DNA from: Cystobasidiomycetes sp. EMM_F5
Taxonomy: Eukaryota
DNA: 64,000 nucleotides
NCBI GenBank assembly: GCA_051047955.1
Contig: JBPGPT010000033.1
Span: forward strand, 62,001-126,000
Direction of reading: 5' to 3'
In this document: positions 1 through 64,000 of the stretch, in pieces
Numbering within the stretch: position 1 is the first letter of the stretch
Layout: every line of letters starts with the position of its first letter
The notes under the pieces: model-generated
Told to the model about the DNA's origin: nothing
Database searches by the model: none
What the model saw: the letters and a program-made list of their open reading frames with translations, nothing else
Translations under genes and position numbers: made by a program

Positions 1-1323
1 CGCCGCTTTCCGATTCCGACGACGAGTACGGGCTGGCTCGCTTTACAGCTGCGGGGCCATCACTCTCGTTCTCGGCATCAAGCCTTCTACTTTGCACAGC
101 AATTCCAGCATTCTCTGTTTCGTGTTGCGCTAGAGGCCTTTGGCCACTATCCAACTCCAGCCATCCGCCAAGATCGTCAACGGGTCTCTGCTTTTGCGCT
201 TGCTTTCTCGCTGCTCGTTCCTCGGGCGTCTCTGTCCTTCCATGCAGATTCAGGCCGTCTGTGATGATGATGCCACCCCATTGGTTGCGCATTGCATGGT
301 TTGCAAAGCGCGAGAATTCCGTAGTGTAAGGATTCAGTTGCACAGCAGTACGTTTGCGGAGGGCCCGTGCACCATGCTGATTCTCTTCCTCGTGCACAAC
401 GTCAATGCTGCGCTCGGACAGCGGTAAGTCGGCAGCAGCATGCTCTTGAGTCTCGTTCTCTGGATGCTGACTATCGATCAAGACCGGTGAAAAGGGTCGC
501 TCAGGCTGTACTGAGGACTGTGTGTGTTCGGGAACAATCGAAGCTTCTGCATTTGCTATGCGAGCGGAGCGTGTTGTGACTTGGACGACATCTGAGTCGT
601 CGCTGGACAGACTTGCAGGACTGAGCGAACGACGGGTCTGTAGCTGTTGAGGCTGTCGACTTCGCCGAGCTATTTCGCTGAGAGACGGAAGATCGTCTGA
701 AGATGCTGATTCCCTCCTAATGCGACGTTCCTGTAGATCATCAGAAAGCCGTCTCGAAGGTTGTATATTGATGTCATTCGGCGATGTACCGTTGACCTTG
801 GTGGGCTCGCTTCCAAAATCATGCACAGGTTTATATTGGGCAGGGTCATGCGAAGATGTCAATGGTTCATTACTAGCGCCAATATATGGAGTTGCCGGTG
901 AAGGCGCGGGTTGTCCGACTGGGAGATTGAGTGGATCCGGGGATGATGAGCGTGCATCAATATAGGCGTTTTGAAAGAGCGGAAGCGTGTGGGAAACATT
1001 TGTCTCGACATGTGTCTGTGGATGCACGTCAAGGCCAGTTTCAATCAATGATTTGTCGCCTTCGTTCGGCTGAAAAACAAATAAATGAGTATGATACGCT
1101 ACCAGCGAATGTGAGCGGTCTTTACCTGATCGCCAGCTTCAAGCGCGAGCGCAATGTCTGTCCCCGATAGCGATGCGTCCACCAGATTCCAATATGCGTC
1201 TTCCTGCAGCCCGGCCAAATGCTCCAGTCCTTCTTCGTCGTCAGAATCGTTTACGACCTGCGTGTCGCTCGTTTCAATGACCGCATGTTCCCAGAGCATC
1301 GGCGCATCGTGCATGCTGTCCAT
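1..1323 (-). CDS. 5' part of a large low-complexity nuclear protein, possibly Mus7/Mms22 family; runs off the window edge
   Basis: ATG at 1323 (MDSMHDAPML...). A phase-0 GT-AG intron at 1070-1125 joins it to a frame that stays open to position 1. Contains RALRKRTAVQLNPYTTE, which resembles the R-x-LR-x-R-x-x-x-QL-x-PY motif I recall from fungal Mus7/Mms22 N-termini. Family call is tentative. Confidence 0.55.
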
Positions 1324-1588
1324 GACATTGCGAGCAGTGTACTCCTCGCGGCGTTGGTTGGGTTTACACGCCTTGGTGGAAAAGGATACGAGTCGCGTAA
1401 TTTCCGATTATTTAAAAGGAGAATGTGGCAAACAGTCAACAGACGCTTTCTACGCGTAACTAGCCATGATGGGGTTGGGTGAGTGGTGCAGTTACATGGA
1501 ATGAACGAGACTAACGATACACTTGTGTAGGCGACTCTTGAATGCACAGCCGGACTCTGATTGGACTTTGCAACTCGCTAGCCTCACT

Positions 1589-3231
1589 TCAAATCTCCAA
1601 GCCTTCTCTCACAGGCTTATTTTCAACTCGTCTACTCGCTGCGCGCTTCATCTCCATGACACGACGGGTGATGGACCAGGTATCGCGGAGGAGGACAAGG
1701 AGTGCACCTCCCAGAACGTTCCTCCACCACACAGGATCGATCGGTGGTCGCGAAATCTGACCAAGGGTCGTCCACGAAGTGGTCGGCACGGCAGTGCGCA
1801 GCATACTGATTCCGAGCAACTTGCCGAGAAATCCATTCCCGCCCTTTTGCCTCTGCGCTAGCCAAAACAGGAGTGATCCCGTCGTAGCGGCCATGCCGGG
1901 AAAGAGAAGCGATGTTGCGAGAAGCTTGACACTTGAGGAAGTAGTAAGTATGACGCGACGACCCTCTACTCCCAAATGAGCTGTAAAATCCGCCATCTCG
2001 GGAATTCCATTCTGCCCGTTGATTGCAAAGTCTGCTGCGCCGGGCAAGTCTACTGGAGCTTGAGGCGGATGTTGACCGTCCACTGCATTTGCGGGCACGT
2101 TTGGCGGCGAGGCTGGAGTGTGAGTCGGCGTGGGCCGCCTGCCCAGAGCAGCTTGTATAACTCTACGCCGTACTGCAATGTAGATTGCCCTGACCCACGG
2201 AACGAGGCATAGTGTAAGGGCTGGGTTGGGAGGGTAGCTAATGACAAGGTCCGACACCGGATATGGTTGTATGGTCGCGAATGACGGCGCAGTAGGAATT
2301 GTGTTGAGCACCAGAGTAAGCGGGAGGAATGGCAAGATTGGATCCAACAGACTCGTTCGGGATAAGACGAGCACGGGTAGGACCAACGGCGCAGTGAGAT
2401 ATCGCGTCCATCGCCTTGATAGGACTGTAGACAACCGTCAGCATGTCATTATGGCTAGATCGGAGATTACAACTTGCGTTGTCCTGCGACCTGATCGCCA
2501 ACAAACATTCGTATCGCCCAGACCCCGTGCCAGCTGAGAATGGCCCAAGTGCCAGCACCGACCCCAACAAGCATGATTTTGACAATGTTTTGCTCCCATA
2601 CGGCTTCCAGACGCTCGACCATACTTAGAATAGGATAATTGAGCTGGCTGACAGTGTACGGAGTACTGCACTGAGGACATGTCACGGGTGCTAATGCTGA
2701 TGCGTTGGGCTTGGCGGATGAGATCCATTGCATCAAGCAGTCCTCGTGGGCCACCAGACTGCATTGACAGGGATGAATCCATCGGCGGTCATTCCTGGAC
2801 TGCGGCGATTTTGACGAAAGAACATGCGATGCTGCGGCACTGCTAGTAGTCTCATGCTCCTGATCGTCCTCGTAGCAGATGAAGCACGTCTTTGCGACTA
2901 CCTGGTCGACGGTACGTTCGCCGTTTGATTGGTGGTAGTTTGATATAGGCGTGTGGGAGCCGGTTCCAAGGTGACCGTGAGCGTCTGCAGTGTTGATGTG
3001 ACCCACAGAGGTCGTCTTTCGCTTTATCCGCACAAAACTGCCTTGGGTCTGGCCGATGTTTGGACGCTGCGGTCGGGACAGGCTGGGCGAAGTCGAGCTG
3101 GACGCGGTTGCAGACGGCACACTGCCATCCCCTTCCTCGTCAGAGTGGGCTGGGGACCTCCGTCGTGGAGCATAGCTCGATGTCGCTGCATGCTGCATGG
3201 TTTGGTTGTTTATCGGTCGGGAGGACGGCAA
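1589..3231 (-). CDS. RING-CH (RINGv, C4HC3) membrane E3 ubiquitin ligase, MARCH5/MITOL-like
   Basis: CFICYED...WIHPCQCSLVAHEDCLMQWI...CPQC followed by several hydrophobic segments. Two ORFs are joined by one intron at 2425-2477 (GC-AG, donor gcaagt). Confidence 0.85.
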
Positions 3232-3393
3232 GGGATACTCAAGTCAGAGTTTCGGTAGTAGGAGTGGACAGCCATGAGGCCTGTCTATATCCAAGCAACT
3301 TCTAGCATTTCACTTCAAATACACGCAACCCAACGGCAGCCAAACGCCTCTTTCCGCCGAAATCCTGACGCGGCCTGGCCAGGTCTACACTAC

Positions 3394-3746
3394 AAAAAGA
3401 GTCTGCCCAGCCGGCGGAACCACTGAGCTCTTTAATGCGAAAGTGTGAAAGCGCAACACTCCGTGGAAACCCGTACATGCGATCCCCGATAGAAAAGCTA
3501 GAGTTGCTCTCACTGCTCCCTCTGCTCTGTTGCCAGCATGAGGGGCGCATCGATCCCCCGTAAAGGAGACGTGCGGGCGCGCAGGAAATTTAACAGCCGA
3601 GTCCGCGATTCTTGCGAAGGGGGAGCTTCGAACTGACAACCCGCTCAAGGGACATGTGTTGGATGGATTAGAAGTGCAAGCAACGGCGGCGTTGATCCGC
3701 TTGGAAAAAGCAACTGGACATTCCCGACTTGAAGCCATTACAGCCC
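3394..3746 (-). ncRNA. Signal recognition particle RNA (SRP/7SL RNA)
   Basis: The 5' end GGGCUGUAAUGGCUU matches the fungal Alu motif of yeast SCR1 and S. pombe srp7. 5' and 3' ends pair (UGUCCAGUUG 3720-3711 with CGGCUGGGCA 3413-3404; GCGGA/UCCGC). Helix-8-like hairpin CCCU-CAUG-CUG-GCAA-CAG-AGCA-GAGGG (3545-3518) has a GNRA loop. Internal B-box GTTCGAAGC (3633-3625), T5 Pol III terminator (3398-3394), upstream TATA. Confidence 0.9.
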
Positions 3747-3770
3747 ATCCAAGGCGAATTTTACACAACA

Positions 3771-3778
3771 TATATATA
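3771..3778 (-). promoter_or_regulatory. TATA element about 25-32 nt upstream of the SRP RNA (Pol III promoter)
   Basis: TATATATA at the expected distance upstream of the predicted 5' end at 3746. Confidence 0.6.
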
Positions 3779-4403
3779 ATCTGCACATAATTTCCAGAAA
3801 ATGACATCCACAGACTGACTCCTCTCGGACGGGACGCTCGCACTGGCCAAGTATGACGCATGTGGTCAGATTCCTCTAGACCACAGGCTTCCGCCATTCT
3901 AAGCTTTGGCTATAAACGTCGCGCTATGGTCCCTGCAAGTGACCGTGCGCCCATTCCTCATTGGGCCTTGTCTGATATGGATGTCGGCGCATGGCAGGCT
4001 TCCGGCACTCGCTTCTACAACTTGAAGCGCCTCAAAGCTAGTAGTCATCTTGAATACCTTCGCTTTGACATACATCTACGCCGATGGTCTTCTCACGCAT
4101 GAACCGTTTGCAGAATTGAAGCGAGAGATAGATCAATACAAGTTCCCATGTCCACAGCTTGTGAGCAGCACAATCTTCAGTGATGATGTACACTCTCTTG
4201 AGACAGAATTTAGAAAAGGTTTGGAAACGCACGAGCGCTTTTGGGGTATGCACATCGACCCGCATGGGCCTCGCTAAAGGTCCTAGCTGTGGTTCAAACG
4301 CGTCGACATAGCGCACGGAACGGTTCAGAGTATATTTCCGCTCGCAGTTTCACATCACGTTCGCTGTTTATCAGCCTATGCATTAGCTAATTCAGCACAC
4401 ATC

Positions 4404-5351
4404 ATGATTATCGATCTCAAGCGTTTTCCTTTTGGCTCACGGATGGCCGCAGCGCCCGCGCTCACTTTGGTTGGTCTGATGGGACTAGGCTACGGTTTCT
4501 ATTCCGTGACATCAGTATGGCGCTCGCCTCCATCAATAAGTTCGTCAACCAGTGTCGCGCGACAGGAGCAGAGGCGCGCTGAGATTCGCATTGAGGCGTG
4601 GCATGAAGGTGACACTAGCTTCTTGTGTCACATTGAGATCTAGCTGAAGGTATCCTGTCGGTCTACGACGGATTTTCCGAATGTAGGTATCATGCGAAAG
4701 AGCTTGTCTCTCGCGGTCTATCCTATGATCATGATCAGCGGTCTGGCCATTGTTCTTCACAACCGTCAATTCGTGGCAAGCGTAGCGCCATACTTCAGGT
4801 TCCGGTCCGCCCAAGCTTTGGCCATCCAGACTGTGTCCGGCATTGCGGCCCAAGCTCAAGAAGCGCCCAGTGCGAGTCCGTCTTCGGTCTTCTTCGCTTC
4901 GCCAGCGGAGAACCTCAAGGGTCTGTTGACGCCAGAGGAATGGGAAAATCCTACCCGGCTGCTTTGGACTCCTCTGCGTGTACCGGAAATTATTCTGCCG
5001 ATGCTATTTAGCCCAATCACTACTCAGCCGCACCCACAGCTGTTTGGTCAGGCCGACCAAGACGCCTTCTTCAGGTTTCAAGCGACGCACATTCTCATTG
5101 GCGTCGGAGTGCGTACACCGCTTGCCATTCTAGCAGCGCGACTGTTCGCTTGGCAGATCTCGCGGTCTAGCATATCGCGCAGCAGCCGAGCGAATGCTGG
5201 CGACACCGTAGAAGACGACGCGACCGTCGGGGCCGCAGCCGTGCCGTACAGAAGTGCGTGGAAATGTGCCGTCGTGATTGTTTTGGAGGAGGTCTGGTCA
5301 GCGTTGTGGAGAGGGTGGTTATTCGAGGCAGTGTCCTTTATGCTTCGGTGA
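4404..5351 (+). CDS. Degenerate mitochondrial-carrier-like membrane protein (tandem paralog A)
   Basis: ORFs 4404-4643 and 4692-5351 are joined by a phase-1 intron at 4609-4686. C-terminal GVRTPLAILAARL...PYRSAWKCAVVIVLEEVWSALWRGW is clearly homologous to the next gene. Confidence 0.7.
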
Positions 5352-5641
5352 TATTCATAAAATTGTATCCAGTTGTAATAGGCAGAACACCCAACGTGTT
5401 TCGCTCAGTCAACTAAAGGCTCGATGGCATAAATGTTCGCTCGGCCGGGGTGAGCTGTAGGCATCTTCTCCATTCACTCTGCGATATGTCTGCAGTCGTT
5501 AGAAACAGGTCTCTGCATTTGCTCTCGATAGTATGGTCCACGAGGGTCTGCTTGCTGCTTGCTGAAACTTTACTATCTTGACGAAAGGAGAGACCGAACG
5601 GCGCTTTGGTCTCTACCAACTAGTTAACATATTGCTGCAAG

Positions 5642-6638
5642 ATGGCCAGCGGATATGAGTCTGTTCCGCAAATTGCGCCTCCTGGAGCACCGCTAGTTGT
5701 CAATCCAGCTGATCTCAGTCCTGCCAAGCGTCTGGTCGTCGCAGCATCGCCAATACTGACAGTCGCGGCGCTGGTTGGATTGGGCTACCCGCCAGTTGCT
5801 GCATTGACACGATGGCGAGTGTCCCATCAACCAAAGGGATCCAAGGCTCCAGGCTTCACACAGATCATCAAGTCGGTCAAGCAGAAAGAAGGCGTTTCTG
5901 GTCTGTACAAGGGTAAACGTCAGCGCCACGATTGAGGGTACGAGCACCTGACCAGACCTCATCACAGGCCTGTTTGTCAACATATCTGTTGGGATAGTCC
6001 CGTGGATAACGATTCTCGGAGGTTACGCAGTCCTCAAAGTTTACCCTAAAGCAGCTCCATACCTCATCACCGGACGGCTGGCGCAATTCGGCTGGCATGT
6101 AGTTACAACACTTGTCATTCTTCCCTTCGAGATTGCGACTGTGCGATCCATCGTCACCCCACACACCCTTCCTTTAACATCTCCGCTGGGCAACCTACGA
6201 CTCCTCTTTTCAAAGGCAGAACGAAGCGATCCCCTGCGGACGCTATATACTCCCTCTCGTTTCCTGGTATCTCTGCTGCCAATTCTTATTGCGCCCTTGT
6301 CTGCTTCACTCCTTCTTCCTCAACTTCTCAAACTCGGCGAGCAAGAGGGCTTGCTTGCTTTCCTGGCTTCGCAGATCATCATAGCAATTGGCGTGCGCAC
6401 ACCTCTAGCTGTACTAGCATCGAGACTGAACGCTCAGCGATCTGGCGAATCATATGCTGGCATTGAGCACCGCAAGGGTGAAGATGCAGCGACACCTGAG
6501 GGTATCGTGCAGATTCGGTCAACCCCCTACGAGGATTTAGTAGATTGCGCCAAGACAATCGTAAGGGAGGAGGGGTGGTCAGCGCTGTGGAGAGGCTGGC
6601 CCCTGGAAGCTATACTGGCAGTTCGCAACTACCTTTAG
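5642..6638 (+). CDS. Mitochondrial carrier (SLC25)-like protein (tandem paralog B)
   Basis: Carrier-repeat hallmarks: IIKSVKQKEGVSGLYKG, LPFEIATVR, PYEDLVDCAKTIVREEGWSALWRG. One phase-1 intron after LYK-G. Confidence 0.8.
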
Positions 6639-6851
6639 CTCTTCTGCTGAAAATGAAGTTGGGGTGAAGTGCAGTAATAATTTTATTTGGAACGCAGAGG
6701 TGAAGCTGTACAGCGCTGTAACATGAGTGCACCCTCATAGTACTTGTACAAAGTAATGTAAAGGCAAGTCAAAGTAATGCCGATCACGCTGGCTGGGTCG
6801 GGCTTGAGTTGTCGGGCTTTAGCAGTCTTTTGCCTATCACTGCCACAAACC

Positions 6852-9244
6852 ATGGGACTTTTCAGCAAGGTCAAAGAGGCTGTCAAAGGCCGCGATGAGC
6901 CTGCAAAGTCCACGACGCAACCCGCCCCGGAGCAGCAACCGTCGGCAAGGCGGCCGTCATTCGCAGATGAAGTAACCCAGGCAAATCGCGCCGACATGCA
7001 TCATGAACCTTTTCATGGGACCATTCATGCTGCGCAGCACGGTCAACCAGAGAGCGCCCTCCAGCGTAACACATCAAAAAGCGGCGCTGGTACTTTCTTC
7101 GGGTTATCGAAACTGAACAGACAAAAGTCCACTACCAATGGCAGTACCGCTACGAAAGCAGCTCCACTAGTCCCGCATCAGCAACGCCCGGTCCGTGTTG
7201 CAAACGCATCGAGCATTCAGGATGCTATTGGTAGGGCCTTGTCGCGATTGACAACAAGCACGTGCAAGTGCCAACGCAGTAGTGTGATCATGCAGGTCGA
7301 TTTTGCGGCATTCGCGATGAAGACTGGACGGGAATCCTGGATCTCGCAGACATGATATCCGCTAATGAAGCGGCGGCTAAGGAAGGTGCCGAGTAAGTAC
7401 GGCACAGCGCGTCATAACATTCAAGCTGATACAACGGGCGCTTCAAGGGCTCTGCGTACCGAGATCAAGCACGGCGTTGCGCAGGCTCAGGAGAGAGCAG
7501 CAAAGGTACGGTACATATGCCTCGAATCACAGCACGTATATGTTAATTCCCAAACTTAGCTGCTGGTCGTCTTCATGCGCAACGCAAACGACCGCTTCAG
7601 GCGTAGGCAAAGCTGTGTCTGGTCAATGTCATGGATCTGACGCCTTGACAGTAAAAGTCGTGGAGAAAAAGTTTTTAAAGACACTTGAAGAAACCGTCAC
7701 TGCGAAGAAACTTGACCCGAGAGCCCGGGCGATGCTCTTCAAAGCAATTGCCGTCTTGGCGTACGAGAGTCAAGTACGCTCTTTCTAATAGGCCTATCGT
7801 ATGGCGTATCTGACCATTTCCACCTAATCAAGGGCGACAGTGATCGACAACCCCTGGTGGATCTGTACAAGTCAATCAAGCCCAGTACAGCTCCTGACGG
7901 TGGCATTGCAACGGAGCCAGGGGACAGTACCTTTGATCCAGTTCCTACGAAGCCACGTGCCGAGTACGCTTCGCGAGTCCAACGCTTCGACCCCGATCGA
8001 CAAATGGACCAGAATATACATCGCGCGACAGTTGCTCGATCTGAAGCGACTATGCTGAGCGAGACACTAGCATACACTAACGCCGAGACGTTCCAGCATA
8101 ACGACGTTGTCAAGGTGAGAGAAGTTTCGAGACCTCTGCAGGTCTGCTGGGATTGAATGCGTCTCTCTAGGAATACCATCCCAAGCTGCTCGCGTGGCAA
8201 CAGTGGATAACCAGCGAGATTCCGTGGGCGCAGGCCGAAGCAGACAGGATACACCGAGAAGTGCAACCCCAAGTGACTGAGCCAAATGTGCGAGCGGCGA
8301 GTAGCCCAACGCCAAGCAAGCAGGAGAAATACCTCGATCTTCTGCTTGCTGCAAACAGCGAAGTCATAGACGCGCTGTCCACATATGGCCGTCAGTCTCC
8401 TCTCTTTCATATTATACAATGAACGGAACTGTTTTTCTGATGCGCTTTAACAGGGTACGAAGAACAAGCAACGCGCATGCACGCGGAAGAGGAGGAGTTG
8501 CGAATTGTACAAGAGAGGTCGAAAGCGGAAACGACTATCAATCGAGCTGAAGTCGACAGCGAAGATCGTAGAAATGGCTTTGCGAATAATGTCTTTGATA
8601 GCATGGCGCCGCTCAAACAGGTCGCTTCGACGTCTTCATCGGGCTCTGAGAAGAAGAGACGTGTCGCTCATGTTTTTGAAGAGAATCTTGTCACGCAATC
8701 CAGCTCATCTCCGCCGCCATTAAGGATACAAAGCCACAACCCATATTCGCAATACTCGTCGGGAGGATCGGTTACGAGTCCTGATAGTGCATCGCCTATG
8801 CGCCACTTTCCAAGCGAGCCCATGTTGGAATCACCTAGTCCATTAGTATCGCGAAATCCATTCTACGCGCAGCCTACTTATGGACCGCCTAGGCAGGACA
8901 GCGGTGAGAGCGGGGTTCCCATGGTTCCGTCAGCAAAGGCTCTCGGAAAGTTGCGACGATTCTCTGGACCCCGCTCCGCCATAGACACAGAGACGCAGCA
9001 GCGTCGGCTTGAAGAGCAGATGCGCAAGCGTTACGAAGATAATTATGCTGCAGATCAGCAACGCAAGCAGATACCGAATGTTGAAGAGGTCTCTGCGAGA
9101 GAAGAGAGGGAAGATCCAGCAATCATGACCGGTACGCAACTGCGCGAGAGCCCAAAGCACAGTCCTGTCGCCGGGGTGCCATCGAGCACAGCTGCGGACG
9201 AGCCTTCAATCTTGGACGATTTCGACCCATTCCGGTCGCGCTGA
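6852..9244 (+). CDS. VHS/GAT-domain endocytic adaptor (Lsb5/TOM1-like)
   Basis: Spliced exons give a VHS-like helical block (DWTGILDLADMISANEAAAKE..ALRTEIKHG..QERAAK) and a GAT-like block (ARSEATMLSETL...LDLLLAANSEVIDAL). The tail has NPY/NPF/DPF motifs. Confidence 0.7.
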
Positions 9245-9613
9245 CGAGTGACGGCACCGAGCATGACTGTCGTGTCAATGTAGCATAGACTAGCACTCAG
9301 CCTTGCATACACAATTATCTGTATGGAAATGTGATGGTCGGGCTGACAAATCAATCGGGTCATCTGTTTGTTTTCGCCCGCGTGCGGTGGCGTTCCCCGG
9401 TTGACCTGAAACCTGTCGTGAGCCGTTGGCAGAAGGCGTTTTGCGACTGAACGGCAGGAAGAAAGTGCGGAAATTGCACAGAAGAGACGCTCGCCTGAAG
9501 CACAGCTACTGGGCACATCTGAGCAGCGACGCAGCTGGAGACCCGCTCGTAAAAGACACCGCCAGCCTCCTTGGCAGGCCCCCCGTTCCGCCTCAATATT
9601 TCTGGCCTGCAGC

Positions 9614-12356
9614 ATGGTCGACGCTGCGAAAAGCCGCACATCCTCATCCACATCATCACAGTCGACGAACCACGGACACAGCGGTGCTATGGGCATCGCG
9701 CCGGAAGCCATGTCCGCGGGAGAGGAGCTGAGGGATTTGCAGGGACTATCGCTCAACAGCTCGCCGGTCAAGGCATCTCCGAGCAACCAGACGCGCGCAT
9801 CGTCGTCGGATCCTGCTGAAAGTGTGCCAGGAATGCCCATGTTTGTCGAATCTGGCGATATGGACGATGTGGATGACGACGACGATGAGGACGGTGGACG
9901 GAAAGGCAAGAAAGGCCAGCCCAACCCTGGACGTCGGAAGATTGAGATTGAGTATATCGAGGATAAGGCAGGTCGTCAGATGCTTGCTCATTGTCGTCTT
10001 GTAAGCGCGACTGACCTGTACGCCACTAGAGTAAAAGACACATCACTTTCAGTAAACGGAAAGCGGGCATCATGAAGAAGGTGCGTCAGCGACTAATGTG
10101 CTAGAAACGGTCCATTCATTATTCTCCTTTACAGGCTTACGAGCTCTCAACCTTGACCGGCACTCAAGTATTGCTCCTGGTCGTATCTGAAACCGGACTT
10201 GTCTACACGTATACCACTACTAAGCTGCAAGCACTAGTTACTGCAAAGGAGGGCAAAGCCCTGATTCAGGTGAGCTGCGAAGAATGTAGAAGCTGGATCA
10301 TACCTTATACTCCATCGCGACAGGCTTGTCTGACAGCCGAAGAAGGGGAGCCACCTTTTGGCAACAAGGCTGACATGCAGCCTGCGCCGACTACGAGAAT
10401 GCGCTCCGATCATCGTAAGGTCAGCATGCAAGTCCGCATGAATGGCAGCAATCATAATCATCACCACGCCGCGAATGGGCACGACCCTGCCATTGGCAAT
10501 CAGTATGCACAAGCGGGCCCGCCTATGAGTCAACCACAACCGTCACCCGGAATACCTCCTGTCAGTATGCAACAGCAGCAAGCTCAATACATGCAACCAT
10601 TGGCACCACAATACGTCTATCCGCAACAAACGATCTCTGGAGCTGCCCTCATGCCTCCATCAGCTCCCATGCAGTATCCGCAGGCTCCGTCCAACCTACC
10701 AATGCCAATGGCAATGACTAGTATTCCGCCGATGCCGATGCCAACCTCGACACCTTTACCTGACACCACGAGCACGAGCCGTACACTGAAGAAGCGTAAG
10801 ACGACCGATAATCTTCGCACAAGCAAGGAGTCACTCGAACAAGCAGAGGCAAAGCGAGCGGAGGCTCTTCAACTGGCGCAAGACTGTCTGGAACAGGCCC
10901 GACAGGTAGGCCGCCCTCAACTTTTCGCGAGTGTAAGTCACTGACGCCGATAAATAGCATGCAACAATTGGCAATCTTCTCAGAGCCTTCCAACAACAAG
11001 ACGTGGCTGCAAGGAGTAAACAGTCGAAAGCGCAGTCTGATGGCGGTATAGCAGAGGGCCTGGACAGTACTATTCAGCTGTTCCAAATGAGCTGCGAAGA
11101 TACCGCTCGGGGCGTCGAGATGGAACAGGCGCGGCTTAGAGGACAGAGATGGATTGACAATGTCGGAGTGGCTCATCTACCGGATGCGATAGACGAATTT
11201 ATTCACGACTTCTTAGGTGAGAAGGCTGGGAGGCTATGCTCCATCTAACGAGAGCTAAATCCTGCGCCGATACTCTGACAGTCAACAAATGCATCAAATC
11301 GCCAAAGGACGTGAAATTAGCAGCAAAAGATCTACAGAACTTTTCGGACTGGCTTTTTGCCCATTCTTTTGCAGGGCCTGACCTCCATCAGCAACTGGTC
11401 GGCCGATGCAATAGCTCTACGAAGTCTGTTATGAAGAAAGCATCGGAGGGCATGCTTCAGCCAGGTGGTATGACGTCCATGTCTCTTCCACCGATGCCGT
11501 TGGCATCAAACGGACTTGTACAGCCAGCGGCCAACCCAGCACTCCGCGCCGAAGTGGCAGGGAAAACGCTCAGTAAGCGACTGATCGTGCTCAAGCGGCC
11601 TTATATAGCTGACGATATTACTGCAGTCGATTACTGCGAGTTTGCTCGGAAGCACTACGAAGGGGTCGGTCAAGAACAAGGTGTCACTGCAGTGAACGGA
11701 TACTTCATTGTTGATCGCGTCAGATCCTCATATGTCATTCTGAGAGGCATTCCGATAGGTGCGTACCGCCGTCGTGAGACGAGGGCTAGGTGCTAAATGC
11801 TATTGGGGTGGCCATCGTAGAGGGTGACCCGCATTCGAACTCTGAGCCTGGACCGTTCAAAGTTAGAATGCCAGCGATTCTTACCTGCAACCTTAGGCCT
11901 CGAGATCAGTTCTTACTCTCCTTGAATCGATACGCGCACATCAATTACTGGTTTCCCACGGCTTGCGGGTGAGTTTAGGCATGGCACTCATGGTCATCCC
12001 ATTTGCTGACATTCTCCACGGTAAGCGATGTGCATCCAACAACGGACGACGATATGGCGGAAGATCCGCTGAACTCTCAATATCACCATATGGAATTGGA
12101 CAAGGCCCAACGGGCGAATGATCAGATGGCCTTCAACTATCACGTTGGCGAATTCCAATTCTGTAGCAAAGCGACACAGCTCATGGATGAAGGGGAATTG
12201 CCCGAAGACGGCTTTGGAGGTGTCAGTGTGCAACAAGTGATGCATCCTCGACCCAGTCAGCCAGACCTGCACGATGCCGCTTCTCGGCCAGTGCGGCGGC
12301 AGCCGTCTCGAGCTGCAAATGGGGGACAAGGGTGGGGAGGGCCGCAGCAATTCTAG
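9614..12356 (+). CDS. MCM1: SRF/Mcm1-type MADS-box transcription factor with an unusual folded C-terminal domain
   Basis: Spliced MADS box GRRKIEIEYIEDKSKRHITFSKRKAGIMKKAYELSTLTGTQVLLLVVSETGLVYTYTT, then a Q/P-rich linker and further in-frame exons to the stop at 12356. Confidence 0.9.
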
Positions 12357-12611
12357 AATGCGAATGAGGATGTTATGAGCCATTCTTCGCATCATAAGTT
12401 AGCACTTCAGCAACAGCATGTTCATTGTTGTTCTATAGTCTCCACGCATTTCGCAGAACCGGACTTCTATCCACTCAGTTTGTTACGCATCACTGTCGCT
12501 TGAATTTGTCCACCGTCCCTCTGGTTCCGAGACTAGTATAACCCACTGCGACTCGTACTTGACCGAGTTAACTATGACCAGTTGCTGATCCTGCCAGGCT
12601 GGATCTTGCCT

Positions 12612-14532
12612 ATGCATCCACGGAATCCATATCTCCAGAACCCGCCCGACTTCGTCAAACTTGCAGCAGATGTCCCGGCGTTTAAGCCCTTGTGAGTGTA
12701 TAAACTCATCTGTGCTGGTCCCAGGGCACTTAGACTAGAACGGACAGTCTCGCGTGCGACCGAAGAGGTCAAGCGACCATCGATTTTCAAAATACGGATG
12801 CATTGCGGTAAACGCGCTTACATTTACACCCTTTCGGTCTGACTAGTGCATCATTTCGTATAGAGCGTTGACGAGCGCGCTACTTGAAAGGGACTTTAAG
12901 CTGCATGTACACTTGCCGACCGACAGGCTATGCCCCGCCGTGCGTGTCTAATCATATATTAACATCGTACAAGCTGATCGGAGCATATCGTGTAGATTCC
13001 TGGGAGGTCAGTGATCCAAACTACAGCGATGCCGTGGCTCATGCATTGGATTCCCAGACTGGATTACATACTCTGGGTGCAAGATCTTGTGAAAGAAGAC
13101 AGGGCTGTTCGGCAGGTACTCGGCCATGCGCAAAATACCGCAGTGACGGGACTCGATATGTATGTCGCTCTTGGATGTATGCAGAATGCAGCTGAGTATG
13201 TATGTCTTCCAGCGGCACGGGCGCTTCAGCGATATACCCTTTATTGTTCTCACAAATTGACGATAGTATCCGGATGATCTGTTCTGGTAAATGCCAACGC
13301 CATCTATATGTCGTTGTGCTGATTTTTTCTTCGGTAGATATCGACGAAGCTTCATTGGCTGCGGCGAAAGGAAATATCCGTCAAAATCAGCTTGAAAGCC
13401 GTATCCAAATAATGGCACAGGTCCCGGAGGCGCCCTTGTTCACAAAAGCGACAAACCTCATGTCTAGGTCAGTGCGAGGCTGCTATAGCTTCGCCACTCC
13501 TCCTGATTCCGTTCCACAGTCTCGACTTCACAATGTGTAATCCTCCGTTCTACGCTTCGAAGGATGAGATTGAAAGACTCGCATCGGAAAAAGAATTTTC
13601 GCCGCATGCCGTAAGCTCCCAGCTGTCGTCTTCTCAAATACCAGATAAATCTGAAGGCCAGTGTAGGTTTGTACTGGTGCAGCGACAGAAATGGTGACAG
13701 AAGGCGGAGAAGTCGCATTTGTTACGCGCATGGTCCGCGAAAGCGTTGAAGTCGGAAACAAGGTTCGGTGTGTTATCTGCAGACTATATACTCCCGATCG
13801 CCAGCCGCTCAGACGTACATCAGATGGTTTTCTAGCCTCCTCGGAAAAGCTTCTTCAGTGAAAGAGGTGATATCGCATCTCAAGGCCCTCAATGTACGCT
13901 CCTCCCTGTCGTCCAGGGTGTACTATAGCTAAAGGCATGTATGCAGTGCGAAAATTACGCAGTGACCGAATTCGTACAAGGCTATACGCAACGATGGGCG
14001 GTCGCATGGTCATGGGCAGACATCCGATTGTGTGATGTGAGCGTGACCCGCTGCTCCTGGCCGTGGTCGTGCTGAGACTCGCCGTGCCCAGGCCATCGCA
14101 CGATTACTACCATCTGGACCACTGAGCAGGTCGCTCCCGGAACCGAACGAGCTTACGTACGTCTGCGCGTCACGGATTTCGAGAGAACAAGCACGATCAC
14201 AGCTATTCACCATTCTCCAAGACGCTGGCGTGACCGTTGATCGTGGAAGACAGTCAGGCGAGTATGTTGTCAAGGCATCGCATCAGACTTGGACAAGAGC
14301 TGCGCGACGAGGAAGGAAAGGTAATGCAGTAGAAGGTGTGACGACGGATATGCCAATTCTATCTTGCAGGGTCGCAATCATGTCTGTCGACTCTGAAAAT
14401 GAGGACTTTGCGGGGAAACTGGCTCAGATACAATGTGATTGGCTACAAGGCAAAGATCGTCAAAGTTTTCAGTCATTGTTCAGCTTCATTGTCCGAAAGA
14501 TGTCTGCCCATAGTCCAGATGGCAGCGCCTAA
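12612..14532 (+). CDS. METTL16: METTL16/RlmF-family m6A RNA methyltransferase (U6 snRNA methyltransferase-like)
   Basis: MHPRNPY, LCPAIPGRLDYILW, GLDIGTGASAIYPLL, DFTMCNPPFY, EMVTEGGEVAFV, QGYTQRWAVAWSW over about 11 introns, including an 11-nt exon at 12996-13006. Confidence 0.92.
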
Positions 14533-14639
14533 CATAGCTCATTTCTCCTGCAATTTTTCCTAGGTGCATGCGACAAGCCAAGACTGACAATACAAAATCA
14601 AGCAGACAGACGTGCAGATCTAGCCGGATGATGTCGTAA

Positions 14640-16091
14640 TCAGCCAGCTAGTAATTCGTAGGTATTGAAGGCTACTGCAACTGCGGATACCAAAAGCTGG
14701 AAGTTGCCAAAGCGATTGATAATGCTAGCGTGATGATATTCAGTACACGACCGAATGCGTTGGGCACTTTGAACTGACTCTGACGGAAAGCTGAGGAGTG
14801 GACTGCTCGCGACCTCGTTCAGATAGAAATTGACTGCCAGACGAACAATGGAAAACGACAGAGCCGATGGACGGTGCAATCCCAAAAGATATCGGTCCTT
14901 CGATGATCTATGATGTTTGCTCTGCTCTGGTCTTGGCTGCGAATCATGCCGTAACGTCAATCCGAGACCGACTGCTAGACGAAACTTCCTTACGAATACT
15001 ACCAAGTGCGCTGCGCAAAGCGGCACAACTATGCTGCTGAATATCCACAAAGCAATCGGTTCTATGGTATCGAATTGCCTCAGGACCAAGAGGTCAGGCA
15101 GAGTCTGCAAAGATAATTAGAGCGTAAAGGCAGCGTGATGGACACCACTCACTAAGGTGAAGGCAGAGTCGGCAGTCCAGGGCATGCTCCACCACTCAAA
15201 AGGCCCGAAGGACACCTGCTTGTGCGAATAAGCCGATATATAAACCCAGCCATGAAATGGCATGCCTGTTTGGCCAAGGGAATGCTGGCGGCAACAACAA
15301 ACAGCAATTCCAGCACCAAGGTCAATATGACGAGAGACCAGCCGTTAGATAGCGTCTGCAAAGGATAATCGTAAGCGATGATTGGCGTCTGCACGAACAT
15401 ACATACGGATTGAGCTTTGCGCGCCGTTTGCCCAAGCTGACGCTCAGCGCGGTGTGCCCATATGGCGACCGTTTTGGACACATGCCTAGCCTCCACTCGC
15501 CTCGCTATGGCTAATTGCCGGTCCGTAACGTTTGCAAGCTGCGAACTGGCTTCATAGGCGTCATTGACGACTTTCGAAACAGCTTCCTGCAGTCTGTCTT
15601 GCAGCTGTTTCACTGGAGATGCATCTGTTCCATTGCGGGAACGGCTTATCTTGCGTTCCTTAGGTTCCGGTGATTTAGGCGGGCTGCCCTCGTGGCCCAT
15701 CCTGTTACAAGGTAAACAGGCGATCTGCAGTATCGCAGGGAGAAGAACGAAGTGCGTACGATTTCCTCTGGCGTATGATGACGCCGCTCAAGCCTGCAAA
15801 GCGCTCGTCGTGATATAGCTCCGAATCATCTTGCAGGGTCCGCCTAACGAGCTCTAATAGTTCGGCCTGGCAAACAAATGACGACACGGAGTCGTCAGTG
15901 CGCAGTGTTCACCGTTACGACTATGGGCAACCGACTCTGGTAGCGTCTTCATACGGGATCACGGCTTCTTTCGCAATAGCCTGCAAGTCGGCCTTCTATT
16001 GCATGATAGGGACCTCAGCATGATTCCGTGCTCAAAGGAACGGTCAGCATCGCACGGTCAGCTGTGGCAGGTATCCAGTAAATTTGACCAT
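14640..16091 (-). CDS. Conserved fungal membrane protein with an N-terminal SAP/HEH-like helical motif (Gtt3-like, likely nuclear envelope/ER)
   Basis: Spliced N-terminus MVKFTGYLPQLTKADLQAIAKE...RAELLELVRRTLQDDSELYHDERFAGL, a disordered linker, then about 4 hydrophobic segments. Confidence 0.65.
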
Positions 16092-16332
16092 GGTTGCGGA
16101 GCCAATTGAACGTAAATCAAGCTTGTTTACGTGTTTGGTCAACAAGGGGGCAACTTAGCAGAGGGGCAAACACGAGACAGGAACTTGGAAGTACGAAAGC
16201 ACCAGATTAAAACACGGTGTCTTTGCTTTATATTACGTTGTCAGAAAGTCTACAACGACTCGAAGCAGCCTCCTCTAAGCGCTTGTGCGCGTAATTTCCC
16301 GACTGAGAGGCAATAACGTATTGCAATCAAGC

Positions 16333-18022
<1,690 letters not shown>

Positions 18023-18890
18023 GTTGAGTGTGTATGTGTAGTGCTGACTGTATGCGTTGCTTTCTAACAAAACCGACGAGTTGTCTACTGACCGAGGTGC
18101 ATCACGGATCAACTTTGGTGAGGACTCGGAAGGTATCGGACTCAGACCGCTCAGCAAAACGAACGACAGCGGGATGTACTTATCTCGTATGAGCTGACTG
18201 TACTGATGGACAAGCAGTACAGCAATCTCCTGGCTCGCAGCTCAGAGGAGTTTTGGATTTGTGAGTTACAGCCCCGCTTTCCTGAATCCTCAGACAACAT
18301 GGGCTGAACAGCGAATTTGCAATACACCGCAGCCACTCTTCGGTGTGCGGACTAACATTCGGCAGATCCCGTTGTCCTAGGTGCGCTCCCCCCTCGAAGG
18401 AGAACACCACATCGTCAGCCAGGCTGGGCGCTCCCCTCGTAACCAAAGTGCGTCATAGGACACTCCGTACGCTTCGAGCTCATCCCTGCACTCGCAGCTA
18501 AGCCTTCCGTGTTACAATGCATCTACATCCACATTTCTGCCCCACTTCTTTAAACACAAGAAACCGGGATATATGTGGAAGTCGTAACAATACCGCATGC
18601 TGCCCGCAAAATAACAGTCGGAGGTACGTCGCTCGTGGCTGTATATCATGGCGGGCGCTGTTTCGTGCCTATCATGCGGGGCTATTCCCCTTCTGTGGAG
18701 CCTCAGGGCCAGGTTTCTTCCGTAATTGCTTCGCTGAGCATAATGCGTTATCCTGTCGCGATATCATTGACAGACTTGTACGTTGTCTAGCTGCCAATTA
18801 ACTTAATTGTCTCCCGATGTGATCATGACTTACATGACTTTCATTCGGCATGACGATGTATTCGAGCGTTGTATTTTGCCAACTGCGATA

Positions 18891-19836
18891 ATGTCCGGTT
18901 TCTTTGAGCATGTTGACTTTGGACGCAGCAGTCTGTGGATTGCTATAGCGAGCATCCTCTTCAACCCAATATACTGGAACATACTTGCGCAGTCTGGTAT
19001 GTTTGCAACGTGAACACAACGCGTGCCGAGTGCGAAAATGACGGGAAGTCTCGCAGAATACAAGCGCAAGACACTGACAAAGCTCGCGAATGGTAACCCT
19101 AGGATGGGGTGCTATGCTCTGGCCGTGTCCATCTTTCTGCTCGGAATCTTGCGTGACCATCTGTACGCCAATAAACATGGGTGTGAAGTTCGTAACAGCA
19201 GCTGATGAACCACATTATCGTGATGCAAAGCTACAATGCAGCACTTGCGGAGCAGCCGAAATGGCACGTCCTACATTATGGCGAATTCAAGCTATTGGCA
19301 GCCATTCTTTTCGTAGCGGGCTCTACGCTCGTTGTGACATCCATGTGGAAGCTTGGCGTGACTGGAACGTATCTGGGTGAGTACAAAAGTTCCCAATTGC
19401 AAAATACTGTACTGATACTGCCTCCCATTGATCTAGGGGATTACTTTGGCATACTGATGAATGCGAGCCTCACGCGACAACACTCTTCGGCGAGCCTTTA
19501 GCTGAAACTTTCCATAGGAACGGGTGGTCTCCTTCCCCTTCAACGTATGCAATAATCCCATGTACGACGGCTCGACGATGTGCTTTCTGGCGACCGCCTT
19601 ATACAAGGAGAGTCCCACGGGCTTGCTACTTTCGATACTAGTCTTTGCCGAATATCGCATAGCATTGCTGTTTGAAGAGCCATTCACTGCTAAGATAGTA
19701 CGAGAAGGAGTATACATACGGCAGACAGGTCAGGCTGACCATTTCATCTCTTCAACAGTATGCTGCTCGCGATCGCTTGCAAGCGCAAAGCGATGTCGCA
19801 AAACAGAGCTCAAGCAATAACAAAAAGTCTCGATGA
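18891..19836 (+). CDS. OPI3: Phospholipid N-methyltransferase (PEMT/Opi3)
   Basis: FNPIYWNI, GCYALAVSIF, LGVTGTYLGDYFGILM, FPFNVCNNPMYDGST, EEPFTAKIY. C-terminal KKSR* is a KKXX ER-retrieval motif. Confidence 0.96.
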
Positions 19837-20092
19837 TGCAGAATCTCTACATGTTGCACGAGGATTGGGACCGCGTCAAGTCGTTAGAATAGGTAGAGAA
19901 ATCTAGACAACCTTTTGCTGATAGTACGTGCGATCTCACCTGCGGCGCTACGATAAGTGTAACTAGGGTCGATCTACGGGAATCTCGTAATCATCGCACA
20001 GCTCGAAAGTGGAAATATCTGACGTTTTCCGGCGCATCTGCTTTTCGCATCCCCGCCAGAATACATGCAATGGTTGCGTTCCCTTTTCAGGA

Positions 20093-23000
20093 CTAGAGCT
20101 CTTCATCTGACATGGTTATGTATTCACGTGTGTGTGTACCACGCTGAACACCAATGAAGGCCTCCGGGTCGGTACGCTTGAGAGGACGTGTATTCCCTGT
20201 TATGGAGATAGCTTCCGCTTGATGCACGGTGCTTTCTCCTTTCCCCTGTTCTTGATCAGATCCTGTGTCCTGATTCTGATCTTCGTCCTCACTGTCCTCA
20301 CTGCTGTCACTTCTGGTATCGTTGTCCGACTCATCACCAGAATTTTCCGCGTCAGATTCAACAGCGCCGACTTCTTCCGTTTCGGCATGTTCGTCTTCCC
20401 CATGAGAATCAGTTGGACTCCCTGCCATGACGCTCTGCCAGAGCCTCTGCTCGTAAGCAATGTCGGCTAGCTGATCTTGCTCGTCAGTGCGTGCTTCCTC
20501 GGCCAAAACGTGGGCGAGATCATCGTCGCTGTTGTCGTCCTCGTTGTCACTGTCGCCGTCGCCCTCAGAACTGTGCAGCACCTCATTGTCGATTGCAGGT
20601 ATGTCACGAATCCTTCCGTTCTCATCCGAGACTTGATAGTAACTCTCGACAACTGTATCACAGTCGGCCATATTCTTGTCGCTAGAAGCAGAGTATTCAG
20701 ACGGTAGAAAGAGACTGCCTCTGGTGAAACAATGCGATACAGAAGCAGGAGCACTTAATCCACTCGGAGCACCAACGTGATTAGGCTCATGATCCGGTAA
20801 TCTGAGTACTCGACGAAGACGCTGAAAGTACGTAGATATGTAGCTCTTGGATTGCATTAGCGATCTGCTCCGGGAGTGACCACCTTGTGCTGCAGCGAGC
20901 AGAACATGCGACTTTGAAAGTCGTGGCTGTAATATGGTTTTAGCGGAAGCGATGCGTCCATCTTTTTGACACGGCCCCTCACCGAGTCCAATGCGATAGC
21001 GACGTTGGAAGACGTGACCACTAATTTCCGTATTTGTCGAAGCAAGACGGCGTGTAATGCCTGAATTGCTTGCACAGATACTGCGGCTTCCGTTTCCTCT
21101 GTGTCATAACGGTACAAGCTTTCGCGATCGTCAGTACGGTAAGGTAGTAGTATGACGGAAGAGCGTACTCCAGCAACACGCTTAGTTTCTCCAAGTTAAA
21201 AAGTCGGCCAGCTTCACCGAAAGAGGCTCGCGACACTGAAACTGCTTTGACCTGTCTAGATGCCTGTTGCAGTTCCTCGCGAATGCCATCGCTGGCTGGC
21301 CAGCCCTTCCAAACTTTTTCCTCGCAGATCGACAAAGGAATGTTTGTCCACGCCTGGGCTGCCCTCAGTCGCAGCTTCCGCTTCTTGTTTTCCCGATTTG
21401 CGACATTGTCTTCCCGGGTACTTGCAAGGCGAACAATATCCTGGATATCAAAGGACTGCAACCCGTTTGTTGCAGCAGCTTGCGCGATGTCATTGTAGAT
21501 TGCCTCTTTGCGGTACCAAGGGATATCATCCAAGCCTGCCTCGTCAAGAAGATAGGCAACCCTTCTTCGAACAGCCTCGCCTTCACCTCGTTCGCAAGCA
21601 TCCCATAGTTCCGCCACAGGTTCAGCCTGCTGTTGACGGCCCATGTTGACGGCAAGCAACTGCTTCCAGTTGACACTTGACAGAAACTCCGCCTGTACTG
21701 CCCTGCAGTGAATTGTAAGAATGGAGACCTGCGAAGTGTCAGGCACCTCTACCTTTTTAGCTTGCGCTTTGAGAGCGTGCGAGCAGGCCTCTTGTTTTGC
21801 GGAATCATTGATGCAGAACTGACGCTGCGTGTCAATCCGCTATTCCCTACGCAGCTATGTTCAAAGCTTACTGTGTTCCTCCTGTAGACATCACGGGTGC
21901 AGTGATATCAGCGCCGACTTTGATGTCAAGCTGAGTATTCCCCGGAGTTCGTTCTATGGCTTCTTCTTTGTTTGAGCTCGTGGCATGCATGCGGTACATG
22001 ATAGCCAGTGCCGAACTCTGCACCCGGTCCCGTGAAGCGCTTGGTGTGCGAGCAGCCTGGTCACACAAAGCTTCCCATATGATCATGTCTTCGGCAAGCT
22101 GCTCTTCTCCAGCACTCCAGCCCGCACTCATTTCGTGTGCTACTGGCATTGCAGATGGGGCCAACGGTACGGCGCTTTCGGCGGCTTCCGCAAGATGTTC
22201 CAGATAAGTTTGAACTTGTGCCACGGTCTTGGTACCGACATCGTGGGCAACCAGGTCGGTCCGCCAGCGTGAGTGGCGCGACAGTGCATTGAAAAAGCGA
22301 TGCAGCTCATCCTCGGACCAAACATCAAGGAATAAACTGTGTGAAGCATCTTCTTCGACGTCTGATTCGTCTGTATGTACCTTCTCGTCCAACCCTACCG
22401 TTCCTTCTATTCCCGATGCATCTGCAGCAGCAATGTCCTCAAACATTGTTCTGGAGCCAGTAAATCGCGACTCCGTAGCAAAAATTGCATCATCGAGCAG
22501 ACTTCTGTATGCGGCTGCGCGTTTCGGGTGTCTGAGCATGCATAACGGATTGCGGCGATGATGTCGAGACAATTCCAGATTGGAGGGAAACATAGTGAAA
22601 CAGTAGCGGCATAGGGCAGATGAGTGAATGAAGTTCGGTGGAGCAGGCAGCAGCAGAGGCGTGGTGTCAGGCAGCTCGGGCAGCTCGACGTCCAGCAATG
22701 CATGCAGAGGTTCATCAAGCCCTAACTGTTGTAACGCAGATCTGACGAATCGTAGCGGAATAAGCTTTGGCGCAGCTGGACAGAGCCCGTAAGCGCCGCA
22801 TGAAGAACGTGTGGATGTACCCACACTTTCCGGTAAGCTCGAGCTGCACGTCCTCTTCTTCAGCCAAGTCTAAAAGCTGCCTTACAGCACTCGCTTCGGT
22901 TGATTCGCCAAGGAGTATCCGTGTCAATCGTACCAACTGTGTACAGGCATTCAATAGCCTGAATGATGTTGCTGATGGATAAACTGACCGGTTTGACTTG

Positions 23001-23961
23001 GAAATTGGAATCGCTTCGTCGCCTGTAGAGGACAAAAGGCCCACACTTCGCAATGTACCACACTGAGCCGTCTTTGAACCTATGTTCATACACTGCTGAA
23101 ACGTCAAATTCCAAGTTTGGCATGGCAGTGACGGGCACTGGCGTCGTCAAAGAGGGGACAGGGTGGACCACGGAATCTGATCTTTCGCTTCCTGCGGTTA
23201 CCACTTCCTCGAGTTCGCCATGAGAAAGAGATGGTGGCTGCGGGGTTTCAGTCGAGACTGTCGCGATACCTGCCTTTGATTCAGCTTGCTCGGTCCAATC
23301 ACCGGGTGCATGCTGGACATCGATTGAGCAAGCGAATGAACTCTCCTGCAATCCGTTTCGACGCATAGAAAAACAGCTCTCTTTTGACATCATCTGTCTG
23401 AAGCTCTTCTGCAGGGCATACATTCAATACGAGACGGATAGACTGATATAGGCCGACACAGCACGTACCTCCCATCGAAGCTTTTTGCCTGGCTGCAGAG
23501 AACTACAGAGTACTATCGTCAGATTTAGATACCTGCACATCACGCACAGTGACGTACGGAAAAACCTTGGAGACATCGGTTGCCAGTTTGCTCCAATCTA
23601 CGTAGACATCGGAGCCATAGTTTTCCAGCAACACAGAACGAGCAATGTCGCGGTATTTGACCTGAAATCGAAGCTATCAGCTTGTTTGCGTACAAGATTT
23701 TTGCGTACTTACGGTGGGGTGACCTTCGTCATCGACGTGCAATGATAATTCGGCCAGCGGTATATGCGAACGGGTAGGATCTGACGGATATCATAACTTA
23801 AGCTATACATTAGTGATGCCGCAACCGGTGTATTTGCCTGTACTGGTTTCGCGCGAATGTTTGACGAGTCTGGCTTTTTTGACGGGCTTGCTAGCTGCTG
23901 ACTCTGCATTATCCAATGGCCGACAGGTCTCCGCGCCGTCTGAGCGCCGTCTTTTGGCCAT
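20093..23961 (-). CDS. Multi-domain nuclear protein: divergent forkhead + KilA-N/APSES-like + C2H2 finger + SANT/Myb + Rrn5-like histone-fold region + acidic tail
   Basis: About ten GT-AG introns join all ORF fragments in frame from MAKRRRSDG (ATG 23961). SANT WSEDELHRFFNALSRHSRWRTDLVAHDVGTKTVAQVQTYL resembles Rrn5 (Pol I UAF subunit). Confidence 0.7.
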
Positions 23962-23991
23962 AATGTGCACCTTTCATCAGCAGTTTAGGCA

Positions 23992-25336
23992 ATGTCATCA
24001 GCCATGCAAACACGTCAATCAGCTGGTGGGCGGCAGACCCCGACCCTCAAGGCGGACGAGACGGCCGTATATTCCGACGACTTGCACATTGACAGAATCC
24101 TGTGCATTCGAATGCTCAGGCTGCCACCTCAACAGATTGCGCTCAACGTGCCCTTCGATATCATGGTCTCCATCACCGATGATGTCGGTACACAAATACC
24201 AGATTATGGTCAAATATTGTGTAAGTCGTCTAAGCAGGAGGTACGCCATGAACACGCCGACACGCTGAGCATTCTACAGTATCTGTTGATTGCATAGAGT
24301 ACGCAAACCTATGCAGCCCGTCGAAGCACTTCGCAGCAGAGTGCACGTCAACAGGCTCCTCGGAGTTTGTCATTGACTCGCGACAGACATTGTACCACAA
24401 AGTCAACGTAAAGGTTCTCGCCGTAGCGAAGCAGCACATATACGATGCTGCCGTTACGCCTACTTTTTCCCTTTGTGTCTCCGTAACTCCACAGCAAGGT
24501 CGGCAATCCGTAACCCCTGCGGTCTGCCAAATGATCTCCGAGCATCGTCTTCTGCGTTGGGAAGCACAAGATTTGTCGGTACTGCTCCTTCGCTGTTGTA
24601 GCGGTGAAATAAGCGTGCGTGGTTCGAAGTCTGGGCCGAAGAGTGAGGTCGAACGATATTTTCGTAGAAGACATACATGGCTAAAGTCGTGATAGTCGAA
24701 ACCACGGAAATGGCTTTCTCCTTGCCAAGTGGTGCCCATAGTCAAATAGTGCGGATAGTGGAGAAGCCAGCGCAGCACATTATTGGCGACCACGTCTGGC
24801 ACTCGTCCATCGTTTTCGCCTACTGGCTTGCCTATATTCGACCTTTCATGCTCGTCAGTGACGGAAGTGGCATCATTGAGCTCGGAGCTGGGTGCGGACT
24901 CGCTTCGCTAGTTGCGGCAGCAACGTTCCCGACTTCGGTGACTATCATAGCCACTGATCTGGCCGAAGTCGTAAACACGACGCTGCGGGACAATCTGCTC
25001 TCCAACAGCGACCTTGGTGATCGCATCACTGCCACCACGCTAGAATGGGGAGACATCGACGCGTCAAATCACTTAGCTGCAGGAGATCTGATTTCTGATT
25101 GCCTCATTTTCGCAGTCGATGTGCTATATAATCAAGACTCGCACACCCTCCTCCTAGCAAGCCTGGAGGGTTTGTTCATCAGATTCGGGGCGGCGACACA
25201 GGCATATATAGGCTATAAGCACCGAATCGCTGGAGATGGCGATTTTTTCGATATGGCCAGACAGAGGCACTTCCGCGTCGCGGTTGTATACCGCTTGGCT
25301 GATGTCGAAATTTGGCGCATGACTAGCCCGAGATAG
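23992..25336 (+). CDS. Seven-beta-strand protein methyltransferase (Methyltransf_16/METTL21-like) with a fungal N-terminal domain
   Basis: IGDHVWHSS, IIELGAGCGL, IIATDL, LEWG, FAVDVLY. N-terminal CIRMLRLPP...VSITDDVG block. Two introns. Confidence 0.85.
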
Positions 25337-25339
25337 TTG

Positions 25340-27177
25340 CTATGGTGCGAAATTGACGTCGCACCATTCTCGCTCGAGTTGCTGGAACACATTTAGCTGC
25401 CATCGCGTACCTTGGCGAGTATCGCCATCGTCCCGGACAAATATGCTGCCATCGTTCTGCTCGAGAAGCTCCATCATCTGCTGAGCCAGCGCAATAGTGA
25501 TACCCTCGCTCTTGGCAATCTCGACATTCGACAGTGCCCCAAGTGCAATGTCATCGCCAGCGGCCGCAATCGCAGCCGACAGTCTGGCGGCGAAAGCAGT
25601 CTCGCTGTAATGCGGCGTATACAAGACCGTCAGGCCTGATGGGAAGCGCCTGTACCGGATTTGTGGACGAGTAACCGTAGGCAGAGACGCAGTGACGTCC
25701 GCCAGATCTTGCGGGGACAGCAAAGCTACTCCACGGGCTCGATTCCATATGCACCAGACTTCGTCAAGGGACAGCATTCCCGTCTTGTGAGGCCCGTCCT
25801 GCATCACTGGAACAGCAGAACGGCCCCGGCCTGTACCGAGCAGTACTGTCCCGAGCTCTTTTGCCAATTGCAATCGATATTCTGCTTCATCGGCCGCCAT
25901 TTCTGCGGTGACTGCAGGGGCGCTGAGTCCCAGAGACACAAGCGACTTGCGGACTAGCGCGTCAGCGTTGCTATCTGACACGTTTGCAGCTGACTCCTCA
26001 GCTAATTTCGCGTTCAGCGATTGCGCAAGGTTTACCTAGACTTATCGAGCTTAGTGATCCTAGAGAAAACACGCCAAACAAAACACCTACCATATCTTTC
26101 GCTCGAGTCATCAAAGCCTCAAGATCAGACAGGGCTTCCTGCATGTCATCTTCCTGATCGCGTGCATCCAAATCAATAGTCTTCAGTATGCCGTCGAGGC
26201 CGACGGTGAGTTGACGGTGATTAGCGGGAGAGCCAAATGCGGCACCCGCGGGCGCAGACTTTCTCTTGGCTGCCTTATAGTCTGTATCCCACTGCTTGCT
26301 CTGCAGAGCATGCTTCAATGCAGAGTAGAAGACCTTGTCTCCTCCCTTGCGGAAGCTGAGCCTCACAAACGCATTGTCGCTGACATTCGCGAGTCCTGGA
26401 GTAGAGGGTCGGGATGTTGGCGCAGAAGCCACAGCTAGAGGGCTAGGTGGATTGAAAGAGACAGTGCCCAGTGATGAGTCGCACAATTCGCAGCGAACCA
26501 TTGACGGGTGATTTAGGTAAGTGCAGGATGGGCAAGATATGCGGTTGCCAGCCTCAACGGCGTCAATAGTGGTACTCGTCCTCAGGTTGAAGGTAGATGC
26601 AGATCGCATAGTAGATGCGTTCAGACTTGGCGCAGCAGAGCTCGCTATCGCCAGTCGCGTTACGCCGCACAGCGTGCACTTATTGCCGCTTGTGTGTAGA
26701 TTGCGGTAACCGCAGACATGGCACGCCCAAGTCTCCCCGGACGTGGTTGACGAGCCATCGGCTGTGAGAACAGACTGCGCAGAGCCTGGCTGCCCGTTTG
26801 TGGGCGAGCGGTCGTCATCAGCCAAGAGAAGGGTAATCTTTGGCGAGCTCTTCAAGAAGCGAGCCCAGTATTCAGTCTGCTTGACGAGCTTCAGGTCAAG
26901 GTACCTAGAGTTGCGATAAGAGTCTTCCGCGTCAATGTAAATGATGCGGTGCGTCGTCAGATATATCCGGCCGTTATCATGGGCGATGGTCTTCTCCTTT
27001 CTGCGAACGCAGCAAAATGCCAGCATACTCAGCCGCTGCATCCAAGCCCAGTATGAATCGTCCTGCTTACCCGTCGTAGACGCCGACATCGTCACGCTCT
27101 TGAACAATGTCCTCCTGGTCATACAGCTGCGCTCGGATGGTTTGAGTGGTCGCCGACAGCCGCTGGAGTCGATGCAT
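25340..27177 (-). CDS. VPS36: ESCRT-II subunit Vps36
   Basis: Split GLUE domain (VGVYDG..NGRIYLTTHRIIY..FLKSSPKI / VRLSFRKGG) with two NZF fingers (WACHVCGYRN..CTLCG; CPSCTYLNHPSMVRCELC). Winged-helix C-terminus WCIWNRARGVALLSPQD. Confidence 0.95.
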
Positions 27178-27558
27178 CCAGCATTGACGTCGTACTGAGA
27201 GAGTTCAGACAGTCCCGCTGCCTATTACACCCGTCGCTCAATTTGCGCAATTGTTTGGAAATCAAGAACCACTACGTCCCGCACTACAACAAGCTAAATG
27301 ATGTCTGATCTCTGACTACGCTCGCATGCACTAAGTAGCGTCAACGAGACTGCTACTTGCTCTGATGACCCTGTCCGCTTTCGCATGGTGCGCGAATGCA
27401 GGGTGACGCGCCGGATTTGGCGCGAGTGTCAGTGGCCGCTCTCCGAATATACGAAAGGGGTTAAATCCTCACTCAGTCTGTTGATGGGTCTTGGTTTACT
27501 GGTTCTGCGCAGCTTCGTACCTCTGCTTCCCACGTCGACGCGCTCTCGCTATCCCAGA

Positions 27559-27885
27559 ATGAAGAGCTATAGCATCTGCATCATCCTTGCTGCCTCCCTC
27601 GCTGGCGTTTTGGGTTCTCGTACGCACTTCCCCCTCTCGATGTTGCGAGTGTTTTCCGCTAAGCTCGGTTTGTCTTCCAGCAAAGACTGTAGTCCTGACT
27701 GCCGGCACAAAAGTGCAGACAATCAATGTCCAGGGCTCGACGACAATCACTGCGGACGATGGTAAAACCACTTGGACATTTCCCATAGTCAGCCGCTCCG
27801 CATGAAGCTCTCTCAACGGCCTGCTGTGCCTCAGTCACCAGTCACTATCATGCGAATACGTATTGGAGAGCTTCAGCAATTTTGA
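27559..27885 (+). CDS. Small secreted protein of unknown function (about 72 aa)
   Basis: Signal peptide MKSYSICIILAASLAGVLGS. Introns 27620-27680 and 27788-27834 give an open frame ending ...RIRIGELQQF*. Confidence 0.6.
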
Positions 27886-28012
27886 CATTGTACAAGCAAG
27901 TCGAGACACGCAGATTACTCCTTGCTGCCGATAGGTCTCGCTTGACAGATCAGATTCTGAATACGCAATGTTTTGTCTTGGTTATTATAAAGCTTGTTGT
28001 CTTCTGACCACA

Positions 28013-28831
28013 ATGTCCCTTCGTCGAGCTTTTGCAAGCACGTCGCGCCATGTCTTCTACGCTCGGCCGCGTCTGTTGCCGCCATGTACATGCGCATGCC
28101 AATCTATACCAGCGTCATCGCCGACACAGTCTTTCAGCACTGGCATTGTGCGGCAAGCGCCCAACAACAGCACACCGCCAAAGAGGAAAGCCCCATCCGC
28201 CGGCCCTATGTGGATCAAGGTCGTGCTAAGCGCTGAAGAGGGAGGTGGACTTAGTCAGCTCGTAAAAAGATCAAACGTACTACAAAATATCGATCCCTCG
28301 CAGACAGCCCTAGTGCAAGGTGAAGGGTCGCCGTAATTTGGAGGCTCATCTGGGCTGACTTAGGCTCATACAGTCGCGCAACAGAGGATGACTGAAGCCG
28401 AACAGGCGTCAACGGGTGCTTATAATCCATACTTTGGCGTATGCAAAATCGAGAGCAAGAAAGAAATATTTGACAAACAGAAGGAGCAGAATGCACTGCG
28501 GAAAGAGAGGCAGAGAGAGCGACACTTTGATGAAAAGGAAATTCAACTATCCTGGGGCGTATCAATGAATGACCTCACGCACAAGCTCAAGAAAGCACAG
28601 CAAGTTCTCGACAAGGGCGGGCGGATATCTATCGTCATAGTCTCGCCTAGAGGTGCCAAAGCGCCCCCCTTACCGGATCGCAAGGTATTTGTGCAAATGT
28701 GCAGGGAGATGCTGGGCGAGAAGGAGCCAGACGCGATGCTATGGAAGCCGGAGGAGTGGAAGGGCCCCAGCACGACAGTGTATCTGAAGCCAGCGGAGGG
28801 CAAAGCATCGAAAGAGTTGAAGAATGCATAA
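28013..28831 (+). CDS. Mitochondrial translation initiation factor IF-3-like (Aim23-like)
   Basis: Arg/Ser-rich presequence MSLRRAFASTSRH. IF3-C motif KEIQLSWGVSMNDLTHKLKKAQQVLDKGGRISIVI. One intron. Confidence 0.85.
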
Positions 28832-28873
28832 TACGCAATAAAGAGGGCGTCGGCCACTCGGTGCCTCTCCCTT

Positions 28874-30096
28874 TCATTTCATGAATGGATTCTTCAATAG
28901 CTTCTCTACAGCCCGCATTGTCAAGCTAACTCTACGCGTTCGCGGCCACTCTGTGGTAGTATCACTATCATCTCCCATTTCCCATCTACTCCTCCTTGAA
29001 CTAACCTCTTCCCAATTTATGCACTTCTTGAGCTGTTCCATCGTATCTGCCTTTCGCTCTGAGATACCATGCAAGTGTGTCTCGTACATTTCTTGCCGTA
29101 AAATAAATAGTGACCTCCTTGGTAACAAAATGCTCATGAGCGGTTCTGACTTATAAGCTCTTGAGCCCTGCTTTTCGGGTATCTGTTTGTCGGTCATCTC
29201 CTTTTCACCATAATCGTCATCGGCGTATTCGTATATGTCGAGAATAGTATGAGAGCCTAGACTCAAAGTTGCTACAGTCGGAAAGTACGCTGGACCGTCT
29301 TGATGTGGCTGCCAATAATCACGTCAGTTTCGTGTACGGGAAGATCATCAAGCGCATCCACGTAAACATACAAAAATACCCTGACCGGGCAGATATCTTA
29401 CAAAGTCACTCAACGTCTTCGCTACGTCTGAAAGTCTCGATGACCATTGACTTACTCGTTGACAAGTATCTACAGGCGCAACGGAAATCAGAAGAAAATA
29501 AAAAGATTGCTGTCAATTGACATACATGATTTGGCTTCTTGGCTTTCGAGTGCGCGAACGCTTGAGTGTCTGCGACTCTGTCGATAATACGAGGGAATTG
29601 ATCTTTATTGTGGGGGTTGGGTCATTTCAGCACTGTATAACCATTGTGCAGTTTGTTGTCGTACCGGTCATGAACGACGGGAGAGGTAGAGGTACTAGAC
29701 GATCTTTGATGACAGACCCGCCTTGAAAGATACCGTCAACCAGCTTGCCCTTGTGCCGTCAGTATGTACGGTCAAACGAGACTCGACCTACCCCAATACA
29801 TCGACCTCCTGCCCTTCACGTCTCTCCATCCGGTAGGCTGCAGGATCACATCGTTACAATGTAATTTAGAACCTTACTGTAATTTCCCAGCTTCTCTCGC
29901 ATCGCACCTTTGATCTGAACTTGCGTGGCGACTCTTTGCTGCTCTGCCCATCAGGAGCATCAGTCTCCTCTGACAATGGCGTTCCTCCCAATTCTTCGAT
30001 TTTGGACAGCAGATAGGATTCCTCTTGCTCAGTAACGAAGACCGGGATCAGGTAGGCACCGGGCAGCGAGGTTGGCAGGAGTGTCTTGTCGTTCAT
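28874..30096 (-). CDS. AlkB-family 2OG-Fe(II) dioxygenase, ALKBH6-like
   Basis: [53 protein letters not shown] (HxD), YETHLHGI, RTRRVSLTMR. Several micro-exons. Confidence 0.9.
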
Positions 30097-30321
30097 TGTG
30101 ATTTAGAGGATATCTTGTCCAGGCTGCGCGTAGATACTCTCGCGCAAATCATTCAGTCATTGAGCAGCATGGAACTCGTGTGGCTCGCAATTTGCAAGAG
30201 ATAGAATCGCACGCATGATGCGGTCATGCAGCCCCGTCGTTGGCAATGAAGGGAAACAACAGAGAGTGTTACTGATACTGTCACTGTAATTACAAAGTAG
30301 TACTACAATCTATACTCTATA

Positions 30322-32540
30322 CTAACGCTGGGATTGACGCGGGGCATATTGCGGGTGAAGGCTTGCCATGCTCGGTTCTCTGGAAGTGAGGGGTTCTGTT
30401 TCCGAAAAGATGGTAGAGAGCTTTCTAACTAGTCTACCGTCCGACATCTGTACGTAGATATCCTTGGCTGGCGGACGAGGTGGATCAACAAACGCTGATT
30501 GTTGACATCTCCTACTTGCTTCTCCACTTTGCTGATATCGGACATGCTCGTCATAGTCCTCGAATGATGCATCGGCATCCCATGCATCGTCCGCGAGTTC
30601 GTTGATGCGGCTGCTGGACCTGCCTATGAGCAAGCCTAGCAAGCCACGGAAGCTCTGTCCGTGCACAAGAGCTGAGGGCGCAGAGCGAGATGCCGACAGC
30701 GAGCGGGGTCCAGGGGCGGTCGCTGAATGCAAGTCTCGTCCGGAACGGATATCCCCACCGGAGAATATGTAATCAGGATGAAGGGCATTGTTGGAAAATG
30801 CTGAAGTGTAAACATGACCCGCATTGTCAAAGTATACACTGCTCGTATCCGCCTTGACCTTGACTTCTCTGAGCTTCTTTTCGTCTGCAGGACAATCTGC
30901 TGCGGTGCCAGACGGTCCGTAGAGCCACCGCCTCACTATAGCAAGCGGGTTCCAGCTGTCCGCATAGGCGTCCACCTGCTGCGATTGCGCGTTGACTGGC
31001 ACTGTATGACCTGTAGGATGATGCTGGTCGACATCCTCCTGTAAAGACAGCGAATGGGCAATGCTCGACCGGCTGTAGGTACTTTGTGGACGCTGCTTGA
31101 CTCCTTCATAGTTGCCGGTACCAAATAGCCATCCTACAGCATTCCAAAACACGCCGCTCCATCCGCCAGTTGCTTGATTCTTATGTTTCCGGCCGCTCTC
31201 GTCAGCTTCATCAGGGCCATACATCTTCTCTGGCATTGGTAGCAGGTACTCTCCTTCAGACGTGTCGTACTGAGTACGATTAACGAGCTTCGGATCGTCG
31301 AGAGCCACTAAGTGGGCAGAATTCTTCGCTAGAAGAGAAGCGAGATATTCGTCTGGCTTGGTATTCGGGTCGATGACTGTGAGAACGGACAATGCTCGAC
31401 TGAACTTTAGCACTATGTTCAGCCAAAAGGACTATATGCGGTCTATCAGCCAGTGAGATCAATGAATCTGTGCAATGTTCACGCACTCCCACTAGGATGA
31501 CGATGATCAACCTGACCGCACCGGCGGCTGCCCAGGGCACCAAATCACCGAGACCAGTTTGACCGGGACAGATCTTTCCAGCTTGACCAATCTGCCACAG
31601 CAGGTCGATGCCCCACGTACATCTCGTTTGACTATTTCTGCTGGGTACGGCAGACTTTTGCCAGACAAATACCATTACGAGATTGAGTAAAGCGAGAAAG
31701 ATGTGTATGACCAGACATGCTGCTGCTGTTGTAGTCATCAATTTTGTGAACGCAGATGGGCGACGGACTTGGCGCATCCAGATCAGGAGTGAGCATTGAC
31801 CGAAGACCGCCAGACTGCGCGTAACGAGAGTCGCCACAAGGAAGGCTGTTCGAAGATTGTCAGGATTGACTTGGCGGGGTGCTGTGACCTTGATCAGCGA
31901 CAGAATATCGCAAATTAGCCTTTCAAACGGAGGTTATCTCAGCCCTTATTCTTGTACAAGATGTCAGAGGCCGAACTCACATGTAAATCGTCGCGCCGGT
32001 CACTGCAGTGGTCGCTATGCCTGCGAGTACTCCTAGTCGTCTCCTTCGCTTCGACCCCGTCGCTCCTCTCAACCGATGCAATTCGTGCAGGACGTGAAGA
32101 CGATCTCTACCGGCAATTCCGATATTCTGATTGATGGCCACTACCTCTCGGTCGCATGGCTCAAGAGCATCGTCTGTCAGTACGTACCGGTACGGACTGG
32201 TAGCAGCGTAGAATGGATCGCAAGCCAGTAGATTCGCAAATCCAGGATAGGATTCGGTCATTGAGGGTCGCGGATGAGGTATTAGCGAGGTTCTAGAGTC
32301 TGAGTGCTGATGAGACGGCGAGAATGCCGATGCAGGGTCTGTATTGTCGTCCGACTCGTCGCTGTTGGCGCCGAACAGGTATTCCCTTGTTAAGCGATAA
32401 ATCTCTGCAGGGTCGTTGTATGGGAAGTACGACGAAGGCAACTCGCCAGCGGTGTCTCGGTCGACATGTCGAATCAGCGATTGCTGTTGACGGCTTTCTG
32501 TTTGTTGCCGGGTGTTTCGCTCAAGCCACCTGGGATTCAT
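30322..32540 (-). CDS. Hypothetical multi-pass membrane protein with a long low-complexity C-terminal tail
   Basis: Three consecutive minus-strand ORFs with intron signals between them and a central cluster of hydrophobic helices. No recognisable motif. Confidence 0.6.
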
Positions 32541-32885
32541 CTCCCGGCCACTCCAATTGCTCGCCGTGCGCAACAAAGCGCAGAGTCAAGGTCAGTGGTC
32601 AGTTCACTCCTGCTGGTATGGTCAGCACCCTGTGAAATCGTCAGCACTGGAGGTCACGATTGCTCGTCGTTGTCAACATCTACGCCTCTTTACGCGATAC
32701 TCGTCATGGAGGCCTTCGCAGTCCTGACAGTGTGTTTACTTGCTGCACGGTAGAAGCAGCAGCAGCTCCCTGAAAGTATTGCATTGGCAGACTCCGCAGC
32801 AGACTCTTTGAACGGACGAAGGCCAAAGAGCAATTCTGCAACTTGATACGAATTGTCGGGTTGCATTTGGTCAGATTGAACCGCG

Positions 32886-34036
32886 ATGAAGGCTGTAAAG
32901 GTGGACCAGAGGCAGAAGATATCTGCGACCAGCAACAAGGCTGGCAGGGTAGTGCAGGCTCCGGCTGGCAGCAGCTCGAGCAAAAAGAAGCGAAAGTCGC
33001 AGTCCAAGGAGGCGGAAGAGGACAGCGACTCTGGGACAGACGTGGTGAGCCTGTGGTGAGGTCGTACTTGTGTCCGCTAACTAATGGGCTGTGAGCTGCA
33101 CAGGACTTTGTCGACGTAAACCTCGATTTTTATAGCTACAACGACCCAGACTACCACGCGGTCAAGCATCTACTGACTCAACTGCTCTCTCACGACGCGA
33201 AAGATCTGGATGTCGCTGGCCTGGCGAACCATGTCATCGACGAGGATGAAGAGGTCGGGAGTGCCGTCAAGGCGGACGGCGAATCTGGAGATCCACTGGC
33301 TTTCATCTCCGTGTTGCCGTGGCAGTCTGTGAGTCTCGTGGCTTGGGAGCATGACTGATACTATAGCTCACTTGCATCCTCTCTCGCAGGACCAATCATA
33401 CATGACCTCGTTGCGCGACTACTATCTGGAACGAATCGGCTCGAAGCGGCCCTTGTTACAGCAAGCGCTGTCGGACATTACCAACAAGATTGGTGTCGTG
33501 TTCCATGAGCGGCTAGTCAACATGCCCATCCAGGTCGTTTCACCGCTTTTACGGTCATTCGATGCCGATCTTACAGCTGCAGTATGTCACGTCTGTCTGG
33601 CAAGAGCCGAATGAGGGTGACTGACGCAAACGATGTTTCCCAGCCAGAACGCCTACAATACACTCATCTCCTCTTCGTTTCCCGAACCTTCCTCGCAAGC
33701 GCTGCAGATTTTCAGGATGATGCCATCATGGCGGATGGGGATGAAGATGCGCAGCCGCTAGCGAAGAAGAAAAGGTCAAAGAAGGACAAATCTCAGTCTG
33801 CGGGACATCCTCTGCCTACGGGGAATGCATTCCTGTATCACCTTGAAGACGAATTTATCGCAAAAGCGGCAGGTGATGGCATGTGGACAGAGTTTAGCTA
33901 CAAGAATGCACCAATACGAGGACAACAGGGTGAAGGAGAGGACTTGGGTGTTGAGACAAAGGGGAGGGTTGCGCTCATTGATCGCAACAGACTGAAGGAG
34001 GTGTACGAGGAAGCGGAGAAGGTATTTGCGGAGTAG
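32886..34036 (+). CDS. BCP1: Bcp1/BCCIP family 60S biogenesis chaperone
   Basis: FVDVNLDFYS..DYHAVKHLLTQL, VGSAVKADGESGDPLAFISVL, IGVVFHERLVNMPIQVVSPL, YHLEDEFI. Confidence 0.92.
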
Positions 34037-34212
34037 ACCAAAGGGCTGATTTAGGGTGTTGTACGAGAACCGGAATGTGTGCAATTATGCTTGGCCTCAA
34101 CAGGCTGCCGGTATTGCTAGCGCGCCTGAGAACAACGACGTTACCGACGTACCTGGTCGTCATTATCGTGGCTCAGGTCTGCCTCGACCTGCTGCAACCT
34201 GTGTTCCCGTCT

Positions 34213-36470
34213 ATGTCCAACATTCGACGGCGCCGGACTGTCATCGGCCCAGGCGCACCGAAAGACTCTGTCAAAGACAATGTCGGCAGTGTCCAGGGTG
34301 ATGATTCTGAAAAGAAGCGCAAGACGCGGCCTTTGAGACCTGTCGGGACGACTGCAGCTGGAACAAGACAATCACCTCTTAAACGATTTCTGGGCCTCTT
34401 CTTCAGCGTGGCTATCGGCTGGCTTGGCTATTCCATCATTCCCAAATTGTCCAAATCCTCTATCCTCCCCACAAATTATGCCCTCTGTACACACGATGAG
34501 AGCGTATATATATCAGCTCACGAACCACCAACTCAATGTGTCGTCGTTCATAAACATGTTGTAGTCGACACTGGCACGCTCGAACAAACGAGGATGAAAT
34601 ACGGAGATCGCGATATGCTTGGAACGGTCGCGCGCTTGACAGGCGGAGCTATGCAAGGCGTCCTTTCAGATACACAAGAAGAGGCAGGTCTGAAGATTTA
34701 TTTGCTCAAACGGGGGCAGGCGGTCCTTCCTGGCTTGAGCGATTCGCACGGTCATATTCTGGAGTATGGTCATTCACTCACGTCCGTCTCGCTCACAGGT
34801 GCAAGTTCTATACAAGAAGTCATACGAAGAGTAGTTCAGCATATCGAAGCGTTACCCAACGACAAGCGAAATGACTACGATCGCATAATCGAAGGTCTAG
34901 GTTTCGACCAAACGAAATGGCCGGGAAAGCAATTCCCGACTGCTGCAGATCTTGACGTCCCTCAGTTGGATAAGCGCAAGATATTTTTGATTAGAGGTGA
35001 GTGCCAAACCGATGTAAATCTGTGGAGCAGCATGCTGATATGTTTTTACAGTCGACTTGCATGCATGCTGGGTATCTTCAGCCTTTCTTTCGACGTTAGA
35101 CGTACCCTCGGAGATTCCAGGAGGTAGCATATTACGCAACGCAGACGGGAGCCCAACCGGCGTATTCCTCGATACGGCCTACGAATGGGTAAAATCGCAA
35201 CTACCACCCTGGACAGACGGAGAGAGACTGGACAAGTTGCATGCAGCTGCCAACGACCTTTTGACGCACGGGTTGACAGGCGTGCATGATGCGGCTACAT
35301 CCTTGGCTGATTTAGCATTCTATAAAAAACTGGACGAGCATCACGCCCTTCCCCTAAGAATTTATAGTATGGTCGCTTGTCCTAAGCTGGATGAGTACTG
35401 TGGAGACGAAGTCGAGAGGTATGATGGCAACCGGCTAGATGTCAGGTAAGTCACAAACGCGACAGCAAAACAGGTTTGGCTAAGTATGTCGTACCTGTGT
35501 GATGTAGGAGCGTCAAGCTATTCTTGGATGGTGCACTCGGAAGTTGGGGAGCAGCCATGCTCGAACCATATTCAGGTATGTTTATACCATTTCCTCCGAA
35601 AGTCTAGTCGGCTAAAGAGTTTGACTGACATCAGACAATCCAAACACGCGAGGCATCACACGGATGTCCAACAGTACGTTGCACTACCTCGCTGGTAGGT
35701 GGATGTCAAAGGGATTCCAGATCAACATTCACGCCATCGGGGACGCCGCCAACCGAATGGTTATCGACTTGTACGAAAGTATTTTTCATAACGCAGAGAA
35801 GTCGAACAGCGATTTACGGATGCGATTGGAGCATGCTCAGATCCTAGTGAGTCTGCAAGTATTACGGACAGTCTACCGCCATCAGATTTATTGATGGTCG
35901 CATGAGTATAGTCACCTGATGATATTGTTCGAGCTGGAAGTTGTGGACTCGTAGCGTCGGTCCAGCCTACGCATTGTACGAGCGACATGGGGTATGCGGA
36001 GACTCGTATTGGCAGCGAAAGGATCAAAGGAGCGTACGCATGGCGATCACTTCTGAGGTATGTCTCGTTTTCGCTTCGCACTTGCAGGCAGAAGACTTAA
36101 AGTCTGATCGGCCCACAGAGCCGGATGTCCAATTGCCCTAGGGTCTGACTTTCCCGTCGAGTCACTCAATCCATTCTACGGCTTCTACGCAGCTGTAATG
36201 CGTCTTAACTCTAGCCATGGCTCCCCGCATGGCCCAGAAGGCTGGTACCCCTCTGAATCGCTTACGCGATCACAAGCATTGGCTGGGTTTACGAGTGGAG
36301 CGGCATGGGCGCGATTCGCAGAAGATCGGTTGGGTCAGCTCAAGAAGGGTTATCTTGCAGATATTGTGATTGTCGATAGGGATATTATGCGAGTCAGCAT
36401 GGCGGAAGCGAGGGAGGCTAGAGTCGTAGCGACCATTATTGATGGGACCTTAGTCTACGGCAAGCTGTGA
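34213..36470 (+). CDS. Membrane-anchored amidohydrolase 3 (YtcJ-like) metal-dependent hydrolase
   Basis: N-terminal TM helix, VLPGLSDSHGH, GLTGVHDA, VKLFLDGALGSWGAAM, INIHAIGDAAN, RLEHAQI, LGSDFPVE, GQLKKGYLADIVIVDRDIM. Confidence 0.92.
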
Positions 36471-36622
36471 AGTAGGGTCATGGTGGGAGGTTAGGCTGTG
36501 ACATAGTCAGAACCCGAAGTGTAGGGAAGGCAGAGTGCATGAAAATGTAATCACATTCTATCCTACTTGAATGAATCTGGCATTATACGGATACATAGAC
36601 TGTTGTATGCACTGTTGATGCA

Positions 36623-37586
36623 CTATGCTGGGCTTAATGGCTGATTTGTGCGAGTGTCTATACTGACGATTCTACTCGTCTGCGAATCAACAACCTGGCC
36701 GATGTGTCCTTGGTATGCTCCGGTCTCATGACGATCATCGCCATACTCTGTGGCCGAGGGTGAGGTGCGCTGACTGCCTAGTGGCTGGTGTCCACCTTGC
36801 GTTGCGGCTTTGGCGTTCGGGTGTAGGCGGTGATTGCGTACATCAATGCCAAGGATGATGAGGAAGGATGCGATTGGAATTTCGATGAGTGCGTGTACTC
36901 CGCCATAGATTGCCTTCATTGCTTGGGGTGTCCACCTCGAAGCTACCTTTGTCCCGCAGTAGAGGGGACAGGATATGGCTACTGCTATACTCCAAGTGAT
37001 GAGGAAGAGAAAGACGCTGAGAAACAGTCCTCGAAGAATGGCTTTAAGTAGTCGGCTGGCGACTGTCGGAAATGTGCGCGTAGGTGAAGGAACGAGTAGG
37101 TCTTCGGACTGGACTAGCAAATCCCACAATCTTCTTTTCCGACCGTGCAATTGCGATATCCGGTCGACGAGGGGTAGGGGCGGATTCATAAAGCCTCTCC
37201 ACGGCACGCGCTTGCCGAGTCGCGAGTCTAGCTCGAGGGTTGCGTTGGGAAAGACGTAGTTGAGTACGCCCTGGATGAAGTTTGTGACTGCGAGGTCTCC
37301 AGCGAGGGTGTCTGGGTAAAAGACAGGACCATGTCGGTGAATACCTGCCTGTTTGTCAATGGACGGGCACTCACTCGGAAAGGGAAAGAAGTTGATGTCA
37401 GACTGCGAGTGATACATGGCGTAGGCTGCGAGCAGGACACGAGAGCTCAGCGGGATATGATATCTTGTCTCTTTCGTTGAACCCACCGACGGCAAAGTTG
37501 ATACCGCCCGAGACGATGACGGCGGGTACGGTCTGGACGGCGGCGAGTGCGACATCCTTGCCCAGCGATGAGGCTGGCCTGGACAT
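36623..37586 (-). CDS. Conserved fungal multi-pass membrane protein (DUF2456-like)
   Basis: VSGGINFAVAYAMY, TLAGDLAVTNFIQ, WTPQAMKAIYGG. One intron near the 5' end. Confidence 0.7.
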
Positions 37587-37777
37587 GAGTGCAGCGTATT
37601 TGCGGTTGGGTGGTGTCCAAGCTGTCGTTGTATTCTGTGATTTACTCAAACACGATTCATCTTTATACCTTCGGGCAATCAACAATGGACGACAGGAGTG
37701 AGTGGGACATTGATAATCTCATAATGATAAACGGACTGACATTTCATTGATTACTCACTGATAACGCTAATCACTGA

Positions 37778-40494
37778 ATGCTAGGTCTCCGAGCCAAGTT
37801 TCACGCTGACGAGCAGGAAAGGGCAGCGAGAAGGTGGACAGAGGCTGACATGTTGTATCACTACTCACATACACTGACGCTTGGGGTCGCAGGCACCCCG
37901 TTGCGTATGCAGACGCAGAGGTCCTGCCAGAAGAGGTCGATGACGCCGCAGTCAACAATGCGATAGACGTACCCGGTCATATCCCGCAGCAGACAGGCTA
38001 CGAGGTACCCGGCTATCGACCACCGCCAGCAGTCCCACCAAGCCAGATACCCGGAGCGACTCAGTCTGGGACAACCGGACTTCAAGGAAGCACTGGGAAC
38101 GCGGGGCCCACAAAGGGATCGGACGGTGCTCAGAAGACAGGCATGAAGCATCATTTGCAACTGCTGTGCGGTCCCATGCTCAGATACGACACGACCGTTG
38201 ATGGCGTATATCATCTGTTTGCTTTGGTCGTGACGCGCGACGATGGTGGGTCTGGCAAAGAGCGTAAACATCTCTCCCCAGCTTGTCATTGACCACGTTC
38301 TATGACCCAGGATCCGACTACTCAACCTCTCCGTACGTCACATACCGCTACGATACCTCTCCCAACGCAAAGAACAGCACTCTGGTGTCTGCAATGCAGA
38401 ATATGAAGACGAATGGGTCAAACAGCGAGCAGTCGTTCAAAGCTTCGGGAGAAAAGATCTGGATATACCATTCTTTGACGGGCGGAAATTCATTTTGGAG
38501 GATGAGGCTTGAAGTACGCCTATCCCCGAATGGGGGCATGCCGGTACACTATTCCTTGAATGGAGGTCGTGAGATTACCTTTTTCGTGCCGGGTACGTCG
38601 TCGAAATACCGTCTGTATTTGCAACTCCTCCTGACTGCGGGTCGACTGCAGGTCTTCACGAAAACTTTAGATGGGTAGGACATTCATGTAATGGGTTTTC
38701 TGCCGGCGTGGATACAGAAGCATTCAATGGTCCAGACCCACTCTGGAACGACCTGCTACGAAAGCATGCTGAGAACCCAATTCATGTTCTCGTCGGTGGA
38801 GGCGACCAGATCTATTGCGATGCTATAGCAAGAGAACCGGAACTTCTACCATGGATCGACGAGCCAGACGATAGGAAAAAGATGGATACTGCTGTATCAC
38901 CCGAAATCAGGTTTGCCGTGGACAGATTCTTGTTCAATCAGTTGGGTTGCCATTTTACCCCGCTCGCAACTTGTGTATGCTCACGTGTCTACGGTGCTTC
39001 TCGGCAGCTACTGCAAATGGTTCAGGAACGGAGCATTCGGACGTGCAATAGCTTGTATACCGATGCTCAATATGCTCGACGATCACGATTTGATTGATGT
39101 GCGTTAATATTGTTGGCGAAACAGTATCAAACGTATTCATAGTGCAAAGCCATCGCTAACATTCATCCTATGGCAGGGCTTTGGCTCTTACCCCGACGAC
39201 CTACAACGAGCGCCCGTCTTTTCGCACATCGGCTCACGAGGGATATTCTTCTACAAGCTCTTCCAGCTCTTCCAGTGCGACGAGGTAGACGGAACAGGCC
39301 TGGACATGCCACACCCTGTGCGCAGTCTCATAAAAGGTGGTCCGGGACCATACGTCCCCTTCGACAACAATTCCTTCCTGTCGTACCTGGGGCCAAACGT
39401 TTATATCCTCTTATTGGATTGCAGGACCGAGAGAAGGAAGGACAGGATTGTTTCGGAAACGACATATCAACGCGTTTTTGCCGCAGCGAGAGCATTACCG
39501 CCACAAGTGCAGCACCTTGTTTTACTAACGGGCGTACCGATTGCATATCCGCGGTATGTATGCTATTGGCTAGAAGGGACAATAGTAGCCTCGTATAGCT
39601 AGCTGATTTGGGTATGATGTCCGCCAGAATGGTCTTTGTCGAAAATTTCTTGGCTTCCAAGCTTAACCCGCTGATATTACTAGGTAAGGTCCTTGCTGCG
39701 TTCCGCTACACTGTGCTGATTGGATCTCACTCGTATGTATACACATCTAGGCAAGAGCGGTGTAGTCGGATTCACAGGTCTTGTCAATCGGATGAACAAG
39801 GATGCCGAATTGCTAGACGATCTAAACGATCATTGTGAGTCGCGGTGTGCTTACACAGTCTACACATGCAGGCTGACACGCCTGCACTACAGGGACGGCA
39901 AAGCATCACAAAGCGGAGCGGAACTGGCTGGTGCTGGAATTACAGAAAATTGCGGCAGAAAGGCGAATGAGGGTATCCATCATCTCCGGTGACGTCCATC
40001 TAGCAGCTGTGGGCCGTTTTTTCGACAAGAGAAAGCCAGATGCTGCGCTGGATCCAAAATATATGCTCAATGTCGTGAGCAGCGCCATCGGTAAACTGTG
40101 CAAAAATCCAAGACCAGGATTCTAAGCTGATATTGCCGAAACAGTAAACACTCCTCCACCAGCCGGTATCATAGGTCTACAGGGTGTGTCGGCAATGCTT
40201 TCGCATGATTGGCTCGTTCCTAACGTTTTTCCTTCGCGAAATCTCCCAGGCAAGCTAAATCGGACTCATAAGACACTGCACCACGAGAATACAGATGAGA
40301 ACATGGTGGAGCTGTTTGATGTAGACACAGATGGGTCCAAACTCAAGAATCATTGCTTTCTCGGGAGACGAAACTACGCGATTTGCGCGGTCCAAAGCGA
40401 CGCCAGTCTACGTTTCGACCTCCAGGTCGAGATTGCACAAGGCATTGGCGAGACCAAGACGTATTCTGTCGCGACGCCGGCTCCGGCCTGGTAA
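37778..40494 (+). CDS. PhoD-like metallophosphoesterase (fungal PhoD_2 type)
   Basis: CGPMLRYD, HSCNGFSAGV, HVLVGGGDQIYCD, NMLDDHDLIDGFGSYP, LDCRTER, ELLDDLNDHW, ISGDVHLAAVG, NVVSSAIVNTPPP. Confidence 0.9.
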
Positions 40495-40687
40495 AAGTGC
40501 GATACCGTGCCGGTCACATCGTTCCGAAGGCAATGTATATTCTTCATAACGGAAAATGTCTTGCTCTGTTCCACAGTAAGGACGTGCCGGTGTCGAAGTC
40601 GCTGTGGACGTGTCTTCAGTACGACGTAGTCGGGTGACCAGGGTGACCACATGTTTTTGGAGTAGATTATAGACGGAGCAGTGTTTT

Positions 40688-41937
40688 TCAGCCAGAGACA
40701 TCGATGGTATTCAAGTGTGTTGTTCCAATGGAGAACGAAGGGGTCGAGCTAGCTGCATTGAATATACCGTTCCTCTTTTGGGCTATGAAGTCATTGACCC
40801 AGTTGACACCGGCTTCGTACGTCTTCAGTTCATTAAACGAAGCGCGCTCGAGCTTGTTCTTCGTATGCTTCTCCAGCATCCATGCGATGTGACGTGAGAA
40901 TAGCGGATACTGCAGATCGAAAGCTCGTGAGATGCCAATAAATCGCTATCGGAACACTGTCAATAAGGGGCAGTTGGCCGTAGCAGAATAGAGCAAACAA
41001 ACCTCGACAGCTTCGAATGGCGTCTTCTCGTACCCCGAGAATAATGCTGGATTGCTCAACAATCCCCGGGCGCTCATTGCGCCTTGTACGCCAGTCACCT
41101 CCCGCATGCGAACAGCGTCTCGAAGAGTAAAGACGTCCCCGTTGCCGATGATAGGGACCTGACCTTTTGCTTCTTCACGAGCAAACTTCATTCCTTCCAA
41201 GTTCACCGGTTCACTGTCGCGTTGGTGACGAGTTCTCCCGTGTACCCCAATATAAGATACTCCGGCGTGTATGGCCGTTTGGATAAGCTGTGACGTGTTC
41301 TTGGAATCTTTGTCGAGGCGAATTTTGATGCTGATGGGAAAGGTGGTACTGACTCGCCCTCTGGCAGTCTTGACCATGTCGTGGACCAAATGTGGTTGTC
41401 GCAATAGGTAGCTGCCGACCTCGTCCTTGTATGCCCAGGTTTGCGGACATCCACAATTGAGATCAGCTCCATCAACATCGTTGTGAATCATTTCAACCTG
41501 TGTTAGACGATGATTCCAGATGCGTTAGCCGTTGCCTTCGCAATCCGCAACAAACTGACCGCATCTGCAAACTCTTTCCCATTATGGGCTGCAAACTGGG
41601 CAACTAGAGCTCCGCGTATCCTTCTGCCATTCATGTTGAACAGTCCGCGCTCATGAGGGTCTGTCGAGAAATCAGATTCGCGAGCTTTTTGACTTCGTGT
41701 AAATTCGCGAGCCATCATCATTGGCGTATTCACGATATGGCAGTCGTAGCGGGAGAAAAGGTATCGAGCGGGCAACTTGCTGTACCGCACCATGGGCGCT
41801 GCGACGTTGATGTCTTTGAATTCTCGCAGCATTTGGTCCGGCGGAAGGACCTCGAGCTGCGCAAGCCCTTCAGCATTCCCATGTTCGTCGAGCCCGTCAT
41901 AAAGGTCTGCAGGATAGAGCAACGACGCCTTTGTCAT
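40688..41937 (-). CDS. DUS4: tRNA-dihydrouridine synthase, Dus4-like
   Basis: AAPMVRYSKLP, DGADLNCGCPQ, ISIKIR, VHGRTR, IIGNGDV, MSARGLLSNPALF. Confidence 0.9.
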
Positions 41938-42064
41938 GTATACAGGGTTGACATATGGGTATCTAAAAAACTTGCTAGACGGTGGCGTCGCGACGGATCA
42001 TGCCAGCATTATGTGCACTTCTGAGACCTATGTCTTTGTCTGAGCAACACCCGCGGTGCTGCGT

Positions 42065-43821
42065 TTACTCTCCCTTCTGCACGCTTCTTGGGCTAGACCG
42101 TTCACTCGGTGGGTGGCTAGACAGGTCGCCTCTTCCAATTTTGATGAGTTTCTTATCGTATCTGCAAAGATTCATGCACGTCAGTGTCACGGACCATTCC
42201 TTCATTTACCTTTCACTCACGCGCCAAACCGATATCCTTCGACTATCCTTTCCAACAATTCTGAGGTCGATACACCATCGGTTCTCCGGGTTGGCAGAAA
42301 CTTCCCAGCGTCCTTCACAAAACGATAAATGTCACTCTGTCCCGGTTGACTTCCTTCGTAGGGTGCTTCATCGTGCGCGACATAATCAATCTGGTGCAGA
42401 TCCAAAAATGCTTGATCAATGATCCAAGGCGCATCTTCCACGACCTAGACAATCGTCAGGGCGTTGTCAGGTATAGAGTATATTACGCACTTCATCCACC
42501 CATCGACACCCGCGAACAGACTCGTACCGCTCCGCGGACCGCATGACCGGATTCGCCTTATACATCTTGACCAGCTCATCGGAGCAGACACCAACAAGAA
42601 GGTATACGTTCGGAAACGCAAGCTTGGCTTGCCGAAGAGCCAGAGCGTGACCATAGTGAAACTGGCAAGCGGGTCTTGCTTAGCCAATTGCAGACTGCTA
42701 GATACAGCAGCGCCTACCAGATCGTATACACCATCGGCGTAAATACGCACCGGCCTGTCTGTCGGCGGGGCATTGATTTTGTAATTGCGCTGTATGCCAT
42801 CTGCACCCGCTCCAGCTATAGCCTGTCTTACGCTTTCTTGGAGGTCCTCGGCGCTCATTTTCGCAAGGAAGCCATGCGGCGCAGGGTGATGAACGGCTTC
42901 CGCAGGCGGAGGGACCAAGCCTGTTGCATTTCCATGGAATGTCTTTGGCTCGAGTGCTGTCGTTTTTGTCGGAGAAGCTGAAGCCGACGAATCGTGCGGG
43001 GATGAGGGCCGATGACGCGAGGGTGATGGAGCATGAGGCAGCTGCGGTGTTGGCGAATGCGGATGCTGCTGCTCGTGTGTGTGGGTTTGTCCTGGAGGGC
43101 CGCTGTCTGCTGAATTAAAGGAAGCTGAAGACGGCATGTTGGTCAAGCGTGCACTGCGAGCTGCAACAGTATCATAGTAGGCTTTCGTCCCTGGTAGTGG
43201 ACCGTTGTTTGCTGCTGCGACGCTGGCTAACGAAGCGTCTGAAGCGGTATATCCGTGCGAGGGATAGTGACTTTTGCGGGACGATATCGGAGCTGAACTG
43301 ACATCTCCATCATCTAAAGGCGGACAAATTACATGGTCAATTGGCATCAGTAGGTGCTACTATCGCACTCACACAGGCTCGCATTAGATTCGTTGCCGTC
43401 AATTGTTGACGAAGTATCAACTTGCATTGGCGACGGCTTGCGGTTCCGACTGGTAGAGGCAGATGGAGCCGATGGATGCGCAAATACATTCTGGCTTGCT
43501 GCTGCGACGCTCATATCCGAAGCTCCCTGCGACGATAGCCTGCCTCTGTTCTTGGCCAGATTTGACGAGGGCGGCTCTAACCCAGTCATGGAGGCCGTGT
43601 CTGTGTCGTCGCCAGCCATAGTAGCGTCTCCTTCTGTCATTTCAGCGTTGCTTTCCTCGCTGGCTTCGCGAGAATGGCTCGAGTCCCCTGCTGCTCGCGC
43701 ATACCCTTTTCAGCATGGGCACCTCTCCTCAAACAAGCTGAATGACCGCCTTACGCTGACTCTGATTCTTGCGACGCCGTTTGGGGGGTGCTGGAGGTCC
43801 ACTGCTGATCCTGCCTGACAT
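42065..43821 (-). CDS. PCT1: Choline-phosphate cytidylyltransferase (CCT)
   Basis: [22 protein letters not shown] (HxGH), [39 protein letters not shown]-terminal NLS PKRRRK. Confidence 0.93.
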
Positions 43822-44317
43822 TCTTGCGTTGTCTGACGTTTCAAAGCTAACCTCCGCTGCTCCCATGACATCAGCCTTTCTTATCCACTTTCAGGAGAAC
43901 TACGCTGATATAATCTACGTGTCTTCGCAAGGTGAACGCTACTGCGGAATATAGCCTGTGTGCTGCAAGATGCCCGGGCCGCTGCGGACGGCGCAGCAGA
44001 CGGGCTCAGCAAAAAAAGGTCAACATTTTTTTCTGTGCTGAATGTGCACTCTTTGTCTTTCCTTCAGCTTCTGATGCAAGACACACGGGCATGTGAACGA
44101 TTTCCTGCAAAAATTGAAACTTCTGGCTACAAATTGAAGGACCTCAAGTGTGCTACAAGAAAACTGAAAGACGTAACCCAATAGATGACATCCATCGAAC
44201 CTATACGAACGATTCTGACCATCACTCCCACGTGCCATTTCAACTGCTCTGCGCACTGTCACAAGGCCTTATTCTATTTTCTGGGAGCTTGTCGCCGTAT
44301 GCGGACGGTCTGCATAT

Positions 44318-44930
44318 TCAGTACTGTGGTGCAGAGGTAAAATCCCACTGTAACACGACAGGTCAGTCATAAGCCCAGGCCTTGCTGTCGACAATACATA
44401 CAGTGATGGGCAGGACACCAGTGTCGCGGTCTCCGATAACATCGTAAGCTCCGGTGGAAAGGTCAAGGGCACCAGCGCTCGAGCAAGAAGGGCACGAGTC
44501 CGCAACTATCGCACCATATCAGCTGCATTCCTAGTAGGAAACAGCTTTTAAGGAATCTCACCTTGAGCTACCACAGTCTTGCCATTCGCAGTATTAGTGA
44601 TCTTGACCCACTGACCGCAATGGCTGCCTCCATTATACTACACGAAAGCGCCTCACATCAGCAACGCACGCTGATAACGTCTCTAAAGTGCGTACCATGC
44701 GGGAGTCAAGGGCAACAATCTTTGCGGAATCCTGGTTGTAATTACCGCAGTTGCCCGGGTTTCCGTTCTGCGCAAGTTGCAGGGTCAGCCTATGTGCGTG
44801 TCAAAGTGGAGACGGCATGTACCTGGAAGAAGAAGGTACCCTGACCGCTGTATGAGCGGGCCTCAAGCGGGGCAGCAACGACAGCAGATGCAGCAGCAAG
44901 AATGGAAGCGATCAGAGAGAAGGAGACCAT
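44318..44930 (-). CDS. Secreted RlpA-like double-psi beta-barrel protein (loosenin/expansin-like), about 129 aa
   Basis: Five exons splice to MVSFSLIASILAAASAVVAAPLEARSYSGQGTFFFQNGNPGNCG...IVALDSRMYNGGSHCGQWVKITN..VVAQVADSCPSC..ALDLSTGAY..GVLPITWDF. Confidence 0.92.
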
Positions 44931-45033
44931 TTTGACTGATTAGGCTGAAGTAATGAGTGATTGGTCGGTGTCTGGAGGTAAAGGCTTTGAATGAGATGAG
45001 GAAGGAAAGGGAACTCCTTCGTAAGTGATGTCC

Positions 45034-45040
45034 TTTTATA
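45034..45040 (-). promoter_or_regulatory. TATA box of the DPBB/loosenin-like gene
   Basis: TATAAAA about 104 nt upstream of the ATG, followed by a pyrimidine-rich leader. Confidence 0.6.
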
Positions 45041-46027
45041 CCCAGGTATTCAAGATAATATCAGCCAGAATTTGAGTATTCTGCTTCTCATCTCTCCGCC
45101 TGGTCACCGTAAAGTACTGCAACATGTGCATGAACTTGCGTCCTGCTGCAGATTCACGATCTTCATTACGACAAGGACCTCTGCAAAGCTTTCCGAGGCT
45201 TTCTCATCCGCTTGTAGCACCCTCGTCTGTTGTGCTCTGTTGACCCTCTACGCGTCGCAGGCACGGAGGCACACCCCTTTTTTGCGTCAACAAGCAGAAT
45301 TTTTGCAATTTGAGTGTTTCAGTGTGCAGGCCTGTGCGCTCAACTGAAGATAATAATTCACCCTAACGGGTCCAGTCCCCCAGATAATTTCGCCGAAAAT
45401 ACCTGCATGCTCGGTGTTGTCACTTGTGCGGCCGGTCCAGACGATCGGCAACCCGAAGCTGCCCCCTTCCGCAAAACTTGAGGGAGGTGACACTCCAGTA
45501 TTCTAGGGTTTCGCTACCGACAAAGCCAGATAGGGATTCAGCAGATGGCGGAATTTTTTAAGGAAAATTCTGCTGGGTCACCAATCTCTGAGCATTCAAG
45601 GCCAGTAGGACGTTTATGAGACGGGCGCAAATTGAGATTTTCAGCATTGCGTCATGATCATCCATCAGACAGTCCACGGTGTACAACACGTTCAGGAGCT
45701 AAAGTATCGTTAATACAAGAGAAAACAGCGAAACGTAAAACCCAAGAACAAGACCCGTTCACATGTCTTTCCAGGGTCTGACAGCCTTGGTGAACAGCGC
45801 AGACCATTGTACAGGCGGTGAACCTTCGTCCAGATAGTAAACAACCGGATTATAGCTGGCGTGAGATGTCGTAAAAATGAGCGTGAAGCAAAATGCTACA
45901 GGTGAGATTGGTGTTGCGAATACTTGTCGTCTATTTTGCGTGTCGAGTTGCATGGCAGGTCGTGCAATCTGCATCGTATGCGTGTGAAACATGTCTAATG
46001 CCGGCTACGCAAGCGAAGCTTGTTTAC

Positions 46028-49000
46028 TTATTCCGCATACAAGGTAAGGGTGCTTCCGGGCACGGTTCCAGCGCCAGTCCGGAACCACTCAAATGCCATC
46101 GAGACGTCATCGTCGGCAGTCATGAGGATGCGATCGCCATCTTCGTCTTCGTAGCGTATGCGGAGAGACTCGATGACAGTGCCCAAATCTTGATTGGGAC
46201 GCGCCCCGCAGATGTGCAATTTGCGCGCGACTTTTTCAATCAGATCATGATATCTGACATTGGGCGTCGACATGATGACGAAAGAATCGGCACCGTGTAT
46301 TACTCGAAGCTTGACCCCTGCCGCGCCACCCGCTGTGGGCGACATTGGCATGTGCAGATGTTTGCTGTACCCGACTTGGCTGGAATCTCCGCTTGAACGG
46401 TCGGTGCTCGTACTAGACGAGCTGAAGCGCTTTGGCGCTGCGGACGACGCCGAGCCAGTTGTTGACGATATTGTCAAGGAGGAGGCATTTGCAGACAGGT
46501 TCTGCTTAAGCAAACCACTGCCATGGGATATACTCGGTCTTGACTGCGCCAAATGCGATGGATGAACGCCTTCAGGAGGATACGGGGACCACTGCCCGTC
46601 CTGTTGCTGCTGATGCTGCAAAGCAGCGACCTGTGCTGGACCGAGCTGATATACGTGCGGACTACTCGCCGAACGACTCCGCATGGGTGGAGGGGCAGTA
46701 TGTGTTGGCATATTGCCCTGAGAGCCTTGGCGCAGCATGCGGGCGGGTTCAGGGCGCAAACCCATGTTCTCCATTCCTGCCGACTGACTTCTCTCCATCG
46801 TCATCGTGACAGCCGATGACATGGACATCATCGAGGCAGTAGGACTGGGTAACAGGGTCGATTTGCTAGATGACCATTCTTGACTCTGTTTGCCGCGTAG
46901 AACAGTGCGACTCGCAGAATGGCGCAGTATGCCTTGATTTTGCTGCTGCATGGCGGCATTAGAAGACGTTCGTGGCAGTAACGGCACAGCTGGAGGATAT
47001 GTGTTGCTGGGTGTCTGACTTCGCCACTGATTAATGACGGCAGAATTGGAGTCCTCCGTTTGTGCGCGCGGCCTGCCGTTCGCGAGTTCGCGCTCGCGCT
47101 CCTCACGGGAATTAGGTGGAAGGGATTGGGTTCCTGGCCCTCGTCTGCCGTTGTTGACCAAACGGCCTGTAGATGGCTCATACTCTTCATTATAGCCATC
47201 ATCACCCTCATCGTCAAAGTTGGTATGCTGCACGAGCGGGTTGCTACCGTATTGCGACGGTGCGACGGGGAAATACAGGTTAGACGAGGATCCGAGCATC
47301 GGAGCGAGTTCGTTCTGCGGCGTATTGGGGAATTGGCTGTGCGGCGAAGCCAGCCGACGGACTGCCGGATTGCTTCGCAGAGAAGAGCTCGAAGACGCTT
47401 GTGCTAAGCGTAGAGCTTGCACGGCCTCATTGACAGCTTTAGTCCACTGCGCCAATTGTTCCGAAGACCTGCATTTGATGCTGAAAGACTCGTCACCGCT
47501 GTCGCCGCGCCACGAGATGGACAATAGAAATGGGTGTGGCCCTGACATTGTGGGCGATAAGCCCCTAGACACCTCCTAGAAAAATCCTTTACTCACCAGG
47601 TGAGGTAATCGGTACGGCACTGACGATGTTGTTTATAAAGATACGTCCTTTGAGCTGGTACGGCGGTCTTCGTGCTGCCTGGCCAGGTGTGGTGGACGAG
47701 GCAGATTTCCGAATCATGGAATTAGATTTCGACTGTTTATCCTTCTTGCCGGGCGGCGGGAGGATTTCCTTGCAGCACAGGACAATTTTCCTAAAGAGGT
47801 AGACTTGATAGTCTCTGGCAACGTCCGACTTGATGACGGTGAAGTTGTCTTGAAGCAGGAGAGGACCGAAGGCGTTTGGATCGTGACCTTCTGCACGTAT
47901 GATGATTTCAGCTAAAGTCGCTCCTTGGGCGAAAAATGCGTACTCCAATCTTCAACCCGCTGCAAGAGCTCATCGTGCGCTTGACGATTCTCCTCCTTGC
48001 CCGTCTCTTCATTCACATTGTCATTGATAGACTTGGCAACCTTGACACCTTGCACTAGATCTGCATAATACGGCGCACTTGGACTCGACTCTTTGAGCAA
48101 ACTCTGTAGCGTCGTACGTTTGGCGATTAGACAGATCTGACCATCGCCACGTACGAAGCGAGCTCACCTCAAACAGTAAATGGTACTTGAGCAATCTCTG
48201 TACTGGTTTGATGTGGAACATCGAGAGATCTACGCCGGCCGGGTCTAGCATATACGCCACGCGCTGCGCAATTGACAGACATGTAAACATGTAATAAGAG
48301 CAATGGAAGGTCCCTTCAACAGCGGCTCACCGTAAGAGGACTGTTTTCCTGACTCAGAATGGCAACAGCTATTTGATTTGCCTGCTTGAAGCAGACACAG
48401 TATGGGCGATAGCATCTCAAGATTTCTTCCTCCTGTCCAGTGCGCGCGTCATTTTGTAGAATATTAGCCCAACATCTTTCGCATGTACGAATATCGACTG
48501 ACCCATTTCACAAACAGCGAGCCGTACCTCTGATGTTCGGTCGGGAGGAGACGCTGCCTCTCGAGATCAATGAGAAACTTTCTCGAAAAGTCGACAATCC
48601 AGTCGAGGTTCATGAATATTTTGGCAATCGTATCTTGCGAGAGCTGCCCATCTTCAACGAGCTTACGCTGGTATGACTGTGATATTGCCCACAAAAGGCG
48701 CGTCAGCTTGTTTCTTCGCGTGTGTCATGCAGTTCGCATGCAGCATTTGGGTTTTGTGACACGTGACAAGGATGTGCCTGAGCGTTCTTTCACGCGCGTA
48801 CTCGCTTGCCCCAGTGTACAGACATTGTGACGGATGTAAGAGTGGGAGGGCCAGAATGTACTCACCTGTAACACTTCAAGATCCTGAACATGCTTTCTCT
48901 CGCTGTCTAAAATCTCCTTCAACACTCGCCCTCGAGGGTCCAAAGACGCGTTTGCTTGAGCATCCTGCTCATCATCGTGGTCGGGCAGCAGGAGACTCCT

Positions 49001-49989
49001 GTCGTCTAGGAGTTGCACGAATTTAGTTACCGTGTGTATAACCTTGAGAAGGGAAAGATCAGTCCTGGCGGTTTTGCGTGAATAGTACAGTTGTCATATA
49101 CCTTGACCGTCCCGTTCGTGTCGAGGGCATACAAGTCTGATACGCGAAAAACGTCTTCCGCCTGCCACCCTAGCTGTGTCGTGAGTGCCATTGTAAAGTG
49201 CGCCACGCCTCTTTGACAGGCTTTTCTGTTATTTTCGAGCGTCGCCTCCTTGTTTACAGCGAGCGGTTCGCTACCTGGGAGCTCGAGTGCGTTGAAGAGG
49301 TAGCAAAGCGACGATCCGAACCTGAAACATCGCAATAGTTGCGTTACAGGGTCGTCTATCGAGGATAGGGATATGGTCGTTGTCGACGTTGGCAGGGTGG
49401 ACGATACAGACGATCCGGGTTCGGTTGAAACGGGCTGCAAGGACGCTGTGGGCGAGGTAGATGTGACTTCTGTCGGCGATGGCGCGGTAGGGGATACCAG
49501 GTCGTCGGACCCGGTCATCGATCCGGCCGACGATGCGAGCGACGACGCGCCGTTCTGCAACAAACTCGACGTTGTGCCGTTTGCAGCATCCCCGTCGATG
49601 AGAAATTGCTCTGCAAACCCTCGCACACGACACAGTTGCCGTTTGAGCGACTTGCAGTTTTGGTACAGTCCCGATGTTGCGTTTGCGCCTCTGTTTGCAA
49701 TGGAATTTGCTGCGACTGGGAAATCGATGACTGAGATTGATGACGGAGGTGCAATGGTCGACGTCGACAGTATACTGCTCCCGTTGCTCATTGCCGTGCC
49801 CGGGGGAGCTGTTGCCCGCTCCTGCAGACTTGGGCGTGCGGCGTGTCGGGTCGTCGACACTGATGCGGCCGTCGCAGCGCTGCTACGGTGACTGCTGCCC
49901 GTCATGCTCGCATAGTGGTGGTACTCTGCGTGATTTGCTCCACCGCCGTGGAAGCCGTCCTGCATTGTCGCTGTCCGGGCTGCACTCAT
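46028..49989 (-). CDS. CDC24: Cdc24/Scd1 Rho guanine-nucleotide exchange factor (CH-DH-PH-PB1)
   Basis: CDC24 CH-like DPVTQLLRCFRFGSSLCYLFN. DH: VLKEILDSERKHVQDLEVLQ and IKPVQRLLKYHLL. PH: YQVYLFRKIVLCCKE..YQLKGRIFI. PB1: IRYEDEDGDRILM. Confidence 0.96.
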
Positions 49990-50150
49990 GGCATGGCCTG
50001 TAGAGGTGCTCGGAAGAGACGCGACGGCATGCAATGTCTCGAGTGGGTGTCGTAGAGGCTGGTGCGTCCGATGCGAGTGAGTGTCGCAGTCGCAGGCAGT
50101 TCCTGGTATGTGCTGGCTGGCCTCGTCTCTTCTGTCGGGGGCCGTCACCC

Positions 50151-50157
50151 TTTTATA
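50151..50157 (-). promoter_or_regulatory. Candidate TATA box upstream of CDC24
   Basis: TATAAAA about 160 nt upstream of the first in-frame ATG. Confidence 0.45.
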
Positions 50158-50253
50158 TCAATCTGCAAACACGTAGAGGCGGAGGCGTTCCTGTTTGGTG
50201 ATGGGTTGATCGAGGAGGTGGTATTAGGTGAGTAAGTTAGCAGCAGTTGTTGA

Positions 50254-50282
50254 ATTCATTCATTGATTCATTCATTCATTCA
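50254..50282. repeat. (ATTC)n imperfect microsatellite
   Basis: ATTC ATTC ATTG ATTC ATTC ATTC ATTC. Confidence 0.85.
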
Positions 50283-50627
50283 GTGCGTGTCTGCCTGTCC
50301 GCCGTCAAAGCTGTCTAGCTTGTTGTGCTTCCGTCATTTCAGCCCCGCTTTTGTTGCGTGGTTATTGTTCAAATCGAGAGACAACGGCAACACGCAAGCA
50401 TGTAACTTATGCTCGACTGTCTGAGCTCATCATGCTCATGTCGTGCAGATACCCAGTATAGACGCGCCCAGAGCTGCTCTACACCGCACTGAGCCAAAAG
50501 GGCACGGGCACAAGAAATGTCTTACAGTAGTTCAAAAGTACCAAACACGCTGCAAAACACGACAAGGACACGCTCTGATTACTAAACTACGAATAACAAT
50601 TCAAACACCGCTTCTCATTCATCCACC

Positions 50628-52650
50628 TCAGGCCTTGTTTGCCGAAAACATCGACAGCGCCATTCCGCCATTCTTGAGCGCTTCGAGGGGTGCAAAGACG
50701 ACGTTGCCTTTACTCTCCCCGTACGCTCTCGTTCTCTCGACTTCCAACCGAGCCTGGGCGAGCGACTGGGCAAAAGTGTCTGCAATCTGCGCTTCGGCCG
50801 CAGCACGGATACGCGTAGCTTCTGCCTCTGCTTCGGCTGCAAGCTTCGTTGCTGTAGCTCGCGCTTGTGCTTCAATCGTCAGAGCCTCGGCCCGTGCGCG
50901 GGCTTGCTGAATGACATTGGCAGCGTCCGTTTCGGCAGTGGCCTGTTGACCCTCGTCAGACCCTGCGCTGCTATGCACAACATACGCCTACTCACCCGCT
51001 TCATGGCATTCTGGAGCTCCAGTACAGCAGCTTCGCCTTGCTGCTTTCGCTTTCGATTCTGCATACAGTACTTGTCAGAAAGCAGTGTCAAGAAGGCTCA
51101 AACGTTGCAACTCGCCTGATTCTCCCTAGCAAGGTTGGCCGACTCGACCTGAGCCTCGAGAGCGCGCGTAGTGAGTTCATTCATCTTTGCCGCAATGTCA
51201 CCCTTGAAGCGACGATCGATAATGGCGAGATCCTCGAGCTTTATTCCATATTCCGCTGCAGCGACTTTGAGTTCATCGGTTGCTTGCGTACGTACAGCGT
51301 GCACGAAAACAGCCCCAGTCTCCTCGTGCGGATCGTCTGATGGGCCACCGTCACCTGAAAGGCCAGTGATGGCATCTGGAGCTACGTTTCTCGAACGAGC
51401 CATCGAAGAGTAGTCGAGGTACGCTACAATCTGCGTAAGGATAGAGCGCGTCTTGTCTTGCAGCGCATCGAATGGAGTCTTGTAGCCGTGACGGGCGAGA
51501 AGCATCGGTTCCTGCAGCTCGTAACGTAGATATAGCTTTAACCACACGGGGACCTGTGAGACAATTCAAGCGGAAACATTCAGCTCGACAGTGGTACATC
51601 TAGCTGAACGTGGTATGAGGACACACCTGATCCCTCGTGTACAGATTGTCCGCAGTCAGTTCGACCTGGACTTCTCCGCGAGTATACCAGCCACGAATGG
51701 TGACTGCCGTCGTGGTGAGGTAGTGCTGACCAGCGCCCAGCTCAAAGAGGGTATCTCCGCGCTGGAGGATGCACACGTTCTGGGACGGGATGGAGAGGAA
51801 GTGAGCTGCGACATAGCCACCTGGCAGTTTTACAATCTGCTGGGTTCCGAGAATCTGCTTGGTGTACGGGTCTACAATATCCTCTGCCAGATGGGTCTGG
51901 TCGACGAGTCCCAAGACCCTGTATGCGCCGCTCGTGGCCATTGCAACGAAACCTGCGTCTGCGACGACAAAGACGCGAGATTGGGGATCGAGGCATACGG
52001 CCGCTTGATTCTGCGAGACTTGGAGGATGGTGAGGCCTAGTTTGGAGAGTGTAGGATCGGGCTTCATAAGACCCTTCTCGTTTGTGGGGACGAGTGGAGG
52101 GAATTGAGTCGCTAAATCGTACGTGCCCTTCCAGTCGCACCCTATCCAATTTGGGAAGGGCAGGCCGGGATACTTGCCCGGCTTGAGCAGGATCTGGGGA
52201 GTGGACGCATACTCGTACAGTCAAAACGACCCGGGGTTAACTTCTCGCCCGATAATCTGATGCGGGCGTTTATTCGATATGAGCTGAGCCAGTCCTGCTG
52301 CTTTCAGCTCGTCGTTGAGGGTATGAAGCGCCTTGACTACTCCTTCCTTGTCGATTCTGACGAGCAGCGGTCTGTTATGTGACCTGTAAGTCAGTATAGG
52401 GGTCTCCTGCGCCACCACCCACTCACCTCTTAACGTCGAGGTAGGCCGACGAGTCTACGAATGGCAAGTCCTCTGCTGCAATGTTTGTATTCATCTTGGG
52501 TTTGCCATTGTTGTTGGCATTGTCGTTGTCGCTGTATTCCCGTCTCTTTCCTGCGGCGTTGCTCGACAATGACGCCCCATGAGCGAGTCCCTGGTAGTGA
52601 TCATTGTGCCCGACTGCTGTTGCCCCGTCGTAGTTGCTGGTGCCAGACAT
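50628..52650 (-). CDS. SPFH/band-7 domain protein with N-terminal beta-repeats and a C-terminal Ala/Glu coiled coil; contains an in-frame TGA at 52221-52223
   Basis: NLYTRDQVPVWLKLYLRY, YGIKLEDLAIIDRRF, AEAEA-type coiled coil. The frame is open on both sides of the single TGA. Confidence 0.8.
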
Positions 52651-53034
52651 TGGGGGTGTGGGTTGAATGCAAAACCAAGATGCGCAATGGCAAATGGCAA
52701 TGGCAAATGAAATGGCTGCTCTGCTCGGCTCACTTCGGCAAGTGAATGGCACCGCCATGGATGACAGTTTGACCAGATTTGCATGACTTGTTGAATACAA
52801 ACACGTTCATGTCGATACATTATAGCAACATGATTGTAATGGTATTAAAACTGCTAAATAGCCTGTAATCTTCGCAATCAGTCAAATGGAAAGAAACAAT
52901 ACAAACCGTTGTGCTTTTGCCAATGAAACCCCAACATGAGCTGGCCATGATGGAACGAGACTGAGGCCATACACCATGCCGTACTGATACTGTATCAAGC
53001 TGCCGCACCCTCTGCATGCGTCGGATTCCAAGCC

Positions 53035-56000
53035 ATGTCGCAGTATAATGACCAGCATCAGCAGCCGCTATCCGACGACGATGTGTACACCTACACCCTC
53101 CGAGCAGCCATGCTCCAGCATGTGGTAGCGTGCAGGCGGACAGCTGCAGCGACCGCAGCAGCTGCTTCCCCGTCAGCCAGGTCCACCTTCAGTACATCGA
53201 CATCCAACAATGGCATATCGCCCACATCGGCAGTATCGCCCACATCCTCAGCACTCGCAGCAGCAGCACAGGCTCAGCCAAAGCGGGACAGCTTGCGAAG
53301 GACAATTACCGAAGGTGGGGCAGCAGCCTGGCAGTCGACGTTTGCCTCAATGTCCCTGGGGGATCTGTTTCGGAGCAGCAACACCTCGAGCAGTTCAAGC
53401 AGTGCGAGGTATCCAGAGCGCTTCGTCAGAGTACTTGAACAACGCATAGCCGACATATCTCGCGGAACAGATCCGTACTTTAAAGACATGCTCCTCCGCT
53501 ACACCGTAGGCGCATTCTATGGCAAGTTTCTCGACGCAAAGCACTCTCGCATGTTTCGAGAGAATCGCAAAGTCGAAGACTTGCTCATGGTCTTTATCGC
53601 AACGGCCACCGACGTTCTGCGAAAGAGGTGTGCAGACGACGAATGGAAGGTCAAGCTCGAAGGGCAGGTCGAGTCGTTTGTCAGAATCATTGAAGACGGT
53701 CTGCGCGCTAAAGAGGTAAAGCACGTCCCTCAGGAGCTTTTTGTCAAGCTCGATACTCTGCGTCGCAGGATCGCAGACAACAGATCCCCTCCCAGCGGGG
53801 AGGTCCAGCAGCCTGCAAATGGAGAATCGCACAGAGCGAGCCTTGAGGTCCTCACTCCTCTTTCAACCACAGGTCTCAACCCCCCTCAGCTCCTCCATAC
53901 CCCAGCGAGCCCTTCGGCTTCACCGTCCCTGCACGTATCATACAGGATATCCGATATGCCAGCTGTACAACAAGTCGCTCGCATATTCAACATTGACACT
54001 CCACAACTACAGCAAGACATCAACATTCAAAAGCAGTATTGTACAGAGAAAGCAGCAATGGCAGACTGTAAATCGATTGTCAGCATGTTTTCATCGCCCT
54101 TGGCGTCTTTCCCATACAATCGGCAGCATTTCGCAAGCGATGAAGCGTACAAGGAGTGGAGGAGTAAGGAGTTGTTTGCTTTACAGCACGAGATTCTCGC
54201 AATGATCAAAATCAATCCCGATCTGGTCCATTCGAGCGATAGCACCCCAGCGTCGGCGACAACGCCCTCGTCTGCATTGACTGACGCATCACCCGAAACA
54301 GCTACAAGTAAACGCTCATCTCGCGTCTACCTCCCCATAGCAGACATGTACGTTAATGCCACTGGCAACGCTGCATCTCCCCGATCGTCCGTCACGCTAG
54401 TCCAAAACGATAATGCAGGGCCTACAGTCCCAGTCTCTGACAGATCAATCCCTCTTCCCAACGAGATTGCACCACCATCAACCCCCCTCGCATTCGTCCC
54501 TCCATCGCAAAGCTTGGCGTACAAGAGATTACTCGCTGTAATGCTTTCGTACGACCTCGCGGAAATGTCAAACCTCGACCCGACGGAAGAAGTGTCTCTA
54601 CGAATCCTGTCTCCCGCAAATCAGGACCTTCTACTCGAATGTGCGGCCAGGTGGCGGATAGGGCCTACGTTTCGCTTCACGGCATTCTTGGACGAGATGT
54701 GTAATCGATACGCTGCGGGCGAGATGCCAGTCGTCGAGTGCGTCATTGAGGCCCTCGGCGACTTTGCGCAAGTCAATGCGCAATGGCCATTTGCATTGTG
54801 GCCGGACGCGGATGTGAGCAGTCTTGTTTTCTTACTGTTAATTCACACGAGGCTGACGTAGAGTAATATTTCACAATTCCAGCGCAAAACCTATTTCTCA
54901 CTGCTATCGCAGCTATTTGATGCGCTGTTGCGCGCTTTCTACGTCACTTTTTCGGAACAGTCACCTCCTGACGAGGTGCCGCCCGTCGTAGAAGCCCTCG
55001 AATGCGTGCATGACAATCCCCTGTTTGATCAAGCGGTCGAGCACGAGGACCTTCAGGAGCGATTTGAGCAATTACGAGATGGTGTACGACGCGTAGCAGA
55101 CTTTTGGTATGCTCAAAAGCGGGACGCTCTCTTTCTGCAATTCCAGCACGATCATATGTCAATCCTTCCGATGCTCGAACTATTAGATTGGACAAAGGCC
55201 AATGCGAGAAGACTGGATAAAAAATATAAATCACCTCTGCTGGGTGCGGTAGATGTTCCACAGCTGTTTCTCAGCAGAGTTCCGGATCTGCTTCTGCACG
55301 ATTTGAGCCAGCGGATAAGTGTCATGAGGCCAGTTAGGAAACCATCTCTGATGTACACTACATCGGGCGACATGCTTCCGGTCGAGCCGCCTCAACAGGA
55401 TGGGCTCAGGGATGGCGAGGTCATGGCCTTGTATACTGGCGTCAAGGAATTGACTGCTATGTACTCTGCTTTCTGTCCAAAGTGTGTCTTTCGAGCAGTG
55501 TTTCAGCCATGTAGAGCAGCTTGGGGCTAACGGTCGTGTCACAGGCAGCCTCTCCTCACTGCGGTCAACCATCACTTCGAGCCGTACATTATGCGTTGGT
55601 TGGCAGAAACGGATAAGAAGACGCTGACGTGGGTCCGGGAAGCCATAAAGCTGGACACTTTCGATCCGAAAGAAGCGGAAGATAGCGGGAACGTCGGTCA
55701 TACATCGTCAATCGTTGATCTGATAGCGTCTTGCAAAGGAGCTGTCCAATTCGTCACCGATCTAGCTTGGCCGGACGAGGTGCAGAATGCAATTTTTCTC
55801 ACAAAGCTATCTGCAGTAAGTACCGTGTATGGCATCGAAATGCTCAACGCTGAGCCATGCTTACCGCCTGTACAGACGGTCAGTAAAGCGATAGAGCAAT
55901 ACTGCGTCGAAATAGAAATGCTCTACATGGCTGAAATGGAGCCACCTCGCGATGGTGAAGAGGAGCGCGATGAGCGAACTTCGGCATGGTTGACACGAGC

Positions 56001-57953
56001 GAAAGCACTCATGCAAGAGAAGAAGCTCGAAATGTTCCAGTTCAAACCAACAGTGAGTAGCGGTCAAAGTCAATGGGAGTAGTCAAGCTGATGAGAGAAC
56101 GTTGCCCTGAAGTCCTGTCTTAAGCTGAACAACATTCATACGGCCCGGGATTTGCTTGACAAGATGTATAGTGCAATAGATGCAGACAAAGTGGCTGCGC
56201 TTACACGCACGCGGACCGAGCAAAGTGCACATGCCCAATTACGGAACTTATTTACTATCAAAGTGGTGCTGGGCGAAGGCTTGTCGACGGTCGATGGCGT
56301 GTCACGGGTCGATCCTTTCATTACACTGTCGAATGAGCAAGGCTTGCGTATAGCCAAGACCCGAACTTTGTACCAAACGACTGAACCGCGATGGTCAGAA
56401 GCGTTCGATGTCTCGGTCGAAGGCAAGATGTGGATCGCGGCTACAGCTTGGAATCGCAATCTTGTCGACGAACACGAGCTTCTTGGACGAACCTTCTTTT
56501 CACTCGACCCGCATATTTATGGCGATTACCTGCCTCATGATTTATGGCAAGATCTTGACACCGTTGGCAGAGTGCTGCTTAGAGTAAGCATGGAGGGAGA
56601 GAAGGACGACATTCAATTCTACTTTGGTAGAGCTTTCAGATCTCTCAAGCGAGCCGAGACCGATATGACGCGCATAATCGTCGATAAGGTACAGCCTTGA
56701 TGTTTCGATACTTGATGCGGAGCATGGCTGACACATTGCTTTCATGCATAGATTAGCCCCTTTATTCGCTCCTGCATCTCGCACACGTCGCTCAAGTCAC
56801 TTCTTAAGCAAGGCAGCTTGGCTTACTTGACCAGCAACGTCAAAAATCTGAATCTTGATAAGGCTTTCGACAAGGCTCGCCTGGATCAAGTCAGGAAATT
56901 TATAAAGAGCAAAGATCCGCATGCAGCAGAAATTCCGCTCCCTCCTTCTGAGTTTAGCAGCCGGACTAGCATGGATAAGCCCTTACCGAGTCACACAAAG
57001 CAGCAACCACAGCCTGGACTTACAGATGCAGAACTTGAACAACCGCTTGCTCCACTGCTTGAGTATCTTGATCAAAGCCTGGAGGTGTTTAGGCGTTATC
57101 TCAGCGAACCTGGTTAGTTTTCATCCCGGATACGAAGTGTCTTTTCTGACAGCTCACCATCATACAGCTTGGCAGAGCGTTATGACAAAGCTTTGGAAGG
57201 AAGTGCTGTCCGTGACCGAGTCCCTGCTTCTGCCACCGCTGTCAGATCAGCCGACAGAGATGAAGCCCTTGACGGACAAAGAAGTGGACATCGTCTTTAT
57301 GTGGCTTAAGGTGCTTTCCAGTACAGATGTCCTAGCCTTACTATACTGACGCGTGATACAGTTCATGACAGACTTTTTTTACGCGGACGGCCACGGCGTG
57401 CCCTACGAAGACCTACGCAACCCGAGATATAGGGCTGTCATGAATGTTCGCTTCTACTACGATTGGTCTACCGACAAACTCATGGAAGAATGCGTTCGGT
57501 TGACAAATCTACAGCTCACTCTTCCGAGCGTTAAGAACCTCTCCAGGACAAAATCGGTATTCCAACAGAGAAATCTGGGCACAATCAAGCAAAGGAAGCA
57601 GGACAAGAACACGAACGGCGACACCGGCGAGCCGGAAATGGTCATGAGGATATTGCGAATGAGGTCAGTGCCCGTGTGCGAGAGCGTTGCCGCCCTGCGA
57701 TGCTGATTAGAGTACTTGGACATCCAGACCCGGGGCTATCGACTTCGTCCAACAGCAGCTAGCCACGCTCAACCTCGTCCAGGAAAAGAGGCCCAAGCCG
57801 ACCAGATTAGTTGGATCCATACGCGGACGTGGCGGTCGAAGAGGCACGCGACCGGGCGGTCCTGGCTATCGGACGTCCCACTTACAGGGTCCCTTGCCGC
57901 CTCTACCTGGGCAGCCGAATGACGTGCAACGCCGGCAACAGCAGTACCGCTAA
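53035..57953 (+). CDS. Munc13/UNC-13-like MHD1-C2-MHD2 protein (Ync13/YOR296W-like)
   Basis: ENRKVEDLLMVF, WVREAIKLDTF..HTSSIVDL, C2 domain (FTIKVVLGEGL..IAKTRTLYQTTEPRWSEAFD), GRVLLRVSMEGEKDDIQFYFGRAFRSLKRAE, LLLPPLSD. Confidence 0.92.
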
Positions 57954-58057
57954 GAGCCATGTAGCATAGAAATCCAAGTCTGACTTCTTGTCGTTGTCAT
58001 ACTACCCGCAACGATCTCTTCTGATGCAGTACTGCTTGTCATTATGGACATTACATG

Positions 58058-61000
58058 CTATAATTCGTCTCTACTTCGCGCATTCCCGTCTGATGAGGGT
58101 GCGGACGACTCTGCGTCAGTGTTCGGCGCTTGCGAAGTCATCGATGCTGTCTCTGTGGGTATCGTTGTAGTGCTCGTAGTGCTCGAGGTTTTCCTCGGCT
58201 TGCGTGGCGGCCGTTTGTTTTGCAGAATGGTCAACTGCGCGTTCACCTCGCGCTTCCTTCGTTCTAGTTCGCTAATTGTCATGACCGGATCTTGGTTTTT
58301 AGCCTGATTGTCTTGCTTCTTCGCAGCTTCTTCAAGCCACTTTTCGTTGCTCTGAATTGTAGTCTCCAGGGACCGAAGCTCGATCTCAGTGTATTTCGAT
58401 ACCTCGCCAGAAGCGGTGTCGTTCTCCAATTGTTGCGTCGCTGTCATCAAGAAGACTTGCGAGGTGATGAGGGTCATCCGAAGATCTGTCACCGCAGCGG
58501 CTCGACCTTCAGCTTCCTTTAACCTGGTAGTGACGGGTGCCGCCGCACGCCTTTCAAAGCGACGCGCTTAGCTGGTAAAATCAGACTATTTCCGAAACAC
58601 TCACTCTAGTTCACTCCTGGCCGTCTTGAGATCTTTTGTCGGCGCTGAATCCCCTTGATCCCACATCCATTCAGTGGCTTCCTCCAGCTTCTTTCGGAGT
58701 GTGACTCGCTCAGATTCCTGGGATGCTTCATTGAATGCGGGCGATTCGAAGTCATCTCGCAACTTGTAGATGTACGCCTCGAGGCCATTACGCGCTTCTT
58801 CTCGACTACGCTTACGAGCTTCTGCCAAGTCCAAGTCTCGTATCCTTCCGTAGGTTTGGTTAGCATCTTGCTTGTCAGGTTTGACCTGCATTCACCCACC
58901 GTTTTATGCCGTCTTTCAGCTCTTGCTCACTGAGAGCAGGGTAGCCTTCGGTACTGCTCTTGATTTGCAGTTTGATTGGCCCAGCAGGTCTCTTTACCGC
59001 TGTCCCAGATGCCGCCGTATCGTTCGAGGCCGCGGAGGCTGCGGTACCATCAGCATCATCTGCCGCGTCCTGCTCCTTGTCCGCTCCGCGCAGAAGTCCT
59101 TTGAGTTTATCGGCCATGCTTGCTTTCTCCTTTACCTCTGGTAGCACCAGCTGAGCACTGGCGATACTGATAATGGTAGATTCGTCGAGTGCGACACTCA
59201 CTTTCACCGTCGCGTTAGCAGCTTCGGTTTCTGTAAGATTGGCCCATGCCTCAGTAAGGCCTGCAATACCGAACTCTGCGATACTTGTGGGTGAACCGGG
59301 TCGATTGGTAGTCTTGTAGGAAAAGGCCACGGAAAAGTCGGTAGTTTTGCGGAATGTCATTGTCTTTTTAACGCCAGATTTGGAGTTGGCTGCAAAGATG
59401 GTTTGGGTGAGCGTGCGCAAGGTGCCATCTGTGCGGAACATGTACAAGTCAGCTTCGCGAGTGCCGCTCAGCAATTGCATTGCGTACCTTTTTTGCTATC
59501 GGATTCAAACGAAGCATCAACACCATAAGGAATCAGGCCGGTGAGACGAATATCTTTGGTACGAAATTGCTTGCTGATTCCGGCGCCATACAAAGCAGCA
59601 CCCATTACTGCTGCCTCATCGGCATTGACATTCTGGGCGATCTTGTCTTCGGGTACCAAGTCTTTAATCGCCGTTTGAACCATGGGAACTCTCGACAGAC
59701 CACCTATCAGAATAACTGAGGTAATTTCGTCCATGGTCATATTGGCGGCCAAAAGTGCATCATGAATTGGCTGAGCAAAGGCTGACTTGAGGTCTTGGCA
59801 AGCATGCTCAAAGGCATCACGGGTTACGTGACCTTTGAAATCAACCTCCTCGGCCAGTCCTTCGATACGTGCTGGAGCCTCGCTGTTTGCGCTCAGGACC
59901 TGCTTCACTCTTGCAGCTTCCTTCAGTAACTTGGCTTGTGCCCTTTTGTTTCGGGAAAACGGCACTTCAAGAGTCTTGCCTTGCCCAGCAACGAACTGAT
60001 CCTCGAGCATATCTCGAATTCTAGCATCCATCACAAGCCCTCCTGCAGAGCGGTCCCATCCAGCACCGCGGACTTCCGCCGTCGTATAATTTTTGCTCGT
60101 CTTGGCCGAGACCTTGTCCTTAACCTCAGACGTCGAGAAGGAAACGACGGTCGCGCGGATAGATCCTGCGCCAGCATCGTAGAAAAGGTGATTTTCGGCA
60201 GAACCTGTAGGAAATGCTCGCGTCATCGCATAGTTGATGGCCACAGCAGCGCCATCGTCAAGAAGAGCCAGAGGTCGCAGGCCTGCAAGCTCAAGCGCGT
60301 CCAAGATCGCTTGACGCTCAGCCTGCGTGAAAAAGACTGGTACCTGGGACGTGATGGTTTACGAGTTTAGCCATTCATCGTTCACAGAAGAGCATGGATC
60401 TTCTCTGACACACCGTCACTACTGTATCTAGAATATTTTCGCCATTAGATGCTACTTTGGCTAACTTCTTGGCATGATTGAACTGTAACGCGAGAGCTTC
60501 TTCCGGCCAGCGGAGTTGAGCGTTAGAAAGACTTGCCGCTGTCGTCTCGTCATAATATACTGCTTTACTCGACGGCGCTCCTCCATGTAATTTGGTGCGG
60601 TAGACCTTCTCATAGGCTGCGACTTGCGAATCACCAGGCCCGTGTCCCAGGAGCATCTTGACGGCTGGAAAAGTTGCATCGGGAAAACGCGATGCCTAAA
60701 AGTAACTTGAGCGTGCGAATACCATCCTGGAAGCAAGCATTACAGACTCACTATATTCGCTGCGTCTCCGCCAATCCATCGGTCTTCCCCTTTGACAGCG
60801 ACGATACTTTGGATCTTTCGCTTCGAATCACTGACAGCATTGTACAATGTAGCCAAGTCAGCGCGATTTTAGTAGCATCCATGATACGGACGTTGGTCAC
60901 CTACGTGTTGAGCAAGACGTCGAAGGGAACTCCCGGCTTGACAAGCGACACTTTCATCCATTCTGTGCCATAATCAATGGCCAATATGCCGCCAGCGATG

Positions 61001-61083
61001 GCATAGGCCAGCTGGCACTGCGCCAGCAGAAACGCAGCCAAAGAAAGGAAATCCCGCAGCCGCATGGATGGCAGTATGTTCAT
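58058..61083 (-). CDS. LHS1: ER lumenal Hsp70-family nucleotide exchange factor (Lhs1/Grp170/HYOU1)
   Basis: Signal peptide, LAIDYGTEWMKVSLVKPGVPFDVLLN, FYDAGAGS, VILIGGLSRVPMVQ, NVNADEAAVMGA, EEARNGLEAYIY, C-terminal RDEL*. Confidence 0.96.
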
Positions 61084-61226
61084 GGTCACAAGTCAGTCCG
61101 AGTCCGACTTGAGAGACGCACGTCGACCCAGCTGCCACGTCGATGCAACGACTAGGCTACATTAGCAACAGCAACAGCAACAACCAACAACCGCTATGGA
61201 ACAGCAGGTATATATTCTCAATCTGA

Positions 61227-62730
61227 TCAAGTCTGTGCTGCCGGGGTGGGCAGCTTCTTCGCTAGGGTACCATTAGCTTCTCCAGACGGTGCTGGCCGTT
61301 TCTTTCTGTTGACCGCCCCTGCGCCCACAGGTGCTTTGCTCAACGACGCTCCACCACCACCCATGAGCCTCCTCAGCGAAGCCATCGGGAACTTTGTGCG
61401 ACACGTTAGGCAGACCGGCAGCGGCGAGCAGAAGACTTAGAGACGACGAAGTACATCAGCATTCGTGCTGATATGACGCGAGGTGCAAGATGCAGTCTAA
61501 ACCTACTTGAGAGGCACACGGAGCAGACGTAGCCAATGTCCACGATTTTCTTGTGACAGAAGCACGCAGCTCGAAGATCTATCTGTTCTTGCGTCGGGAG
61601 ATGCAGATGTCTGCGGACACTCAGACCTGGTAGGAATGCCATGAGAAGGTACTGCAGTAATCCCGCACGGCGTTCTAGTCGATAGTACGAGGCTTTGGTT
61701 AGATGCGAAGCCTGCTGTAGGAAGACTGTATCGTCGCCGAACACTTTGCAAACGTCAATGGGTATGGACTGTTGTGCCACTATTAGCGGCTTGTGTACCA
61801 GGACGATACAGAGTGGACGCGACTTGCCGCTTTCTGTGCCGCGAAAATACAATTCATTATGGAAATGTATTGGGTTGAAGTTTCGCCTGACACGCTCAGA
61901 ACCAATATACGCGATTTGAGCGGAGGCAGGGAATCATCTTTCGACATGCGATTGATGTCTGCGGTGAAGATCTAGTGTTAATATGGACACCCCAGTGGAT
62001 GTGTATGACTGCTTACGGCAGAGGGTCTTTGCCAAAGCGCTCGAAACCGCCACTTGTACTATCGAAGCATTGTCAGACGCCATAGTCCTTCGAAGACCAT
62101 CCGCACTGACCGCTGTGCACATTCTCTGTGCTATCCTGCTCGACCGCCGGATATAATTCTCGAAGACTGTGCACTACCGCTTCATCCAGTATTCGGAAAG
62201 TCTGGTACGAGTTCGAGTCTGCGGCAGCTGCGCCTTCGAGCTGGAGATCTGGAGAAGGTTGGACAGCACCGCTAGACTTGTGCGTAGCTTTTCGCTGCGC
62301 ATGTATAGACGAGTATAGCAGTGTACTGGCACAATGTACATTCCCGTCAATCGCGCGGGCTGAAAGCTTGCAGCATCCCAGCTCACCTCTGTCCTAGACC
62401 AGCAGCGTAGATGACCAGATGATTCTCAAACCTCAAAGCCATGTGTGCGTTTGCCAGGACGAGCATACTTCGGACTGCATCTTCAAAGCTGAGCGAGTCG
62501 ACGATTTCCTTGCCATCTTGACCGCTCGAGCGAGTCTCGATGCCGCACGCATGCCATGCTAGCGGATTGACGTCGAGCTGATAGTGTCAGCGGAGAGAAT
62601 CGTTTGCAAGTCAGCTAGAATAATGGACCGGATCCAGCAGGCCTACTATGATGGCCAATAAATCTGCAGGCGCTGCAGTCTCGCCTTCCACGGCTGATAG
62701 AGCAGCTGCAGGACCAGCTGTGGACGCCAT
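61227..62730 (-). CDS. TFB4: TFIIH subunit Tfb4 (p34)
   Basis: [65 protein letters not shown]..CLTC. Confidence 0.95.
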
Positions 62731-62934
62731 AGTGCGGGAGTCATGAGGACATTTCGGTCGGTTGTGGTGGGGCAAGAAGCAAATACACAGGTCATAACGA
62801 GAAATAGTGGTGCGGCACACAGTCATTTCAAAATAGCATCACAATTTACCCTACAATCTGCCCTTCAAGCTCTGTCGCCCGTCGGCTGAGCCTGGCTGAG
62901 AGGCTGGAGACTTGGGCGTGCTTCCACCTCTTTC

Positions 62935-64000
62935 CTAAGCTCCAGTAATAAAGTTGGCGCCCTGCCATACGAAGTGCGATTAGTCACCTTTCTACGCTGG
63001 CACTATGCCATAGATGCCATACCTTGGTGATGTTGCCCTTGAGCTCGCCAACGCATGCCGATAGCAGCTTTTTCTCGTAGTCAGTCAAGCTGCCGAGCGA
63101 GTGGACATCCTTGACACCGTCTGGGCCAAGCTCGACTGGCAGCGAGAAGAAGTCGATGCCCTCTGCTTCTTTGCCAACAAGACCTTCGAGTGCCTTTGGT
63201 GCGTTCGGCGACGCCGAGAGGTGTATGTCTACGAAAGTGGACAGATAAGTACTGGTGAGCCTACTGCCCATCGTAGCATAGTATGTACTCACATGTATCC
63301 TCGATCAAGCCAGACTTGCCGTTGAATTTGGCTTGTAGCAGCGCCTCAGCGAAGCGGAAACCGGCGTAAGCCATCGACAGCTACAAGCGCCAATTGATGT
63401 AAGTCCCAGTACTAAGCCAGTGCAGAACAGCGAGCATGAGCTCACAGTAGCGGAACCTGCGCCGTCCTTGGCCTTGACGACTTCATCACCTCCGAATTGG
63501 ATCCGGTTGACAAGCTTCTCCAGCTCCTCTTGGTTGTCCAGCAGCTTGCTGTCTACGCTTGGCTTGGCCTGCGAGAGGAGCGGGACGATGGTGGTACCAG
63601 AGTGACCTCCGACAACCGGCACAGCATACTTTGGTGCCTCCGTTGGGATGCCGAGAGAAGCGGTTACAAATGTGCTTGCACGGACAATGTCGAGCGTTGT
63701 GACTCCGAAGAGTCTGGGTTGACGTCAGTCAGCGGGACTTTGTAACACCCGTACATGGCCATTTTGCCTACTTTTTAGGGTCAAAGACGTTAGCCTTCTT
63801 CAAGACTTCCGCAACAATGGGCACGGTCGAGTTGACTGGGTTGGAGATGACGCAAATGAAAGCCTTCGGGCAGTTCTCCGCAATGGCAGTAGCGAGATCG
63901 CGAACAATGCCGGCATTGATCTGCCGGTAAGCGACGTAACTCAGCAGTGTCGACGTTTAGAGTAGCGTTGGTATACCTTGAATAGATCATCACGAGTCAT
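62935..64000 (-). CDS. MDH: NAD-dependent malate dehydrogenase (3' part; 5' end lies outside the window)
   Basis: [68 protein letters not shown]. Confidence 0.97.

What the first reader, a model, noticed from the sequence alone, without database searches (positions are those of the whole stretch)
10958..12038. MADS-box (SRF/Mcm1) factor fused to a globular domain resembling an uncharacterised bacterial protein family
Seen: after the MADS box and a Q/P linker, four exons splice in frame to a domain of roughly 280-300 aa. It has a helical part (ATIGNLLRAFQQQ...LDSTIQLFQMSCED...LPDAIDEFIHDFLVNKCIKSPKDVKLAAKDLQNFSDWLFAHSF) and a beta-rich, OB-fold-like part (VNGYFIVDRVRSSYVILRG...GPFKVRMPAILTCNLRPRDQFLLSL...YWFPTACGDVHP). 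Knowledge: SRF/Mcm1 proteins normally have only disordered tails. Inference from recalled resemblance, not a search: the motif order mirrors stand-alone bacterial hypothetical proteins with an 'EF..YF..RK....A...LKKF..WL' helix and a C-terminal '.GNVYP'. This suggests a captured, intronised domain that gives a core transcription factor a second nucleic-acid- or ligand-binding module.
Basis: partly seen in the sequence, partly recalled or inferred. Interest (0 to 1): 0.82.

Follow-up and report, generated by a model that had tools for sequence, protein, structure and literature searches.

The report
Mcm1-type MADS factor with folded tail
A fungal Mcm1/SRF-type transcription factor gene really does carry, in the same nine-exon gene, a conserved folded C-terminal module (a recombinase-like helical domain plus an OB-fold barrel) that is shared with a few rust-relative fungi and has no detectable bacterial relatives.

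Summary
A nine-exon gene (9614-12356, +) encodes a 760-aa protein: an SRF/Mcm1-type MADS box, a Q/P-rich linker, then a conserved module of about 350 aa. A 771-aa uninterrupted protein from an unnamed assembly (P0007) is collinear with the spliced model across all eight junctions (61% identity). Five genomic ORFs from relatives run from linker into module with no break.

The module has no Pfam family. AlphaFold models (pLDDT 82.9 and 70.9) show two parts:

Sequence-level links to recombinases are not significant.

An exhaustive HMMER search of 1.84 billion representatives gave 27 hits and no recognisable prokaryotic one. All three named hits are MADS-fused proteins of Pucciniomycotina: Mixia, Microbotryum and Phenoliferia.

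So this is an old, lineage-restricted MADS architecture, not a captured bacterial gene. I infer that the module is a built-in accessory DNA- or partner-binding unit; this is not shown. It is a new variant of a known kind, of moderate interest.

The parts
9614..12356 (+). Whole coding region, 9 exons, 760 aa (ATG 9614, stop 12354-12356)
   Evidence: Spliced model. It is collinear with P0007 (771 aa) at 61% identity across all 8 junctions.
9929..10353 (+). SRF/Mcm1-type MADS box plus its C-terminal extension (aa 106-190), split by introns 9968-10029 (GC-AG), 10081-10134 and 10270-10323
   Evidence: PF00319. Best solved relatives of P0007 are yeast Mcm1 1mnm (E 1.4e-33) and SRF (E 1.5e-32), against MEF2 at about 1e-10. 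96% identical to P0007.
10354..10773 (+). Q/P/M-rich low-complexity linker (aa 191-330)
   Evidence: 41% identity to P0007 against 96% for the MADS box. Composition read directly from the translation.
10774..10905 (+). Conserved basic motif (RTLKKRKT, 10780-10800; NLS-like by inference) and a helix leading into the module (aa 331-374)
   Evidence: 61% identity to P0007. The motif is also present in Mixia P0012, P0031, P0014 and P0020-22 (alignment A1).
10906..10957 (+). Intron 4 (52 nt, GT..CTGAC..AG). If retained, the frame stops at 10945-10947, just before the module
   Evidence: Relatives P0008, P0014 and P0020-22 read through this point in one ORF, so they have no intron here.
10958..11421 (+). 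Helical domain (aa 375-507) with the fold of a tyrosine-recombinase N-terminal core-binding / SAM-like domain; intron 11217-11281 lies inside it
11422..11535 (+). Disordered S/P-rich loop between the two folded parts (aa 508-545)
   Evidence: pLDDT below 50 for model residues 134-166. 42% identity to P0007.
11536..12239 (+). Helix + OB-fold barrel (strands 11686-12035) + C-terminal helical hairpin ending in the conserved GELPEDGF motif (aa 546-722); introns 11573-11626, 11759-11820 and 11969-12025 lie inside
12240..12353 (+). Poorly conserved C-terminal tail (aa 723-760)
   Evidence: 26% identity to P0007.

Best explanation
This is one gene for an SRF/Mcm1-type MADS-box transcription factor belonging to a small, old fungal subfamily. 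All named members are Pucciniomycotina. In this subfamily the usual disordered tail is followed by a conserved folded module. The module is a helical domain with the fold of the DNA-binding N-terminal (core-binding) domain of tyrosine recombinases, a disordered loop, then an OB-fold barrel clamped by helices. Shown: the gene structure, the fusion in several species, the selective constraint on the module, and the two folds (as predictions). Inferred: the MADS dimer binds CArG-type sites as in Mcm1/SRF. The module, tethered by a linker of about 180 aa, acts as a built-in accessory unit of the kind that Mcm1/SRF normally obtain from separate cofactors. The most likely mode is contact with nucleic acid next to the MADS site, through the recombinase-like helices and the conserved K/R/W face of the OB barrel. 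Docking of a partner or self-association is the alternative.
For: - Single gene: the model is collinear with the uninterrupted 771-aa P0007. Genomic ORFs of relatives (P0008, P0014, P0020, P0021, P0022) run from MADS or linker into the module without a break.
- Same fusion elsewhere: P0012 (Mixia osmundae), P0033 (Microbotryum intermedium) and P0034 (Phenoliferia sp.) each carry PF00319 upstream of the module.
- Constraint: identity to P0007 is 59% (helical domain), 79% (helix + OB) and 74% (C-terminal helices), against 41-42% in the linker and loop and 26% in the tail.
- Weak sequence pointers: the only PDB sequence reached by the family profile at E<=10 is XerD, in its N-terminal domain (E 1). 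Phage_int_SAM_5 appears at E 0.29 in 1 of 11 members.
- Precedent: the recombinase N-terminal DNA-binding domain was recruited as a transcription-factor domain in plant ALOG proteins (PMC3537659; abstract and section 4 read).
Against: - No sequence-level homology to recombinases is established: E 1, E 0.29, and hhalign against XerD/XerC/lambda Int/Cre/P2 Int gave probability 0.9%, E 0.06, in a different register.
- The module is net acidic in the window protein: -3 (helical domain), -2 (helix + OB), -8 (C-terminal helices). That does not favour DNA binding.
- No binding, expression or oligomerisation data exist for this gene.
- Whether this gene is the organism's only Mcm1 or a paralogue could not be tested, because no genome is held.
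Confidence: 0.55

Rival explanations
1. The module is a protein-protein interaction or oligomerisation unit rather than a nucleic-acid binder. The helical domain would work like an MRG domain, docking a partner peptide or chromatin-modifying complex. The OB barrel with its flanking helices would mediate self-association of the two tails of a MADS dimer or of two dimers, as the K domain does in plant MIKC factors.
Against: Recombinase core-binding domains score about 2 Z units higher and cover the whole target. The only weak sequence pointers go to recombinase N-terminal domains. The nearly invariant residues of the barrel are K, R and W, which is typical of nucleic-acid-binding OB faces.
Confidence: 0.3
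2. One reading: a stand-alone bacterial protein was captured by horizontal transfer, acquired introns and fused to MCM1.
For: The fold of the helical part is the one carried by very many bacterial and phage integrases, and the recalled helix motif lies in it.
Against: Of 27 hits among 1.84 billion representatives, none is recognisably prokaryotic. 3 of 3 named hits are fungal MADS fusions. The unnamed divergent ones carry the same eukaryote-type low-complexity linkers, and in P0031 the same basic motif and MADS-extension remnant. The family profile reaches no bacterial PDB sequence significantly. The fusion is shared by three classes of Pucciniomycotina, so it is old.
Confidence: 0.03
3. Two adjacent genes (a short MCM1 and a separate downstream gene) wrongly joined by the reader.
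For: Retention of intron 4 (10906-10957) would stop translation at 10945-10947, just before the module. No RNA data exist for this organism (one search listed none).
Against: There is no intergenic space, start codon or promoter-sized gap. P0007 and five genomic ORFs of relatives are continuous across this point, and three named species have the same fusion.
Confidence: 0.02

Closest known systems
Mcm1 / SRF (SRF-type MADS-box transcription factors)
   Same: MADS box plus the SRF-type extension. P0007 matches yeast Mcm1 (1mnm) at E 1.4e-33 and SRF at 1.5e-32. N-terminal acidic stretch and Q-rich region after the box.
   Different: Mcm1/SRF tails are regarded as disordered (recalled; a 2025 paper on disordered MADS C-terminal regions, PMC12373214, was seen only in a search listing). 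Here a folded, conserved module of about 350 aa follows.
N-terminal core-binding (SAM-like) DNA-binding domain of tyrosine recombinases (lambda Int, XerC/D, Cre; PDB 3nrw, 1p7d, 2oxo, 1a0p)
   Different: No catalytic recombinase domain follows it; an OB barrel does. Sequence similarity is not significant. It has two extra helical elements and is net acidic.
ALOG domain of plant developmental regulators (Iyer and Aravind 2012, PMC3537659)
   Same: A recombinase-type N-terminal DNA-binding domain used in a transcription regulator without the catalytic domain. Their top structural templates (3nrw, 1a0p) are also top matches here.
   Different: ALOG has a zinc-ribbon insert and a profile-level link to DIRS1-type retroposon recombinases. 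Here there is no zinc ribbon, no significant profile link, and the domain is fused to a MADS box and an OB fold.
OB-fold nucleic-acid-binding domains (AspRS/AsnRS anticodon-binding domain, RPA, SSB, PriB, RecO, HIN)
   Different: No sequence similarity. No single OB family stands out. It carries its own flanking helices and a conserved acidic GEL..DG motif.
MIKC-type plant MADS factors
   Same: A MADS box combined with a second structured region downstream (recalled knowledge).
   Different: The K domain is a coiled coil for tetramerisation, unrelated in fold and in MADS type (MEF2-like).
MRG domain (MRG15, Eaf3, MSL3)
   Different: Lower Z than the recombinase domains. No chromo barrel. No sequence link was found.

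Membership tests
SRF/Mcm1-type MADS-box factors (Pfam PF00319) | MADS domain scoring above Pfam's gathering cut-off | tested here: met
   Window exon piece scores 26.9 bits against cut-off 26, although only profile positions 23-48 lie in that piece. The homologue P0007, 96% identical over aa 106-190, scores 76.7 bits.
SRF/Mcm1-type MADS-box factors (Pfam PF00319) | SRF-type rather than MEF2-type | tested here: met
   Mcm1 at E 1.4e-33 and SRF at E 1.5e-32, against MEF2 chains at about 1e-10.
Tyrosine-recombinase N-terminal DNA-binding (core-binding / SAM-like) domain superfamily | Core helical fold superposable on solved core-binding domains | tested here: met
Tyrosine-recombinase N-terminal DNA-binding (core-binding / SAM-like) domain superfamily | Significant sequence or profile similarity | tested here: not met
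   Family profile against PDB: XerD only, at E 1. Pfam Phage_int_SAM_5 at E 0.29 in 1 of 11 members. hhalign against 5 recombinases gave probability 0.9%, E 0.06 (both profiles are shallow).
Tyrosine recombinases (as enzymes) | Catalytic domain following the core-binding domain | tested here: not met
   The region after the helical domain folds as an OB barrel plus helices. No Pfam integrase catalytic family was found at E<=10.
OB-fold | Five-stranded closed barrel, helix between strands 3 and 4, structural matches to OB proteins | tested here: met
OB-fold | Binding of nucleic acid or another ligand | not testable with these tools
   The only hint is the nearly invariant K, R and W in strands 3 and 5.
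   27 hits in 1.84 billion representatives. The 3 named hits are fungal. The unnamed divergent ones have eukaryote-like features. One hit (P0019) is a repeat-inflated artefact. The library carries no taxonomy, so absence is inferred, not proven.
Arb1 (Pfam PF09692) | Match to the Pfam model | tested here: not met
   The lead came from the Atlas feature search at 0.78-0.80, a range that shuffled proteins reach a third of the time. There was no PF09692 match at E<=10 in 11 of 11 members or in P0007.
MRG domain | Fold match | tested here: inconclusive

The most novel reading that the evidence does not exclude
The Mcm1-type factor of a basidiomycete lineage has exapted the DNA-binding head of a tyrosine-recombinase mobile element (Crypton/DIRS-like), joined to an OB fold. 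This creates a two-headed transcription factor that reads a CArG box and a second DNA or single-stranded element in cis. It would be a fungal parallel to the plant ALOG story and a fused alternative to the separate cofactors of Mcm1/SRF.
Probability: 0.2. Interest if true: 0.75.

Novelty: new variant of a known kind. Interest (0 to 1): 0.55.

Why it matters
MADS-box factors are the textbook case of combinatorial control through separate partner proteins, and outside plants they are treated as a DNA-binding domain plus a disordered tail. A conserved subfamily with its own folded two-domain module would be a different solution to partner or site selection, fused in cis. It would give Pfam and InterPro a new domain family to define. 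If the recombinase-like domain is truly derived from a mobile element, it adds a fungal case of transcription-factor domains recruited from selfish DNA. It also matters for annotation. The module is invisible to Pfam, and most relatives found here were exon-sized fragments from unannotated DNA.

Tried and rejected
- Whole-genome search for a second MCM1: no genome is held. Within the 64-kb window there is only one MADS box and one module (tblastn).
- RNA evidence: no RNA holder was listed.
- Atlas: the Arb1 lead at 0.78-0.80 was not supported by Pfam. A second Atlas call with P0032 gave no usable hit.
- P0019 (2761 aa, E 2.8e-28 from 18 stretches): a secreted tandem-repeat helical protein whose score is the sum of many weak repeat matches to one helix. 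Rejected as a relative.
- hhalign of the family against five recombinases: no support.
- Foldseek against PDB: nothing at E<=0.001 for either model.
- Earlier findings of this scan: none for this genome or sequence.
- Literature searches found no description of a MADS box fused to such a module. 'MADS-box' with 'Mixia osmundae' gave 0 papers, and 'MADS-box' with 'integrase SAM-like' gave 0 papers. In PMC10484287 only passages were read; none mentions an extra domain in fungal SRF-type proteins.

Full report
**Gene structure.** The region 9300-12700 was read directly, with stop-to-stop frames listed. Exons were joined in a script: 9614-9967, 10030-10080, 10135-10269, 10324-10905, 10958-11216, 11282-11572, 11627-11758, 11821-11968 and 12026-12356. 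This gives a 2283-nt open frame of 760 aa. The eight introns are 52-65 nt. Seven start with GT; the first (9968-10029) starts with GC. All end in AG, and several show a CTGAC-type branch site in the sequence and the intron ends.

**One gene or two?** Three lines of evidence say one gene.
- A search with one module exon found a single longer protein, P0007 (771 aa, from an unnamed assembly, contig 4332 nt), which carries PF00319. The spliced model aligns to it end to end: 439 of 715 identities, E 0.0, with no gap at any of the eight junctions. P0007 is uninterrupted, whereas genomic relatives have introns at the same places, so it is best read as a spliced transcript. That is an inference.
- P0008, a genomic ORF from a metagenome, reads through two in-frame introns at the window's positions and is continuous from the MADS extension through the linker into the module.
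- P0014, P0020, P0021 and P0022 are further genomic ORFs that run from the linker (P0020 from the MADS box) into the first module exon with no break at the window's intron 4.

No RNA run was listed for the window's own DNA.

**The MADS box.** Pfam finds SRF-TF on the window exon (26.9 bits, cut-off 26, partial) and on P0007 (76.7 bits). The closest solved sequences are yeast Mcm1 (E 1.4e-33) and SRF (E 1.5e-32), far ahead of MEF2 at about 1e-10. It is therefore an SRF/Mcm1-type factor.

**Family and distribution.** No Pfam family matches any module exon, P0007 outside the MADS box, or any of 11 aligned family members at significance. An exhaustive HMMER search with residues 372-718 of P0007 against 1.84 billion representatives gave 27 hits at E<=0.001.
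- Most are exon-sized fragments of close relatives.
- Three divergent full-length hits (P0012 962 aa, P0033 778 aa, P0034 655 aa) all have an SRF-type MADS box upstream of the module. Their sources name them as Mixia osmundae, Microbotryum intermedium and Phenoliferia sp., all Pucciniomycotina.
- Five divergent unnamed hits (P0029-P0032, P0035) lack a MADS box in the ORF. P0031 begins with a remnant of the MADS extension and has the same basic motif before the module, so it looks like an exon of a fused gene.
- P0019 is a repeat artefact.

Nothing recognisably prokaryotic was found.

A GAPDH exon of the window is 100% identical to an NCBI protein labelled Cystobasidiomycetes sp. EMM_F5, a Pucciniomycotina class. 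This fits the family's named range. Oddly, the next-best named GAPDH hits are all Ascomycota (83-87%).

**Constraint.** Against P0007, identity by region is as follows:

| Region | Identity |
|---|---|
| MADS box | 96% |
| Linker | 41% |
| Helical domain | 59% |
| Inter-domain loop | 42% |
| Helix + barrel | 79% |
| C-terminal helices | 74% |
| Final tail | 26% |

The module is under purifying selection as a folded unit.

**Folds.** AlphaFold2 on P0007 372-718 with a 23-row alignment gave mean pLDDT 82.9. It shows helices over residues 4-130, a disordered stretch at 134-166, a helix at 169-190, five strands between 201 and 277 with a short helix after the third, and two long helices at 291-328. 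Foldseek found nothing at E<=0.001.

Sequence-level tests do not establish homology. The family profile reaches only XerD in PDB, in its N-terminal domain, at E 1. Pfam Phage_int_SAM_5 appears at E 0.29 in 1 of 11 members. hhalign against XerD, XerC, lambda Int, Cre and P2 Int gave probability 0.9% in another register. I therefore call the domain recombinase-core-binding-like by fold, not a proven member.

**Mechanism.** By homology, the MADS dimer should bind CArG-type sites. Mcm1 and SRF gain specificity from separate cofactors (established knowledge). Here a conserved module is tethered in cis by a flexible linker of about 180 aa. Its two folds are both classical nucleic-acid binders, so my preferred reading is a second, accessory nucleic-acid contact. 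Two observations keep a partner-docking or self-association role alive at roughly half that likelihood: the net acidic charge and the MRG-like matches. A test of self-association by complex prediction was not possible.

**Comparison and novelty.** The closest precedent for a recombinase N-terminal DNA-binding domain used in a transcription regulator is the plant ALOG domain (PMC3537659; abstract and section 4 read). Its templates, 3nrw and 1a0p, are also top matches here. Seven literature searches and passages of a eukaryote-wide MADS survey (PMC10484287) gave no description of this architecture. The supplementary tables of that survey were not consulted.

The proteins exist in public databases as 'MADS-box domain-containing' or hypothetical proteins, but the module is unnamed. 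I rate this a new variant of a known kind. The bacterial-capture reading is not supported. The exaptation-from-a-mobile-element reading remains open at about 20%.

Noticed in passing
window 9968-10029: The first intron of the MADS gene has a GC donor (GCAGGT..AG). Only this junction keeps the frame and reproduces the EDK|SKRHITF junction seen uninterrupted in P0007.
   Followed up: partly
window 10906-10957: Intron 4 sits exactly between the linker and the module, and retaining it would stop translation at 10945-10947, giving an ordinary short Mcm1-like protein. Relatives (P0008, P0014, P0020-22) have no intron here. This is a possible switch between isoforms with and without the module.
   Followed up: no
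window 10270-10323 and 11573-11626: Two 54-nt introns are in frame and free of stop codons. Retention would insert 18 residues without breaking the frame: one just after the MADS extension, one in the helix before the OB barrel.
   Followed up: no
window 16502-16879 (-): A GAPDH exon is 100% identical to an NCBI protein labelled Cystobasidiomycetes sp. EMM_F5, yet all other named top hits are Ascomycota at 83-87% and no basidiomycete is in the best 120. Either GAPDH is uninformative here, or the organism label or the gene's history deserves a check.
   Followed up: partly
window 10780-10800: A basic motif, RTLKKRKT (NLS-like by inference), immediately upstream of the module is conserved in Mixia P0012, P0031, P0014 and P0020-22.
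   Followed up: no
P0019 (hit): A 2761-aa secreted-looking protein made of about 18 near-identical helical repeats of roughly 146 aa, of unknown origin. It scored E 2.8e-28 only by summing weak matches to one helix of the query.
   Followed up: partly
P0029 (402 aa, unnamed metagenome contig of 1830 nt): A divergent copy of the whole module with its own start and no MADS box in the ORF. It may be a stand-alone form of the module.
   Followed up: no

Follow-up and report, generated by a model that had tools for sequence, protein, structure and literature searches.

Which protein is encoded on the minus strand at 20093..23961 of a 64,000-nucleotide stretch of DNA from Cystobasidiomycetes sp. EMM_F5 (the window, with positions counted from its first letter), and what precedes the SANT domain of that protein? 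Rrn5 contributes a SANT domain and a histone fold to the upstream activating factor (UAF) of RNA polymerase I, in which it assembles with Rrn9, Rrn10, Uaf30, H3 and H4 at the rDNA upstream element; at yeast rDNA, UAF picks Pol I over Pol II. A preliminary description of the locus had proposed an Rrn5-like protein with three extra DNA-binding folds (forkhead, KilA-N/APSES-like and C2H2), joined in a lineage-specific fusion of about 1100 residues. Our analysis yields a predicted model in which the region is probably one fungal gene of about 11 exons encoding an Rrn5 homologue, the reading frame being open over 1115 codons once 10 GT-AG introns of 45-60 nt each are removed:

20093..23961, minus strand: full coding sequence of the Rrn5-like gene, ATG at 23961, stop TAG at 20095-20093
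23826..23961, minus strand: exon 1 (aa 1-45), basic NLS-like start with MAKRRRS and KPVKKAR
23713..23780, minus strand: exon 2 (aa 46-68), donor GTAAGT at 23712
23558..23661, minus strand: exon 3 (aa 69-102), opening portion of the proposed forkhead-like block
23469..23502, minus strand: exon 4 (aa 103-114), SLQPGKKLRWE, GTACGT donors on either side
22989..23408, minus strand: exon 5 (aa 115-254), beginning KSFRQMMSKESCF and ending in a four-strand beta-meander
22825..22936, minus strand: exon 6 (aa 255-291), LVRLTRILLGESTEASAVRQLLDLAEEEDVQLELTGK, without Met, homologous to the N-terminus of P0006
21872..22775, minus strand: exon 7 (aa 292-592), conserved helix, LPxLPD, zinc finger, linker, SANT and Rrn5-specific helices
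21753..21818, minus strand: exon 8 (aa 593-615), uncertain basic mini-exon with KRKLKR
21169..21702, minus strand: exon 9 (aa 616-792), weak matches to P0016 and P0019
20983..21118, minus strand: exon 10 (aa 793-838), with VSVQAIQALHAVLLRQIRKLV
20096..20926, minus strand: exon 11 (aa 839-1115), last part of the histone-fold-like region, conserved C-terminal motif and acidic tail

A codon-usage score backs the chosen frame in 8 of the 11 exons (exons 2, 3, 5, 6, 7, 9, 10 and 11), and exon 7 draws 190 matches in the protein library. Exon 1 is short and has a low coding score, and its donor is uncertain between 23825 and 23843, either of which preserves the frame; the acceptor of intron 4 also has two in-frame alternatives, 23409 and 23394. 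The splices over 22988-22937 and 22824-22776 are backed by the relatives P0006, whose alignment starts at draft residue 258, and P0004, in which the junction between exons 6 and 7 is uninterrupted. A single 158-nt intron (22933-22776) running from exon 5 straight to exon 7 was dropped because frame 2 in the intervening sequence is homologous to P0006, and an acceptor at 21099, which would place the C-terminal exons in another frame, was dropped because the family profile favours the frame carrying AIQALHAVLLRQIRKLV. Exon 8 is skippable, as a single 169-nt intron (21871-21703) would also preserve the frame, and we found no support for it in the Rrn5 family profile or in the basic segment of the family. 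No RNA run was found to contain the region. Run X1, of uncertain kind, contains 6% of the sampled words and gives a single 272-letter contig on the 20093..23961 region; this contig covers 21169-21434 ungapped, and its end coincides with the donor of exon 9, weakly hinting at that boundary. On the flanks, PEMT ends at about 19820 (plus strand) and a Methyltransf_16 gene starts at about 24668 (plus strand), positions that leave no space for another gene. All strings quoted in the preliminary description are present in the spliced product, VLYRRRSDS...LVRL being recovered across intron 5 and AIQALHAVLLRQIRKLV, LSKSHVLLAA and YFQRLRR being found as well.

The assignment of this gene to Rrn5 is well supported by sequence comparison, and the earlier proposal of a SANT domain with an Rrn5-family C-terminal half is borne out by the match to the yeast protein, by the family profile and by the SANT fold. 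The SANT exon matches yeast Rrn5 (7z0o chain D, 7z0o_D) at E 1.7e-4 over query residues 145-233, the segment after SANT included. A profile built from 40 annotated fungal homologues has 7z0o_D as its sole PDB match (E 9.7e-15) and recognises two regions of the spliced product, residues 427-548 (E 1.8e-35) and 760-1012 (E 2.7e-14). The features of this half are as follows:

22174..22335, minus strand: SANT domain (aa 439-492), AF2 pLDDT 92-95
22069..22146, minus strand: Rrn5-specific segment after SANT, PVAHEMSAGWSAGEEQLAEDMIIWEA (aa 502-527), aligning to PIAYEMSAEWVALETKLSE of 7z0o_D and to the family profile
20798..21203, minus strand: Rrn5-family histone-fold-like region (aa 782-881), spanning introns 9 and 10
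20429..20524, minus strand: conserved C-terminal motif DDLAHVLAEEARTDEQDQLADIAYEQRLWQSV (aa 973-1004) within the acidic tail, aligning to P0044, P0105, P0107 and the profile

An Rrn5 SANT profile of 156 sequences scores 98 bits on the SANT of this gene, and the Rrn5-specific helix segment follows that domain directly. With the exon 7 model, Foldseek returned SANT/Myb structures in its top rows (rmsd 1.2-1.5 over 42-51 residues, all with E > 0.1); the 46 matches listed were SANT/Myb rows only, 7z0o not being among them. Farther downstream P0044 aligns over draft residues 782-1039. A direct sequence match between the exons of this gene and the histone fold of yeast Rrn5 was not found, and we infer a putative H4-like histone fold C-terminal to SANT through the family profile. 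The profile region of DDLAHVLAEEARTDEQDQLADIAYEQRLWQSV makes weak contact with residues 300-358 of 7z0o_D, and the acidic tail, which proved as acidic as had been described (D+E = 30% over the final 174 residues), carries the conserved LxxE..D..YE..LW motif. The C-terminal 700 residues are likely to be those of an ordinary fungal Rrn5, with SANT, Rrn5-specific helices, a histone-fold-like region and an acidic tail.

What sets the protein apart lies upstream. SANT begins near residue 439-444, with about 420 residues ahead of it against roughly 45-60 in most homologues, and it is found at residue <=80 in 69 of the 85 homologues of >=400 aa, so that the long N-terminal extension is, as had been claimed, missing from most of the family. 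From its N-terminus the extension consists of an NLS-like start, a short block, a disordered linker, a beta-meander, helices, LPxLPD and a zinc finger, in which the following motifs were located:

23941..23961, minus strand: MAKRRRS
23869..23889, minus strand: KPVKKAR
from 23721, minus strand: HPTVKYRD
23370..23474, minus strand: WEKSFRQMMSKESCF (aa 113-127), spanning intron 4, similar to the forkhead helix-3 motif
22690..22767, minus strand: conserved helical segment KLIPLRFVRSALQQLGLDEPLHALLD (aa 295-320), C-terminal part of the proposed KilA-N block
22540..22611, minus strand: zinc finger CRYC-x12-HH-x5-C (aa 347-370), from AF2 and relatives

The short block after the NLS-like start carries the forkhead-helix-3-like motif. 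Beyond KSFRQMMSKESCF, exon 5 continues for about 85 residues rich in S/T/P/E/Q/G, and in a single-sequence AF2 model its residues 1-99 have pLDDT < 50, while residues 100-140 (aa ~213-254; 23117-22989) are modelled as four strands at pLDDT 73-86; fold searches with this model returned generic beta-sheet matches only. Draft residues 1-257 are aligned by 0 of the 150 library homologues, leaving exons 1-5 without a detectable homologue, and a word-index search with exon 5 recovered only the window's own ORF. The ESM Atlas gave no usable match for the exon 5 tail or for exon 3, word-index searches of exon 7 and of alignment A1 against longer proteins found nothing, and two metagenome scans found no relative. 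A chromodomain-like reading of EFDVSAVYEHRFKDGSVWYIAK, a resemblance only, had no Pfam match and was rejected.

Part of the extension is real and conserved, as judged by alignment to relatives. The KLIPLRFVRSALQQLGLDEPLHALLD segment is modelled by AF2 as helices at exon 7 residues 5-15 and 18-21 (pLDDT 76-87) and aligns with the relatives, and this helical segment and the zinc finger recur in 11 of the 14 close relatives. Since the helices, LPxLPD and the finger are common to these relatives, they are a lineage feature of Rrn5 and no one-off fusion. Modelled by AF2 with 14 relatives, the finger adopts a beta-beta-alpha fold, with strands at exon 7 residues 51-52 and 59-60 and a helix at 63-72 (pLDDT 84-88), and its pattern is present in 11 of the 14, the remaining 3 being fragments that end short of it. 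The ligands conserved in the relatives are C-x2-C-x12-H-x6-8-C, a C2HC-like arrangement whose fourth ligand is a Cys 6-8 residues past the His, and the window has C-x2-C-x12-H-H-x5-C rather than the classical C2H2 (PF00096) spacing C-x2-4-C-x12-H-x3-5-H. All Pfam matches fall below threshold, those of zf-C2H2_4 on the finger of the window (E 0.069-0.14) and on P0006 (1.5e-3) as well as that of zf-C2HC_2 on P0015 (2.3e-4). The C2H2 finger that had been described is therefore upheld by AF2 as a finger fold, but it is C2HC-like instead of classical and is shared with relatives instead of being unique to this gene. Fingers upstream of SANT also occur in the homologues P0019, P0078 and P0126, because of which the earlier generalisation that Rrn5 has SANT plus histone fold only is valid for yeast and not for all fungi.

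How the remainder of the extension should be read, and whether it belongs to the same gene, can be weighed against several alternatives. We consider it unlikely that the extension comprises, besides the zinc finger, a degenerate forkhead winged helix (aa ~66-135) and a KilA-N/APSES-like alpha/beta domain (aa ~212-320). WEKSFRQMMSKESCF does align to the quoted forkhead helix-3 motif with a BLOSUM62 score of 39 and 6 of 15 residues identical, a score reached by 1 of 20,000 draft shuffles and by 0 of 150 homologues, but the motif match was chosen post hoc out of many possible families, and the base-contacting Asn and His are, as the preliminary description had noted, replaced in WEKSFRQMMSKESCF, the former by Lys and the latter by Gln, so that the helix-3 signature with both of these residues is absent. 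The Trp is preceded, at a distance of 10 residues, by an FP pair, and the hydrophobic spacing before it may resemble that of forkhead helices 1-2. The KilA-N/APSES domain is ordered as strands, then helices, and the exon 5 tail offers a confident beta-meander followed by conserved helices. Against both assignments, Pfam found no Forkhead or KilA-N match on pieces of the window at E up to 1-10 (the blocks being split by introns and searched as exon pieces), among the 54 homologues (out of 150) that were scanned with an E limit of 0.01, or in relatives with uninterrupted exons 6 and 7; with the limit at 10, KilA-N had no match in P0004, P0006, P0011, P0010, P0007 and P0008, and a PHROGs search at E up to 1 gave none either. 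No forkhead chain was retrieved from the PDB by sequence searches with exon 3 (E up to 10, where no match whatever was returned) and with the head of exon 5. These profile and sequence tests are weak, because exon pieces were used and introns 2-4 split the forkhead block. The broader proposal, that an Rrn5 lineage gained a degenerate forkhead, a KilA-N/APSES-like domain and a C2HC finger before SANT which would tether the UAF core to further sequence elements or chromatin marks, whether in the rDNA or at other loci, has in our view a slim chance of being correct.

It is improbable that aa 69-125 represent a second, degenerate Myb/SANT-like repeat in place of a forkhead: Rrn5 already has one SANT, and the aromatic-x19-W-x21-W spacing in VKYRD...VDWSKL...KLRWEKSF (Y71, W91 and W113 of the spliced product) fits the Myb repeat pattern, but this spacing is a likeness at pattern level only, the SANT profile of 156 sequences finds residues 437-492 only, even when run unfiltered at E up to 1000, and Pfam Myb models have no match on exon 3. 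Very improbable is a division into two genes, a small upstream one (exons 1-5, with intron 5 retained and an in-frame TGA at 22862-22860) and a separate Rrn5 gene. Frame 1 of exon 5 runs on to the stop at 22860, exons 1-5 are without homologues, and most Rrn5 homologues have just 45-60 residues before SANT; neither exon 6 nor the conserved start of exon 7, however, contains a Met, and the first ATG of their frame lies inside the zinc finger, so translation would have to start in exon 5 or farther upstream. In the relatives, too, the ORFs open at the boundary of exon 6 and have no plausible start there, which implies that the relatives need upstream exons as well, and no gap separates the putative stop at 22860 from conserved coding sequence, because exon 6 (22936-22825) overlaps that stop. 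Finally, the organism may have a second, more canonical Rrn5 gene elsewhere: in alignment A1 six cysteines line up behind the SANT region in all 14 close relatives (12 of the 14 by a fixed-spacing pattern), and the gene studied here is without them.

Under the preferred reading of a single Rrn5 gene, the well-supported part of the novelty is modest and consists of a lineage-specific N-terminal extension with one finger. Like yeast Rrn5, the protein would form part of a UAF-like histone-fold core on the rDNA promoter, and its N-terminal finger and neighbouring modules may add DNA or chromatin contacts beyond the footprint of that core. This gene and its relatives show that in some filamentous fungi a conserved zinc finger, together with other folded segments, precedes the SANT domain of Rrn5. 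If the N-terminal modules bind DNA, promoter recognition by UAF in such fungi would differ from the yeast model, and Rrn5 would be a site that recruits new DNA-binding modules to a histone-fold core. Our literature search found no paper combining 'Rrn5' and 'forkhead' and no description of such N-terminal Rrn5 extensions, and DNA recognition by UAF is described for the compact yeast complex only (PMC9020658).

With regard to forkhead proteins (PF00250), the likeness is confined to a 15-residue stretch similar to the helix-3 signature, with no profile match on exon pieces and no wing motif recognised; with regard to KilA-N/APSES domains (PF04383), both run from three to four strands into helices, whereas the partial model matches generic sheets only. 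Like S. cerevisiae Rrn5 (7z0o chain D), the protein has SANT followed by a P-x-A-x-E-M-S-x-x-W helix segment and, by a weak match via the family profile, an acidic C-terminal end. The two would also have in common an H4-like histone fold paired with H3 (PMC9020658), and we take the roles of the Rrn5 domains as given in PMC9020658 and PMC9746128; the putative histone fold of our gene is not directly alignable to yeast Rrn5 by sequence. The yeast chain has 364 residues with SANT at about 60, whereas the gene here encodes 1115 residues with SANT at 439-492, the difference residing in the finger and other modules before SANT and in much longer linkers after it. Annotated fungal Rrn5 proteins (e.g., P0044, 707 aa; alignment A2) share with it SANT, the post-SANT segment, the LF(N/H)L..L..L region and the L..E..DE.D..YE..LW motif but are without the long N-terminal extension, and no alignment was found in our gene for the conserved basic segment LSPASRRR..KRLYMRRKRA of fungal Rrn5-like proteins. 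In the relatives P0002-P0015, known as ORF fragments only and 25-33% identical to the window, the six cysteines behind SANT, which our gene lacks, make up a Zn2Cys6-like cluster (of 6 relatives searched with an E limit of 10, 3 match Pfam Zn_clus, at E 0.17-1.8). These same relatives share with the gene the exon 6 helix, LPxLPDDAP, the C-x2-C-x12-H-x6-8-C finger, SANT and the post-SANT helices.

The minus-strand region between 23961 and 20093 is a real gene encoding a real homologue of Rrn5, a subunit of the Pol I upstream activating factor (UAF). Its stop-to-stop ORFs switch frame repeatedly, each time with a short GT-AG intron (GTAAGT or GTACGT donors at several of them), and an 11-exon model with ten introns of 45-60 nt keeps 1115 codons open to the TAG at 20095-20093. 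All motif strings quoted in the preliminary description are recovered in this spliced product at the places it assigned them, and its manual splicing was essentially right.

Predicted exons of the Rrn5-like gene, with its Pfam-assigned neighbours
19078-19820, plus strand: PEMT phospholipid methyltransferase gene, end near 19820, convergent
20926-20096, minus strand: predicted exon E11
21118-20983, minus strand: predicted exon E10
21702-21169, minus strand: predicted exon E9
21818-21753, minus strand: predicted exon E8 (66 nt, basic)
22775-21872, minus strand: predicted exon E7
22936-22825, minus strand: predicted exon E6
23408-22989, minus strand: predicted exon E5
23502-23469, minus strand: predicted exon E4
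23661-23558, minus strand: predicted exon E3
23780-23713, minus strand: predicted exon E2
23961-23826, minus strand: predicted exon E1
24668-25333, plus strand: Methyltransf_16 lysine methyltransferase gene, start near 24668, divergent

E7 alone matches yeast Rrn5 (7z0o chain D) with an E of 1.7e-4, in an alignment spanning the SANT domain and the next helix (PVAHEMSAGWSAGEEQLAED versus PIAYEMSAEWVALETKLSE), and an exhaustive library search with this exon retrieves 190 proteins whose E is 0.001 or lower. A profile of 40 annotated, longer matches from that search (A2), whose sole PDB match is again 7z0o chain D (E 9.7e-15), finds the spliced product twice, at residues 427-548 (E 1.8e-35) and 760-1012 (E 2.7e-14); the latter match takes in LFNLEKLSVLL, the AIQALHAVLLRQIRKLV helix, RLSKSHVLL, YFQRLRR and the C-terminal DDLAHVLAEE...YEQRLW motif. 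Roles in UAF are described for both the SANT and the H4-like folds in passages of PMC9020658 and PMC9746128. The SANT domain reaches pLDDT 92-95 in an AF2 model of E7 computed with 14 relatives, for which the best Foldseek rows are SANT/Myb domains, all at E above 0.1. From sequence we infer a putative histone fold in the window protein as well; this region is split by two introns, and no exon gives a sequence match to the yeast histone fold.

Trained on 14 long ORFs from other parts of the window, a codon-usage score prefers the chosen frame for 8 of the 11 exons, the exceptions being the short E1, E4 and E8; for E10 and E11 the A2 profile backs the frame. Among ORF fragments from close relatives, the P0006 alignment starts at draft residue 258, the start of E6, and P0004 runs uninterrupted across the E6/E7 junction; both support these junctions and speak against the alternative of one 158-nt intron leading from E5 directly into E7. 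One 272-letter contig from X1, a public sequencing run of uncertain kind, covers 21169-21434 and ends exactly at the E9 donor, its six extra letters mismatching the genome as those of a spliced RNA would, and is a weak hint of splicing there; none of the runs recorded as RNA contains the region. In-frame options exist for the E1 donor (23825 or 23843, an 18-nt difference within 23781-23843), for the intron 4 acceptor (23409 or 23394, 15 nt apart) and for E8, which may be retained or else fall within one 169-nt intron (21703-21871).

The window is ordinary ascomycete chromosomal DNA (G+C about 52%), with GAPDH, Vps36, Dus, Cdc24, Hsp70 and Tfb4 among the Pfam matches of its long ORFs. A plus-strand ORF at 10105-10941 matches the MADS-box SRF-TF domain over the domain's C-terminal half (E 2.5e-6), placing a MADS transcription factor gene about 10 kb from the Rrn5-like gene. 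The latter has about 700 bp of upstream DNA in common with the Methyltransf_16 gene, and in the interval between PEMT and Methyltransf_16 the sole coding signal is the minus-strand one at 23961-20093. Relatives conserve both E6 and the head of E7, neither of which contains a Met, and the first ATG in that frame falls within the zinc finger, so the Rrn5 part depends on exons further upstream; E5 stays open as one exon back to 23408, from which three canonical introns connect to the ATG at 23961. The relatives' ORF fragments likewise begin at the boundary of E6, where none has a credible start. A single predicted gene from 23961 to 20093 is the economical reading.

The SANT tryptophan of the draft is residue 444; of the 85 library matches that are at least 400 aa long and have a mapped SANT, 69 place it no further in than residue 80, which makes the extension unusual. 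One Rrn5-like homologue, P0091 (1312 aa), has its SANT at residue 597 behind a segment resembling a protein kinase (Pfam Pkinase, E 3.1e-6, short of the cut-off) and may be a merged gene model. The 14 closest relatives (P0002-P0015), ORF fragments 215-369 aa long with 25-33% identity to the window protein, preserve the C-terminal third of the extension, with the E6 helix, KLIPLRFVRSALQQLGLDEPLH (predicted helical, pLDDT 76-87), an LPxLPDDAP motif and a finger, C-x2-C-x12-H-x6-8-C, in common. The finger pattern occurs in 11 of the 14, the remaining three being shorter fragments, and is modelled as beta-beta-alpha at pLDDT 84-88 (E7 with relatives). Pfam zinc-finger models stay below threshold on the window finger (E 0.069-0.14), as do zf-C2H2_4 on that of P0006 (E 1.5e-3) and zf-C2HC_2 on that of P0015 (E 2.3e-4). 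The finger proposed earlier is real, but its conserved ligands make it C2HC-like rather than classical C2H2. The lineage-specific extension, about 420 residues long, contains one or more conserved zinc fingers together with a small folded module whose type is unassigned.

The preliminary description also placed forkhead and KilA-N/APSES-like folds in this extension. The forkhead-like block is distributed across E2-E5, and WEKSFRQMMSKESCF scores 39 (BLOSUM62, 6 of 15 identical) against the proposed helix-3 motif, a score reached in only 1 of 20,000 shuffled versions of the protein and in none of 150 homologues; such a match is uncommon, yet the motif was selected post hoc from many possible families and both base-reading residues are replaced. 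Pfam finds no Forkhead match in any exon piece (partial domains), PDB sequence searches at E up to 10 with E3 and the first 50 residues of E5 return no forkhead chain, E3 has no Atlas match, and none of 54 homologues scanned, out of 150, carries the domain at E up to 0.01. A forkhead fold here seems doubtful, judged by sequence comparisons on partial domains. We also considered a degenerate Myb repeat, to which an aromatic-x19-W-x21-W spacing in the N-terminal block would correspond, although the Rrn5 SANT profile has no match there.

The KilA-N/APSES-like block extends from the E5 tail through the whole of E6 into the head of E7. Modelled alone from a single sequence, E5 has pLDDT below 50 over residues 1-99 and four strands at 73-86 over residues 100-140; with the helices after them, these form a strands-then-helices module. 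Foldseek matches to the E5 model are at E 2 or more. Neither Pfam nor PHROGs detects KilA-N in the exon pieces, which are partial domains, or in relatives with E6-E7 uninterrupted. A KilA-N/APSES fold is quite improbable on these partial-domain tests in the window, and it is unproven that a Pol I factor here combines forkhead with APSES.

The more distant homologues P0019 and P0126 (both classical C2H2) and P0078 also have fingers ahead of the Rrn5 SANT, and N-terminal fingers therefore recur as an addition to fungal Rrn5. The 40 A2 proteins share a strongly conserved basic segment, LSPASRRR.QKRLYMRRKRA..G....RLKPGRK, which follows SANT and precedes the histone-fold-like region. No alignment for it was found in the window protein, and the cited passages on yeast Rrn5 do not describe it. 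The frames inspected over 21872-22050 hold no cysteine in the window protein, whereas six cysteines align across all 14 close relatives directly after the SANT/post-SANT region (columns about 385-420 of their alignment, A1), in a Zn2Cys6-like arrangement, C-x2-C-x4-C-x6-C-x2-C-x6-C, that matches 12 of the 14 at fixed spacing and that Pfam Zn_clus scores at E 0.17-1.8 at best.

What the first reader, a model, noticed from the sequence alone, without database searches (positions are those of the whole stretch)
62851..62964. Cryptic peroxisomal-targeting extension behind the MDH stop; the stop TAG may double as an alternative 3' splice site
Seen: after the last intron the CDS ends [11 protein letters not shown] (62937-62935). 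The same frame stays open for 27 more codons, ERGGSTPKSPASQPGSADGRQSLKGRL-TAG: a flexible linker ending in a PTS1-like tripeptide with an upstream Lys. The last intron is phase 0, and splicing to the AG of the stop codon (27 nt downstream of the normal acceptor) would join ...GNITK to this extension in frame. Readthrough would also reach it. Knowledge: fungi make peroxisomal isoforms of MDH, GAPDH and PGK by alternative splicing or readthrough. GRL is a non-canonical PTS1. Inference: dual cytosolic/peroxisomal MDH from one gene.
Basis: partly seen in the sequence, partly recalled or inferred. Interest (0 to 1): 0.7.

Follow-up and report, generated by a model that had tools for sequence, protein, structure and literature searches.

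The report
Possible hidden peroxisome tag, fungal MDH
A fungal malate dehydrogenase gene has a short in-frame stretch behind its stop codon that could add a peroxisome address if ribosomes occasionally read through the stop; the stretch is real but its use is unproven, and the proposed splicing route is unlikely.

Summary
The sequence is as described: a phase-0 last intron, [11 protein letters not shown], then 27 open in-frame codons ending KGRL-TAG. The gene is the only non-mitochondrial MDH found in a Cystobasidiomycete-like genome. 94 of 108 homologues end directly in a PTS1-like tripeptide; this gene and 6 of its 7 closest full-length relatives do not. The tail is GC-rich and coding-like up to its stop (0 of 35 control 3' flanks match), but GC explains much of the score. 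The proposed splice is disfavoured: it would delete a Gly and Phe invariant in 56 of 56 MDHs, the acceptor is weak, and the nearest relative appears to lack the intron. Readthrough keeps the fold, but UAG-G has no known leaky motif. Conservation and RNA evidence were not obtained. Odds: readthrough 0.40, chance 0.40, splice 0.12. Side finding: two related lineages carry a PTS2-like motif on an N-terminal extension instead. Cryptic peroxisomal MDH is known (Yarrowia, mammals), and this scan noted a spliced MDH PTS1 in another genome.

The parts
63772..63920 (-). MDH exon (end of the NAD-binding domain); the 5' exons lie beyond 64000 (L001 2802-3404)
   Evidence: Pfam Ldh_1_N E 3.7e-10
63446..63713 (-). 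MDH exon (catalytic domain)
   Evidence: Pfam Ldh_1_C E 4.9e-17
63293..63380 (-). MDH exon
   Evidence: frame continuity and homologue sequences
63023..63228 (-). penultimate MDH exon, ending in the first part of the C-terminal helix
   Evidence: Pfam Ldh_1_C E 5.4e-8; alignment A1
62962..63022 (-). last intron, phase 0, 61 nt, branch CTAAT 62983-62979, CAG acceptor
   Evidence: sequence; a break at the same place in genomic ORFs of relatives P0127, P0136, P0137, P0251, P0253-P0255
62938..62961 (-). terminal coding exon GANFITGA, with the invariant Gly and Phe of the last helix
62953..62959 (-). best branch-point-like heptamer for the distal AGs (weak, 18th percentile), inside coding sequence
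62940..62941 (-). intervening AG (GAG) between the normal acceptor and the stop TAG
62854..62934 (-). 27-codon in-frame extension, 62% GC, rich in S/G/P, ending K-G-R-L (non-canonical PTS1-like)
62851..62853 (-). second TAG closing the extension; GC drops to 42% behind it
62728..62730 (-). probable ATG of the downstream TFB4 gene, 120 nt behind the extension; the tail may overlap its promoter (start inferred)
   Evidence: Pfam Tfb4 E 9.2e-37 on the exon at 61409-61933, no hit on the first-exon frame

Best explanation
The gene makes a cytosolic MDH ending FITGA. A small fraction of ribosomes misread the UAG, translate the 27-codon flexible tail and expose KGRL, a weak PTS1 that Pex5 could import, giving a minor peroxisomal MDH for the malate/oxaloacetate NAD+ shuttle of beta-oxidation. 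This would replace the direct C-terminal PTS1 that this lineage lost. Shown: the anatomy, the loss of the direct PTS1, only two MDH loci found, and no contiguous PTS2. Inferred: readthrough, Pex5 binding and function. It is level with the chance explanation; all routes to a functional tail together come to about 0.55.
For: Two MDH loci found in the genome, the other with a mitochondrial-type N-terminus. 94 of 108 homologues with an intact end carry a direct PTS1-like tripeptide; this gene and 6 of the 7 closest full-length relatives do not. No PTS2 in any upstream frame, and only chance-level hits among 9,990 splice models (78), although a thiolase of this genome carries a PTS2. PTS1-like ending by chance: 0.6% per frame, 0.14% with the upstream Lys/Arg; 0 of 35 control flanks. 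In-frame coding score 0.047 (coding mean 0.066); 34 of 1,176 noncoding windows and 0 of 35 flanks reach it. Readthrough keeps the invariant Gly and Phe and needs no intron. The stop is TAG after GCT in the window and in L008, and by inference in the Cyphobasidiales MAG. GRL is listed as an experimentally validated plant PTS1 (PMC3427985 Table A1), and a Gly-led fungal signal, GNL, is reported functional (PMC12316961).
Against: The context is UAG-G, not the UGA-CU motif, and UAG lowered readthrough in U. maydis (PMC4207609). No hairpin beyond shuffles (z -0.4 to -0.6). About 10% of composition shuffles, and 6 of 33 noncoding windows with GC of 60% or more, reach the same coding score. Gly at -3 is outside the PTS1 consensus quoted in PMC12316961. 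No conservation shown: 0 of 3 more distant Cystobasidiomycete-like cDNA contigs (L009-L011) have an in-frame PTS1 tail, even L011 with TGA-CTG; L008 ends after 13 open codons. No homologue of the tail among 1.84 billion representatives (2 unrelated repeat proteins). This genome's PGK, GAPDH, GPD and TPI show no readthrough PTS1. Two related lineages appear to use a PTS2 instead.
Confidence: 0.4

Rival explanations
1. Chance. The 81 nt are ordinary 3' UTR overlapping the GC-rich promoter of TFB4, and KGRL is accidental. The enzyme is cytosolic, or enters peroxisomes without its own signal (piggyback, or an unrecognised Pex7-dependent route as in Pichia MdhB).
For: Open runs of 27 or more codons are common (13 of 35). 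GC explains much of the coding score. The probable TFB4 start is only 120 nt away. No readthrough motif, structure or good acceptor. Accidental PTS1-like ends occur nearby: a 55-codon ATG-led frame upstream of this gene ends in SKL. Three more distant relatives show no signal at either end of their cDNA contigs. Pichia MdhB is imported with no recognisable PTS (PMC8124512).
Against: The motif (0.14-0.6% per frame), the GC level (33 of 1,176 noncoding windows) and the GC drop at the second stop coincide in a gene family where a hidden signal is expected beforehand.
Confidence: 0.4
2. One reading: the last intron is sometimes spliced to the AG of the stop codon, replacing the 8-residue terminal exon by the 27-residue tail.
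For: In frame, TAG-type acceptor, 27 nt downstream. A branch-like heptamer lies 19 nt upstream (18th percentile). The normal acceptor is itself weak (12th percentile). TAG after GCT is kept in two relatives that have the intron. Precedent for last-intron alternative acceptors in Yarrowia MDH2 (PMC3372373).
Against: It deletes G-x-x-F-I, the last turns of helix 314-339 in the model of close homologue P0004. Gly and Phe are invariant in 56 of 56 and are also present in the three solved human and plant MDH alignments shown. In Yarrowia the two acceptors are 4 nt apart and change only the last residues. Acceptor score at the 1st percentile of 67 introns; branch-to-AG distance of 40 nt or more in 1 of 38. 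The nearest relative (85% over 52 columns) reads through this position without a break on contigs up to 29.9 kb.
Confidence: 0.12
3. Splicing to an in-frame acceptor further inside the tail (CAG at 62896 or 62872), giving a shorter PTS1-bearing end.
For: 62896 has a median-strength acceptor (46th percentile); 62872 has a fair branch point (27th percentile).
Against: Same loss of the invariant Gly and Phe. Neither site has both a good acceptor and a good branch point. No consensus donor lies between the Phe codon and the stop that could keep the helix.
Confidence: 0.04

Closest known systems
Yarrowia lipolytica MDH2 (YALI0E14190g), alternative 3' splice sites (PMC3372373)
   Same: Genome with two MDH genes; a small last intron near the stop of the non-mitochondrial gene; one gene proposed to give cytosolic and peroxisomal forms.
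   Different: There the acceptors are 4 nt apart, cause a frameshift in the last residues and are shown by cDNA, RNA-seq and microscopy. Here they are 27 nt apart, in frame, would remove invariant residues, and are unshown.
Readthrough-derived PTS1 of animal MDH1 and LDHB and of U. maydis PGK, TPI, Art1, Rpe1 (PMC4207609)
   Same: In-frame extension behind the stop of a cytosolic redox enzyme, ending in a PTS1-like tripeptide.
   Different: Those use UGA-CU and conserved tails. Here the context is UAG-G, the tripeptide is non-canonical, conservation is not shown, and the enzyme is of the fungal/mitochondrial-type MDH family.
Aspergillus nidulans GAPDH readthrough and the mosaic of routes across fungi (Freitag 2012, seen only through PMC4973966, PMC3798809, PMC12316961)
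   Same: Lineages swap between splicing, readthrough and direct signals for the same enzyme.
   Different: A different enzyme. That its stop is not of the UGA-CU type is recalled and could not be checked.
PTS2 isoforms of fungal 6-phosphogluconate dehydrogenase (PMC3798809, PMC9549241) and plant PTS2 peroxisomal MDH (PMC7710942)
   Same: Matches the side finding in relatives: an N-terminally extended isoform with a PTS2 nonapeptide.
   Different: The window's gene has no such motif. A fungal MDH with a consensus PTS2 did not turn up in the listings or in the passages read.

Membership tests
Non-mitochondrial fungal NAD-malate dehydrogenase | Ldh_1_N and Ldh_1_C domains, closest hits are MDHs, no mitochondrial presequence | tested here: met
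   the paralogue on contig C232 has the presequence-like N-terminus (read by eye)
Cryptic-PTS1 dual-targeted enzymes | main ORF lacks a PTS1; a hidden reading ends in a PTS1-type tripeptide | tested here: inconclusive
   main end TGA; hidden end GRL is validated in plants but outside the consensus quoted; no PTS1 predictor available
Cryptic-PTS1 dual-targeted enzymes | hidden signal conserved in orthologues | tested here: inconclusive
   0 of 3 distant cDNA contigs show it; L008 is cut after 13 codons; DNA of the closest relatives not obtained
Cryptic-PTS1 dual-targeted enzymes | Pex5-dependent peroxisomal localisation of the extended form | not testable with these tools
   needs microscopy
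UGA-CU readthrough class (PMC4207609) | UGA stop followed by CU | tested here: not met
   context is TAG-G
Structure-stimulated readthrough | unusually stable RNA structure 3' of the stop | tested here: not met
   z from -0.62 to +0.11 over four window spans
Alternative 3' splice-site class (Yarrowia MDH2) | second acceptor that preserves the enzyme core | tested here: not met
   removes invariant Gly and Phe
Alternative 3' splice-site class (Yarrowia MDH2) | both junctions present in RNA | tested here: inconclusive
   no laid read or contig covers 62851-63022
PTS2 isoform by N-terminal extension | in-frame upstream (R/K)(L/V/I)x5(H/Q)(L/A) | tested here: not met
   absent in this gene; present in L008 and P0123, near-match in P0003

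The most novel reading that the evidence does not exclude
After losing the direct C-terminal PTS1, Cystobasidiomycete MDH regained peroxisomal access several times by different routes within one class: an upstream in-frame ATG with a PTS2 (L008/P0123 lineage, probably also the Cyphobasidiales MAG), a direct AKM end (P0007), and, in this genome, motif-free UAG-G readthrough into a 27-residue GRL tail. That would be a fungal MDH readthrough isoform outside the UGA-CU rule and a PTS1-to-PTS2 switch for a fungal MDH.
Probability: 0.3. Interest if true: 0.55.

Novelty: new member of a known kind. Interest (0 to 1): 0.33.

Why it matters
Peroxisomes need an NAD+ shuttle, and MDH is a main part of it. 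If the tail is used, it adds a readthrough case that UGA-CU screens would miss. With the PTS2-bearing relatives it would show that selection keeps the peroxisomal location while the signal type and route turn over inside one fungal class. If it is not used, it is a caution that PTS1-like 3' frames arise by chance. The phenomenon itself is well described, so the surprise is modest.

Tried and rejected
RNA: no RNA holder listed. Four runs laid at 80% likeness gave only other organisms' conserved pieces and one 172-nt contig nearly identical to the penultimate exon; nothing covers the last intron or the tail. An apparent S-P-x7-D-G-R match between the tail and the residues that follow the same splice donor in the P0003 gene model is not significant (shuffle p 0.39-0.58; other parts of that spacer score as high) and was rejected. 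The last 8 bases of L008 equal those around the tail's stop, but out of frame with the MDH stop, and were treated as chance. No readthrough hairpin. Tail search with TAG read as Gln: 2 unrelated repeat proteins. No relatives in viral contigs. The metagenome scan gave 13 loci of 456 pattern hits; 4 were close relatives (L008-L011) and 9 were distant and not used. Cluster look-ups of 22 proteins showed no member with a C-terminal extension. A PTS2 by 5' splicing in this gene: 78 of 9,990 in-frame models hit a loose pattern; the 25 best shown all need three introns with at least one non-consensus site; rejected. The tree of the penultimate exon groups the 16 close rows apart from 5 outgroups but does not resolve their order. 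Pfam did not name the last exon of the upstream gene. Paper searches gave no report on Cystobasidiomycete MDH targeting; supplements were not opened, and Freitag 2012 was seen only through reviews. Look-ups of earlier findings were empty.

Full report
Observation. The minus strand reads as described. The last intron is 63022-62962, phase 0, with branch CTAAT 18 nt before a CAG. The terminal exon encodes GANFITGA, then TAG (62937-62935), then 27 open codons ending KGRL and a second TAG (62853-62851). One detail was missed: another AG (GAG, 62941-62940) lies between the normal acceptor and the stop.

The gene. Three exons match Ldh_1_N or Ldh_1_C. The closest named homologue is from a Cyphobasidiales MAG, 87% over one exon, an order of Cystobasidiomycetes; the taxon of the window is inferred from this. 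The 18.3 Mb assembly shows two MDH loci. The other has a presequence-like N-terminus (read by eye); this one starts directly with the Rossmann motif. No separate peroxisomal MDH gene was found, though the assembly may be incomplete.

Why a hidden signal is expected. Of the 117 proteins P0004-P0120, 108 have an intact C-terminal end, and 94 of these finish in [SACP][KRHN][LMI]. The closest full-length relatives mostly do not: FITGA, FITA, FIHA, VAAK, SKA, SKA, and one AKM (6 of 7 without). The lineage therefore seems to have lost the direct PTS1 from its main isoform. Both import routes appear to be in use in this genome: TPI ends SKI, GAPDH ends ASL, the upstream gene ends SRL, and 1 of 5 thiolase 5' regions examined has an ATG-proximal PTS2, RLQSVVDHL.

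Is the tail more than chance? Length alone is not: 13 of 35 putative 3' flanks are open for 27 or more codons. These flanks are heuristic calls from 600 kb of the genome plus the window, not annotated stops. The ending is rarer: 0.6% of 13,333 short frames end in [SACGP][KRH][LM], 0.14% with an upstream basic residue, and 0 of 35 flanks do. The tail is 62% GC, dropping to 42% behind its stop. A Markov model scores it 0.047 in frame (coding mean 0.066, noncoding mean -0.108); 34 of 1,176 noncoding windows and 0 of 35 flanks reach that. Against this, about 10% of composition shuffles and 6 of 33 noncoding windows with GC of 60% or more reach it too, frame +2 scores 0.029, and the probable TFB4 start is 120 nt downstream, so promoter GC is an alternative. 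GRL is a validated plant PTS1 (PMC3427985, Table A1 seen) and ends two mammalian AGTs (PMC12960970, passages). Gly at -3 is outside the consensus quoted in PMC12316961, which also reports a functional fungal GNL (passages).

The splice route. Using the stop's AG would replace GANFITGA by the tail. The Gly and Phe of that exon are invariant in all 56 sequences I aligned, chosen by hand from the hits. The motif I-x-x-G-x-x-F/W/Y is found in 167 of 173 full-length hits; of the 6 exceptions, 3 have Val for Ile and 3 look like annotation or intron-retention variants. In a confident model of the homologue P0004 (mean pLDDT 93.6) these residues lie in the last helix, 314-339, and the solved human and plant MDH alignments shown keep them. 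That the loss would damage the enzyme is inference. Against 67 introns inferred from coding continuity, the TAG acceptor is at the 1st percentile, the normal one at the 12th, and the best nearby branch point at the 18th; using the true branch point would need 45 nt and two skipped AGs, and 1 of 38 introns has a distance of 40 nt or more. The nearest relative (85% over 52 columns) has the same FITGA end but reads through the intron position without a break, on contigs up to 29.9 kb; I infer that it has no intron there. In Yarrowia MDH2 the two acceptors are 4 nt apart and change only the last residues (PMC3372373, abstract and sections 3.2 and 3.5 read). In favour of splicing: the stop is TAG after GCT also in L008 and, inferred from a shifted-frame reading of P0136, in the MAG.

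The readthrough route. It keeps the helix and needs no intron. But the context is UAG-G, whereas efficient fungal readthrough uses UGA-CU and UAG reduced it (PMC4207609, two sections and passages read). No structure beyond shuffles was found. PGK, GAPDH, GPD and TPI of this genome show no readthrough PTS1. Reviews describe a mosaic of routes across fungi, with readthrough for A. nidulans GAPDH (PMC4973966, PMC3798809, PMC9549241; passages). That this case lacks the UGA-CU motif is my recall and was not confirmed.

Conservation and RNA. Not established. The metagenome scan gave 4 close cDNA-like contigs among 13 loci. L009, L010 and L011 have no in-frame PTS1 tail; L008 is open for 13 codons and then ends. 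A seeming match to the P0003 model failed a shuffle test. No homologue of the tail was found. No RNA covers the site.

Side finding. L008 has an in-frame ATG 20 codons upstream of the main ATG, encoding RITQIQNHL. P0123, of the same 90% cluster and so not independent, has RIAQLQDHL. The MAG model has RARQIALHL. The first two meet the basic PTS2 consensus quoted in PMC8124512 (passages); the third has Ala at position 2; none meets the stricter consensus. My loose pattern hits 185 of 16,103 open 30-residue windows by chance. Two lineages thus probably make peroxisomal MDH through a PTS2 extension. The window's gene has none. Searches listed no paper on this in Cystobasidiomycetes; the library lacks most subscription journals. 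PMC7710942 (passages) confirms PTS2 MDH in plants; PMC3764329 (passages) added nothing.

Verdict. A functional cryptic PTS1 has about 0.55 by all routes: readthrough 0.40, splice at the stop 0.12, a later acceptor 0.04. Chance has 0.40. These odds are my judgement, not a computed result. If real, it works like the known cryptic-PTS1 isoforms but fails the defining tests of both the UGA-CU class and the Yarrowia splice class. The scan had already noted a tandem-acceptor MDH PTS1 and a GPD1 hidden exon in other genomes; these are unchecked notes and did not change the reading. Interest 0.33.

Noticed in passing
L008:233-292; P0123 residues 11-19; P0003 residues 8-16: In-frame upstream ATG or N-terminal extension with a PTS2 or PTS2-like nonapeptide on the MDH of two related lineages; probably a PTS2 peroxisomal isoform by alternative start.
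   Followed up: partly
L001:3404-3278 (5' end of this gene, beyond window 64000): Two candidate first mini-exons, each an ATG followed by a phase-2 GTGAGC donor (3399 and 3364), share one acceptor (3278); the true start is ambiguous and both could be used.
   Followed up: partly
L001, about 3742-4300, minus strand: The upstream gene, which looks like a Lon protease C-terminus (recognised by eye; Pfam gave no hit on the last exon), ends in SRL: probably peroxisomal.
   Followed up: partly
L001:3682 to about 3515, minus strand: A 55-codon ATG-led frame between the upstream gene and MDH ends in SKL; probably chance or a uORF.
   Followed up: no
window about 16330-16500 (GAPDH, L081); TPI (L089): GAPDH ends directly in ASL and TPI in SKI, weak direct PTS1-like ends; PGK and GPD show no hidden PTS1 in frame.
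   Followed up: partly
L082 (contig C173): A second, divergent GAPDH-family gene with a long S/P-rich C-terminal tail.
   Followed up: no
L011, at the MDH stop: Stop in a TGA-CTG readthrough-type context, but the 5-codon extension ends AIS, with no PTS1.
   Followed up: partly
P0003 (CAD6581578.1): The public gene model skips the true terminal exon and fuses MDH to a PF19050 gene; likely a mis-annotation.
   Followed up: partly
window 63022-62962 and relatives: The last intron is patchy in the close clade: present in this gene and P0127, P0136, P0137, P0251, P0253-P0255; apparently absent in P0129, P0132, P0252, P0257.
   Followed up: partly
window 62730-61227 and 61082 downward, minus strand: Downstream genes are TFB4 (Pfam hit) and an Hsp70-like protein with a signal peptide, probably LHS1 (by eye); intergenic gaps are very short.
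   Followed up: no
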